Made by a program: the position numbers and the translations under genes. Positions 1 to 64,000 of a stretch of 64,000 nucleotides of DNA are shown piece after piece (positions within the stretch are counted from its first letter, which is position 1; each line of letters begins with the position of its first letter). Where the stretch lies: the NCBI GenBank assembly GCA_965202585.1, contig OZ241831.1:31000001-31064000 (forward strand), read 5' to 3'. Source of the DNA: Thalia democratica. Its lineage: Eukaryota. The notes below the pieces were generated by a model, which was not told where the DNA came from, did not search any database, and saw only the letters and a program-made list of their open reading frames with translations.

Positions 1-2
1 AA

Positions 3-2819
3 TGCGCCTTGCCACTGACTGTTTTGAAAATCATATTTACATTTTATTTTCAAATTATTTCCTCTTAGTTGATATTTATTTTGGGAAAAATTAAAAAACT
101 GGTTAAAAAAACTTTTATATTTGCCATTGATAATTTTGTAAAGAATTAATAAATCAAATTCCCATCTTCTATATTCCAGTGATTTCAATCCAAATTTAAT
201 CATTCTATCATTATATGACGTGTAAGATATGTTGCAACGACTACAAATATGACGGGTAAAACTCCTTTGCACAGATTCAATTTTGTTAATATCCTTTTTT
301 AAATGGGGTGACCAAATTTGGGTACTAAACTCAAGTTTAGGGCGAACGTATGTTTTAAATAGTTTTGTCAGAATTGAAGCAGAATTAGTTTTAAAACTTT
401 TCAATATTTGATAACATGTAGTTTTTGCAATCTTATATAAATAGTTGATATGTTCATTCCATTTCAAATCTTTGGAAATATAAATTCCTAAATCTTTAAA
501 AACTTTAATTTCTGGTAACTTGATGTTATTGATTAAGAGGTCAGTTGGAGAAGATTCTTTTTTGTTAATGGTTAGAATTTTACATTTGCTAGGATTTAAG
601 TTTAGTTTTCTTGTTTTTAACCATATGTAAATATTATCTAAAGATAGTTGTAATGAAGTATTTGACTGACTAAAGATTTTGGCATCATCTGCAAATAAGC
701 TTAACTCACTTTTAATATCAATGTTTGAACAAATATCATTAATATAAATTAAAAAGAGAAGGGGACCAACTACACCACCTTGTGGTACTCCACTGTAGAT
801 TGTTAAAAAGTCAGAAAGCGTATTATTGATGAGTACTCTTTGTGATCTATTATTTAAAAAGTTATCAAACCAATCAATTAAGCTTTCATGTAGCCCATAC
901 TGATTTAAAATTTTTAATAATCTTTTGTGTGATACTGAATCAAAGGCTTTTTGAATATCCGTATAAACTACTTTAGTAAATTCATTTTTGAGATAAGGAA
1001 CTAACCAAGAATGTAAGCATGTTAACAGTTGAATGGTTGATGAGCGGTTTGGAACAAAACCAAACTGTTTGTTAGTTAATAATTTGTTATCAAAGAGGTG
1101 ATTGAGAATTTTTACAGATACAATATGTTCATAAATTCTTGAAAAGCCACTTGTTATAGATATTGGTCTGTAATTTAATGCATCGTGTATATTACCTTTC
1201 TTGTGCACAGGAATAATAAAAGATGTTTTCCATTGTTTAGGAACATCAGATAGTTCTAGAGAGCAATTAAATATTAATGAAAGTGGAAATATTATTGATT
1301 GGATAACATGCTTGATATAATAGGGTGGAATGTTTTCTGGCGTTCTTATGATTTTATCTTTTAAGTGGTTAATTGAACTTATAATGTCTTCATAGGTTAT
1401 GAAAAAATTTTGCATCTTACTACAATTCTTTTGGGGTAGCTTAAAAGACTGGTAACTCTCGTCTTTTTTAAAAACTTTTTGAAAATTTATGTTAAAAAGT
1501 GTTGCTATTTCAAAATCTGAGGTTACTGTTTTGTTTTTATCGTTATCATATAAGAGATGTATGGAATTATTTAACTTAAGTTTAGATTTCACGTAGCTAT
1601 AAAACTTTTTTAAATTTGGGTTTTTGCAGAATTTGTTTTCATATTCAAAGTTGTATTTTTTAACAGCTAATTGATATTCTTTAGACTTGTTTTTGTATTT
1701 TATCAAAAATGATTTATTTGTCTTACTTTTTTTGTATAGATTCGCTTTTTCTTTTAATAACTTTTTAATATGAGATGGATATTTTTTACTTTTGTTATTT
1801 TTAGAAAAAATTGGAACAAAACGTTTGATTGAGATTTGGATTGAGCTGATGAATTGATCGTAGAAATGCTGGAGATTTTCTGAATTTTTAAATAAAGAGG
1901 TCCAATTAATTTTTGACAGGAAATCATTGATGCTTTCAAAATCTGCTTTTTTATAGTCATATGAGACTTCTTTAGCAATAGGTACTATTTTATTTTCAAT
2001 TTTAATTTTTAGTGAAAGCAAGTTATGGTCACAAGTGTTTGTTAATGGAAAATTAGTTGAGTGTGATATGATTCTATCTAGACCAAAATGATTGCAAATT
2101 ATGAGATCAAGAATGTTACCATTCTTATGGGTTGGATTTTCAATTACTTGGGTTAAAAAATTGTCTGTACAAAAATTAAGAAAACACTCATGGGGTTTAT
2201 TGAAATCTGTGCTAGGAATCCTCCAATCTATATTTGGCATATTAAAATCACCAAGAACATAAAAAGAACACTCTTTTGGACAAACCATTTTAACCATTTT
2301 GATTACATTTTGAACAGTCAGTGCGCATCTAGCAGACAGTGGAGGAAGGTAGACACAACAAAATCTTAATTTCATCTTTTTAAAAATTACATCTACACAT
2401 AGGTATTCAAAATTGATGTTGCTAGTAGAGATAGAATCGCTTTTAACTTTAATAACTTTAAGCGAATTTTTGAAAAGGATAGCAACACCTCCACCCCTAC
2501 TAGACCTATCACTTCGGTAAATGTTATAGTTAAAAGGACACACTGTGGCATCGTTGACCTTATAAGTCAACCATGTTTCAGTCAAAAAAAATAAATCAAT
2601 GTTATTCAAATTTATATAGTTCTCTAAAATATAAAATTTATTTAAAACAGATCTTATATTAGTGTAACAAACTTTTAAATAGTTGTTGTTACAATTTATA
2701 TAGGAAAACTTGTTAGTGTTAAAATTAATCCTATCACTTAATAAGTTTATACCCGTTGACTCACGATTTCCTCCACTAATCCCAGATGTCCTGGGAGCGG
2801 TAACGAAAGGGCTGTTTTG
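3..2819 (-). CDS. LINE ORF2 (APE endonuclease + reverse transcriptase), partial, runs off the window start
   Basis: Hand translation shows no stop from 2819 to 3 (939 codons). Motifs: YTNIRS, LTETW, GGGVA, VYLPP, LGDFN, LDL, CDH, YRPISIT, QFGF, YTDIQKAFDSV, GVPQG, LFADDAK, KDLGI, YVRPKLE. Absent from the ORF track, probably because no stop lies inside the window. First in-frame ATG is only at 2375. Confidence 0.92.
2776..2811 (-). promoter_or_regulatory. Candidate +1 ribosomal frameshift site CCC_UUU_CGU in the ORF1/ORF2 overlap
   Basis: Motif at 2811-2803 in the ORF1 frame; ORF2 is in the +1 frame with no upstream AUG; hairpin UCCCAG-GACAU-CUGGGA starts 6 nt downstream. Function is inferred. 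Confidence 0.5.
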
Positions 2820-3675
2820 TCAGTTCAACTATCTTGTTGTTCCTTATAACATATTTTATGTCCAATTTATTCTCATCAGCGATGGCTTGCTTTATTTTAA
2901 CTTCTTTTCTCAATTTTCTGAAAGCTTCAATTTCCAAGAGAGTTCTGTCAGGGTTGATGTAGACTTTTGATTCAATTTCACCATTAAACATTTTCAAATC
3001 TCTCAGTCTTAACAGTCTGTGTTTGGATGCTAAATTATTTAATTTGACTATAATTGGTCTGATTTTGTTAGCTGCAATTTTACCTACTCGATAAAGTGAC
3101 TTAAATTCTTCTTTTTTCATTTTATTTTCTCCTAATACTTGTTGAATTATTTTTAGATCATTTTTGCAACTTTCTAGTGCATTATGAGTTGGATTTTTAC
3201 TTTCTGGAATGTTAAATATTATTACATTTAAAGCCTTCTTTTCTTTCAGTTTTTGTTCATTTTCAGCATCTATTTTTTCTGCTACTAAATTTAATTTGGT
3301 ACTAATGTTTGTGATAATTTCTGTTGGTTCACTTTTCTGCATAGCATCAGCATATTTGGAGAATTTAGCTTCAAACTTGTTAAATTTAGAAGAAAAATCA
3401 GACTTAAATTCTGAGAAACTTTTTTGTAATTCTGTAATTCTATTTTCTATATTGTCTATTCTCTTACTGCTGAATTCATCTTTTTGAATCTGATCAATGT
3501 TATTTTCAATAATTCTACTTTTTTCATTATAATCTTTCTTCAATTTAAGCATCTCAGCTTGAAAACAACTAAATTCATTGTCCTTCTTGCTTCCAATGGC
3601 AATCAGTTTTTCTTTCAGCTGTTTCCCAATTTTGGAGGACTCAACTAATGCTTTAATTTCAGCTTCAACAGACAT
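2776..3675 (-). CDS. LINE ORF1 protein (coiled coil + RRM-like nucleic-acid chaperone), 299 aa
   Basis: N-terminal coiled coil, then KALNVIIFNIPES, RPIIVKL, VYINPDRT, typical of LINE ORF1. Homologous to ORF1 of copy 2. Confidence 0.88.
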   Translation of the reverse strand: MSVEAEIKALVESSKIGKQLKEKLIAIGSKKDNEFSCFQAEMLKLKKDYNEKSRIIENNIDQIQKDEFSSKRIDNIENRITELQKSFSEFKSDFSSKFNKFEAKFSKYADAMQKSEPTEIITNISTKLNLVAEKIDAENEQKLKEKKALNVIIFNIPESKNPTHNALESCKNDLKIIQQVLGENKMKKEEFKSLYRVGKIAANKIRPIIVKLNNLASKHRLLRLRDLKMFNGEIESKVYINPDRTLLEIEAFRKLRKEVKIKQAIADENKLDIKYVIRNNKIVELTKQPFRYRSQDIWD

Positions 3676-5398
3676 TTACTTTTTTATATTACAAAACCTT
3701 TCTTTCTTTCTTTCTTATTCAATATCTGAATATTAGTTTAACTAAAAGCATTCAAGGGCGTGACTAGACTTTTTTAGTGTGTTAGCAAAAAAAAATTTTT
3801 GTACAATATTAAAGTATTTTCTGTAGCAGCTTTTTATATTAACTTCAGAAAGTTACACAGCTTTTTACTACATAACTCTCTAAAATTTTCTGAAGTAATT
3901 CTAAATGTTTAAACTTTAAAGAGTTTGAAAATATTAGTAAAACTGAATGCAAAATCTTAATAAGTAATTCAGATCTTAAACTTTTAGTAAAATAATTAAA
4001 ATATAAACCTAAGTCCTGCTAATATTGAAAGTATGAAACTTCGCCTTACATATAGAAGCTAACATGTATAACGAATACTTTTATACATAAGTGACTAAAA
4101 ACAAAGTACTAATATTTTTTTTGTCTTAATGATAGAAAAACATACTCAATGATTTGTAAATAAATCACTTAGTCAAACAGGTCAAGTCAAAGTAGTATAG
4201 CTAAATGTCAAATATAAATTAAACACAAAAACTTTATTTTCAAATAAACTAGTAGCAAAAAGAAAAACGATTTTAAAACTGATAAGAAATTGTAAAACTA
4301 CGGCTTTTCTATTGTTGAAAGATAAAAACAATCTGCAAGTAGGTCAGGTTTCTTGACTAAAAAGCAAACTCTTAAAGTAATAAAATCGTTTAAATTTTTT
4401 TTTACAAAAACTTTTGATTAGATAATTTTTTATATATAGTTTTTTGTTTTTAATATTCTCGCTTTGTAATTATAAAATTTTAAAATACTTTGTTCTTTAC
4501 TAAATAAAAAACTTAAGAAACTACATCATTTTTGCATACAATAAAAAAATTTATAACTATTTTGGGGTACAAACTTTATTTAAAAAGTAACATAAAAAAC
4601 TTCGTATTTTTATTTAAGTTAAGTAGAAAATTTTTAGTATACCCCTAACAGCTAATATTGTATACAACTAAGCTAAATAATTTAATATTAACTTTTATGG
4701 AAGCTTGATAATAAAAGCTTGATAATAGCTCATAACTAATTTAAATTCATTATTTGGAATAATTACTGTTCAGCTAAGAAGTTGGTAAAGTTAAGTAAAC
4801 AAGAGTATTAAGCAAGACAAGTAAGTAAATAAAAACTTAAGATGTTTAAAGGATATTAAACTAAAACGTATACATGTTATAAATTAGATAAAAGTAAATA
4901 AAAAACAGCTATAAAAAAGTTTTAAGATAGAAATATAATTGAAATTTGTTTGATGTACACATTCAAAAGAAAAAAAAAGGAAACATAACAAATATAAGAA
5001 CTTTAAAGGAATTATAATAAAATATACTAAACCCAATTACAAAACAATTTTTAATTTAAATTAAAATACAATAAAAATTATAAATTTATATAAACAAACT
5101 TTTATTTGCACAACTTTGTGCTTATGGTTTTTATTCAAAAAATTCTAATAAACTTAAAAGATAAATAATATGTCTTTAAGTGAAGATTTTAAATTTGTTA
5201 TCATCATAATGTTTGGAGCATTCCAGATAGCTTAACAAACGATCTTCAATTGCCAAATGACTTATGCTAGGTTCACTACCTATATCGGCCATTCAGTTTC
5301 TATGGGTTTTTTAAAGGCTTAAAAAAGTCTTGTCTACTTAATTCTAGCAAAAACTTAGCTAAATAATACTTATTTCAAATACTAAATTTAAACTTATT

Positions 5399-5423
5399 CT
5401 TTGTGCAACTTTGACCCGTTCCC
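5399..5423. mobile_element. Solo right terminal inverted repeat of the Mutator-like MITE family
   Basis: ctttgtgcaactttgacccgttccc closely matches ctttgtgcatatttgacctgttccc at the right end of the 35608-36096 element. No partner end found. Confidence 0.55.
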
Positions 5424-5940
5424 ATTTTCTTTAGCTCAGTTGTAAACAAAAGTAGTTGCTAAGGATATACTCAAAAATTTTGTACCGAATTTCAAAAAGT
5501 AAACATTTTTTGTAGTTATTTTTCTTTGTATATAATTTTATTTTACAAAAAAACTTACATTTTTGCTAAAAATATACAATAAAATTTTATTCTTAAAAAT
5601 GTACACAGTCAGAAATTAACTTTTTATTAAACTGTTTTAAAAGAAAACCATATTCAATCGCTTCTTTTTATAAATTTTTTCCACTTTTTTAGGGGAAAGA
5701 AACCAGTCAATGCACACCCTTAAAAGCATTATAAAAACCCTTTAAAACAAAAAATTATAATTAGGAAGTTGGTTTTTGGTGTTTTTTATAATCGATTTTA
5801 AATATAAAAGTTTTTTGGAAGTGTGATGTTTCGCAGATATTCAAAAACAGTTATTAGCTTATTTTGAACATTTACTAGCGATAAACACGTTTTCTAGAAA
5901 AAATAATTAGAGCTTACAATCATTACTCAATTTACTTAAA

Positions 5941-6300
5941 AAAACATATCAGGACAATCCTTATGCTCTGTAGTTTTCTAAATATGTTTTTATCTTTTTT
6001 ATAAAATTAAAAACATTTACAACTCAAAGCTTAGCTAAATTAAGCACATTTGTTTTTTGTAAAAATATACACTTGTTTCCAATGCGCTTCTACTATTAAA
6101 CAATTATTACTTATGTGAAATAAAAAACACATCAGGATAATCCTTTTGCTTTTTAGTATTTTAAGTATATATTTATTTTTGTTATAAAAACTAATAAAAA
6201 TTTAGTTTTACAACTTAAAGTTTAGCTAAATTTAACTTAGTTGTTCTTAGTAAAAGTACACGCTTTTTTCAATGCGCTTCTACTACTATAATTGTTATTT
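5941..6300. repeat. Diverged tandem duplication, period about 190 bp
   Basis: aatgcgcttctacta at 6081 and 6271; atcagga(c/t)aatcctt and tagctaaatt shared by both units. Confidence 0.8.
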
Positions 6301-7666
6301 ATGAACCAACGAGAAAAATCCGTGGTTTTAAAAGTGTAGTCTTGTCATTGTAAGTTTTTATCGTTAGTTCAACTTGTTTTTATTATAAATCTATTAAACT
6401 TGACCAATAAGCTAATTATTAAGTTCTATCTCTACACTCGACTGTTCCGTCATTTTATGTCTTATAAACATTTTGTTCTTTTTATTTTTTTATTTTTTAA
6501 CTTTTTTTTATTCTTTAAAATTCTGACTACAATTCACTTTTATTTGTTCTTGTAGAATCTTAGTCGAAAGTACTAAACAATAAATGAAAAATCAAGAAAT
6601 GTGTTTTGTTATATTTTCAGATAAATTTCATACAACTAGGTAGTCTTAAATTCATGCTTTTTTAAAAACGACTAACCTTTTTTCTTAAGTAAAAAATATT
6701 GAAAATTTTAACAAATTTTTACCAAAAGTATATTAAATAAAAAAACAAATAACTTTAAAGCTTTTTTTTTTGCGAAGATAAATGTATATCCTTTTAATAT
6801 TCAATAACTTTACGTTAGCATTTTTATAAGTGTAAAACAAAAGAAATTATATCGAAATAAAAAGTTCAAAATTCACTGAGGTTTTATTAAAGTGATCAAT
6901 TTGTTTTTTTTTTTTCAATTTTGTCAATAACAGTCTATAAATAACAGTTTGATTAACCTGTTAAGTACTTTTTTTTCAAAATTTCGATTTAATTTTGAGT
7001 AAATAAAGTATGCACTAGAAAAAGTAAACAAATATTTTATCCAATTGAAAATGTAACAAGTTTTCCAGCGGCAAAGCATTTAACTTTAAATGAACAATTT
7101 TGGATTTCAAACTTCGTTTGCTAAGTGAAATTACTTACCACGCACAACACCTGCTTCATTCAGTTTTACAATCATGTTTCAATCTCGTAGTACTTTTTAT
7201 TAGTTACAAGTGACTTTTTCTTTACCGAAAATTTACTAAAAGGAAGTTTGTTGATGAAAAGAGATGTACAGGCAACTGTTGAATCCTGTTGCTTTCGCCG
7301 CTGAACTTTCTAATCAACCAACAATCAATATTTACACATTTGAAGTTACGGGATTCTGTTTGGTGTAAACGAGAGAAGAAGATGAAAAACGTTTTGCATA
7401 CAACGAAAAGAAACGCTAGACAGAAGTTGATAAAACTTCTAGTTTCGTTTTTAAATTTTTAAACGTTAAAAGCTATCTTTATTTTTGTTCTAGACTTGAG
7501 TTATACTTTTTTGTATGAAAGCTATTTAGTTTTTGTTATTGTAACTACTTTTGAAATTTTCTTAGATATTCTTGTTTAAAGAGTAGAAACTACTTTTAAA
7601 TCGTAGATAAAATGACGATTTAACTAAAAACGTCATCAAAAATATTAAAACAGTTATTTAAAAAAA

Positions 7667-7783
7667 ATGGAACAAGAGTTATTTTGTCCTCATTGCAAAC
7701 AACTGTTTGATGATCCGGTAGTTTTGAAATGTGGCCACAACATTTGTTTCAAGTGCGCAAAAACTTTAGTACAAAAGCAACAG
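7667..7783 (+). CDS. TRIM9: TRIM9-like exon 1 (RING N-terminal part)
   Basis: MEQELFCPHCKQLFDDPVVLKCGHNICFKCAKTLVQKQQ; donor gttaga. Confidence 0.9.
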
Positions 7784-10700
7784 GTTAGATTTTTATAGAG
7801 CTAACTGTTACATCCTACTTAATTTTACTATTTTAGTAAAAACTTGTAATATGTTATATAATCTATTGGTGATTGATTAATTTTGATGATTAAATTTATC
7901 TATACTAAGGTTATTGATTAAAAAAAAATTAGTATAAATTTCTTTCTAAAAACAAGGTTTTACTTATAAAAACTATGCTTTTTAATTCAAAAAACTAAAA
8001 ATTACATTTTAAATTCTATTAATTAAATATTTTAAAAGCTAATTATTACATCTTACTTAAATTCATATCTTTTATAAATAATAACGTGTAGTATAAAACT
8101 AGTCTAGTATTACAAAGTTGTGAAGAATAAAATAAATGTTATAGTTGTTGGATAAAGTTATAGTTATCAAGTACATTAAGTTTTTTTCTAATCTTAAAAC
8201 TGACCAGTCTATTTCCTACTCTTAGCATAATTTTTCAAAACTAACTTACGAAAATTTTAATAGAAAAAACAAATAAACTAACGACTTTTTTACTTTAGAA
8301 GTTGTCAGCAAAAATCGAGCAAAACTTGGAAGCATTGAACGCGGTGGAGTCCCCAAATAGAAAAACTTCTGAATCCCTTAACTTCAGCGACTCCGACAGC
8401 GGCTACTCGCAGTCCTCCAGCACCACCCAGAAACAAAGCGGCCGTTTCGCGAAAACTTCCAAAAAAATTCCCGCCTCGTCGGACAGTGTTGAAAGTTTCC
8501 ACGAGGCGGCGAAGGAAAATCAGAAGATAAACCTGCCGCTCCTCCCCAAATCCGTTTGTTGCGTCACGTGCCCCAGCTGTGACGTCACAATGTTCCTGGA
8601 CGACAGGGGAGAAAATAGCTTGAGGCGCAACCACTTGCTATGCTCAATCGTCGCCCAGTTCAAGCAAAAAGCTGAAAAAAGTTTTGGCGCCAACTCGGAT
8701 GTCGCGAAAAAGCCCCCGAACCGAAAAGAGTGGCAGAGGTGCGAGATGTGCGAGACTTCTTCTAGGCAGCTTGCCACGGTCAGATGCAACCAGTGCGACG
8801 TCAACTACTGCCCCAACTGCCTCGACGCCTACCACCCCGACAAGGGACCGCTGGCCGCCCACCAATTAGTCCAAGTTGCCCAGCAGGCCACCGTCAAAAG
8901 GAGCTCGTCGTCGCGACTTATGAGGGGGCAGAAGCCGAACGCGACCAAAAGGTACTCGGTTGCGGTGGACTCGGTCGGAAGGGAGAAAAGGGTCCTGACG
9001 ACACCGGAAACGGGGGTTGGCTGCGCGAAGCACGAAGACGAGGTGATTTCCCTGCACTGCGAAACTTGCACCATGTCCATATGCGTGGAGTGCCAGCATG
9101 AGCACACGGGCCACGACGTCAAGCCGATCGGCATGCAGTTCAAAGAGCACAAGGTTTGTTTTTTGTTTTATTTTATTTTTTTTAAGCTTTACAAAGGAAA
9201 TCTTATCAGCGACGTGTTTTTTAGCTTGAAGACAACTTGTGCAAAACAACCGAAACTAAGCTCTTTTGTATTCATTGTTTACAAATTTCCTTATATTTTG
9301 AAAATAAATAAACGTTATTGATTTTGAGATAACTATCATTTTAATTCTATGCTTTTAAAAAAATTTGGTCACTCATAAAGAATATTTTATAATTATTCCG
9401 GTAATCAAAGTTTTTTTTTCTTTCAAAGTCCGTCTTTTATAAAAAGCTTCCGAACCATTTTTAATGTAAAAGTTAAATTAATAATGGTTGAAGCATTTTT
9501 ATTAAACTACTTAATTTATGAAAATAAAATCTGCAAATAAGTTAGTTGCATATTTAAAGTACGTCGTAATACTTTGAAACGACTAAGCATATTGTGTAGC
9601 AATCTGCCGCGCAACTACGCATGTTTTGCCCTGAGAAAATAACGCGTAAGCAAACGGCAGGTGCGAACCCAAGCTTTAATTATTCAACTAAAGATTTCAA
9701 AAAACAACAAGTAAACATTTGACTCCATTATTGCCGCCAACACGATAAATCATGTTTGAAATGACACATTATCGGCTTACCATACTGCGCGCATTGGGCA
9801 GATGTCTGCAGTGTAATGTCTGTTTTGCGCACAACATCCTGCCTGCTAAGTGCAAACAGCTCGGTAATAACAACTGAATCATTTGTTGCAATTTTTTGTT
9901 CGAAACCTGCAAACCAGATGCTAAAAAATGTTACATTTGATTTTGGTTTTGAACTTTTGATTTTTACATTCGAATGTGAACAAAATTTTCAAGATTTTTA
10001 GTTTAAATTACGATACTGCAAAATATCAACAAAACAACATGCAGTACATTGATAAAAAATATTTTTTGAAAATTATTGTTGTACACTAATCTAACGATAA
10101 TAAGATAAAAGTTTTACAAGAACTATAGATAACATGTAAATAAACTAAATGCACTTATTAAATATATATAATTATTCAAAATGAAGATATCATAAGCAAC
10201 TATTTTTGCTTTTAAATTTTACTTAGTATTTTTTACATTTTAGGTTTAGTTAATCACATCATAAATATTAATTATTAAATTTATAATTAATTTTTTTTAG
10301 AGTTAATTTGCAAACACTAGTTCTTAAACTTTATTAATTTTTCTTCTCATTTTTACCTTTTTTTTAAACAATTATTTACAAGCAAAAACTTAATTTTGTA
10401 ATCAAATTAGCTTTTGAATAGCTTCATCAGCTAGTTTTCTACTAGCTTACTGAAACTCACATTTAAAACGACTTTTTGGAAAAACTTTTTCAGCTATCAG
10501 TTAATATAGGCTTTGATTTTAAAATCTTATTTCTAAACCGCTGTTAAATTAAAGACTTTTCGCAGTTACTTTAATCTGACTTACATGAAAGCTACAACGC
10601 GCAAGAAAAATTATTGATCAGTACTATAAATAGTATTAACTAATTTACGTTTTTAGCTTGTACTTTCGTTTTACTTTCAAATTTACGTACTTAAATTATA

Positions 10701-13700
10701 TTTAAAACGAAATTTATTATCAAGTTGATATAATTTTAAAGCTGTTAAAAAAATGCTATGAAAATAATAATCTTTTAATAAAATTAAGTAAAACTAAAGG
10801 CAAAATTTCAAAAGCATTAACTTGTTTGCAAAAAAAGTCAGCCTAAAATCAAGTATTAATTAATTTCATAAATGATATATAACAGACAAAACTTAGCAAA
10901 CAAATGAGTTTATTGTCGTCAAAAGCGAGAAAAGCGAAAAATTATGTGGAAAGTTTGCAAGATGTAGAAGCTTCTCTTAAAGTAATTTTATTGGTTTTAA
11001 AATTGACAGTTTTAAAATATATTTGCTAGTTTTTCAACCTTTTTCACATTCTAGATTGATATATAAAAGTTTTAGTTTTTTGTTTTGTTGTAATATAGTA
11101 AAAAATTGTAATGAAATTAAAACAAAAAAAGAAAAAAAATGGACATTTTGCTGTTTTACATTCTATATAAATTTATGGTCACGAAGTGCAACAGAATCTT
11201 CAATTGTAACACTTTACACTTGTTTAAAATATTACTGTTGTAAACTAAAAATAGTAGTTTTGAAATCATTTTTTTGACGTAGGCTTTGTGGTAATTTAAG
11301 ACATTTTCTTTTTTAAAAAACAAATAAGATGTTATAAAATATCTTTAGCTTTCCTAAAATTTCAAGATAGTAACTTTTCTTAATGCTAAAACCAAAACTT
11401 TGTCTTTCTGTAAACCAAAACTTTGTCTTTACATTTATTTAAACAAAAACAGAAAAACTCAGAATGCCTAAAGTTAAAAACAACTACATATTTTGACAAT
11501 GTGATGAACTTAATTGAATCAAAGAAGCAAGAATTGTTAAATTTCATTCAAAAAGAAGAAGAAGCTAAAAAGAAAGTTAGTATCTATTTTTTATTTTAAA
11601 AGTTCAGAGTTATTGTACAATATACATGTATAGTTTCTATAAACGTTAGCTAGTTTTTTTTACAAGGTTTTTAAAATTTAAATTAAGCAGATTAGATAAA
11701 TATAAAATAGGTCTTTTCAAATATTAAACTAACTAGTACTAACAAAAGTTTAGCATAAAAAAATTACTTTTATTATTTTATCTAGTTTTTTACCTTTTTA
11801 AAGCTGTAAAAAACTTAAGTTTTTTCCTTACTCTCAAGTATAAATATTACTTTTAATTAATTTTTATTTTTTACATCAATATAGCCTTTCGAGTACCTAC
11901 AACTTTAACAAATTATTTTTTTTAAGTTTAATCTCAATAAAAGTATATTGAGTTTATTATCTTTGTACTACTAATGAGCACACAATGTACAATAAAGTTT
12001 TTTTTTCAAGTTTTGAAGTAGTAAATGTTTTGTGAACTAAATTCATGATAAAAGATAAGTTCATCAAACTAACAGTTGATCAACGAGCAGTTGTTGTCAA
12101 CAACGACCAAACTGAGACAAACCACGGGGCTGTTAGAGTACTGCATCGAAGTAATGAAACAGAACAACTCGGAATCATTCTTACAAGTAAGCTAACTATA
12201 CTGATTTGTCTGTAAGTTTTTATTATTAGCACTAGTTTAAGAAAAAAACATTGTGACTAATTAGTTGGTTATGTCATGTTTTCAAGATTTATTTAAACTT
12301 CATGCTTAAAAGAAAACAGTTTTTTTTTTATAACTAAATGTTTTTATCGCAATTTAAAAAAAAACAGTTTATCAAGTTTATTATTTTATAAAAACGCTTA
12401 AAGGTATCAGCAGACCTGATAGAGAGAGTTGCGTGTCAAACCCACCAGTGGAGTGCGAGTTGTTTGCAGAAGAGAATCAGCAGTGAATTGAACATTGCCC
12501 TCAGAAACCACAGCTTGACCGACGAAATTAACAACATTGAATTTTTCACATTAAAAGGTAAACAAACAAGAATTGAAACTACAAAAATTTTATAAAATCA
12601 AGGATTTTAGTTAACAAGTAGTTTTTTAAACTAAAATGAAAAAAGAAATTAGTTTCAGCAATTCAAAAAATGGTCAACAAATTATTTAAAAAAAAAAAAC
12701 TTTTAGCAATTCCACCTACGCCAGTAGTAGAGGTTAAAAAGTGTTTATCAAGAAACAACTCAGTAACCATCAGTTGGAAAATAAAAAACGACGAAGGTCT
12801 ATGCGACGGATTCAAACTTGAGATTGACGACGGAAACCATGGTCCATTCAGAGTATGTTTATTGAAATAAATTTATTTTCGTTTTCTCCTACGACTTCTC
12901 ATTTTTGTTATGAACATATTTTATTGAGTTTATTAGTAACGTGTACTCAAAATTTTATATTCAATTTTTTTATAATACCGTGGAGAAATAAAAGCTTACA
13001 AAGTACTGTTTAGTTAAAACCATACAAACTTTTCGTTGAAACTTTGTTAACGCAACACCAAACACCAGGAAGTTTACGCCGGCGAGAAGAAGATGTGCAC
13101 AATAGACGGGCTGCACTTCAACAGCATCTACAGGGCGAGGGTGAGGTCGTACAACGTGCACGGAACGAGCAAGAGTAGCAAAGAGGTTCACCTGCAAACC
13201 GCTGAAGGTTCTTATTTCGTTGAAAATGTTGAAATAACTCAAGTGTGGTCACTGTAGTTTGTCTTGGACATAGTGCACTAGTTGATTTTTTAATGAATTT
13301 TCGTTTTCAATTCTAATACTTTTTTTGAAAAAGTACGTACGAATTTTGTCGTTTAATATTAAGTAATAAAAAAAGCAATGAAGTAAATATTAGTGAAAAT
13401 GGTCTTGAATGAGTTGATGCTTAAAAACTTAAACAAAACTATGTATGTTCTAAAAACAAAAAACTTAAAATTTTTTACATTTTAAGGTAATAAGTAAAGA
13501 ACTTTTTTTTTAATGTTTTCTATATTTTTCATTTAAAACAGTTTAAATTAACATTTTAAATACTTAAATAACTTGTGTTAGTCGAAAAACTCTGCATAAC
13601 CTTATATTTATTTATGTTAGTTATATTTCTGTAGTTATAAAATAAAATTCAAGCTAAAGGTTTATATTAAAACCTTCTTATTATAAATTTATAAGTATAA

Positions 13701-16700
13701 CTTATTATGAATTTTTAATTTTAACATTATAAAACTCAGCTAACCATAATCTTGTTACGAAAGTTAATCATAAAAAATATATTTTGATGACAAAAATATG
13801 TTTAGCAATGGGAGAGTTACTATATTTCAAAAGTTTTCAAGTTTTATATTATTTATAATATTATATTCTTCCCCCGCAACTTCCATATGCTTCTTTGTTT
13901 TAAATTAACTCGTGCCAGCAATGCAGGATATGTTTTAATGGCTAGACATAAAAATTACCTTTTTAATACTTTTATCTCCATTTCAATTTATGAGAGTTCG
14001 CCAAGCAAAAAATGTTAGATATAATATAAGAAGAGAAAAGTTCTGAGCCATTTGAATAATAAAAAAGTTTGTTTGAATTAGGTATTATGATATTAATGTT
14101 GCTGTTTTTTTCAGTTGCATGCTTTCAGTTTGACAACAATGTTGCGAAACTGTACGACTGCAAATTCGAAAATAACTTTACAACTTTGACGAGCTTCAAC
14201 TGCAAAACCAAAGTTGTATTTGCCAATGTTGCTTTTTCAAAAGTACGTTTAAGTTATTTGTAAACTTGTTTGTAAAACAAATTTGTATACTTTTTTTAGT
14301 AAGGTATAAAAGTTTGTATAAAAAATCGAACTGTACTAAACTTTAACTCGTAATAAACAAAAATTTAACGCGTTTTAAAAGTTTTTGAAAGTATCGACAA
14401 AAAGAGAGCCTTTATTTCTAAGGTTGCTTTTTCCAAAATACTTTGAAGTTAATGTAATGGCCTGTAAATTTATATATTTAAACTGCTTAATAATATTTAG
14501 AAGTTAAATAAAATAAACAAAATACATTAGAGATAAACTTACAGTTACAATTAAACAAAATTGTTAAATACGTTTTAAGCATTTTCTAAAAATTCAAAAC
14601 TCCGCTGAAGCGAACCTTTTTATTTTAAACAATCATAAATAATTAAAAATCATATTAACTAGACCATATTTAAAACCCATTAGATTTCAAACAAACATTC
14701 AGGGATCGCACTACTGGCAGTTCAAAGTTTTGAAGCTGCCGACGAAAGGAAGCTGTGTCGGGTGCGGTGTTGCTCACTGTGACGTCACAAGGTCGGATCA
14801 CGTGGGTTGTGACGTCAGCAGTTGGGGGGCCGTCTTCACCCAACACCACTGCATTCACAAACACGCGGGAAACATTTTAAACAAGTAGTTTAAACTTTTC
14901 GAAATTTTGTGTTCTATTTGTTGGTATGAGGAAAAGCTTTACGTCACAAGTCTTTTTGATTTTGTATGACATATATTTACAAAAAGTTAAACTATCTGAT
15001 AGTTTTGGCGTGCATTTTTATGATGAGAGTTGGGAGTAATAAAATTTCTAAATATTTTAAACAAAAAGATTATTATAATATCGAAATTTCGAGTTCTAAT
15101 GTTGAAACAAATAAAGTTCTACATCAATCTAAAGTCACAATAACTGTGTTTTTTTACATGTTCTTAAACTTAATAAAAATTTTAGCACGCATATTTATAG
15201 TAAAAATAAAAACATTTCTGGAAAATTTTGTTGTAAATTGTCTAAAAAAAACAAGGATTAAATATACAGTCTTAGACTTTTTTAAATTTTTACAAAATAA
15301 TTGCAATTAGAGTTAAATTAACATAATGTTTAATGAAACAAAAACGTGGCGTTAAGATAAAATAACATTATAACATAGAAATTTATTTAAGCATTTACTA
15401 AACTAGTAACATATTAAAATATTTTATTTACTTTATTGTAAACTTCTTATTTTTGTAAACGCAATAGTAACAAAATTTTACACAGCTCTTTGATTTGTTA
15501 TAATTATCAAAGCTTTGAATAGATTTGTCTCACTAAAAGTAAAAATTAAAAGAACATTCACTTTCAACTAAATAAATACGTATAATTTATTTTTGTTAGT
15601 CACAAGTTCTTAACTAAACATTGTTGCTACGGGTTTGATTTAAAACCATATGTTACAAGTGTTGCCCGCAACATCTGATTTTAACTTAAACTACAAATTG
15701 AATTAAATCAAACATGTTGTGCAGCTGTAAGTAGCGCGAATAACGCTTGAAACTTTTACTTCAATCGATAACTTGGTTTGAATTTTAAAGAAATGTCTCT
15801 CTGCTATTTTAAACGCGTATTTATTGAGAACTGACTTGTTAAAAATTATAACACAAAATACTTTGATTTTAACTGTTTCAGATTTGAAACAGGAATAAAA
15901 GTCGGATCGGTGATAGGGATGTTTCTGCACTTTGCATCTAAAACACTGACAGTTTTCAACGACGGAATGCAGCAGGGAGACCCTATAAGCATTTATAACC
16001 AAAATGAAAGACTGGAAAGCAAAATTTACTATCCTGTCATCAGTTTGAACAAGAGTACACAGGTTTTTATTTTTGATAATTATGAAAATTATCTACATGA
16101 TTTAACAATTATAGGTTTTAAAATGCGAATAAAGCTTATTAAACATGTTTATTTTAAACTGTTTCATTTAAAAACAAAATTAGTTTAGTTTGTATATTTA
16201 AGGTTTGTTTTATACAACTAAAACAAAAGAATTTCTAGAAGTTTAGGTAACAGTTATATATTTATGTAGTTGTTACAGTTTTTTAGACTTGATAACCTGC
16301 TAACAATTTTTAATTCAAGATATTATATTAATTCTTATTACTTATTAATATATTTGTGTCATTTTCTCATTTATTTTTATGAATAGATAAGACACACATC
16401 TTGTCTTATTTACCATTAATAATACTATATCTCTTGTACAACAAAAATCAACCAGTACTTTTTATTTTAAAAGAGATACTATCTAATTCAAGATATTCTT
16501 TACAAATTTTAAGTAGCTTAAACTAGTTCGACTTTGACGGTTAATCATAAAAGCTTTGTGAATGCTTCAACGTTTTCTATTTGTTTGAATAATACACCAA
16601 CATAATTCAAAACAATTAACAGGTGACACTTCAGACTGGCATGGTGTGCCCTCAAAGTCACATTTCAATGCCTCAACACCAAATTTTTCATCAAAAACAA

Positions 16701-16712
16701 ATAAGCTCGTGA
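7667..16712 (+). CDS. TRIM9: TRIM9/TRIM67-family E3 ubiquitin ligase, 12 coding exons, about 773 aa
   Basis: Exons 7667-7783, 8299-9153, 10886-10981, 11453-11575, 12076-12186, 12404-12557, 12707-12852, 13069-13207, 14115-14242, 14703-14884, 15882-16062, 16623-16712; all GT-AG and phase-compatible. Diagnostic matches: KLRQTTGLLEYCIEV, EIDDGNHGPFR, MCTIDGLHFNS, SLNKSTQVTLQTG. TRIM9 and TRIM67 cannot be separated by eye. Confidence 0.9.
8299..9153 (+). CDS. TRIM9: TRIM9-like exon 2 (RING insert and C-terminal part, B-box1, B-box2)
   Basis: DSGYSQS, TCPSC..LDDRG, CEMC..C..C..C..C..HP.KGPLAAH, CAKH..C..C..C..C.HEH; acceptor tttag, donor gtttgt. Confidence 0.92.
9560..9930. promoter_or_regulatory. 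Candidate intronic enhancer (CpG-containing island with E-boxes)
   Basis: GC/CpG-richer non-coding patch in TRIM9 intron 2: CAGGTG 9658, CAGATG 9799 and 9915, TAATTA 9677, GTAAACA 9711. Confidence 0.35.
10886..10981 (+). CDS. TRIM9: TRIM9-like exon 3 (coiled coil)
   Basis: TKLSKQMSLLSSKARKAKNYVESLQDVEASLK; aacag/gtaatt. Confidence 0.85.
11453..11575 (+). CDS. TRIM9: TRIM9-like exon 4 (coiled coil)
   Basis: KNSECLKLKTTTYFDNVMNLIESKKQELLNFIQKEEEAKKK; aacag/gttagt. Confidence 0.85.
12076..12186 (+). CDS. TRIM9: TRIM9-like exon 5 (coiled coil)
   Basis: LINEQLLSTTTKLRQTTGLLEYCIEVMKQNNSESFLQ; aacag/gtaagc. Confidence 0.92.
12404..12557 (+). CDS. TRIM9: TRIM9-like exon 6 (COS box)
   Basis: VSADLIERVACQTHQW...EINNIEFFTLK; taaag/gtaaac. 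Confidence 0.87.
12707..12852 (+). CDS. TRIM9: TRIM9-like exon 7 (FN3, first half)
   Basis: IPPTP...NNSVTISWK...GFKLEIDDGNHGPFR; tttag/gtatgt. Confidence 0.92.
13069..13207 (+). CDS. TRIM9: TRIM9-like exon 8 (FN3, second half)
   Basis: EVYAGEKKMCTIDGLHFNSIYRARVRSYNVHGTS...LQTAE; accag/gttctt. Confidence 0.93.
14115..14242 (+). CDS. TRIM9: TRIM9-like exon 9 (SPRY start)
   Basis: VACFQFD...VVFANVAFSK; ttcag/gtacgt. Confidence 0.88.
14703..14884 (+). CDS. TRIM9: TRIM9-like exon 10 (SPRY)
   Basis: GSHYWQFKV...GCGVAH...VGCDVSSWG; ttcag/gtagtt. Confidence 0.88.
15882..16062 (+). CDS. TRIM9: TRIM9-like exon 11 (SPRY)
   Basis: FETGIKVGSVIGMFL...YYPVISLNKSTQ; ttcag/gttttt. Confidence 0.9.
16623..16712 (+). 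CDS. TRIM9: TRIM9-like exon 12 (terminal)
   Basis: VTLQTGMVCPQSHISMPQHQIFHQKQISS, stop TGA. Confidence 0.87.
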   Translation: MTLQTGMVCPQSHISMPQHQIFHQKQISS

Positions 16713-19457
16713 AATTAAAATAAAACAAAACTTTAAAAGATAATTTAGCTTGAGCCACTTTTGAAACAAAAGTTTATTTTTTGCACCAAGATTTTAGGAA
16801 ATGTTATCGATTAAGTTTCGATCAGTGAAAAGGGGGCGAGCAACGAATGTAACGTGCAAAGTGCTTGAGCGAACCTTTACTGTTTAAAATGTTTTTACAT
16901 TTTGCATTTCATTTCTAATCGATTTACCTTTGTATGTCTTTTTTGTGTGTTATGTTTGGTAAGGAGTAACTGAATGTTTGTTTTCTAATATTCGTTTTAA
17001 TAAAATTACAAACTTAAAATAAAAGTTCTTACTTAAAAAAGTACTTTAGTTATCAAAGCAATCGAATTTTATACTTTTTAAGTACAGTATTTCAACTTGA
17101 AGAAACCTTAAATAAATTTTACAAAAAGGAATAACTTTTGTACTATTATTAACTTAAAATATTTTATCATCAAACAAACACCTTATAAAAGTATAACTAT
17201 ATTGTTTTTAATCTAACAATCTAGTTTTGATTATGCTAATAAAGTTCTAGTTAAAACTTTATTTATATAAATATATAAAAAGACAGATGTTTTGTAATAA
17301 AAAATACGTAAATAAAGCTCCAATTATGTACTTCAATACTGCTTCTTATTATAAATTTTTTTTTTAGTTAAAAGAATGTTAGAAAAAATCAAAAACTTTT
17401 TGTTGCATAATAACTAAAATGAACCAAAAAATTACTTTGTTTGTGTAATTTGCAGTATTTACACCATTTCTTTGGATTTTAAAAAGACTAGATTAAAATT
17501 TTTGTATTTTTACATTTTAAGATTTTTAAATTTAAACTGTTAGGAATATGCAGACTATGGTTTGAAATAAATGGCTAGCAATTAAAACCTATAAAGTTAA
17601 ACTTAATTAATTATTTTTTTTTAGATAAGTTAAACTAGTTAAACCTAGTCTACCTAAATCAAAATGGTTTTGATCAAGCTTAAAAACATAATAAGAGCTA
17701 GATCTTTATAAACGCTTTTATATTATATATAACTTGACTAATATAAAGCGGTGGTTTTCTGACAACGTTTAAAAAATATTTTCTTTACATACGAATTTCA
17801 TACACAGTTTTAACGTTTTTTATTAATTATATTCTTTAATGAAATAATTCAATCAATTAAAGTTTTAACATAATTTAAAGGTCACTTTACCTAAAAATTT
17901 AGAAAATTTAAATATTTTATATTAAGTTAGCTTTGTCACTGGTAGCTTATTTTTCTTAAGAACTTTTTCAGTTGGCGAACGGTTCGAACGATGGCAAACC
18001 ATATTTTTAAGAAGAAATCTTTGGCGGATAACTTGCTTTTAAAAACTTATTCTATGATAAGTCTAAAACATTTAATTAGTAAATCAATTGGTAAGCAATA
18101 ATATGTCTTTTAAAACTGTATTGACAGCTTTAAAAAAATATTGTTAAATTATGATTATTGTTAGTTTTGCGCGAGCTGTTTTCAAGATAGAAAATACGTT
18201 GCGGGCCGTAAGTTAGCCAGCCCTAAGAAAAGACTGAATAAATTTTGATGCGAGATAAAATAACATAAATTTTTTTAAAATAATTTATTAAGAAAACTTT
18301 CAAACTTACAACTATGCTACCAAAATTATGTCTTTTTACTTTAAATGTATATAAAAGTTTGACTTGTATTTTAAATGCTTAAAGTATCCACTGGCTAGTA
18401 TAAAGCTCATAGTTTATAATTATATTCGAAGAAAATCGCCCATAATCTCTTCTACCACTAATAAAGCAACTAAAAAACATGCATTTTTGTACATCTTTGT
18501 TAAATTACAATTGAAAATAGGTATAAATAACAATAAAAAACTAAATAAATTGCAAAATACTTCATAACAATGTGGAAATTCGTTTTAACAAAATAAATTA
18601 GACTGAACTTTGTTTTTATGAATGTAAGTTTGTTAGAGAACACTTTAAAACACAAATAAATGTTAGATATTTTTATTAAGCTAGTTTAGCAACACCTTTT
18701 GAGAGATATTTTGAATCTGAGATTTAGTTTAGGCAGTTAAATCTAATTTTATACCAGACAAAATTTTGTTTTAAGAAATAATTCATAATTCTATATTAAT
18801 TAGGTAGCATATATGTACTGTTGGTTGTCTGTTATAAACTATATCAAAGCACAGGTTTCTTAAAACTGTATTTAAAAAATTAAGTCATTCAATTGTTCAG
18901 TTTTAAAATGTTAATTTTGTTATTTACTTTGATTACAAAAATAAAATTATTAGTCGAGTATATACATACCCCACTGAATAAGTTATACCTTAAAACCAAA
19001 AATCTATACACTAGTCAATTATGCTACCCAACTTGATTAATTAATGTTTGTTAAAACTAGTATAAGGATATCATCAGAATAGGTTTAACTTATTTTTAAA
19101 GTTCTTAAATTTCAAAGTTTTTTACAGCTTCACTTTGAATTTTTTATTTTTTCAAAATAAGTAAACATATGATATGAATATAATAAAGATCTTATTTAGT
19201 ACCACCATACAAATTTTAGTTACCATAAGAACTTTTATTCCTCTATTAATTAAATTTGATTGCTTTGATCAGTAATTTTTAAAAAACAGTGTTTTGTAAA
19301 ACCTAACCTATGATATCCTAAATTCAAAATATTAGCTATACATAAAGAATAATATTTTTAATCATTATAAAATAAAGGTCTTTTCTATAAACATTTTACT
19401 TATTAAAGTAATTTGTGTTTGTTAATACTTATAAGATTAATATTGTTCTTCCTAGAA

Positions 19458-19783
19458 CAGGGATCTGTAGCTTTTAGTAAGTCGCGGGCCAATTTTCCTG
19501 AAAAAAAGTGCACATGGCTTGCATTGTAGAAAAAAAAACTTTGCTGGCCGCTGTTATTTTAAAACGATTGTAGTAATCACAACAAAACTACACTTCGAAG
19601 CAAAAATTGATAACATAAGCAATAACAAAGCACTATTAAATACTAATACTTTGATTTAGAGCCTAATTGTAAATTACTAACGTAAAAAATATTTTTATTG
19701 GTTTCTAAAAGTAAGTTTTGAGCTAAAAAGTACCTCGTTGGCTGCAGACTTAGGCTTTAAGGGCGGCAGTTTGCTGACCCCTG
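19458..19783. mobile_element. hAT-type MITE (degenerate)
   Basis: Ends cagggatctg...ctgacccctg; flanks tcctagaa/ccctagaa (7/8 TSD). Reverse-orientation relative of 42990-43342. Confidence 0.8.
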
Positions 19784-21929
19784 CCCTAGAACTTAAAAAC
19801 TTGAAAAAAAAAATTTTTAACTATGCTTAAACTTATATAAAAAATTAGCATTATGTTTAACAGTTTTATATTGTAAGTTAGGTTTAGCTGATTTAAATAA
19901 ACTGTTGTAACATAATGTTTTACAATTTCTTTTTATATTAGTTTTGTTTTAATTTTATTTAGGCTTAACTTTACAAAACTTTTGAATAAAGTCAAGTTTG
20001 TTTAAAAAAAAATTCTTTTAGTAGCTTTCGTTCAAGTTTCATTTTCTTTAAACTATTTTTATTCTTGTTTAAAACTAGTTGTGATAATTTATTTAACTTT
20101 ATTTTAGTTATATTTAATTAAGTTATACTTATAAACTTATATACTTTACTCATATTCTATACATTTTTAGGTCAAAATTATCTTAATTATAAATTATTTA
20201 TTAATTATAAATAAGTACACCCACGTAAAATTTCCGCGAAGACAAAACTACAAGTCTGACACCTACACCTATAACATTGAATATATGGAATTATGTTAAG
20301 TGTAAGTTAAGATTTGAGTATTTTATTAATAGTTTAAAAATATTAAAAACTGACTAAAAAAAATTCTCAGATAAAGTTTTTTTTTCTTAAAGTTTTTAAC
20401 TTTTTCATAATAAATCTATTTTATTTAATGTTTGTAACTTTTTTAATTAGTTAATTTGCAAACTGTAGTCTAAAACTTAGTGAAACCATGTAGAAAAAAT
20501 ATTAGAAAACTAAAAAACATTAAGTTAAGTATTTTAAAATAAAGGTTACGTTTCTTTATTTATTTTGATATGAATGCTATCAAAAAGTATACAAAAGTAG
20601 AAGTATATGTTGATTGTTAACCCTAAGCTAAAAACGCCTCAGGGGCTAATTGTGCTGCACAAGTGTATATTAAAGCTGATTTTGGCTATAATTGCCAAAT
20701 TGTTTGTTTAATTTTAAAATCAAATTTTGTTTACTTTTTCAAGATATTGTAATCTTAAGTTTTAAGTAAAATAGTATCGCGTTAACGGAACTATAAAAAC
20801 TATATTAATTATTTTATAAATGTTATAACATTTAACCTTTTTTGATTTTTTTTTAAACTGAAAATTTACTTTGTACTGTAAAATTTTCCATAGTGTCCCT
20901 TAAGTGTTTCCAGTTTAAATTTTTAAAATATATTTTTTTTTTAAGACTTAAAGATACTTAACACCAAAATTTTATCTTTAACTTGTATTTTACGCTGATT
21001 ATGTCATTTCAACCATTAACAACTTAAGTTTTTCCACACAGAATAATTTTTTATATTTTGAAAATTACTAATATCTTAATTATAAACTTAAACTAAAACT
21101 TACTATAAAGTTTACCATTATTTAGTTTATTCTGTTTTTAAACACCTTTATATAAATATTAGTTTTTATTACTATAATCTAAAAGCGTTTTAAATAATTC
21201 AAAATCCAAATAACAATTAATTTTTTTGTTATTATATTTTATTTAAAATTATTATTTTATACAGTTTATGTATTAACAACTTTTTTCTTATTTTCTTAGT
21301 TTTCTTGTTTGTATATTTTTTTAGTTTGAATAAAAACCGAACAACCGTAGCTGATGTACAAACATTTACACTCCGTAATTTTGTTAAAAACAATATAATC
21401 AATTTATGTTTTTAAATATTTAATTTAAAATAATTTAACTGTGTTATGTTATGTAGTTGAATACTTTAAAACTTTTTCAACTATTTTTGCAATCTGTGTT
21501 TCAAACAAAAATTCACGTTTTTTTCTTTAAAAACCAAACTAAGTTGAAGTTTATAAGAAATGTAGCGATAAGATTTCTAAACATTAAAAGCAAATATATT
21601 TGTTAAGAATATTTAATCAACTATATGGTCTTTTTATTAATACTTTTGTTATAAAAATGCTTTTACATAAAAATGGTTAAATTTTTACGTATTTAACCAA
21701 ACTTCTATATATAATTAAAGTTTAGTCATTATAATTTCAGCTTATCAATCACTTTTTGATTTATATATTGTATATCTTAGTATATTTTGTCAAAACTAAA
21801 CGCATCTTTAAAATACAACGCACAACCGCTAGAATTAAATAAACTTTTATAAGAATAACTGTGTTTTAGAGATTTTTTTTTAATTTAAATGTATCTTAAA
21901 TTTTTCTACAACTAAAGTATTTAAAAAAG

Positions 21930-22140
21930 AATTAACTTGAACTATATTAAAACTATCAATATAATTTTGAACATTAAATGATTTTTTTTTATTATTAATA
22001 TCGTTTTTTTAAATCTAGTTGTATCTCAAACTTTTTTACAACTTTAACTATAAAAAAAAACTAACTTTAACTATGCCAAAACTATCAATAAATTTTCAAC
22101 TACATATAATGATATTTTTTTTTATATTATTAATATCATG
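21930..22140. repeat. Diverged tandem duplication, period about 130 bp
   Basis: aaaactatcaata...aatgat(a)ttttttt...attattaatatc occurs twice. Confidence 0.7.
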
Positions 22141-23913
22141 TTGCATGAAGTTTAAATATATGTTATTATAGTTCTAACAACGTGTTATCGCAAAAATAAA
22201 AAAGCTGTACCAACATACATTTGAATAAATTGGTTTACCTTTTTCATAGAGTTACGTTTTAAAACAAGTCTTTTTAAAACAAGTTTTAAACAAGTTTTAA
22301 ATTGTGTTTTATTGAATTCTGATAAAGATTTTTATGTAAATGATTTTAAAGAATTTTTGAAATTGCAACACTTCAATACTGTTTTTAATTCTTAATCTTT
22401 GATTATTAACAATACTCTTTGTTTTCTTTTTAATATATATTAAAGTATTTTTACGTTACACTTAAAATTCAGTTTACATTTAAAACAATGGTTTTAAAAT
22501 GTGTTAATAACGCGTTCTTTTAGTTTTGTACTAAACTTTTGACTGCAGAATCGATTCAAATAAGTTATATTTTGAATATGAATGTTTTCAAGTTCTTATT
22601 ATTTTTTACTTTGTTTTATTATATATAATGCTAAATCTGAATTTAATCTAAAATTTTGAATAATATTAATTTTATAGACACGCCATCTCAAAGTTAAAAG
22701 TATCTTAAACAATATAAGTTTAAACTTTTTTTTAATATAATATTACAAAATTTATAATATAATTTTCAGCCTCGGTCGAATGATTGCAGCTAAGTAATTA
22801 TTTGGCCGTTGTTTTTAAATGTTTATAAGGAATTTAAAACATAATAAATTTTTAGTTATGTTAGTTAAATTTTACAAATATGTTTTTTGTTTGAGTTTAA
22901 GTATTAAAAGGGAAATTATGCTTTTATTAACAGTTTATTATGTTCAAATGTTTAGAGTTTTAAAAACCAAGTGTTTATACAATGTTATAAAAAAAACTGA
23001 AATGACACGGTCAGTAAAGACTTTCAAATAAACTAAAAAAAAACGATATCTAATATATTTGAAAACTCCAGTCGCTAAGACACATACAGTGTATAGTAAA
23101 TAATAAAAACCTGCTCGTTGCTTAACAAAGTTAAGTATTTCAATAACATTGCGCTAACTGTTAAATTATGCTATTATTTGATTAGCGTTAAGACTAGGTG
23201 GTCAATATAATTAACACTAAAAATTAGGAACTTTATAATTTTTAAGAATAATTAATAAACTTCTGTTTAAGGTTTTTTTATTTATAAAGTATTTTAATTG
23301 ACGCAGCAATTTTTATTTTAATTTTAAACAACAGAAATACAACCACCTTATATAAATAAATATTAATTGCTTAGAACACAAAACTTTTTTCAAATACATA
23401 TTCGGTAAGCACTAAATATAGAGGATGGCTTTTATTAAAGCACATAAAAAAGTTTATCAGACTAGATTTGTTGGATATTTGATAATTCTTATAAATTTCT
23501 GAAAATATATTTTTTACTTAAGTTTTACTTATAATTTCGTTCAAAAGTTTAAAATCTTTTTAGTCTAAATCAAAAAATAAAACTCTTTGTATGTTAATGT
23601 ATTAAAAAGTAGTTATAACTTTTTTTTATATATGAGGGTTTAAGAGCTTTTTATAAACAAAGGACCCGTTTTTCCATAAAAAGTTGATTCCGGTCCGCAC
23701 TGAAAAAAAAAATGTTTTTTTGCAGGTCGTATTTTTTTTAAGTGATACAGCAATCAAAAAATAAAGTTGGCAAAAGTAATAAAATATACAGCGACAAAGT
23801 ACTAGAACGTGCTAGTTATCAGCTTATGAGCCTATTTGTAATATTTTACCGCGAAAGTTTTTTTTCAAGTTTTAAATAAAATTAAATTAATAGTACAACG
23901 CAGTTTTCGTTTT

Positions 23914-23931
23914 GCAGTTTGCCGATCCCTA
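23914..23931. mobile_element. Degenerate end of the hAT MITE family
   Basis: gcagtttgccgatccct versus family end gcagtttgccgacccctg. No left end located. Confidence 0.4.
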
Positions 23932-25657
23932 ATTGGTTCCTTTTTAAATTGAATTTTTAAGTAAGCAAACTGTTACTATAAAATTTTATTTAATTGTAAG
24001 TTGTTGGACAAAATAGTTTAGAACATATACTTTTAGAAAATACTTTGTTTCCAATTAATTTTGTCAGGAGTGTTAACGGAGTTGTTAAATAGCAGTATAA
24101 AAAATATTCTTTTATTATTCGTTGTGTTATGTTGAATGTTTTTCTCAGGTTTTGCAACAATAAAGTATTGTATTTTACTTATTTATTTAACTTTTCTACT
24201 CATTGATTCAATGTTAATATAGTTTTTCCAAATTGTATAGAAATTTTACAAACATTTTGAGTAGTTTGAAAACAACTCAAATCTTGTTTGAAACAATATG
24301 ATAATTTTCACTAAAAAACTCAGTTTTAAATATAATTAAACATATAACTTTATTAAGCATAAACTCTATATGCAAACATATACTAACTTCTTTATTTAAA
24401 TATAATGCTCACTGAAAGCTACACTTTAGCTTATCATTGTTATGATTTAAAAATAGTACATCTATGTTGCTAAAATTTTTATATTGTAATCTATGTTATA
24501 GTAAAACAAATAGTATAATTTATAAACAGTATATCTATGTTGCTAAAATTTCCTTAATATTATTATGAAAACTTTATTTTATTACGTACACGGTTTAGTG
24601 TGTGTATGTTTTTTGATATGTATACATTTAGAATTGATTTGCTTAAGTTTGTACAACCGGATTAAGACATTTTTTAAGCACTTTTTTGTTTATAAAACAT
24701 GCTTGTAACTGTTTATTTAAAATAACTATATACTTTATAGTGTAACAAAAATCAATTTGATAGAATTTGTAAAATAAACAAGAACTTTACAAAGTTAAAG
24801 CAAATTATTAAAACTGTAATCAGAAATATATGCTTTGATTGCAGATATCTTCTGTTGCCCTTCTCTATTCGATAGAGTTTGTTTATTTTTTACTTCGATT
24901 ATTTTTTTATCATTAAAATTTAACTATAATAAGTTTAAAAGTGGTATTATAGAACGTTACGTTTAGAAAATTTCTTTATTTATATCAACTCTAGTTTAGA
25001 AAAATTTTTAAAAGGGATTTTTATAAATGTTTCTATGTAGCTATGAATCAATAACTTATTTTCTTATTGGATGTCAAACATTTATTTCTAAAATTTCATG
25101 TAAGTAAACTTAATCTATAAAATTCTATAGAAAATCCCTCATTATATTTTTTATCAAAAACCATTACTTTATAACTGAATTTCATTAATTTTCTTTTGAT
25201 TAATGTAAGTCATCCAAATATAAAAATTATTATAATTTACCTTTAGCAGTGTAGTTGTTATTTAAGTGATTCTTAAAAATCGTGTATTAAACTATGTTAT
25301 AATAAAATCTTGACAAAACATTTTTAATTTTGCATACATACTTATCTTTATTTATTTTGAACTCAATGTAGTTCAGAATCTACTAACTTGTTCTAGAAGT
25401 CTTTTAAATGATTTGTTTAAGTCGTTTTCTTTTTAATTTAAAACATTGAAAAACTTCTACAAAAAATTTGTACTTTAGATCATAACAGAATAACTAAAAC
25501 AAACAATATTTTTAATAAATTTTTAACAACAAAAGAAATCTATGACATTTAACACTAAATACTATGATTGTTAGTAACTACAATCAATTTATTTTAGTTT
25601 TGTTTTTGTTCGAACCATGGTTCTTAAAAATTAGAAAGTCTCCTCTTCAGGTACAGT

Positions 25658-26023
25658 TTCTGTTCCGTTCTCTTTATAGTTTTTAAAGTCACTAATATGG
25701 TTGTACCATCTTTTTTTGAAAGTGCCACCCGTTTAGCCCAAATAGTTTTTTTTTACGTTTTCCGATCTGATTGTCGCTTTATATATTACATTTTCAGCTA
25801 AGCATTTATTCTTAAGGGGACATTTGTTTTTTGTTCGACAGTTGTAAAGTGTTTCGTTTTGTTCATATAGGTAATATAGGCAATATACCCACAAAGCATT
25901 TGCAGTACTTGCATATTAGAAAAGGTCGCGATCGCCAAAGCAGACAGAAGGGACAACCTAAATAAACGGTACGAGCTTTTTTATTCCTGCCCGTACTTCC
26001 GAAAACTCCACTTCAAAACTTAA
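25658..26023. mobile_element. Penelope-like retroelement remnant (GIY-YIG endonuclease region) with inverted 5' segment
   Basis: Minus strand 25846-25658: YNCRTKNKCPLKNKCLAENVIYKATIRSENVKKNYLG*TGGTFKKRWYNHISDFKNYKENGTE. Plus strand 25898-26023: ICSTCILEKVAIAKADRRDNLNKRYELFYSCPYFRKLHFKT*. Confidence 0.85.
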
Positions 26024-26129
26024 GTTGTCCGTAATACAGGTTTTATGCATGCTTTTAATAAATTTTTGTATAGATATTATTTACTTAAAACTAAAAGTAT
26101 TTTTTTTTATCATTTAAGCAAAATTTCAA

Positions 26130-26700
26130 ATTTTCGTAACTATTACAAGCACAAAATTACTTAAGTAATGCTTGTAATAGTTACTTGAATTATTTAAGTT
26201 TTCAATAGTCAAGTTATAATAAAAATTAGCTTGATTAAAATGCATCTTAAATTAAGCTCACTTATTACTATTAACTACATTTTTATTTAAGGAATGTTAA
26301 TTTTGAAAATAAACTATAAGAAAATAGAAAACTACATACAGATTTTTTTATTATCATTATTAGTGTTTTTCTTTGATTACGAAACTTAACTAAAACTTAA
26401 ACTTTGTCACAAATTCAATCTTAATATTATAATTTAACTTGTTTTGATTTACGGTAAAAAGTTGTTTTATCTAAAAGTTTTTATTTAAAGCATTCGGGCG
26501 GGATTTTAAATTTTCATAGCTAAAACAAGCACAAGATTGTTTAAATTTTCAATAGTTACGTCACAATCAAAATAAGCTATGTTAATATGTACCTCAACTT
26601 TTAGCTCACTTTATTAACTACATTTTTGCTTAAGCAATGTTAACTTTGAAAATTAACTAGAAGAAAAAAGAAAGCTACATACAGCGTTTATTATTATTAT
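26130..26700. repeat. Diverged direct duplication (about 230-bp units) with a 16-bp inverted repeat in unit 1
   Basis: acaagcacaa, ttttcaatagt, agctcactt, ttaactacatttt, ctacatacag shared by ~26140-26370 and ~26520-26700. Confidence 0.75.
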
Positions 26701-28828
26701 TGTTGTTATAAAAACAAATTGTACAGTAATCTACAGTGGTTTATTGAACAAAAAGAAAAAGTTCCTGTTTAAGGACCTGGATTCGCCAAAAACCTCTTGG
26801 TGACCGAGTTGCATACCTAACTTAATCAAAATTATAAAAAGCTAAATATGAAAAAAAGTATAGCAAGTAGAGTGAAGCGGGTACAAGACACAATTACTGT
26901 TAGATTTGTCTTAAAGTACTCAAAATAGTTTTGTAGTGTTGAACATTTTTTTAGATGTTTTATCCAATAATACTAGTACTGGTTGTATGTGACAAAAGTA
27001 TATTTACTAAACTAAAAATAGCTAAACAAGAATGTAAAAAAATACTTGTACAGTACATGAAAATTTTAATTATTTTAGTGTACAGTTTATGAACGTAAAA
27101 AAAATAGTTTTTTGAAATTTCACGATTTCTGATAGAAATTAACTCAAATAAATTTTTTTAAGGAAAATAGTTTTTATTATTACATAATTAAAAAAAAAAT
27201 AAAGATAAAGTCATCAACTTATTAAAAAAAACCATATTAGAATATCCAAAAGTTTTAATTTGTTTTATTTTGTTGTAAATAACTTAATTTCAAAACTATT
27301 AAATATTATTTAAAATTTAATTTTGCTCAAAGTTTTTTATTTATTTATTTTTATTGTCATCAGTATGATTGTATCTAGTTTAAAAAAAGGAAAAAAATTG
27401 CTAATAAAACCATAGTTTGAGTTTTTATAAACGCTTTTTAACGTTTCTCAAACTTTGTGACAAATTGTAAAAAAAGTTGGTAAAAATTGCCTTACGTGTA
27501 CAAATGTGCATTTAATCTAACTAGTTATAAGAAGTTAAACTAAGTTATAAGTTAATCTCTTTTATTAAATTTCTTTATTTATTTTAAGTATTAAAAACTG
27601 TCCTTTAATTAAAAATAATGTGTTTAACTATTTTTAGTTATGTTGTAAATCACTTTTAAGCACATATAATTTGAGTACTAATATAAGCTCCTTAAGTTTA
27701 ACTAAAAGTATTTATATGACTATAAAAATTCCAAATTATAGATGATAGTTTTTTTCTTGTGGATGCGAAGTTATGCAGGTTACTTTTACATTGTTTAGTT
27801 TGTCTATTAATATTTTGATAAATTATAATGTTTAAATGTTTTACACTTTCAAAATAAGTTAAAACCATATAATATTAGTCCTGCTTATTTGATCCTGAGT
27901 TAAAACATTTAACAAAAATATTTTACATACTCTTGACTATCAGTTTTAATAACATTTTATACATAAATTAGTTTTTATATGCAACTTTTTATCTGATCTG
28001 TTTTAGAAGACCTTGATCGAAAATTCAACTTAGGTAAGTTTACTACACTGAGTAAAGTTACTTTTTAGTTTGTTGGCAAACTAATATTTTGGGACAAATA
28101 TGGATTTTTATCCATGACTTATACTTTTTACAATATAAATTACAATGCAATATAAATACTGTAAATAAAAAGGTTACTTTGAGTCTAAATAAAAGAGTAA
28201 AACTTTGCATTTTGGAACAAATCTTAGCAGTGGGTACCTATTTTAAAATTCAGCCATTTATTTTTTAAGCACAAATGTACTTGAACAATAAATTGTCAAT
28301 AAAAAAAGCTAATAACTTGTTCTTAAATTGTTTAATTTTTTTACATAAATACTATTACAGCTATTCAGTTCCTAAAATTTATATGGTAATATAACTGTTT
28401 ATGTGATTTTTTTTGACCTAATCAAAAAAAAATCTCAAAAAAACTACAAAACTTTTGTTTTAATAGTTATTTTTGCTTCCTATACTTTGAAATGGTCTTC
28501 AGCAAGCAGATAAGATTTTTAATTAAGGGCATAAGGGGGGGGATAAATATATTTTTTTAAATTTGATTTTATTTTATCTAATTTTTACTAAGCTACAAGA
28601 TGCTTTTTACAGATTTTAAAAATTCAAAATTTTTTTTGAGATATAGCCGGTCAAAGTCAGAGGCAACAATAGGATCCTTATGGGAGGCACAAACTAAAAC
28701 GGCAAATAACTAGAAATCACTAAAAATCTATCTCCTCCTACGTTTTTTGATATAATTACTTCAAATTTTCAGAAAATATTCCTTGCAATATTTAGAAAAT
28801 TCTGTTCAAACAATTTAAAAATAAAAAA

Positions 28829-29236
28829 TTTGGTTATGGTTAACTTTAGGTGAGCACCAATATCAAAATGAAAACATATTACATTTGATGACTTATTAAA
28901 CCATAACTTTAGGCTAAAAAATCGATACTTTGTTTTTAAGAATCTATATAAACACAAAGAAAGAATTAAATTGATATATTATAAACTAAAATATTTAATC
29001 AATTTTATTTTAATATTTTAATCAACATAAATTATTGTATTGATATAATCACTTTATATTGTAAAATAAAAGCAATTAAATATTTAAGTTTATTAGTTTA
29101 TGATATGTAAGTTTAGTTTTATTCATGTATTTATAAAAGATAAATTTTTAGCCTAAAATTATGACTAAATAATATATCAAATATATTATAATTTCAGCTT
29201 GATATTGGTGCTCACCTAAAGTTAACCATAACCAAA
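28829..29236. mobile_element. Inverted-repeat element, family copy A
   Basis: Perfect 38-bp inverted repeat at 28829-28866 and 29199-29236 (tttggttatggttaactttaggtgagcaccaatatcaa). Confidence 0.8.
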
Positions 29237-29352
29237 AATTCTATAACATAAAAACTTTTTTTTGTTTATTTTTTGTATAAAATATGGAATAAAAAATTTG
29301 AATGTCAATTTTCTAGAAATTTTAAATAATTGATAAAAAATCTATCTTTTTC

Positions 29353-29784
29353 CAGGGTTGCCACACACTCAGGGAATTCAGGGAAACTAAGGGTATTTTC
29401 AGGTTTTAGAAAATCTCAGGGAAACTCAGGGAATTTTGATTCTTTTTTTTTAGATCAGGGAAACTCAGGGCAGTTTTGATTTTTTCTAAAAATTTCAGGG
29501 AATTTTAAGATTTTTTAAAAAAATTCAGGAATTTTTTTCTAGATCTAGAATGAGATTTAGTTAATCCAGTTTCAAAGTTTTCTTCAAAACAGTTAATTTT
29601 ATTTATTTTTAAGTACTTATTTAAAAATTTTTAAGCCTTGCAGCTAGTTTTTCATATTCTTAAAGTTAATTTAAAAAATTTTATAATTGTATTTTTTTTA
29701 AAATTAATAATAATTTTAAGGATTTGAAAAAAAAACTCAGGGAAACTCAGGGAAGATTTTTTGACCCAAAGAGTGGCAACCCTG
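29353..29784. mobile_element. MITE with 12-bp TIR cagggttgccac and repeated subterminal tcagggaa motifs
   Basis: Perfect TIR cagggttgccac/gtggcaaccctg; about ten (c)tcagggaa-like motifs; tttttc on both flanks. Confidence 0.85.
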
Positions 29785-30994
29785 TTTTTCTTTATATTTT
29801 AAGCTATTGACCTCATATTTTCAGAAAATGCTCCTTGCATTAAAATAGAAAATCATATTGTAGCAAATATTATTATCATTAAAGAAAAAGATGAAAATAA
29901 AATATAATGACCAAAAGGTGAAAAAAAAAACAAGTTCCTTTCAACTCAAAGTTCTGAAAATTCCTCTAGTAGGATTGTTAAGTATCAAGTTTAAGTTCAA
30001 GAATGATTGCTCAAAAGCTGAAGGAAAAGATAGATTTTCAATGAAATGGTTTCTTTTTCAACTTTTTATTTTCACCTTTCTTTAAGAATCCTACTTAATT
30101 CCCAAATTTGTCCCCTCATATCTCAAAAACTAATTTTTATTATAGTAAAAGTAAAAAGCAACTGTTAGTTTAGTTCAAGATCTCTAAAATAAGATCATCA
30201 AGTAAAAGTATTCCAATCTCCCTACACCCTTAATTTTGTAAGTACTAAACCTTAGGGATTTCTTTTTTGGAATTATGACAAACTTTTCACAAATAGCTTT
30301 TTTATTTATTTATAAAAGGTCTTAAAATCATAATACTGTAAAAACATTAATTGTACTTATTGGAAAATTATATGTATGGAAATCTTATTGTACTGTCAAA
30401 AACAATTTATAGAATAAATAATTTCAACTAATATATATTTCTAGTCAGTTTTGAATCAAGTTTTGATTGTGACAACTCAAACATATTAGAAATATTTTTT
30501 TTGAACTTGTAAATTTATATTGGATTTTATTGCCTCTTACATTTTTTAAAATAATTTGTTTCAATTATAGGTTTTCACAAAAAAATCCTTAAATATAAAA
30601 AACAATTAAAAGAAAACTAAAAAAATAGTTGTAAACCTATGGTCAAAATATAAACTTATGAATTTCAAAAAATATTTAGTTTCAAATTTAGTAATTAATT
30701 CAGTTAAACTTTTTATTGTTTAGAAATATTTAGAAATCTATAAAAATGGATTGTTAATAGCTGTAAGAGAATATAGACTGTAAAAAAGTCTTTTTATGCT
30801 TTCTTAGCTTTTGCGTTCAACCTGTTAAAGTGCGTACTAAAGAAGTCATTCTAATTATAGAATTATTATTAGGGATAGTTCTGGTTTGCAACCTGAATCT
30901 TATTTCTGGTAAAGTTCCTGCATATATAATTACAAAATTTTTTGAAGTTGATTTGTTATGAATTTTAAGTTTAAAGTTATTTGTTCAGTAATTA

Positions 30995-31340
30995 GAGGGT
31001 CGCAGCTTTGCTTACCTGTAAACCTGGAAAAACCTGGAATTTGACAATTTAGGTAAAAAAAAAACTGAAATTTGAGAAATTTAAAAAAAAAACATAGAAA
31101 GACCTGGAATTTTAACATGTTCAGTAGTAAAATTTCAATTTGACTAAAAAAATCTGTAACATAGATAAAAATTTTTAGTCATCATCAAAAATTTATTCTA
31201 TTAAAAAACACATTTAAAGTAGATTTACAGTATCTTTTCAATTTTTCTGTACTATTTAACACAGTTTTTTACCTTAAACTTAACTTTAAACTAAAAATAG
31301 ACCCAAAACTGTGTACTTTTAAAAACCTGGAAAATTTTTT
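30995..31340. repeat. Dispersed repeat / MITE fragment (acctggaa family)
   Basis: ggaaaaacctggaatttgacaatttagg is identical at 31026-31053 and 47842-47869. Confidence 0.7.
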
Positions 31341-31467
31341 GTAAAAACAAGTAAATAAAGTATAACATAATAGTCTTAAACAATATTTACACAGTTTTTC
31401 ATAACTATATATGCTGTGCAGTAAAATTAAAAAAAACACTGTTTTTTGCTCTAATCAAAGTTTTTGT

Positions 31468-32138
31468 GGTAATTACTTAGCACAGGGGTTGGAAGGTAAA
31501 AAAAGAACCTTTTTAAGTGCTTTAAAAAACATATTTATAGATAATTAAAAAAAAACTATTAGGTCAGAGATTATTCTTTAAAGATAACACCAAAACTTAT
31601 TTTACAATAATATTTAAATATTAAACTAGTTGAAAAAAAATTTAATCCCGCATGCGGGCCGCAGTTTGCCGACCCCTGACTTAGCATGATGTGGCACCAA
31701 TATGGAGCTGAAATTATATACTTGGCCTTATATTCATATTTGTATTTGATGTCTTTTAACCATAATAAATGTATGATAGCCTTTAACAATTTAATTTGTA
31801 GCTATATGTTCATAATTGTACAAAAAAAAAAGAATTTTTCACTCAATGTTCAATTGTAGTAAAAACAAGCTTAATGCATAAAACTTAAAGAGATATAATT
31901 GCTCTATATTGTAAAATAAGAGTGATTAATATTTAAGTTTTATCAGTTCAGACAGAAAATTTAATTCTGTTTATATATTTGTATAGCTTGTTTAAACAAA
32001 GTATCTTTTCAAACTAAACATATTAGAATAAACATATAAAACTATGGTTAAAAAAGACATTGAATATATATATGAATGTAAGGCCAACTATATAATTTCA
32101 GCTCAATATTGGAGCAACTTCATGTTAGGTAAATACCC
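31468..32138. mobile_element. Long-TIR element, family copy B; left TIR interrupted by a hAT MITE
   Basis: About 110-bp imperfect inverted repeats (gcaccaatatggagctgaaattatatacttggcctta.../...taaggccaactatataatttcagctcaatattggagc); tttttgt on both flanks. Confidence 0.75.
31483..31678. mobile_element. hAT-type MITE
   Basis: caggggttgg...gccgacccctg with perfect 8-bp TSD acttagca. Confidence 0.88.
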
Positions 32139-34273
32139 TTTTTGTTATCACTTCATAATTATTAAATGGGTTAACTTGAAAATATAGATAATGTAACATA
32201 AAAGTCTTCATATTAATCAATCAAATTTTCATAAACATATAAGCAGTAACTTTGTAAAAAATAAGGTTACTTATCAGAACTGCACTTTAACTGTCTTCCA
32301 ATAAGAAGTCTACTTCAATTTTTATTGCTTACATCCCATAAAGTACCTGAAACATAACAAAAAAATTATAGCTTTATTATTAATAAAAAAAAATAACCAT
32401 TTAACAAAAAGGTTCTTCCTATGTTCTAAAATACATAGGTGGTTTCTTTCAAATCAAACAATAAAAAAACAGTTTCCAAAGGTCCACATATTTTTAAATA
32501 CAAAGCTTTTTAAGCATAAAAATTTAAATTTGAATTATCAGAGATAAAAATAATTCTTCTTGTAACCAAACTACTGATTAAAAAAGCTGAGCAGTTTTTC
32601 TAATACAGTTATTTATTAAATATCAACCTATTTAAGATTTATACAGGAGTCATTTTATTTCTAGTTGGTCTTATTTTCAGACCAAAGCATCTAAGTAAAC
32701 ATTCTTAACAGAATAACCAAGTTCAATAAAAAATGGTTACATGACAATTCAAATTTGGTCAATTCAAGTTCTTAAAAATGTGTTTAAAGGGCCGCAAATC
32801 AAAAAGTAATATATATTTGAAAAGAAAGACATATATAGGTCTAATTAATGCTTACAAACACTTTTTTTTTTGCTTTTGGAAAAAAGTATTCTAAAAATAA
32901 TTTCAAAATTACTAAATTTTAAAATTTAGTCAACTCATATATCCAAAAATAAAAATAAAAAATATTGTGGGTATTAATTAAACAAACAAACAAATATACA
33001 TACTTTTATTTTTTTTAATGTAGATTACTTTTTGCCCTTTGGCCCTTTAGAAAATATTTAAGAATTAACATTATAATTTTTTTTTTGTAATTACATTTAA
33101 GATTTAAAAATAGCATTTATAAGTATCAAAAATATGCAGACAACATTAAAAAACTTCAAGGTTATATAAAGTTTTTTATTGTCTTTTAATTTTATAAAAA
33201 AAACAGTTGTAGAACACACTGTCTTCAATAAAACTAAATGTACAGAAGTTTTAACTTTGAGGCTGTTTTTTGAAAGATATTTTAGTTTCTGTAAAGTTTA
33301 TAATGTTAAAGTAACATATAACTTAAATTTTAAAATACCGTGAAAATAATCATTTTTAGTTTTATAAAACACTTTTTACTATTAACCATTTCAAAAGTAT
33401 TTTTATATTTAAAAAAATTAGACAATTTTGATAAGAAATAATATCGGCTCTTATATGAAAGCTTTGAGGACAAACTACAACCCGCTTTTTATAGCATTTA
33501 AAATATTATTTAACTTTCAGTATTTTGCAAGTTAAATAACATCTTCTCCTTCATTTTTTGAGGTAGAGACCTAAAACTTTCAGGAAACGATCCTTTTATA
33601 GTTTTAAAAACTTTAAATGTTGCAATTTAATATAAAAAATATTTTAGGTTAAAAAAAAACAAAAAAATGGTGTTTTTTTAGAAAAAATTATGTTTTCACA
33701 TTAAAAAAAATCTGCATTCAATCTATTTAAATTTTAGTAATGGACTTCTTTTGAAAGTTTGAAGAAGATTAGTTAAGAAACAAAAAAGAAAATAGATTTT
33801 TAAAAATAGTCTTTTTTTGTGTTTTTGGTTTGGGCCTTCCATTTAAAAACTTTTGAGCACACTAACTTTGATTGCTTGTATCTCAATAGCTACTTTGAAT
33901 TTTTTTAAGCGCTTATAAGTTTCTGACAGCTCAGATAAAACTCTACAAAGTAGGATCAACTTGTAAAAACCAAGGTTTTCAACTGCTTTAAGACGCTTAA
34001 ACTGTATTGATGTAACATGACTTTATAATTACACAAAGTATGCAAATTTTGTGTGTAAACTGGTAATTTTTCAAAATTTTTAGAAATTGGCTGGTTTTTG
34101 TTAAATATAATTTATTTAGGTGATGTGGTATGTATATTAGCTGGATATTTGATGTGATAATTCATTTGCTATATATGTTTGAAAAACCTTGAAATATTTT
34201 CTAATTTGCATTACAACAAATTAATGAAATGTTAAAATATCATAACTTTTTTAGGCAAGATTATACTGTATTG

Positions 34274-34600
34274 CAGTGGTCTTCAAGCAAATCAAAATCT
34301 GTGCACCCTAAATTGCAAAGTTAAACTTTTGTGTATCCCAATGTGGTTCTTATCAGGTATAAGTTTTAAAATTTCCTGTAAAATCTAGTGCAGGGTTTCC
34401 CAAAGATTTTTCCAAAAAGACCATAAAAACCCCCAAGACCTTTTTTTGCTGTCATCAACTCCATAATGTCTAGTGCAAGTTTCAAAGTTTAAGATAATTA
34501 TTCAAGTTACGATTCATGCACCTCAAAAAAAATTTGTGCACCCCAAAATAAATTTTGTGTACACTAGTGTGCACGGTGCACACTTTAAAGACTACAGCTG
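34274..34600. mobile_element. Degenerate MITE-like element with repeated gtgcac motifs
   Basis: Imperfect ends cagtggtcttcaag/ttaaagactacagctg; several gtgcac motifs; no TSD. Confidence 0.35.
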
Positions 34601-34839
34601 CATTATATTAAACTTAAAGTCTAAATTAAGACTAGAAAATTGATAAAGAACATTGCAAAATAAAACTTACATTACACTATCATTTAGTATTAATACTTAA
34701 AACAGAACTGCAATATAATCAGTACTTTTAAAAATAGTGCAATAAAATATCTGAGAGGTGATTAATACAATCTAATGGACTATCCGTTTAAAGTAATTAG
34801 TTAAACATAATATTCTTTAAAAAAAAATCGTTTAATTTT

Positions 34840-36300
34840 ATTTATAAGGTATCCCTTTTACTAATGATGCTATTTGGATATGATTTCTCAGTAAATAGTT
34901 TGATCTTTCATTAGAAACATTCCATTCCCCATCAGTTTTACAATCAAAAAAATTAGAACCTGAATGCAAGTTCAGCAAATCATTTTTAAGTTGGTGTTTC
35001 CATTTCAAATTTTTTCCCAACTTCAACTCTCATGAGGTTTTCAGTCATGCAAGTCCCATCATTATTTTGCCTTTACATGTAGCATTATACCTTGTGTCTG
35101 ATGATCTTTCTTTAATAAATGTGGCATAACATAGCCCTACCACAAAATCTTCATTTTTTCTTTTTGTGTGTTGGGAAAGAAGACCTTACAATCAATAATG
35201 CATCAGTGTTTGTTGGTAAAGAACACAGAGATTTCTCATTAACTTTTGCAACAAAGGAACATAAGTTTAGAAGTCTTTCCTCGTTGGTATTACTATTTGC
35301 TTTAAAATGTTCTGGATTGTATGTTACTTTGGGTTTTTGTGACTCAGTAAAGTAAATTAATTCAGTAGGAACAATTTTATTTTGGATAGGTTGAGACATT
35401 AATATTAAATGAAGCTCTTTCTACGTTCACTTACAGGCCCACCTCAAGTTTTACATAGTTTAACACGTATTGATCCCTTTTTCTTTCCTTTTCAATATTT
35501 TCTTTTTAGTATTATAATTGTTTTGTTGTGCTACTCACCTTTGCTTCATCTCATTCAGAAATTTAACAACTTTATTGATTTTTTTCAGCTTTGGAATGAA
35601 AAGTAGTGGGTAGGAGTCTAATATGCACAAATGGATACTTTTGCACAATGACACTTTTGCACGGCATCAATTTTGCACAAGTGGTCACTTTTGCACGGAT
35701 GAAAAAAATTTTAAATCTTTTTTGATTTTATTGACTTAAAATTTTTGTTGTTTTTTTTACTATTACTATTACCTCTAATCATTAGCCTCAATCCGTAATT
35801 TTTTTGGTTTATTTTATTTATTTTTTCTTAATTTTTGTTGTCCTGTTTTTTTTAATATTTGACTAATATTTATATTAAGTTTATTTGTTTTTTTTCTATT
35901 ACTGTTACCCCTAACCCTTACCCTCTATCAATAGCTTTTTTTTTATATAAACTAATCTTTTTATTCTTTTCTTGTTTTTTTACAACTTTTGTTTCTTTTT
36001 ATTATATTTATTTTTTTACTCTTTTTCGAATATGACCCTTTATGCAAAAGTGTATTCGTGTAAAAGTGACCCTTTGTGCATATTTGACCTGTTCCCATAA
36101 GTAGTGTACAGTCATTTCTTATCCCTTTTTGCTGTAAAGTGTTGGTTCCTAAACTTACCACTGCAGCTTGCTTTCTAAATTCAGCAAGGTGCTTATCAGA
36201 TTCTAAGTTATTGACTGGAAGTCTGTCCAGGTTATCATTAGTTGAAAAGTTGAGCTCATTAGGACCAAGTAGATTTGACAAACAAAACTTGCATTTTAAC
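34840..36300 (-). pseudogene. Decayed intronless ORF, probably the C-terminal half of a DNA-transposon protein
   Basis: ORF pieces 36281-36097, 35399-35151 and 35026-34838. The frame continues across the excised 35608-36096 MITE (NDCTLL-FIPKLKKINKVVKFLNEMKQR*). Stops and frameshifts present. Family not identified. Confidence 0.45.
35608..36096. mobile_element. Mutator-like MITE
   Basis: GGG...CCC ends; imperfect TIR containing aatatgcacaaa; repeated acttttgcac; 9-bp TSD aaaagtagt/ataagtagt. Confidence 0.85.
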
Positions 36301-36378
36301 TGAATTTGCTTTTTATATTTGAGAAAGTATCATATTGCCAACAGAATTTACATTTTTTCTGTGATTATGATGTATATA

Positions 36379-36903
36379 CAAGGTTCCCACTTCCCTTTAA
36401 GTTTGCAATATTCTTAAAAATCCCTATAAATCCCTAGAAAAATTAAAAGATATGTGAAAATTCTTAGAAATCCCTATAAATTACGTTTTTTTGCATGGTG
36501 ATTGAAATTTGAAAGTTGAAAAGCAGCACAGAAAATTAAGCAAGATGGAAAAACACACTAACAAAATTTGATAATTTCATCTAAATAAATCTTTTAAATC
36601 TCAGTACAAAACTGACTCTATTGAGCCACCTAGCAGATAAACTTTTCAGTTTTCAAAACAACTACATTCTATCTAAAGTTTGCTTATTTAATTAAAATTA
36701 GAGCTCAAAAAACCTTCAAACTTTTGTAAATTTCTCTTTAAGACTGTGCTTATAAACGATTAATGACATATTTTACTCTATGTACCCTTAAAATATGTTT
36801 GTAACGTTAAATTTATTATTTTTTATTGATAGTTTCCCTATAAGTTTGCTATATTTTATGGATTTCTCTATAAATATTTTTTGAAATTTTAGTGGGAACC
36901 CTG
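36379..36903. mobile_element. MITE with TIR ca(a/g)ggttcccac, inserted in a TA run
   Basis: caaggttcccac...gtgggaaccctg flanked by tata on both sides; internal ccctataaa repeats. Confidence 0.75.
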
Positions 36904-37664
36904 TATATATCAAGAGCAGTTAAAATTTTTTTAACCATGCCTTTAAAAATGAACTTTCATTTAAGATATTAATTACAAGTCTAAGATATGTATAAATGAC
37001 TTTATTACTGTTTAAGTCAAAATATCAAAATAAATGTGATTTTTTGGGGTCAAATCTGTTTTTTGAGCAGCATTTTTTTAGATTCATTTTAGTGAAGCCA
37101 AAATATATGGAATTTGTATTATTTTGTGTGTCCAGCAAACATCATCCAAGTAATCTCCCTACCCCTAGTACTTTTCTAATGTATAAAGCTCTTTCGTACT
37201 TAAATATAAAATAAGAAAAAAAAGCAGGGAGATTTGTAATTATTATTTTTTGAAATTATTTCTAAAATTTTTGCTTAAAAAGTTTGAAGTAATATATTTT
37301 TTGAGTATTAGTAAATTCATTTTGTATCTTTCTCAATAGTGTTGATTTTGTTATGATTAATACATTGAATTAATTTTCAGTAAAAACTAATTTGTAAAGC
37401 AGATTTTGTCTCAATAATAGGATGCTTAGATTAAAGTATTTTATATTTATATCTTGTAATTATTTTTTATATATAATTTATATTATTTATACATATTTCA
37501 TTTTTTAACCATGTTCAAATTTACTCTAAGCTAAAAAAATCTTATCAAAATTTTATTTTTTTCAGTTTTACTTAAGTTAATGTGTAATACTTTTAAAATT
37601 TTTTAGCAGTTAGTTTAAAAAGTACGTACACATAACTTTGTTATCAGCATCAAGTTATTCTGTG

Positions 37665-38429
37665 ATGGAAAACACTTTTCCCATTAACAATGGAGGTTAC
37701 ACAGTGCAGCAGGGAGCTAACAGTTCACAAGAAAGCAACTTGCTGATGGACCTCTCAGTTTCGTCGTCGAACAACCACAGTGTGAGCTCTTTACTAATGC
37801 AAGACGACAACAAGGCTGGCTTGATTGATCTGTCGAACCAAGAAAACAAAACACAACAGGCGCCACTGCTTTCCACAGTTAATGACCAAAACTCCACACT
37901 GTTTGATCACCATAGACTAAATCAAAATTATGTTGAAAATTTGGTCGAACCAGAAAAAATGGAGTCTGACAACCACAATTACCCCCCAGTTGCAAACAAC
38001 AATGTTGCTGATAAAGTTGATGAGCAACTGACCAACACACAGCCCAACTTTCCAAACAGTTCTGTGGATGATTTTGGGATGTCTGGTAAGAGTCCGGAGA
38101 AATTGCATGAAGTTACAGATTCAAGTGTAAGTGATCAAGGTCCAATTGAACAACCGTATGAATGCAAAAAAGAAGTCGGGGTAGAAGTTGTAGATAAAGT
38201 TGATGTTAATGAAAATAACGTAGATGAAAATGAGCTCAAAGAACCTTTAAATGAAGAATTGAAAGAAGATATAAAAATATCTGTTAAAAACACAGAAAGT
38301 CCTAAAGAAAAAACAAATAATAAAAATGTTGCTCCTTTAAAAATATCTATCACAAAGCAATTTCCAGAAGAAACAAAAGTGTCAGATCAGAAGAAAGTTA
38401 AGACATCCCCAATGAAACTGCCACCCGCT
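37665..38429 (+). CDS. ZMYND8: ZMYND8 exon 1 (disordered N-terminus)
   Basis: 255 open codons from ATG; donor gttagt, phase 0. An upstream coding exon cannot be excluded. Confidence 0.8.
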
Positions 38430-41400
38430 GTTAGTTTGAATAAAATGTTTAGATAAAACCATGATCTAAATATACTAATTCAAAAAATTTAAATAAGTTA
38501 AATAAAATGTTTTTTTTTGTTTTTTGTATATTTATAAGTAGTTGTATTATTATCAAATCTATTTCATTGTTTAAGTATTACTATATTGTGTATTAAGTAT
38601 CATTAGTACACAATACTTAAGTAAATATTTAGTTTTTATTTAATTTTTTTTTAATATTCTACATAAATGTGTTTTAATTTATGCCAGGAATGTATGTTAA
38701 TTAAAATCTCTAGTTAAAAACCCTAGTAAATGACTAACTTTTAATAAATTTTATTTATCAAAAAAAAATTAAGCTTTTCCCTATTTCGAAATTGTGAATT
38801 TTTTTCAACACTGACTGAATTCAAAAAGTTAATTTGAGTTTTCTTTACTCCTTAAAAAGTAAATTACAATTAATAGTAAAACTATTCAATAGTGAAAGTT
38901 TTTATAAAAGCTTAAACTTTACTATTTTTACTGACCAAAAAATTTATTGTTGCGGATTTAACATTCTTTAAAATGTATTTTTAAGGGTGTTTAAAATAAT
39001 TTTTTTTGAAGTCTTTTGAAAGCTTGTTTGAAGAGTTTGATTTTTCCTGTAAATAGTATTTGTTTTGAATAAGTTTTCCAGTCTTTTAAATGTCCAAATA
39101 CTTTTAATTTATTATTGATGTAAACTTTTATAATTGTGTATAATTGGATTAAAAAAATATTTTGTTAGTGTACCTGTACATTGTACAGTTGTTATAATAG
39201 ATACTAATAGAAATTGACAAGTAGATACTAAATTTACCTTGGATATAATTTTTCTAAACAATTGTAGAATATTTATATACTAAGTAGCTGTTTTATTTTT
39301 ATCTTTAATACCAAACAAAAACTGAAGCATTCGGGAGTTGAAATAATGAAACTTTAGAACCCAAAGCAAATTATTAACAAATTAAAAGTTTAATGGTTAT
39401 TTTTAGCACTAGAAATATTCAAAGTTTTTACTAGCTACCCCATTGTAACACGCACTCAATAACGAAAATTTTTGTATATAGCAAACTCCGCAGGTGTTCG
39501 AGGGCGAGAACGACGCTTACTGCTGGAAGTGCCACAAGGAGGGCGAGGTGATCTGCTGCGAGAGCTGCCCACGGGTGTACCACCTGAAGTGTTTGAACCT
39601 GAAGAAGAACCCCGAAGTGGACACCTGGTTCTGCCCCGTGTGCATCAAGATCATGAACGCGGAGTCGATGGACAATCCGAAGAAGCTGCCCCTGGACCGC
39701 TTCCAGCTGGCAGAGCACCTGAAGTACGCCGTGAAGAGATTGGAAATAGCAGGGGTTGGTTGTGTTTCGTTTTTGATTAGTACTACTTTATTTATTACTG
39801 TAAACTGGAGCAAGGTTTGTACGCAATCTTTCGGTTTGCTGTACTTATACCTTAATTTTATTAACTTCATACTCTTTTATTTATATAAACTTTAGTGATA
39901 CTTTTGGCGAACTAGGTTTCTTGTTACGTAAACTAGATCAAGGTTTTTATGTCTTGTTCACTTGTGAAGTGTTTTGCTTTACAATATTTGAAATACACAC
40001 CAAGTACAGTTTTGAAAGATATTCTTGTTATGAATTTCAAATGCTTGAAAGTTATTATTACATTTAGCTTTAAATAATTTGTTATTACAAGTTTTATAAA
40101 GTTGTAAAGTTTACTTGAATGAAGTCTAAAGTTGGTACAAATCTTTATCTAAAATTGTCTGTATAATTTTATTTAAAGTAAAGTAAGCTATCATAGTTTT
40201 CTTATGTTCGATTTTTACAAACCATTCTTTGTTTTTTAAATGCAATTTTTAAGGTTAAATTTAAGTTTCTAGCTATTGGAATTGCTTGTATATAATTAAT
40301 GAGTATTATGTTTAAACTCTTAAGTTTTCTGTTTTATAAATTTTAATTTCTAAATTTGTACATTAAAAAAAGATATTTAGCGGGTAAAGTACATGTTGCT
40401 AAAACTTTAAGTAAATAAAGTAAAATTTAAATTAAAGAAATAAACCTTAGAAAAACTATACAAACCAGTAGTGTTAATTTCAATTACAAAGCAAAACTTT
40501 TTTGCAGTCTGATCCTTTCAGAAATCCGGTAGATACTGAAGTTTTTAGCGACTACACAGACTACATTTTTCATCCTATGGACGTTTACACAATAGAAGAG
40601 AAAAGAAAAGCCAGAAAGTACGGGTCTACTGAGGTTAAAACCTTTTTTGTAAATATTTTGCAGAACAAAAGTATTTTAGTATTTTATTGTAATGTTTTTA
40701 ACTTGGAATTTGTTCAAGGAGCGTACTTTTATTTCTTTGTAAGTTATTGATAAGTTTAACTTAATTATAAATAATAATTGAAGTTCTGAAAAGTATTTTT
40801 TATTATTTTTCAAAAACAGGTACTATAAACAGTGTTTATATAACAATAAGTATGCTGTTCCTATAAAAAGTTGCTTGAATAAATCATATATAAATTAGTT
40901 TTTTTTTTTGAAAATGTTGTCAAAAGTTTAATATACAAACTTTTATGAGTAATTTTTATTATATTAATGTACTTAGAACATAATTTTTTAAGTGATTTTG
41001 TCTTAATTTGTTAGTTTTACATTACCTAAACCAGCTTTCTAAAACAAAACAAAAGTATTGCACTTTTGAAACTGTTACTTATATAACTTTTCACTATCAA
41101 AAAAGTTTTTTTTATTATTGAAGTTTGTTTAAAAATAACAGATACTAATCAATCAATGTTCAATATTATAGTAATTTTTTCATTTTTTGGAAACAGTTCC
41201 GATTATGCATACCATTTATTACTCTATTCACAGTAAATTAAACATGTCAGTACTGTAAAAAATTTGTTTTACTTATAGATTTTGTTATGCAAATTTATTT
41301 AAAAACAAGAACTTATAAAACGAGTTGGTTTGCTCAACTAGAAACAAATTTAAAATAACCAAAAGCTTTTGTTATTAACCTAAGAAAAATAAATCCTAAA

Positions 41401-44400
41401 TAAGCAGCATTGTTAGAAAAGGAAAAATTAAAATAAGACAATTTAATTGTTACTTCAAAAATTTAAGGAGGAAAATTCTATTATTAGTTTAACTTATTGA
41501 AAATTTTAAAGTAGATTGAAACTTCCAAATTTTTTAGTTTATATTTAATAATTATTTTAATACATTATAATATTATTTCAATATATTGCAGGCATTCGGA
41601 GCCGATGTGGAATGGATACTTCACAACTGCATCGTTTACAACGGAGTTGGAAAACTGTCAATGATTGCCAAGCAGATGGTAAAAACCGCCGAGTTTGAGG
41701 TTGTTGGAGTGTATTTTTTAGTTTTATATATATTTTTAAGTGTAAATATACAATTCTAACCTTGGAAGTGTAGCTTTGCGCGAAAATTTTAGGACATTGT
41801 TAAATACAATAGATCTGTTATGTATATTACTATGCATGTACAGTACATCAATGTTTTAAAAACCGCGTTAGTGGTTGTTTACTTAAATATTATAATAGTA
41901 AGTGCAGTTTAGTTATAGTTTTAATTTAACATGTTTTTAAATAAACTAGATAATATCACCTTTAAAGTTTTACATATATAATAGTTGACATGTAAAGTTT
42001 ATAAAAATTAAAATATTAAGTAACTAAATTAATTTTTTTAATCAATAAGTAACTTGTTTAACGTTATAAGTTTATAGAAAATTAAAAAAAAAAACTAATA
42101 GTTTTGAGAAATTTAAATTTCAGTGTTTAAAACTTTCCTTATTATTTATCTTTTATAATAAACAACTCAATACTTTTGTTCCAGATGAAAGAAATCGAAG
42201 TGTGTCCGGAGTGTTACTTGAACGCCGGCAAGAACCGTCCCGATTGGTTCTGCGAGCCTTGCCAGAAAAACCACCGGCTCATATGGGCCAAACTCGCCGG
42301 CTTTCCCCACTGGCCCGCCAAGGTTAGTAATTTTTTGTTTGTTTTAGAAGTATTTTTTAGGGCTTTTATTTAAGTTAGTTTTTAAGGTACCTAAACGTAA
42401 CATCCTTTCTTAGGTGTGGAATGTACAGCATTGTTACATAAGTTGTTGCACAATTTATGTAACAAAGTTTCAAAGAAGCCATACATTTTTTTACCTTGGT
42501 GAATTCAACCATATTTAAATTTATTGCTTGTTTCAGTTTTTATTCAGTTTGAGTATTTATTTTGTATTATAAGTTTATTTTTTTCCCTAACCGATAGTTT
42601 ATAGATAATTTTCTAGTTATTTGTATGCCAGATTTAATAACATCCTGTATTGTAGCTTTAAACGGATTTTTAACAAGATTTTTCTAAGAAGTGCTATCTG
42701 ATATAGTTTTAAGTAAGTACTAGATATTTATAAAGAAGTCTAAATTCTTAGTTTTCTCATTCTACTGATTTAATTGTATACAAAATCCTTTTTAAGTATG
42801 TAATGTTTTTAATAAGTTTTTATTGTTTCTTTAGTACAGTAAATTATGCTTTTGTCATAATGTATGGCTTTTATATACCGAACTATAGATTTTAATTAAT
42901 TTAAGTACCTTAAAAAAAGATTAGATTTTATAGTTTGCTTATAAAACGTAGGAATCACAGGTCACATAACAATCTTAATTCTTTTAAAGCAGGGGTCGGC
43001 AAACTGCGGCCCGCGGGCCAAATGCGGCCCTCAAAGTCTAAATCAGCGGCCCGCGAGCTTCTTTTCAGTTTAAAATATATGTTTTTATAGCAATAAAAAA
43101 TTAAAGACTTTGCAATAAAAACTTACATTTAGGCTCTTAATTCAATAAATAATCATTACTAGTGCTCAACTATTGCTTAATTTATCATATTTCTGATCTA
43201 AAATAATATTTTTCTATTGATTACTAGAAATTTATACAAATAAATGCGGCCTTCGAAGATTTTTTTTATAAATAAATGCGGCCCGTGAGCATTATTTCCT
43301 GGGAAAATTGGCCCGCGATTTGCAAAAGGCTGCCGACCCCTGTTTTAAAGCAACAGCGTTGCAACTGAAAATCCACTTAAACGAATCATGGTATCACTTT
43401 ATGCTTTTTTACCGCTGACGACAACAAAGTAGAGTTTGCAATCTGAATTGAGTTTCTTTTATTGTGAATGTTTTGTAGAACAATATTTTTTTTTCTTCTA
43501 CAATTTGCACCAACAGGCGCTGAAAGTGGACGGGAAGGGGCTGGTGGACGCGAGGTTCTTCGGTCAGCACGACCGGGCGTGGGTGCGGGAGGAAAACTGC
43601 TACCTGTACTCCAAGGAGATGCCCCACCAGGTGAAGAACAAGAAGAAGGCCGGCGCTAAAGGTTCGTTGATTGTTTCTTGATAATAATTTTTTCGGTACA
43701 TGTTTATGATATTCATTAGTTGTTTTGTTGCTGATAGGGTTTTGTTGTTCACATAGTATTTTTTTTGATTAATTTAGAACTTATAAAGTAGTTTGGTCAA
43801 AGAAGACACATCAGGTTTACAAGTTTATTTGTTATCACAAAGTAGTTTTTTTTTAATTAAATTAGTTCGACTAGGAATATCAATGATGTTTGGTTCTTCA
43901 AAAAAACACCAATTTTTAAAAATTAAATAGTTTTATCTGAATTTATTGTAATGTAGATGATTGAATGAGTAAACATTTTTTAGGAATATTGATAAGTTTA
44001 TAGTTAGACATTATGATTATAGGTTGTGCTAGCGTACCTCGTTAATAGTATATTACTTTAGCTTGATATATTCATGAATGTATTTGTTTAGTTTTTTGTA
44101 GTTTTCAAGTTTAGTATAAGTCAAGCACTTAGTGTCCTACAAGCATAAATACAAGTTACTAAAATAGTTTAAGTTTATCATGGTTACTTTAAACAGCTTG
44201 CCTTTGAGAACTTTTGAAATACTAAATTTTTTTTTGATTAGCTATATGGTGTAAAACTAACAAAGTTTAAGTAGTAAAGTGATACATAAGTTCTTTTAAT
44301 ATCAAAATAAAAGCAATAGTTTTTATGTAGTATTTAATCTCAGTTGTTTTATTTGTCAACCATTGCAGCTAAAGTATGACTAGATTTAAATAACAATTCA

Positions 44401-47400
44401 AAGTAAGTTATGTTATTTAGACTTGGAACTATTTAAGATTTTAGTCTTTTGTTTTGAAAGTACTTACTGTATAGTATATTTAACAATGGTTAGTACCAAA
44501 ATTTTATTTATTTTGTTATAATTTAGTTTCAATGAGCAAGGATCAAAGTTTAGAGTCGCAGTTTTTTTTAGTTGTCAATATTATGTTTTATTAGACTTCA
44601 GCCGTTTTTTTAAATTTATAAACATTTTTTTATTTAGAAATAACTTTTTGTTTGCCCGACAAGAAGTCAAAGCTCATGGAAAGTAAATACCATGTACTAA
44701 TTTGGTTTTTATGAGTTATGAGCAGAATTTACACAGATCAGAATAAGTACACAACAACAAATACCATTAAAAGAAGTTAGTATTAGTTGAGTTTTATTAA
44801 TGGTTTTTATTTTTGAATACATAGCTGAATATGAATTTTTTAAACATAGAAAGTATTAAGTAAATTTGAAAATAAGACGTATGTTTTTAATATGTAAAGT
44901 TAGCTTTTCTGCTTATTTTTGAATTAATTTAGACAGTGTACATTTTCTTATACTAGATAGTTATAAGCTAGTTGTTCGTTTCGTAAACCTCATCAAATTT
45001 TTTTTGTTATTGCCTGATTGTCACTTCCTTAAGAACATTATTTTTATACTAGCATTGTGTGTTTATAGCTTTTTTGATTATAATTATTAATTTTGAATAT
45101 GCATTTGAATGTCGTAAGGATTTTTTAATAGTTTAGTCGTTTTAAACTTATAATAATAAAATATTTATTAATATTATAATTTTGCCAAAAAAGAAGCATT
45201 TTGTAGTAACAGTAATAACTATTACTTAAATTAAAAGGTTAAAGTAACTTATTTTGTGAAAATTTATGTTTTAAGAGTAATTAAGTTTGTTAAGTCTTGT
45301 TAGATTTAAAAAGTTATCAAGTATTTTTATTTAGGATTGAGAAAATTTAATTTATTTAACTACAAAAAAAGCGCTCAAATTTTTTGGTCGTAAGACCTTT
45401 CGGTTATCGAGTCTTATTCGGTTAACGTCTTATAAAAGAAAGCAAAAAAAACATATTGTACAATAAAAACCAATACAAACGGACATCTACATTAAATAAA
45501 CCTTATTTACGGTAATTGTATTTTTTACTAAAATATACCAAGTTTAAAATTTACTCTACTTTGCTCTTTTACAACAAATTAATTAATTTTGCTACATCTA
45601 AAAGCTGATACAAAATTGCCAATTCGAAATACAGTGGTGGGTTTTTAACTTTAATTGTCTGATTAATGTCAAGATGTAGTTGGTTAAAAAAAACGTAAAA
45701 AAGTCCAAGACAATGAGCATACTTTATCATTCTTAAAATAGACATGGACGTTAAAGCATCTTTTCAAGTTTACTTTTTCACGGCGGACTTGACAATGCGA
45801 TCGCGGAACTGACTACGTGCAACCGAAAAAGTTAAAAACAAATTCTTACATCTTCAGTCGTTTGTTTGATATTTAGATTTTACGTGTTCCACTCGGAAAA
45901 AAAAAAATCGTGTTATACAAATCAACATGATGCATGTAAACTTTATGTTGGGATGAAAAAAAATTGCTATAGTGAAAAATTTCAGGCGGACTCGACAACG
46001 CGATCGCGGAAGCGCAGAGGTACGTCGACAACGTCACGAAGAAATTCGGAAAATTTGAGTGGGCCACGTTGAGGCAACCACTGGCGGAAAGTTCCAGAAA
46101 AATCAGCACTTGTGAGTTTTGCTAAACATTTCTAATAAGTAGTTGAATAAAATAAATTAAAAAAGTAGTTGTATTTGAAAGTAGAAGTGACTAAATAAAA
46201 TTATTGAAAATCATCACTTGTTAATATAGTTGGTTGAAGTTTTTAGTAATAAGATAATTGACTGTAATAGATAAAAGTAACTAAGTTTATTAGTAAGTTA
46301 CTAGTAATTAGATATAGAAGTGATTAAATCTAACAGTGTTTAAGATTACAAGTAGTTAAATTTAACAGTAATTAAGATTAGAAGTAATTAAATTTAATGG
46401 TATTTAAAAATGAAAGAAGTTAAATTAAATAGTATTAATAAGTAAAAGTAATTAAATCAAATTAATACAGATGATTACGCATCAGGAAGTATTCCGGACA
46501 GTTCAGATGTAAGTTACATTTTTCATTAATAATAAAAAACTTTTTTGCATTATTTGATTTAATTTTTTTATATAGGCTGATTCAACAAAAGCGGACACCC
46601 TGGCTTTTCAGATCAAGGCACTGAGTAAAAGTTCGTTGCTTTTGTAATTTATTGAATTAGAAATGTGAGCTAAAGATATAAATACTTAAATAATTTTTGT
46701 ACATGTTAACCTTAATTCTTAACAAAACACTAGTTAGCCTATTACGTCTTATCCTTAAAATGATGAACATACAAAAATTGTGACGCCTTAATAATAGCTT
46801 ATACAAAAGTTGCTTTAAAACATATACAAAAGTTTCCATCAGTCAGCATTTGCTGCATAATAATTATAAAATAAATTATCAGTACCTAATGTGTTATATA
46901 TTTCTACACTTTAGTATGCACAAAATTTTCCTGTAGTTTACTTTGTACAGCTTTTAAAAAGTTTGAGAACCATTATTTTATTAATTGGGAAAATTTCTTT
47001 AATAGCCTTTAATTTGGGATTTCTTGTAAATTCATTGAACTTGAAAAAAAATCCTTGTGCTCCAAAAAACTTTAATTTCAAGACCTATCCCAAGTTGGTA
47101 TTTGACTGACAAAAAAAAGAATAATTTAACAACGTTCATTCTAAATTTGTTGGTTTATCTTTGAGTTATTTAAATAAAATTGGCTAATCTAGTGCTTTTC
47201 GAATCATTGAATAAACTATTAAAAAAAACTGCATAAAGTGTATAAAGTTCATTCAGGTAATCAATGTATTAAAAAATACACTTATAAAAGTTTTTGATTT
47301 TTTGTATTAGCCATAGACACTATATGAATGCTAATGCTATGGTAAAAAAAGTATTAAAGTTTGTACCTGCGCAGATCGGAAAATTATTGAACAAAAGTAA

Positions 47401-50400
47401 CGATATGTTGTTTGTTATTTTTAAAGTTATCACATATGCTTAAAATCCATTCATGGGAAATTGTTAGTGTACATGCGTTCGAAACTGAAATAAAAACACA
47501 TACCAAAACTCGTTTGCATAAAAAGCAATTGTGTTTTTTAAATTTTCAGAAGCATCAACAGCGACTTCGGTGGTGAGGAAGAAATCGAAAGTTGTCACAA
47601 CCAGCGGCCACCATCCAAACAAGAAGAAGCACTCGTCATCGCTCAACAAAACCATAAAGAACCTCGCAGAGCAAGTTGAAAAGGTTGGTTTGTATTATAA
47701 GCTGAAGTGTGTTTTAACCATTTGAATTTTTTTACTTGGATCGTGTTTTTTTTCATGTTTTCTAGATCTGTCACTATTTTTAAAGCTAGGTTTTTTACTA
47801 TTTGTTATATAAAGCAGGGTTGTCACAAAACCTGAAATCTTGGAAAAACCTGGAATTTGACAATTTAGGCTGAAAAAACTTGGATCCTAGAAATGTGTGT
47901 TATATTCATTTCATATAATCATTACAACCAACTGGATTGTAATCTTTTAAAATTGTAACAGGAATGTTTTTAATACTTTTTTTCTCACTAGATGTACTAA
48001 AATAAACATTTTCATATCTTCCTTAAACATTACACCCGAAAAATGATAAAGCTTTAACGTATACTTTCTAATAATAACCATAATAGTTTATATAGATATC
48101 CTAAACTACAAATTTAGATGCATATTTCTTTAATGTTTTCCAGTCATTGTCGAACGATAAAAACTATTTTTTTGTACTTGAATGTTATTTTGATTATTTA
48201 AATGACAAAAGTGTTTAAAATAATCGTTTACCAAAATGATACATTAATTTTAAAATTTAACTTGAACATGACTTTTGTTATCAATTTTTTTTTTAAAATA
48301 ACCTTTATTTATTAACAAAAAGTAACTGTTTTTAATTTGATAGGAATCAGTATCAGATAACGACACGAGTTCAACCGATTCTTCTGCGGACGAATCATAT
48401 CCTTCTCAGCCAAGTTCGTTTGTTTATTATGTATTTGCCCTAAAATATAAACTGTTGATGAAATTGTAACTTAATTAGTTATATGTTTTTTTATATTATT
48501 TTTTTTTCAGAACAACTATCTCCAAGCTCCGCTTCCGACAATGACTTGTTGAGTGTTAGTTTTTTAGTTTGTGTTTATTAACATAAGTTATTTTTTTGTA
48601 GTCTTTGGTTTTAATCTTGTTCTTGTTTGTACCGTACAAGTATAACTACCGTTACTGTTCCAGTCAAGTACGAATTTTTGAGTCAAAAGACGTACTTGAC
48701 TTTTTAATGATATAAGGATCAATAAAATTTCCAATTGATCGATTAAGGTTATGGTAGACACGTGCAGTTCTTAAAAAGTGGCTTAATATCAAAAGTAAAT
48801 TTAAATACGTTTTGTTTTAAAAAAAAAGTACTTAATGTTTTTCGAAAAAAAGCGTAATTTTGACTTGTCAAGCCATAAAGTATTTTTATTAATCATAGTT
48901 GGCTTGATTTAAAAAACAACCTTTAATATTTTTTATCTCGGCTAAGTTAAAAGTTTTAGTGTATATACATGTTTTTTTTAAGTTATAAAATTGTTTTATT
49001 AACAAGTATTTATAAGTTCAGTACTTTTTGTATCTTAATAAGTTCAAACATCAAAAAACTAGCACTTTATTTATTTGTAGAGTTCCAAGTTGAAAAAAAA
49101 GAGAAGTGATATAAAGTCGATGAACAAAAGTTTGAAGAGGAAAATTTCAGACGATCCAGCGAAAACTCCTACCAAGCATCGTAAATCCGACATTGGCAAC
49201 ACTTCCATAAATTCAGACAAAAGTTTGCACAAGAAGAAAAATTCTGAAAGTCTTAGTAGAGGGTGAGTTGTACTAAGTATACAAGGTAGAAAAGCTTTTT
49301 TTTGCTTTGGTTATTATTATTTCAAGTTTATTTTCCTACGCTGGACGCAGGCATCAAAGTGTGGGTCACTTAAACTGAAAGACACGAAACATTGAGACAA
49401 AAAGAAAAAATAAGACAAAAAAATTCATGTTGTTAAAATCAGAAAACATAATTTTAAATTTCTAGATCAACATATGCATTATTTTTGTAGATCTGTTTAT
49501 GAAAAGGTGAAAAAGCGTGACTCCGTTTCTCATTCTATGAATTCTTCTAACTTGGTAAGTTGTTTTTGAAACTTTAATATCTAACTAAATACAGTTACTA
49601 CCTTTGAAATAATTAAGTTTTGTTTTATCAATTTAAACCTTGTAATGGCTAGTTTTAAATGTCATTTGTTAAGTTATCACTTTTAAAACTCTTATACTAG
49701 TATTAGAGGTATTAAAAATACTTCATATCATTATGCTACCTGGTTTGAACCAAAGTAAATTAGACTTGTTTTTTTTTTTATTTTTTTATACCCTTAAATT
49801 TAAATATCGAAGTTATACTTAACTAAAAAATTAATATCTTAATTAAGGCTTTTACTAAATATTTTTATTTTTTAATACTTAAAGTTCTAGACTGTATCTG
49901 TTTTGTTGTCTAAAAAATTTGATGCATACAAACATCGCTCTTAAAACTTTATGTAGTGTAGAGTATTTATAACTTGTATATAAGTTTTGCAAACAACTCC
50001 AAACTGTTTGAGGACTTTGTAACTTTAGACAAAAACCGATATAGTTATAGTTAAATACCAAAAATATAAACTAAAGCTTTAAATATAAATTTTTTGTTTA
50101 AAATTAGTAGCTTGTTATAACTAAACTATAGAATAAGTTTCAAATGTTAAGTTTTGGTAATTTTCATACTAATCTTTTATAAAAAGTGTGTATAAAGATA
50201 GTCTCACAATCAATCAAGTGTTACTTGATTGTACTACACAATAAAACTGCTGTATAGGTTTCAAATGTATTAGTTTTTGTAATGAAAATTAATTTTAAAG
50301 ACCTTTGCTTATTAATTTTTCGTATTTTATTTCAGCCACACAAGAAAAAAAGTTTTGGAGGTATGTCAATTTTTATATAATTGTAAAAGGTAAAATATCG

Positions 50401-53400
50401 CGAATCTATTTGTTTCTTTAAATAGGTTTGCTAAAAGTGTTCATATATGGCTACCAATAGAGATAAATTAAATTAGAAATATTAATCAGAATAGTTCTAG
50501 TTTGAAATTTACTTTTTCTTAGGTAATTTTATGAACTTCCTACAAACTTTAATTTTTTAAAACACTTTCCTTTACATATAGAATAAAAGAGGAAATGTTT
50601 TGTGCATTTGGTTTTAACATATTTTGAATTATTTTAGTTTTTCTTATTTCTCTACTTAAATTTGCTTGTATTTTAGGCGTGGACAAATCGTTAAAGATAG
50701 CAACAGGAAAACTGCATTCGTCTAAGCACAAGAGGAGCAGCATTGGCGACAAAGTTTGTAATTTGTTACTTTGAAAAATATGGCATACTGTTTAATAATG
50801 AAACTTCTGCCAAATTAAAGTAATAACATGTTCATTAAAGTCATACCAGTGTTATAGCATAGTGTTTTCAGTTGTTTGTTTAAAAATTTCCTTTTTTCAC
50901 AAAGTATAAAGGTATTGATGCTCATCATTAAATTTATAAGGATTCATCATTTTCGAAAAGTTTAAAGAGCTTCACAATTCCAAAGCAAGGAAAATCGAGT
51001 AGAAATGACGGTAAGTATGTGTATATTTTGAATTAAGAATTTAAAAATAAATTTTATTATTTCTAAACAATTATTTAAGTAAAGTATATAGACTGGTTTT
51101 ACCAAGTTTCGAATTGTTTCCTACTAAACTCATTTTAAAAACCGCTATTTATAGTTGAGCAAAAAATTAAATAAGAAGTTTGTAGAGGTACCAGAAACAT
51201 AAAAAAAATTTTTAGTTCATAAGTCTTAAAAAAATTATCGATAAAATACATATATTTTATCGATAGTTGAGTTATCTTTCCTATTAACAACCCAGTTGAA
51301 GTGTGTTGATTCGTTGACACACAGAAACATATGTTGGTTGAATAAAGGAAGATTACTGTATAATTTGTTTTTATAAAATACATATATATGTAATTTATTG
51401 CCATAGTATAAACTTTTTTTGTTAGATATAAGTTTTAGTTAGATTAAATTTCTAAATTTTTTATAAGGTTTTTTAAATTATTTAAATTACTTTATTTTTA
51501 ATTTCTAATTTAAGGTATTTTTGTTTTGGGTGTTAACCCGTTATTATGCAGTCGCTTTTCTTCAAGTGTACTCAAAAAATGTAAAAAGTTTAAAATTTTC
51601 ATAAATACAATTCAACTGAATTTCCAATAGTATTCCACTGAAAATTAGTGTATAGATTAAAAAAAGAATTCTATAGTATAAATAGCTGTAAAGTGATGGA
51701 GAAAGCAAGTTGTATATGTAAAAAAAAGTAATTCAACAGTTATCAAAAATTACATATAAGACGCATATTTTTTATAAAGAGTTTTAATGGCAAAAGCTTG
51801 CGTAATTAACTTCGAAAATTCACGTGTTTAAAAAAAAAAAAGGTTTTGTATAATTTATGTTTAAAAGTCACAAAAAAAGTTATTTAAGTTTATTTTTGAA
51901 AAAGTAAACAATTTTTTTTACAGTAAGTTCCTTGTCCGTAGATTCAAACTCATCAGCAAAAGTTCTGCTTCTTCACAAATATCATGAAAGGTTTGTTAAC
52001 TTTGTTTAGTTGTGAATATTTGTTAATTACACTTTTAACATTTCAAACATTAAAGATTTGTTAATTTGTGTTTGTTTGTGAATATTTGTTACTTACAAAT
52101 TTAGTGGTCTATTCCAATCAAAAATACCTTTAATAAAAATTAACGAGCATTTTTTCTAAACGTTTTTAAGTTCTAATAAAACTTGGTATTTTAAATATTT
52201 TTTTGAAGTTCGTTTTGAACTTTTTATCTTTCATTGTTTTATTAGAAATATAATAATAAACTTTGATCTTCGAGTTTTGTGTGTTCAACAAAAGAAACTT
52301 TTCACTAGTGATCTACCGCATCCTAGTATTCGGATCCGGTTGGGTAACGTCTTTTATATTTGTATCCGGCCGGATATTAATTTGAAAAAAAGTATCCGGA
52401 TCCTACTTTGAAACTAGTAACCGTATCTGACTAAATCCTAATGTTATGGATCCGGTAGGTAACTGAATGTACTTTTGTTTTAGTTTTTTATGCAAAAAAG
52501 AACATAGTTAAGGTTTGTGAAACTTATACTAGATATTCTGAATTTCATGACGAAGAGCAAAAAAAAAAGAAGGTTTTAGGCGTATTTTTTTTTAGAGTAT
52601 AGAAAAATTTGAGAGACCTATAGGTTCTGGCCAGAAATAAAAAAGTAAAAAAAACGGGTGGAAATTTTGCGGTGGTGGGAATTGTGAGTATACCATTTTC
52701 AACACAGTTGTCTCACACAGGTTCGAGAGGCAGCACAAGCAGCTGACGAACGAGCTGTACGAGGACGTTGTGAGGACGGCGTCGCAGCAGCTCGTCACCG
52801 CCAACAACCACCTCCAGACGCAGGTGCAGGCGCTGAAGAACAAGGAGCAGGAGTACCTGAGGAAGATAAGCAGCCTGCAGTCGAAGCTGGACAAGGTTCA
52901 GTGGGAGAGCAAGCAGTGCGTGGCGGAGAGCAAGCACAACAATGGTAATTGAATTTTCGTAGTATTGAAAATTAAGGTTATTATTAGTACTTTGAGAGAT
53001 TTGTAATAAGTTTTAAACAACTTTGCAAGTCAAAGCACAACAATGGTTTTGATTAAAGATTTCTAGTTTTACTGATGTCATCTTTGGCACTTGGCTCGAT
53101 TAAGGTAAATATTAAAAATTTAATATCTCAACACCTAAGATTAATTGTCAAACTTCTTTTCAACTTTTCACAACAGACTTGCGCATCGCCGAAATGCGGC
53201 AGAGCTTCGAGAGGGAAAAGCAGCAGGCGGTGGAGGAGGATAGACGCAAGGCGGCGCACGAGCACAGGAAACAGCTGGAATCGTGCAAGAAGAAGTCGTG
53301 GTGCGTGATGTGCCTGAAGGAGGCCGACCTGCACTGCTGCTGGAACGTGTCGTACTGCTGCACCGCCTGCCAGCTCGAGCACTGGCCGGAGCACGTGGAG

Positions 53401-53963
53401 AGCTGCAAGAACGTGACGAAGCAGGAGGAGGAGAAGCAGGAGGCGCAGCAGGAGGAAAAGGAAGATTTGAAGGTTGTTTTTTGATTGGATGTTTGACTTT
53501 AGCTAAGAAAATTTAAGTGTTACGTTTTGCCTCAGCAACTTTAAGATTTACAGAGTTATGCTTCTTAATAAACCTTACAAAAATTATAATTTTATGTAAT
53601 ATTTTTTCAAATCTGCAACGAGTCGGTATAAAACAACTCAAGTATTTCATTGTTCAGGTTGAAAGCGACGAGGACACGATGTTCATCGACGAGGCGGCCA
53701 CTCCCATCCGAGAAGATCCCCGCACCCAGGAAGCTCCTCATCAGCAGGAAGAAGACGTGGCGTCGAGGTACTTCAACTCGGAGGCGCCCCTCCCCATGAA
53801 GCCCCTCAAGGAGCGCATGAAGGCCCACGAAGGAGATCAGCAGCTCGGAGGAGGTTACCAGGAAAAAATCCAAGCTTTTCCCAACCACAACCCCGAGGAG
53901 GACGCGAGCTGTTTCGGGGGAAACGCTCAGTCGCACATGAGCCACGGCGGCAGCGGATACTAG
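37665..53963 (+). CDS. ZMYND8: ZMYND8 (RACK7/PRKCBP1) chromatin reader, 21 coding exons, about 1108 aa
   Basis: All introns GT-AG and phase-compatible. PHD ([25 protein letters not shown]), bromodomain ([17 protein letters not shown]), [20 protein letters not shown] ([26 protein letters not shown]), MYND ([25 protein letters not shown]). Confidence 0.93.
39482..39754 (+). CDS. ZMYND8: ZMYND8 exon 2 (PHD finger)
   Basis: tatag acceptor (in-frame alternative cag gives start 39494); donor gttggt. Confidence 0.9.
40508..40633 (+). CDS. ZMYND8: ZMYND8 exon 3 (bromodomain)
   Basis: SDPFRNPV...YIFHPMD...KYGSTE; tgcag/gttaaa. Confidence 0.92.
41592..41699 (+). CDS. ZMYND8: ZMYND8 exon 4 (bromodomain)
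   Basis: [18 protein letters not shown]...AEFE; tgcag/gttgtt. Confidence 0.92.
42185..42322 (+). CDS. ZMYND8: ZMYND8 exon 5 (zinc site + PWWP start)
   Basis: [11 protein letters not shown]...GFPHWPAK; tccag/gttagt. Confidence 0.93.
42990..43342. mobile_element. hAT-type MITE in ZMYND8 intron 5 (best-preserved copy)
   Basis: Perfect TIR caggggtcggca/tgccgacccctg; perfect 8-bp TSD ttttaaag; repeated gcggccc subterminal motifs. Confidence 0.93.
43517..43661 (+). CDS. ZMYND8: ZMYND8 exon 6 (PWWP)
   Basis: [23 protein letters not shown]...; aacag/gttcgt. Confidence 0.93.
45776..45810 (+). pseudogene. Duplicated 5' edge of ZMYND8 exon 7 (pseudo-exon)
   Basis: tttcacGGCGGACTTGACAATGCGATCGCGGAA versus the real tttcagGCGGACTCGACAACGCGATCGCGGAA; acceptor AG destroyed. 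Confidence 0.85.
45986..46111 (+). CDS. ZMYND8: ZMYND8 exon 7 (PWWP end)
   Basis: [23 protein letters not shown]; ttcag/gtgagt. Confidence 0.9.
46318..46458. repeat. Degenerate 32-bp minisatellite, about 4.5 units
   Basis: Units start at 46318, 46350, 46382, 46414, 46446 (consensus near aagtaattaaatttaacagtaattaagattag). Confidence 0.75.
46471..46508 (+). CDS. ZMYND8: ZMYND8 exon 8 (38 nt)
   Basis: tacag/gtaagt; phase 1 to 0. Confidence 0.72.
46576..46624 (+). CDS. ZMYND8: ZMYND8 exon 9 (49 nt; alternative end 46630)
   Basis: tatag; donor gtaaaa or gttcgt, both phase 1. Confidence 0.68.
47550..47683 (+). CDS. ZMYND8: ZMYND8 exon 10
   Basis: ASTATSVV...[15 protein letters not shown]; ttcag/gttggt. 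Confidence 0.8.
47815..47895. repeat. Second copy of the acctggaa MITE end
   Basis: Begins cagggttgtcac; 28-nt identity with 31026-31053. Confidence 0.7.
48344..48413 (+). CDS. ZMYND8: ZMYND8 exon 11
   Basis: [23 protein letters not shown]; gatag/gttcgt. Confidence 0.75.
48511..48554 (+). CDS. ZMYND8: ZMYND8 exon 12 (44 nt)
   Basis: ttcag/gttagt; phase 1 to 0. Confidence 0.72.
49081..49262 (+). CDS. ZMYND8: ZMYND8 exon 13
   Basis: K/S-rich, open; tgtag/gtgagt; phase 0 to 2. Confidence 0.78.
49491..49554 (+). CDS. ZMYND8: ZMYND8 exon 14
   Basis: tgtag/gtaagt; phase 2 to 0. Confidence 0.75.
50336..50360 (+). CDS. ZMYND8: ZMYND8 exon 15 (25-nt microexon)
   Basis: PHKKKSFG; ttcag/gtatgt; needed to bridge phase 0 to 1. 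Confidence 0.7.
50677..50753 (+). CDS. ZMYND8: ZMYND8 exon 16
   Basis: tttag/gtttgt; phase 1 to 0. Confidence 0.75.
50941..51010 (+). CDS. ZMYND8: ZMYND8 exon 17
   Basis: ataag/gtaagt; phase 0 to 1. Confidence 0.72.
51924..51990 (+). CDS. ZMYND8: ZMYND8 exon 18
   Basis: tacag/gtttgt; phase 1 to 2; [11 protein letters not shown]. Confidence 0.75.
52306..52465. mobile_element. Short MITE-like element with repeated (g/t)atccgg motifs
   Basis: Imperfect TIR tagtgatctaccgcatcc versus reverse complement cagttacctaccggatcc (14/18); no clear TSD. Confidence 0.6.
52721..52944 (+). CDS. ZMYND8: ZMYND8 exon 19 (coiled coil)
   Basis: [15 protein letters not shown]...[10 protein letters not shown]...KHNN; cacag/gtaatt. 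Confidence 0.9.
53177..53472 (+). CDS. ZMYND8: ZMYND8 exon 20 (coiled coil + MYND finger)
   Basis: [14 protein letters not shown]...KKSWCVMC...HWPEHVESC; aacag/gttgtt. Confidence 0.93.
53658..53963 (+). CDS. ZMYND8: ZMYND8 exon 21 (terminal)
   Basis: ttcag acceptor, phase 0, open to TAG at 53961-53963. Confidence 0.85.
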   Translation, partial: VESDEDTMFIDEAATPIREDPRTQEAPHQQEEDVASRYFNSEAPLPMKPLKERMKAHEGDQQLGGGYQEKIQAFPNHNPEEDASCFGGNAQSHMSHGGSGY

Positions 53964-54998
53964 TTTTTCTGCAATTTTTTCTATATTCAACGTAAGAGGG
54001 TCACGGCAGTTTGATTTCAGTCGGCAACTTTTGAGCACTTTTAGTTTTTTTAAAGAGTTTTAAGGTATTAATGAACTTTTCGGTTTTTAAAGTGTTCGTG
54101 CCTGATAATTTTCCATCAATTACGATTTTTCCGAACAATGTATCAGAAAATATTTAATTAAATATATATAAACCTTTAAGCAATTTTTCTGTATAAGTTT
54201 ACACTTGCTAGAATATTTTATTCCGTTAATAATGATAGTCAAATCTAATTGAAAATTCACTATTAAATTGTAGGTTTTAAAGTAAAATAACTTTTTTCTA
54301 AATGCTAGAGACATATTTAAATTAATAAAAAATTTCTCAGTTTTTTTACATAAGTAAAAGTTTTCAGTTTATTTTGAAATAAAATAAAAGGTTCTATATT
54401 GATATGTACAATTTATTTCTATACTTGAGCTAATAAATTTTTTCTTTCAATTGTCAACTTTTTGGATTTATTGCATTTTGAAATACGAAGTATTTTTTAA
54501 AACCTCTAATTTATTTGAAATAGTGCTTTAGTTCTTAAAATTATTTTCAGTTGCTTCAATATTTTACTAAGTGAAGTTGTTAATATTTATCAAGTTATTT
54601 GTTCAAAATCTCACTTAAAAATACCATATTAAGTTTATACAAATCATTTTAATTTAAATATAATAAATTTTGACTAACAGGCTTTACTTCATATTTGAAA
54701 AATATCTAACAAGAATATTAAGTCATGTTCTTACAAAGCTTTATTGTTCAAAAAAAAAAAAAAACAACAGGTAAAACTTATCTATAATACAAAAAACACT
54801 TTAAAAATTAAAGCAGAGAAGAACAGAAAATTTAGCAAATTTAAACAGAAGATAAGACACAAAACTTATTTCAAATACTACAAAAAAAAGTAGTACAATA
54901 TATTTCTGGTGGTTTGCTAAGAACTTTATAAAGATTTTTGCTTTCCATTTGCCGTTCATGTTAACTGAAGTATATATATTTTTTTTAAATCGACACAC

Positions 54999-56917
54999 CA
55001 GGGGCGTGTTTTGACTGGTTTCTTGTGAACCTCTGAAAAAGAAAAAAGGTTCTTAGAATATCACTAAAAACGTTGTTTATTGACTTTGTTTTGGTTATTT
55101 GATAAATTTTGAATGTTGAATTTATAACACTGAAATTTTATAAAAGTTTCCTTAACAAAAAATGCTCGTTTTTACCCAGCTGAAATAGATTTCAAATAAA
55201 ATTTTAATTGTAACGTGATAATAGGTAAAAGTTTTAAAGTAGTATTTTTACTAAGAAGCTTATAGTTCCCATTATAAGTTGTTACTTAGAGTAAATAACT
55301 TTCGATTAAGTATTGTTTTTCAACTAGTAAGTACAATTTTACTTAAAAAATGTCAAATATAATCACTAAAGTTTTATTTTACCTAGTTGATTAATTATGT
55401 TTTCTGAAGTTTTTAAACCTTGAAAACTTCAATTCAGAGAGTTTTCAAAATCATCTTTAGACCACTACACCAACTGAAATTTTATTCTTTTATCATTTAA
55501 TGGTATTTTAATATTATTATTTATTTTATTTTTGTATATCTGTTGGCCACAAAGTTGATTCTTGAAATTTAGAAATATTCAAAATCTATTTTTATAACAG
55601 TTTCCAGTATAATTTGATACTAAAATAAAAATAAAAACATTTAATTTATAAATAAAAAAGTGTATAATAAAATAACAACAAAGTTTATCAAAATAGTGGG
55701 TAGTTTTAGTTTATAGTGTTTTAAAAAGTGATTAAATATTAAATAACAGCTTTTTTTAAAGTTAGTGGTTTAAGTCAAGGTTTCAACCAATTGGCTTATA
55801 AAGTTTAATAAAGAGAAATTAAATTATCTTTAAAATAATCTATTTTTAACTAAAGGTATATTATTGTAACTGTCATGATTTATACTAAAACTTTTACAAA
55901 AGTGTCTAGAATATCTCATAGAAATATATATATAAAATAGAATATAATACTATTTATTAACACAATTTTATTCTGATATAAATAACTTATATATATAGTT
56001 TGCACAGTTAGATAGGATCTAACTTCTGCTAATGTAATAAATTTAGAATGGATTATTCAGTTAAATAAGGAACAAGCTTTTTCAATATAAAATTGAATAA
56101 ATTAACCTAGTAAAAAAAAAACTCCAGGTAAAAAAATTCAACAACAGTTGGTATGACAAAAAAAGCTGGTTGACAGCTTGCCCTATCAAAAAAGAAAAAA
56201 AAAATCTGCTTCCCATGTCTTCAGTTTAAAGGTCAAAGTATTTGGCCAAAAATTGGTCAGTTGGTTTTATTGCTGTGGTTTTAACTATTAAAGTAGGTAT
56301 TTTATTTTAATTTTGAAACAAGCAATTTACTATATGTAAACAATTAGGTTTATATAACAAGCTTAATTGTAAGGTTTTTGTTTGAGGTTTTTATATTTAT
56401 ACAGATAATACAGTGTATTAAAAATATTATAGTTTGACTGAAACAAACTTCATAAAAATAATTATTTACAGAAAAAAGTAAGATATTCTAAAGATTATGT
56501 TTATTTACTATTTCTTTGTGTAAACAAAAATATATACTCATTTTACAACTACAACTGATTTTTTATGTAAATTAGTTTTGACTCTCTTTCAAAGTTAATG
56601 TAATATATTTGTTTTAAATAACTGATTTGAATTTTGATATACAATTTATAAGTTCATAACTTATTTCTGGTTCTTTTCGTTTTAATTTATATAAGTTTAA
56701 TACAGTATAACAAACAAAAAAAAACATTATTCTATTACTACTTATATGTTTTTTTATTATTTCTAAGCAGAAAAAAGAATTTTAAACACAGGGTTTTTTT
56801 TCGTAGTACGCGCAATGCGTACTTTACTGGCAGTGTATACCTAAGAAATGCGTACTTAAGCGGCAAATAAAGAAAAAAAAGTGAACCTCCTTTGAAAAAT
56901 GTCTAGACACGCCCCTG
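54999..56917. mobile_element. hAT-type non-autonomous element, 1.9 kb
   Basis: TIR caggggcgtgt/acacgcccctg; 8-bp TSD cgacacac/cgacacat; no coding capacity seen. Confidence 0.8.
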
Positions 56918-58149
56918 CGACACATACTTAACTACCTATTTCTAACTTGACAGTAACTTCTAGTATTACGCTTTGTGGGGCTCATTTACTTTTGGAACCT
57001 ACTTTTAATGCCTTGAATGCAACAATTTTTTCTTGCTAAGAGTAGAGCCGTTAATATCTGCAATTTAATTTGTAAATTATAGTTTTGTTGGAAGTGGTAC
57101 AATATTTTTTTTCGGGCACTTAACATTACGCTTACCAAATGGATCATGTTTGAATCCGTAAAATTTTCACTAATTTATTTAGCCGTAGTCAGCTTAATCA
57201 ACTTTCTACTTGTTAAAATAGTTTTACACGTGATAATTTTGGCATCTTGAAAAATTTGTCCTAGATATTGTCGCAATAAACAACTAATGTAGAAGTTTCA
57301 TTTTCTCACTTGATAGCAACCTTTGATATAGCTCTTCGCTTTGTATTTTTTTATTGACTATAATTTAATAGTTTTTAACTTAAACATTGTTTAGCATCAA
57401 TATATTTCTTAATTTGTTGATTTTTATTTATTATTTTATATTTTTTGTAAAAAAACTTAACTCAAAATAATTTTTAATTATTTGTCATTTTTACCATTGT
57501 TATTTTATTACAGATTTAAAATTTGAAAATCCGCTCTGCGGTGAAACTGTGTATTTGTTTTATCTCAAAAATAATAATTTATTAATTATCAATCTCCCTT
57601 GTGGATGGATTACTGTGTCAAATTTTTTTGTTTTAAACTCTATAGCTAAAAGAAAGTTTTCAAGTTTTCCCTTTAAACAAGGGAACTTACCCCCAGAATT
57701 GCTGGGTTAAAATTTTTTTATGATACCTTAAATTACCATTTAAGTTTGTTAGATTGTTAAAAAATAGATTTTTAAAAATCTACTTAAGTAGCTTCAGTGC
57801 ACTTGCTAAGAACTATTTAATTGTATTCCTTATCAAACTTGTGATTTTATTTTTCCTTAAAACTTTTATTCATCGAAACCAGTAGTCTTTATAGTGTTCA
57901 CATGAAATTTATTTTGAGGTTCACGAAACTTTTTTGGTGCACAATCTCGTTTAGGGAAGCACGACTTTTTAAGTAATGTTGATTACTTTTTTTTTTAAAC
58001 CCTTTGTACACACTACTTTTTATTACAGGCAAATATACCACTAAAATCAGTTTGGTATCTTATAAAAACAAATTATAAAATTTTTGTCTGATAACAACTA
58101 AATTTTAAAAAGTTTGGATCTTTTTTTAAATTAGTAGATTTTCAATTGT

Positions 58150-61100
58150 ATAATATTATTATTGGAGTTTTTTGTGCGAAGATGGACTCGGGCATTAAAA
58201 CCTGAGCCGCTTAAACAAGACACACAAAAAAAGAAACAAACAAATTACAGCCAATGAAAATTAAAAAAACTAAATATGTCACAGTAAAAATTACAAACAA
58301 ATAGTCCTGTAGGATCAAATATAAGTAAGTATGCACAATAAATAAAACAAATTTCCATATATAAACTTATGTATTGACTATAAAAGATTACACATTTACA
58401 TAAATTATATATAACAATTTATAATATGTAGGGGGAAGGCGTAGGGAAGAAAAATTATTCTTAGTGATATTAATACTTAAAGATTAGTAAAAAAAGTTAC
58501 TTTGAACCATCATTATAATAAATTTTAAATCGATAATCACTGTATTTTACTTGTGTTTATATTAATTAAATCTTTTTTTTTAGTTTTAATCGAAAATGTT
58601 CCACCCTCCCTCACGAAACCACATCGTGCGGTAACTTATTCCAGATATTTATTGTTCTGCAGAAAAAAAAATTTGTCACTGACTATTATTAAAATTATAT
58701 TTACGTTTAATTTTTATCATTTCCTCTCAAAATATAATTGGTCTGTGAAACAACAAAAAGCTGATTGAAAAATTCTTTATATTTACCATTAACAATTTAA
58801 AAAAGTGTCATCAAATCAAACTGCCATCTTCTATTTTCTAGAGGCTCAAATCTGAGCCTTACCAATCTATCATTGTATGAGGTGTTTGAAATATTGCATC
58901 TATTACAAACAAAACGGGTGGAATTTTTCTGCAGACTCAATCCTAATAATGTCTTTTTTTAAATATGGGGACCATATTTGAGTATTGTATTCGAGTTTAG
59001 GGCGAACGTAGTTTTAAAATAATTTAGTAAGATTACTAGCAGAACTGGTCTTAAAACTTTTAAGTATTTGATAAACTACTTAATTATATATTATATAATT
59101 ATATATTATATATATTTTTAAATTATAAGATGAATTTTGAGAAACTTTATATAAATAATTTACATTTTCGTTCAATTTTAGATTTTCAGGTGTATATATA
59201 TTTCTAAGTCTTTAAAAAAATTTACTGCTGGTATTTTAGTTTTATTAGTTAAAAGGTTAATAGGGAAAGGTATATTTTTGTTGATGGTTAGAACTTGGCA
59301 TTTTTTTGGATTTGAATAAAGCTTTTTTTTTGTTTTTAGCCATTCTTGAATCTTATCTAATGTCAATTGTAAAGAAGTTTCTGACTTGCTAAATACTTTT
59401 GCATCATCTGCAAACAGACTTATTTCGCTTTGAATGTGAGTATTTAAAGTTTAATCGTTGATGTAAATTAAAAAAAGAGAGGACCAATGACCTTGTGGTA
59501 CTCCACTGTGAATTTTCAAGGGATCTGATAATGTGTTGTTAATGAGTACACTTTGTGACTTATCATTAAAAATTTCGTTTAACCAATTCACTAAGTTATC
59601 ATCAAAACCATATTGACTTAAAAACTTTAATAATTTATTGTGTGACACAGAGTCAAAAGCTTTTTTGATGTCAGTATAGACCACTGTGACTGATTCATTG
59701 TTCAAGTAAGTTATTAACCAAGTTTGTAAACATGTCAATAGTAGAATTCCTGATGATCGGTGGGGTACAAAGCCAAATTATTTTGGTGTTAATAAATTAA
59801 AGTCGAAAAATATTTTTTGAGAAATAATGTGTTCAAAAATTTGGGAAAAAGCACTGGTTAAGGATATTGGCCTACAATTTAATGGGTTGTGTTTGTTACC
59901 TTTTTTATATACTGGAATTACATAAGATGTTTTCCACTGTTTTGGTACTTCTGATAATGCTAGGGAGCTATTAAAAATTAATAGTAAAGAAAAAACTAAT
60001 GATGGAATAGCATGCTTAATAAAATAAGGTGGAGTTTTTTCTGGCGTTCTGATGATTTTATCTTTAAGTCGATGGCTTAATGTCTTTATAACGTATAAAA
60101 TAACTTTTCATTTTGCTGCATTTTTCTTAGGTTGTTTATAGCTTGATGATTTTGATCTTGTTGAAAAAACATTTTGAAATTTTTTTTGAAAAGTGTGGCA
60201 CTTTTAAATTCTGAAGTTACTGTTTTGTCTTTATGGTGATCAAATAGGGGAGGAAATGAAGTATTTAATTTAATTTAAGATTTAACGTAGCTACAAAACT
60301 TTTTAAAATTTGGATTAGTGCAGAAGTATTTTTATATTCTAAATTGTATTTTTAACAGCTAATTTTAAATAGTTTTAATTCATATTCTTTTGATTTAATT
60401 TTATAAACTTTGGAGAATGATCAATTTTTCTTCCTTTTTTTTTGTAAAGAATAAGTTTTTCTTTAAATAATTTTTTAATGTTAGATGGATTTTTTTTTGC
60501 ATTTGTTATTTTTAAAATAATGTGGAATAAAAAGTTTAATTGAAGTTTGAATTAAGTCGACAAATTGGTCATAAAAGTGTTGGAGACTTTTTGATTTATT
60601 AAATAATAAAGTTCAATCAATGTTTGACAAGTGTTTGTTAATATTTTTAAAATCAGCCTTTTTAAATTTATATGAATCTACTTTAGAATTAGGTATATTT
60701 TGACTTTCAGTTTTAATGTTAAATGAGATCAAGTTGTGGTCACACGTGGTTGTTAATGGGAAATTAGTTAATAGAGATGTTATTTTATCTAAATAAAAAT
60801 AGTTGCAAATTAATAGATCGAGTTTGTTTCTATTTTCATGAGTTGGTTTTTTAATAACTTGACTCAAAAAATTATCTGTGCAGAAATCAAAAAAAAAAAT
60901 AATGGGATTCATTAAGGCTTGTACTAGGAATTTTCCAATTTATGTTTGTCAGATTGAAATCTCCAAGAACAAAAAAAAGAATAGCTATCTGGCAAAAACA
61001 ACTTAATCAGTTTAATTACGTTTTTAACAGTTGGGGTGCATTTTGCAGCCAGTGGAGGAAGGTAGACACACAAAAATTGTAGTTTAGTCTTTTTTAAAGT

Positions 61101-62540
61101 CATATCTATACATAAATATTCAAAACCAAGGATACTAATCAAGTTTAAATTTTTTTTACACTAAAAACTTTAAAGGAATTTTTGTAAAGAACTGCAACAC
61201 CTCCACCCCTACTTATCCTATCGTTCAGGACAATATTATAATTACGAGGACAAATAACGGCATCGTTGACTTTAGGAGTTAACCATGTTTCGGTTAAAAA
61301 AAATAAATTAATATCTTCGTATATAAATAATTTTGTAAAATATCAACTTTATTTAAAACAGATCGTATATTAGTATAAAAAATCTTTAAATTACTGTTAA
61401 TATAACTATTAAAAGAAGACTGATTAGTCTTATAAAAACTAGCAGATAGATTAACTTTTTTATAAAAAATTAAAAGGTCTGACTTACAGTCTATTCTATT
61501 AATCTCAAAGTTTCTGGGCATCATATCGAAAAAGATGATTTGTAGCTTCCATTATTTTATTGTTCTTTATCACGTATTTTATATTGAGATTATTTTGTTC
61601 TACCATAGCTTGTTTTCTTTTTAATTCTTCTCGTAGCTTCTTAAAAATTTTTAGTTGTTCAATGGTTCGATCCGGATTTATGTATATTTTAACTTCAAAC
61701 TCATGTGTCACATATTTGAGATTTCTCAACTTAATCAGTCTTTCTATAGCTTTTGTGTCATTGAGTTTTACAATTATAGCTCTGACTTTTCCAACTTCAA
61801 GTTTACCTATACGGTATAAAGATTTTAGTTCATGTTTTCGATTTTATTTTCACCTAATATTTCTTGTAGGACTTTGAAACCTTTCTAACAGCTATCAAAT
61901 TGACATTGTAAAGGAACACTTTTATTTTCAGAAATATTAAACACGATGATATTCATTTTTTTCTTTTCAATCTGTTTCTGTTCGGTATCAGCATATGTTT
62001 TATCTTTAACAACATCAAGTTTACTGCTTATGTCGGTAAGAATTTCAACTGGCTTTTTTTGACAATATCAGCATAAATTTCAAATTTTACTTTAAAACTG
62101 TTGAATCTGTTCACGAATTCTGTTTTAAAATCCGTTAAGCTTTTTTACAAAAGGTTCATTTTTATTTTAAAAGAAGTAACTTCTATTTGATAATTTTTGC
62201 ATTCATCATTTTGTAAGTTTAGAATTTTTTCTTCTAACCTTTCACTTTTTTCTGCATAGTCAGCTTTTAAATCATGTATGTCAGTTTTTAGCAAATCTAG
62301 CTCCACATCCTTTGATTTAGCGAAATTAATAAGCTTTTCCTTAAGGACTTTGCCAATTTTTGCTGACTCGACTATGCAGCGGATTTGAGATTCAGCTGTT
62401 TACATAGTTTATTTACAAAATTTACAACAAAAATCTTATTGAAATAGAATTAAAGATTTAAAGGCATGGTTAAGATTTAAGTATAATATAAATAATGAGC
62501 TTGACACAACCAACGACAACAGCAACCGAGACAACATACA
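58150..62540 (-). mobile_element. CR1/L2-type LINE copy 2, near full length but decayed
   Basis: ORF1 from ATG 62405 (M*TAESQIRCIVESAKIGKVLKEKL, matching copy 1) to TGA 61505. ORF2 fragments with YTNIRS, VYLPP, CDHNL, YTDIKKAFDSVSH, SGVPQG, FADDAK. Many stops and frameshifts. Boundaries approximate. Confidence 0.9.
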
Positions 62541-64000
62541 ATCGGTTCCGTCCCGAGAAACCGCTGTTGTGATCTTACTAAGCGGGCTTAAGTACAAAGT
62601 ACTGAACATATTGGATTAGACTATGAAGATATTGGCCGAAATAGATATTGGTCAAGAGTTAAGGAACGCTTTTTTAAATTTTAACATAAATAAGTTTAAA
62701 AAACGAGATTAGTCTAAAAGTCTTAAAAGCACATAATAAAAAAAAGAATGTTTGAAACCTACGATACATAAAACTAACACTTAGATTAAATCTGAAATGA
62801 TATTTTAAAGGTTGTAGACACAGAGATTTCACAAAAAAAAGTTTTCCAAAAGCATTAATGTAACCATTAAAAAGTTGCTTGTTTGAAAAAAAAAAGCGAA
62901 ATAAGCTAAAAAGTATTCAGTACAAATAAAATAAACTAACATTGTTTCGGACTCTCCACCCTTGTAGTTTTATTATTTATAAAAAATAACTGTGGTATTA
63001 TTTTGCAATCGTTATATTTATGACAAGCACGTTTTGTTGTACTTTTTAAATAGTTTTTTAAGTGCTGCAATTAGATATTTTTGTTAAATTAATCATATTT
63101 AAATGGTAAGCATGAGTTAAGTAGGTAAAAAAATAAACAGTAAATTAGTTATTACTCTTTTAAACTTACATTGTGGATAAAAATAAGTTATCGGCTCTTC
63201 CTTTTTAATATAAAAACTGTCTTTGTTTTTTTCTGAGGAGTTTTCGTCAATCACAATAAATTATTATATTTTGCGTAAGCAGGCTTTAAATTCTTTTTTT
63301 TTCGAGATTTCTCTCCGTATTTAACATTTCCTGTTTTTACTTAACTACGATCTTTTCAGTTATAATATTTAAGTTTTCAAGTTTATAAAAACTTATTTTT
63401 TTCTCCAATTGTATATTCAGATATTTCAAACATTTTGTCAGAATCAAAACCTCTAAGTGTTGTCAGATCAACATAGATTCTTCATTTATTTGTAATTTAC
63501 ATTTTTGTAACAATCTATGTCTGAGATTTTTTAAGGTTCAGTAAGAACAACAAATTTGGTTTTTCTATAATTTCTTTGGCTTCCTCACATTTTCGATTTA
63601 ATTAATTTACTTTTGCTAATAACTTCAGAATTAGAAAAGTTCTCAGCAGAGTCTTATTTCAATTTTATTAAGTTTTATTTTCGCGTATTTTCTTTTTAAT
63701 AAATTTTCTTCAAACTTCTTTTTACTACTACTTTATTTCAACTTATTATTAATTGTTACGAAGTAGAAGCTTATAATGGTCACTGAATGCGTTAAATGTC
63801 TTTTAAACATTATGACAATGTAAGAAGGTGAATTATTTATTTTATTGAATCACATACTGCAAATATTGAACAATAATTAAAAAAAAAGTTTAGGTAAACT
63901 AATAAAAATGATAAAATTAGATAGTATTTATAACTTTAACATGGATAAGCTTTTAGATTTTAACTTTGTCATTTTTCTATTTATCATAGTTTATATAGAT

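Follow-up and report, generated by a model that had tools for sequence, protein, structure and literature searches.

Conserved junction cassette and predicted +1 ribosomal frameshifting between ORF1 and ORF2 in LINEs of Thalia democratica

The LINE at the edge of the DNA analyzed here (64,000 nt from Thalia democratica, assembly GCA_965202585.1, contig OZ241831.1, positions 31,000,001-31,064,000; hereafter, the window) raises the question of how its reverse transcriptase is produced, given that the first AUG of the respective reading frame is found only inside the endonuclease domain. In reviews, translation of LINE ORF2 is treated as an open question, with tested answers for a few elements only. 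A preliminary description of the window interpreted the junction as a programmed +1 ribosomal frameshift; the results below support this interpretation, in which the slip itself is a predicted event.

Architecture of the element and its junction

The element is encoded on the minus strand, as are all features described below. A short 5' leader (3676..3700; homology among the copies ends near 3700) is followed by ORF1 (2776..3675), which encodes a 299-aa, L1-like protein of type II with a coiled coil, a single RRM and a CTD; its best fold matches are human L1 ORF1p (E 1e-5). The ORF2 frame (3..2819) runs beyond the window edge and encodes an APE endonuclease and a reverse transcriptase which, together with the many dispersed copies, identify the element as an APE-type non-LTR retrotransposon. 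The LFADDxK motif and the C-terminal motifs are presumably CR1-like, the reverse transcriptase tree having been built without named reference CR1 elements. A second, decayed copy (58673..62400, about 70% nucleotide identity) belongs to family F2, one of four families (F1-F4) whose ORF1 sequences are 42-55% identical between families and which comprise 124 distinct copies, all from this one genome. The decayed copy shows the same cassette, with UUU_CGA at 61531-61526 and ORF2 in +1.

ORF2 is in the +1 frame relative to ORF1, overlaps it by 44 nt and has no stop between 2819 and the window edge, all as originally described. The predicted shift site, CCC_UUU_CGU (2803..2811), is of the YCC_UUU_CG class, with a putative slip from UUU to UUC, and its position in the ORF1 frame was given correctly to the base (CCC 2811-2809, UUU 2808-2806, CGU 2805-2803). 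In the window copy, the +1 frame becomes open only 4 codons ahead of the site, as had been noted; the recorded range is 4-7 codons. The AUG at 2375 is indeed the first one in ORF2 and lies 148 codons past the frame opening and 144 codons past the shift codon, within the endonuclease. The site is followed by a 6-nt spacer (two codons, 2797..2802; in F1 and F3 alone, it may contribute to a lower stem) and a conserved hairpin, the predicted stimulator (2780..2796), which consists of the previously recognized 6-bp stem (UCCCAG 2796-2791 / CUGGGA 2785-2780), beginning 6 nt past the shift site, and a 5-nt loop. In this genome, ORF1 terminates at a stop codon (2776..2778) located 10 codons beyond UUU. 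The linker that joins the shift site to the endonuclease in the +1 frame (2679..2807) contains no stop codons and, in F1, no AUG. A sequencing or assembly error, or a decayed copy, is rejected as the source of this layout, given that the same junction is present in all 30 loci listed (40 scored, 506 candidates) and that ORF2 of the window copy stays open for 978 codons beyond the shift site.

The shift site and the start of ORF2 in four families

Alignment of the junctions, which was proposed earlier as a check, reveals UUU in all 124 distinct copies and ORF2 in +1 in all four families. The expectation that CGN always comes next holds for 117 copies, with CGU, CGA and CGG all represented, and fails for the other 7, each of which has one C>T or G>A substitution. 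Among comparison columns common to the four families, CGN is retained throughout in 1 of 13 Arg columns and UUU in 10 of 27 Phe columns; UUU is the usual Phe codon in F1 regardless (70/81). Third positions that are identical and G or C across the four families are present in 4 of the 10 cassette codons versus 5 of 812 background codons. The spacer has the same length in each of the four families as well as in 77 ORF1 proteins. The codon preceding UUU is CCC in most F1, F3 and F4 copies and CUU in F2, and Pro is encoded at this position in 81 of 92 proteins. The layout goes beyond chance, having been preserved in four families that have diverged. No variants at 2798-2815 are listed in related DNA runs, all of which come from close relatives.

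Recoding in the same region by another route, be it +1 shifting of the antizyme type on the ORF1 stop codon, slippage by -2 or a polymerase that slips along the U run, is highly improbable. The stop adjoins the stem in this genome, and two metagenome relatives have UUU_UAG with ORF2 in +1; nevertheless, a shift at the stop codon is rejected because the codon before it varies (GAU, GGU, GCC), so that +1 re-pairing is impossible, because UUU is located well upstream, and because the stop position varies in relatives. The five consecutive U in F2 permit -2 re-pairing, whereas CCC_UUU in F1, F3 and F4, with three U only, does not, and the same motif in PA-X yielded +1 but no -2 products by mass spectrometry. 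As for polymerase slippage, no indel at the site is seen in the RNA contigs, among which the site is covered by a single contig from library X2 (contigs of X1, X3 and X5 do not reach it); this contig, which may represent DNA in the RNA library, crosses the junction without a gap or joint.

Beyond the site, the linker varies in length among the families by whole codons (47, 51, 73-77 and 55 codons to the YTN motif). It is stop-free in the +1 frame only, with 7-20 and 3 stops in the other frames (shuffle P = 0.04, 0.03, 0.0014 and 0.06). The claim that no AUG precedes the endonuclease stands for F1, the main family (0/45 open copies), but not for some copies of the other families: an in-frame AUG is found in 15/29 open copies of F4, 3/13 of F2 and 2/11 of F3. 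In F4, the AUG is codon 18 after the site and is replaced by UUG in the more intact subfamily, which is open to the locus end in 10/15 copies, compared to 2/16 in the AUG subfamily; in subfamily F2A, the AUG is codon 2. The AUGs of these two subfamilies appear to be incidental.

These data bear directly on termination-reinitiation, whereby ribosomes that complete ORF1 would restart at a nearby +1 AUG or near-cognate codon, with the hairpin acting as a re-initiation element, as in SART1 and human L1. The pertinent papers describe re-initiation as demonstrated for SART1, where an RNA structure is required, and as favored, in an AUG-independent form, for human L1. The AUG or UUG of F4, the AUG of F2A, the near-cognate codons that are frequent in every linker, and the ORF1 stop directly after the stem in 38 of 77 proteins are all compatible with such a restart. 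However, no start codon position is common to the families, and no AUG is found at a conserved place overlapping or just after the ORF1 stop; F1 dispenses with an upstream AUG altogether, and the better preserved F4 subfamily is the one with UUG. Furthermore, in distant relatives the stop is displaced by 0-41 residues past the stem although the spacing from the site Phe to a downstream Trp is fixed, the stem is upstream of the stop here but downstream of it in SART1, and re-initiation leaves the conservation of UUU_CG unexplained. Re-initiation is thus a rather unlikely alternative. Other LINE families of the same genome, taken as a control, have no in-frame UUU_CG; in three of their four junctions, the ORF2 AUG is located 41-45 nt past the ORF1 stop, the fourth junction being decayed, with a gap of 214.

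The downstream hairpin and covariation in ORF1 proteins

In all three families tested, no other 30-nt segment within about 3.8 kb is as stable as the hairpin, but compared to shuffled sequences its stability is only moderate (z -2.31, -1.23 and -1.09 for 33, 51 and 116 nt, respectively). What supports this predicted structure is conservation and covariation rather than folding energy. The stem is conserved and shows compensatory changes: F1 has U-A as the outer pair, F4 has G-C, and one related copy has A-U; in F2, this pair is mismatched, and F3 pairs in a shifted register. Within the 8 junctions compared at the DNA level, covariation does not exceed that in shuffles (84/500), and a tree-based test of independent pair changes gives p 0.25 with 4 pairs only, and so is underpowered. 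Rfam covariance models yield no matches at E <= 1 in window positions 2600-3000. A caliciviral-type UGGGA element is rejected, given that UGGGA changes with the stem and adjoins the stop.

A much deeper comparison is possible with distant ORF1 proteins (about 25-45% identity), which terminate in PFRxxPQxxWG. Among the 150 listed representatives of 2101 matches, 106 extend into the junction region, and 92 of these have Phe at the site. In these 92 proteins, the next residue is R in 77, one of Q/H/L/C in 12 and K in 1, whereas in six other Arg-rich ORF1 columns K accounts for 89 of 126 non-Arg residues. The residues at the stem positions covary as P-G, A-A, S-D/E, T-V and L-S, in a pattern that matches the stem: 60 of the 72 rows other than the element's own are Watson-Crick compatible compared to 37.7 in shuffles (0/20,000 shuffles as high), as are 14 of the 18 non-Pro rows (1.7 in shuffles). 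This residue pair ranks first among 11,325 column pairs by both pairing excess and corrected mutual information. Their neighbors in the ESM Atlas are arthropod, mollusc and chordate clusters, which is a lead only.

Aromatic C-terminal tails can serve as binding motifs, and the F and W of PFRxxPQxxWG are invariant in the chosen alignments; the motif might therefore be constrained in the ORF1 protein itself. Alternatively, the hairpin could have another RNA role (packaging, reverse transcription or nuclear export), with ORF2 expressed via an IRES or from a shorter or spliced RNA; LINE RNA hairpins are reported to have further functions, and an IRES has been proposed for non-LTR ORF2. This group of explanations is quite unlikely. 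Synonymous positions are conserved, the covariation obeys base-pairing rules rather than residue chemistry, Arg is exchanged for Q/H/C/L rather than for K, and the last 14 residues of ORF1 lack secondary structure in the structure model (tail pLDDT 64). A shorter RNA would still carry no AUG ahead of the endonuclease; a simple consensus scan around the junction detects neither a splice donor nor an acceptor in any of the four families, and the RNA contig is unspliced.

At the nucleotide level, the evidence comes from this one genome, and the distant relatives would, by extension from the protein motif, also use UUU with ORF2 in +1. A search for DNA of distant motif-bearing elements retrieved no relatives among viral contigs, where two pattern matches sit in phage-like genes, and none among prokaryote genomes, where 11 pattern matches show no ORF1 or ORF2 similarity. 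The metagenome scan yielded 31 loci, all of other lineages, with in-frame UUU_CG in 0 of 19 placeable junctions. Longer, fused ORF1 proteins were searched for and none were found, which is weak evidence.

Predicted mechanism and its biological implications

Taken at a probability of about 0.8, the preferred reading is a +1 ribosomal frameshift of the PA-X/PLEKHM2 type, with a hairpin, that would generate an ORF1p-ORF2p fusion with a predicted length of 1267 aa. In this reading, the LINE clade lacks a start codon dedicated to ORF2. While (Y)CC_UUU_CGN is decoded close to the ORF1 terminus, tRNA-Phe would move from UUU onto UUC, a step that the hairpin is likely to aid. Most ribosomes would proceed to the ORF1 stop and release ORF1p, whereas a small share, about 1% in tested analogues, would read through the linker into the endonuclease and reverse transcriptase, with the predicted junction ...KQPF/VTAPR....

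The site combines features of its proven counterparts: UUU is in frame with CGN directly after it, the site lies at the 5' end of the overlapping +1 ORF, and synonymous conservation is elevated. UCC_UUU_CGU and UCC_UUU_CGG are proven +1 sites with an efficiency of about 1%, and UUU_CGN sites are thought to work without a stimulator. The LINE shares the core and the putative P-site re-pairing from UUU to UUC with PA-X, for which no 3' stimulator is known, and differs in its E-site codon, CCC (CUU in F2). An E-site CCC cut PA-X shifting by 40-70%, and by extrapolation the hairpin may be kept in the LINE because CCC weakens shifting. ASXL1, suggested initially as the cellular analogue, is only predicted, and human PLEKHM2 is closer: according to the preprint (bioRxiv 10.1101/2024.08.30.610563), UCC_UUU_CGG in this cellular mRNA directs an experimentally shown +1 frameshift at about 1%, and a stem-loop located 3' of it is conserved. 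Shifting in PLEKHM2 shortens a long protein, and compensatory mutants did not confirm the stem-loop, whereas in the LINE the predicted shift would be the sole way to obtain an essential enzyme and compensatory changes in the stem are seen across many lineages.

Among LINEs, SART1 and human L1 resemble this element in having a bicistronic RNA with ORF2 dependent on ORF1 translation and, for SART1, an RNA structure at the junction but, according to reviews, make a separate ORF2p after termination (PMC10275272, PMC3708506, PMC2881922, PMC5009743); the present LINE has no UAAUG and no shared AUG, and its overlapping ORFs would yield a fusion. The initial statement that no such mechanism is known for LINEs holds for UUU_CGN, for which no paper was found in a search with most subscription journals, Repbase Reports and supplements outside its range, but not for frameshifting in general. 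A -1 frameshift for ORF2 is stated for Dictyostelium TRE5-A/TRE3-A (PMC5911963), and '+1 frameshifting or re-initiation' is suggested for Paramecium LINE groups 1-2 (PMC5405496). All these are APE-type LINEs of other clades; the former shift in the opposite direction, and for the latter the passages considered name no site or stimulator. LINEs of the CR1/L2 lineage share an APE-RT ORF2 and a type II ORF1, with a PHD finger in relatives; the word frameshift does not occur in the covered part of their survey (Metcalfe and Casane 2014, PMC4120745).

Altogether, it seems somewhat probable that an ORF1p-ORF2p fusion, comparable to Gag-Pol, supplies the reverse transcriptase in a large clade of animal CR1-type LINEs, with dozens of ORF1 clusters less than 50% identical. 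The clade would owe this fusion to one ancient cassette that comprises YCC_UUU_CGN, a spacer of 6 nt and a hairpin with base pairs that can be traced in the ORF1 protein sequence. In that case, PA-X-class sites would have their first example in a retrotransposon, which would also be the first of them with evolutionary support for an RNA stimulator. The cassette offers a precise, short and mutable signal along with a predicted junction peptide, and its natural variants, dozens of which keep the spacing fixed while the hairpin co-varies, would reveal whether +1 slips are promoted by RNA structure, and in what way. ORF2 is mis-annotated whenever it is started at its first AUG, which sits inside the endonuclease. 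If the mechanism is correct, covalent fusion would set the ratio of ORF1p to ORF2p and could tether the enzyme in cis into the ORF1p particle.

The ORF1/ORF2 junction of the element

The full-length LINE in the window lies on the minus strand and contains ORF1 (299 aa, 3675-2776, stop codon at 2778-2776) and an ORF2 frame with APE endonuclease and RT domains that is open between 2819 and the window edge. ORF2 is in +1 relative to ORF1 and shares 44 nt with it; CCC_UUU_CGU in the ORF1 frame (2811-2803) and a 6-bp stem (2796-2780) are on the same strand. The earliest +1-frame AUG (2375) is located 144 codons beyond the shift codon, past the endonuclease motifs YTNIRS and ETW. Re-reading of the window sequence bore out all coordinates of the preliminary description at this junction. 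The 802 Mb, AT-rich genome contains 506 candidate copies of this family (F1), of which the 40 scored are 99-100% identical; the family is young. The same junction is found in 30 of 30 F1 loci among the matches listed. Because near-identical copies share the junction and ORF2 of the window copy extends 978 codons beyond the shift site, this layout is the working state of the element.

At 3676-3720 (minus strand), the 5' leader is very short (~25 nt) and the window copy adjoins a (GAAA)n run. One contig in each of two DNA runs skips ~221-225 nt of the region 2666-2890, including the junction; these are probably internally deleted genomic copies. Elsewhere in the window, an open frame on the plus strand (8299-9321) encodes two B-box-like Cys/His clusters; going by this sequence pattern, it is probably an exon of a TRIM-type gene of the host.

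Codon and frame conservation in four families

A copy of a second family, F2, occupies 62400-58673 of the window, and two further families, F3 and F4, were found via homologous ORF1 and the Pfam endonuclease model, which is blind to the junction. ORF1 identity among the four is 42-55%, and third codon positions, at 42-51% identity, approach saturation. The own-genome loci examined numbered 163, of which 153 have the ORF1 anchor and 124 are distinct; two loci were left out for an upstream indel, with the motif present in both. The claim that the Phe codon is always UUU, with CGN next, holds across the four families, with UUU in 124/124 distinct copies and CGN in 117/124 (CGU in F1 and F3, CGA in F2, CGG in F4), the remaining seven having CAU, UGU, UGA or UGG. 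UUU by itself is weak evidence because it is the sole codon in 10 of the 27 Phe columns that the families share. The usual Arg codon in F1 is AGA/AGG (36/45), and CGN is common to the four families in only one of the other 13 shared Arg columns. Identical G/C third positions across families account for 4 of 10 cassette codons vs 5 of 812 elsewhere. The +1 frame opens 4-7 codons upstream of the site and the +1 linkers are stop-free over 47, 51, 73-77 and 55 codons, with the other frames closed; therefore, the entry point of translation must be the site itself or lie just beyond it.

The conserved RNA signal at the junction is real and, judging from the sequence, most likely directs +1 programmed frameshifting (probability roughly 0.78). 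One marine RNA-library contig crosses the junction with no gap or joint. Alternatively, ORF2 could be made by re-initiation, whereby the ribosome ends ORF1 and restarts at a nearby +1-frame codon. The claimed lack of an AUG ahead of the endonuclease stands for open F1 copies (0/45), which speaks against such a restart, but is not general in the other families, where an in-frame AUG precedes the endonuclease in 15/29 open copies of F4, 3/13 of F2 and 2/11 of F3. In F4 (e.g., loci L064 and L068), the codon 18 positions past the shift site is AUG in an older, more decayed subfamily and UUG in a more intact one; this UUG could still serve as a weak start, through which re-initiation might occur.

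The hairpin and distant ORF1 relatives

The folding energy of the hairpin is modest by itself (z -1.1 to -2.3), but over ~3.8 kb of F1, F3 and F4 no other 30-nt window is as stable. The outer stem pair is U-A in F1 and G-C in F4, with A-U in a single related copy; F2 has a mismatch at this place, and in F3 pairing is in a shifted register. Covariation across the 8 DNA junctions showed no excess over shuffles.

An ORF1 profile search yielded 2101 clusters, the best 150 of which were examined. The C-terminal anchor is reached by 106 of these, and Phe occupies the site in 92, followed by R (77), Q (6), H, L and C (2 each), or K, V and N (1 each). Q, H and C are single-change products of CGN, and K would derive from AGR; K is the usual Arg substitute in six other Arg-rich columns (89/126). 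The form F-x-x-x-X1-X2-x-x-W-X3, with fixed spacing, is present in 77 proteins of the best 150, with X2 being Q or H in 72/77 and X3 a GNN-coded residue in 73/77. Their X1-X3 combinations (P-G 46, A-A 8, S-D/E 4, L-S 2, T-V 1) match the required pairing of bases 1-2 of the two codons. Outside this genome's clade, 60 of 72 rows are Watson-Crick compatible (37.7 expected; shuffles as high, 0/20,000), as are 14 of 18 non-Pro X1 rows (1.7 expected). X1-X3 ranks first among 11,325 column pairs both by pairing excess (0.31, next 0.15; this control shares the phylogeny) and by corrected mutual information. A-A and S-D/E each occupy about four separate places in a poorly resolved tree, the formal test being underpowered (p 0.25). 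ORF1 ends 0-41 residues beyond X3 in these relatives (best 150 of 2101), so the spacing is tied to Phe and not to the stop. ORF1 is modeled as a coiled coil with an RRM and a CTD, resembling human L1 ORF1p, with a predicted unstructured tail over the motif. We infer that the distant relatives would use UUU and the +1 phase as well.

Other junction types and known frameshift sites

Other LINE families of this genome have separate ORFs; 3 of the 4 junctions examined place the ORF2 AUG 41-45 nt past the stop codon of ORF1, and none of the 4 contains in-frame UUU_CG. ORF2 of control loci L209-L212 and L215 starts with cysteine-rich, PHD-like repeats. Among 31 metagenome loci with distant ORF1s, the junction could be placed in 19 (12 overlapping in -1, 5 in frame across the stop, 2 in +1), with in-frame UUU_CG in 0/19. 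Since both sets lack in-frame UUU_CG, the cassette marks one clade. The twelve metagenome LINEs with -1 overlaps of 76-442 nt are L093-L097, L100-L102, L109, L112, L117 and L122; several have no AUG ahead of the endonuclease, and a heptamer scan near the stop matched 3/12. In L105 (1090-1098), L106 (783-791), L107 (1814-1822) and L111 (1392-1400), ORF1 ends with UGA followed by CUG/CUA, and ORF2 continues in its frame with no AUG ahead of the endonuclease, which we take to resemble the UGA-CUR readthrough context; L118 is in frame across UAG. In L119 (near 2540-2550) and L115 (near 3935-3950), ORF2 is in the +1 frame and UUU_UAG coincides with the end of ORF1 or closely follows it, which may indicate a shifty-stop +1 frameshift of another kind than the UUU_CGN cassette.

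Dictyostelium TRE elements are said to use -1 frameshifting (PMC5911963), and +1 frameshifting or re-initiation is suggested for Paramecium LINEs (PMC5405496). No UUU_CGN site or hairpin in a LINE was found in the literature searched, which did not extend to older subscription papers and Repbase notes; further background came from PMC5009743, PMC4700185, PMC3498833, PMC1925062, PMC10275272, PMC3708506, PMC4120745, PMC8310308, PMC5644247, PMC3894237, PMC2881922 and PMC11203168. The UUU_CG core is proven at ~1% for influenza PA-X and for human PLEKHM2, the stem-loop of which failed a compensatory test (bioRxiv 10.1101/2024.08.30.610563); by analogy, the role of the LINE hairpin may be weak or different. 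The LINE signal belongs to a known motif class, here in a new setting and joined to a new structural partner backed by covariation, and the ~1% efficiency of the PA-X and PLEKHM2 sites fits published descriptions of LINEs as needing little ORF2p.
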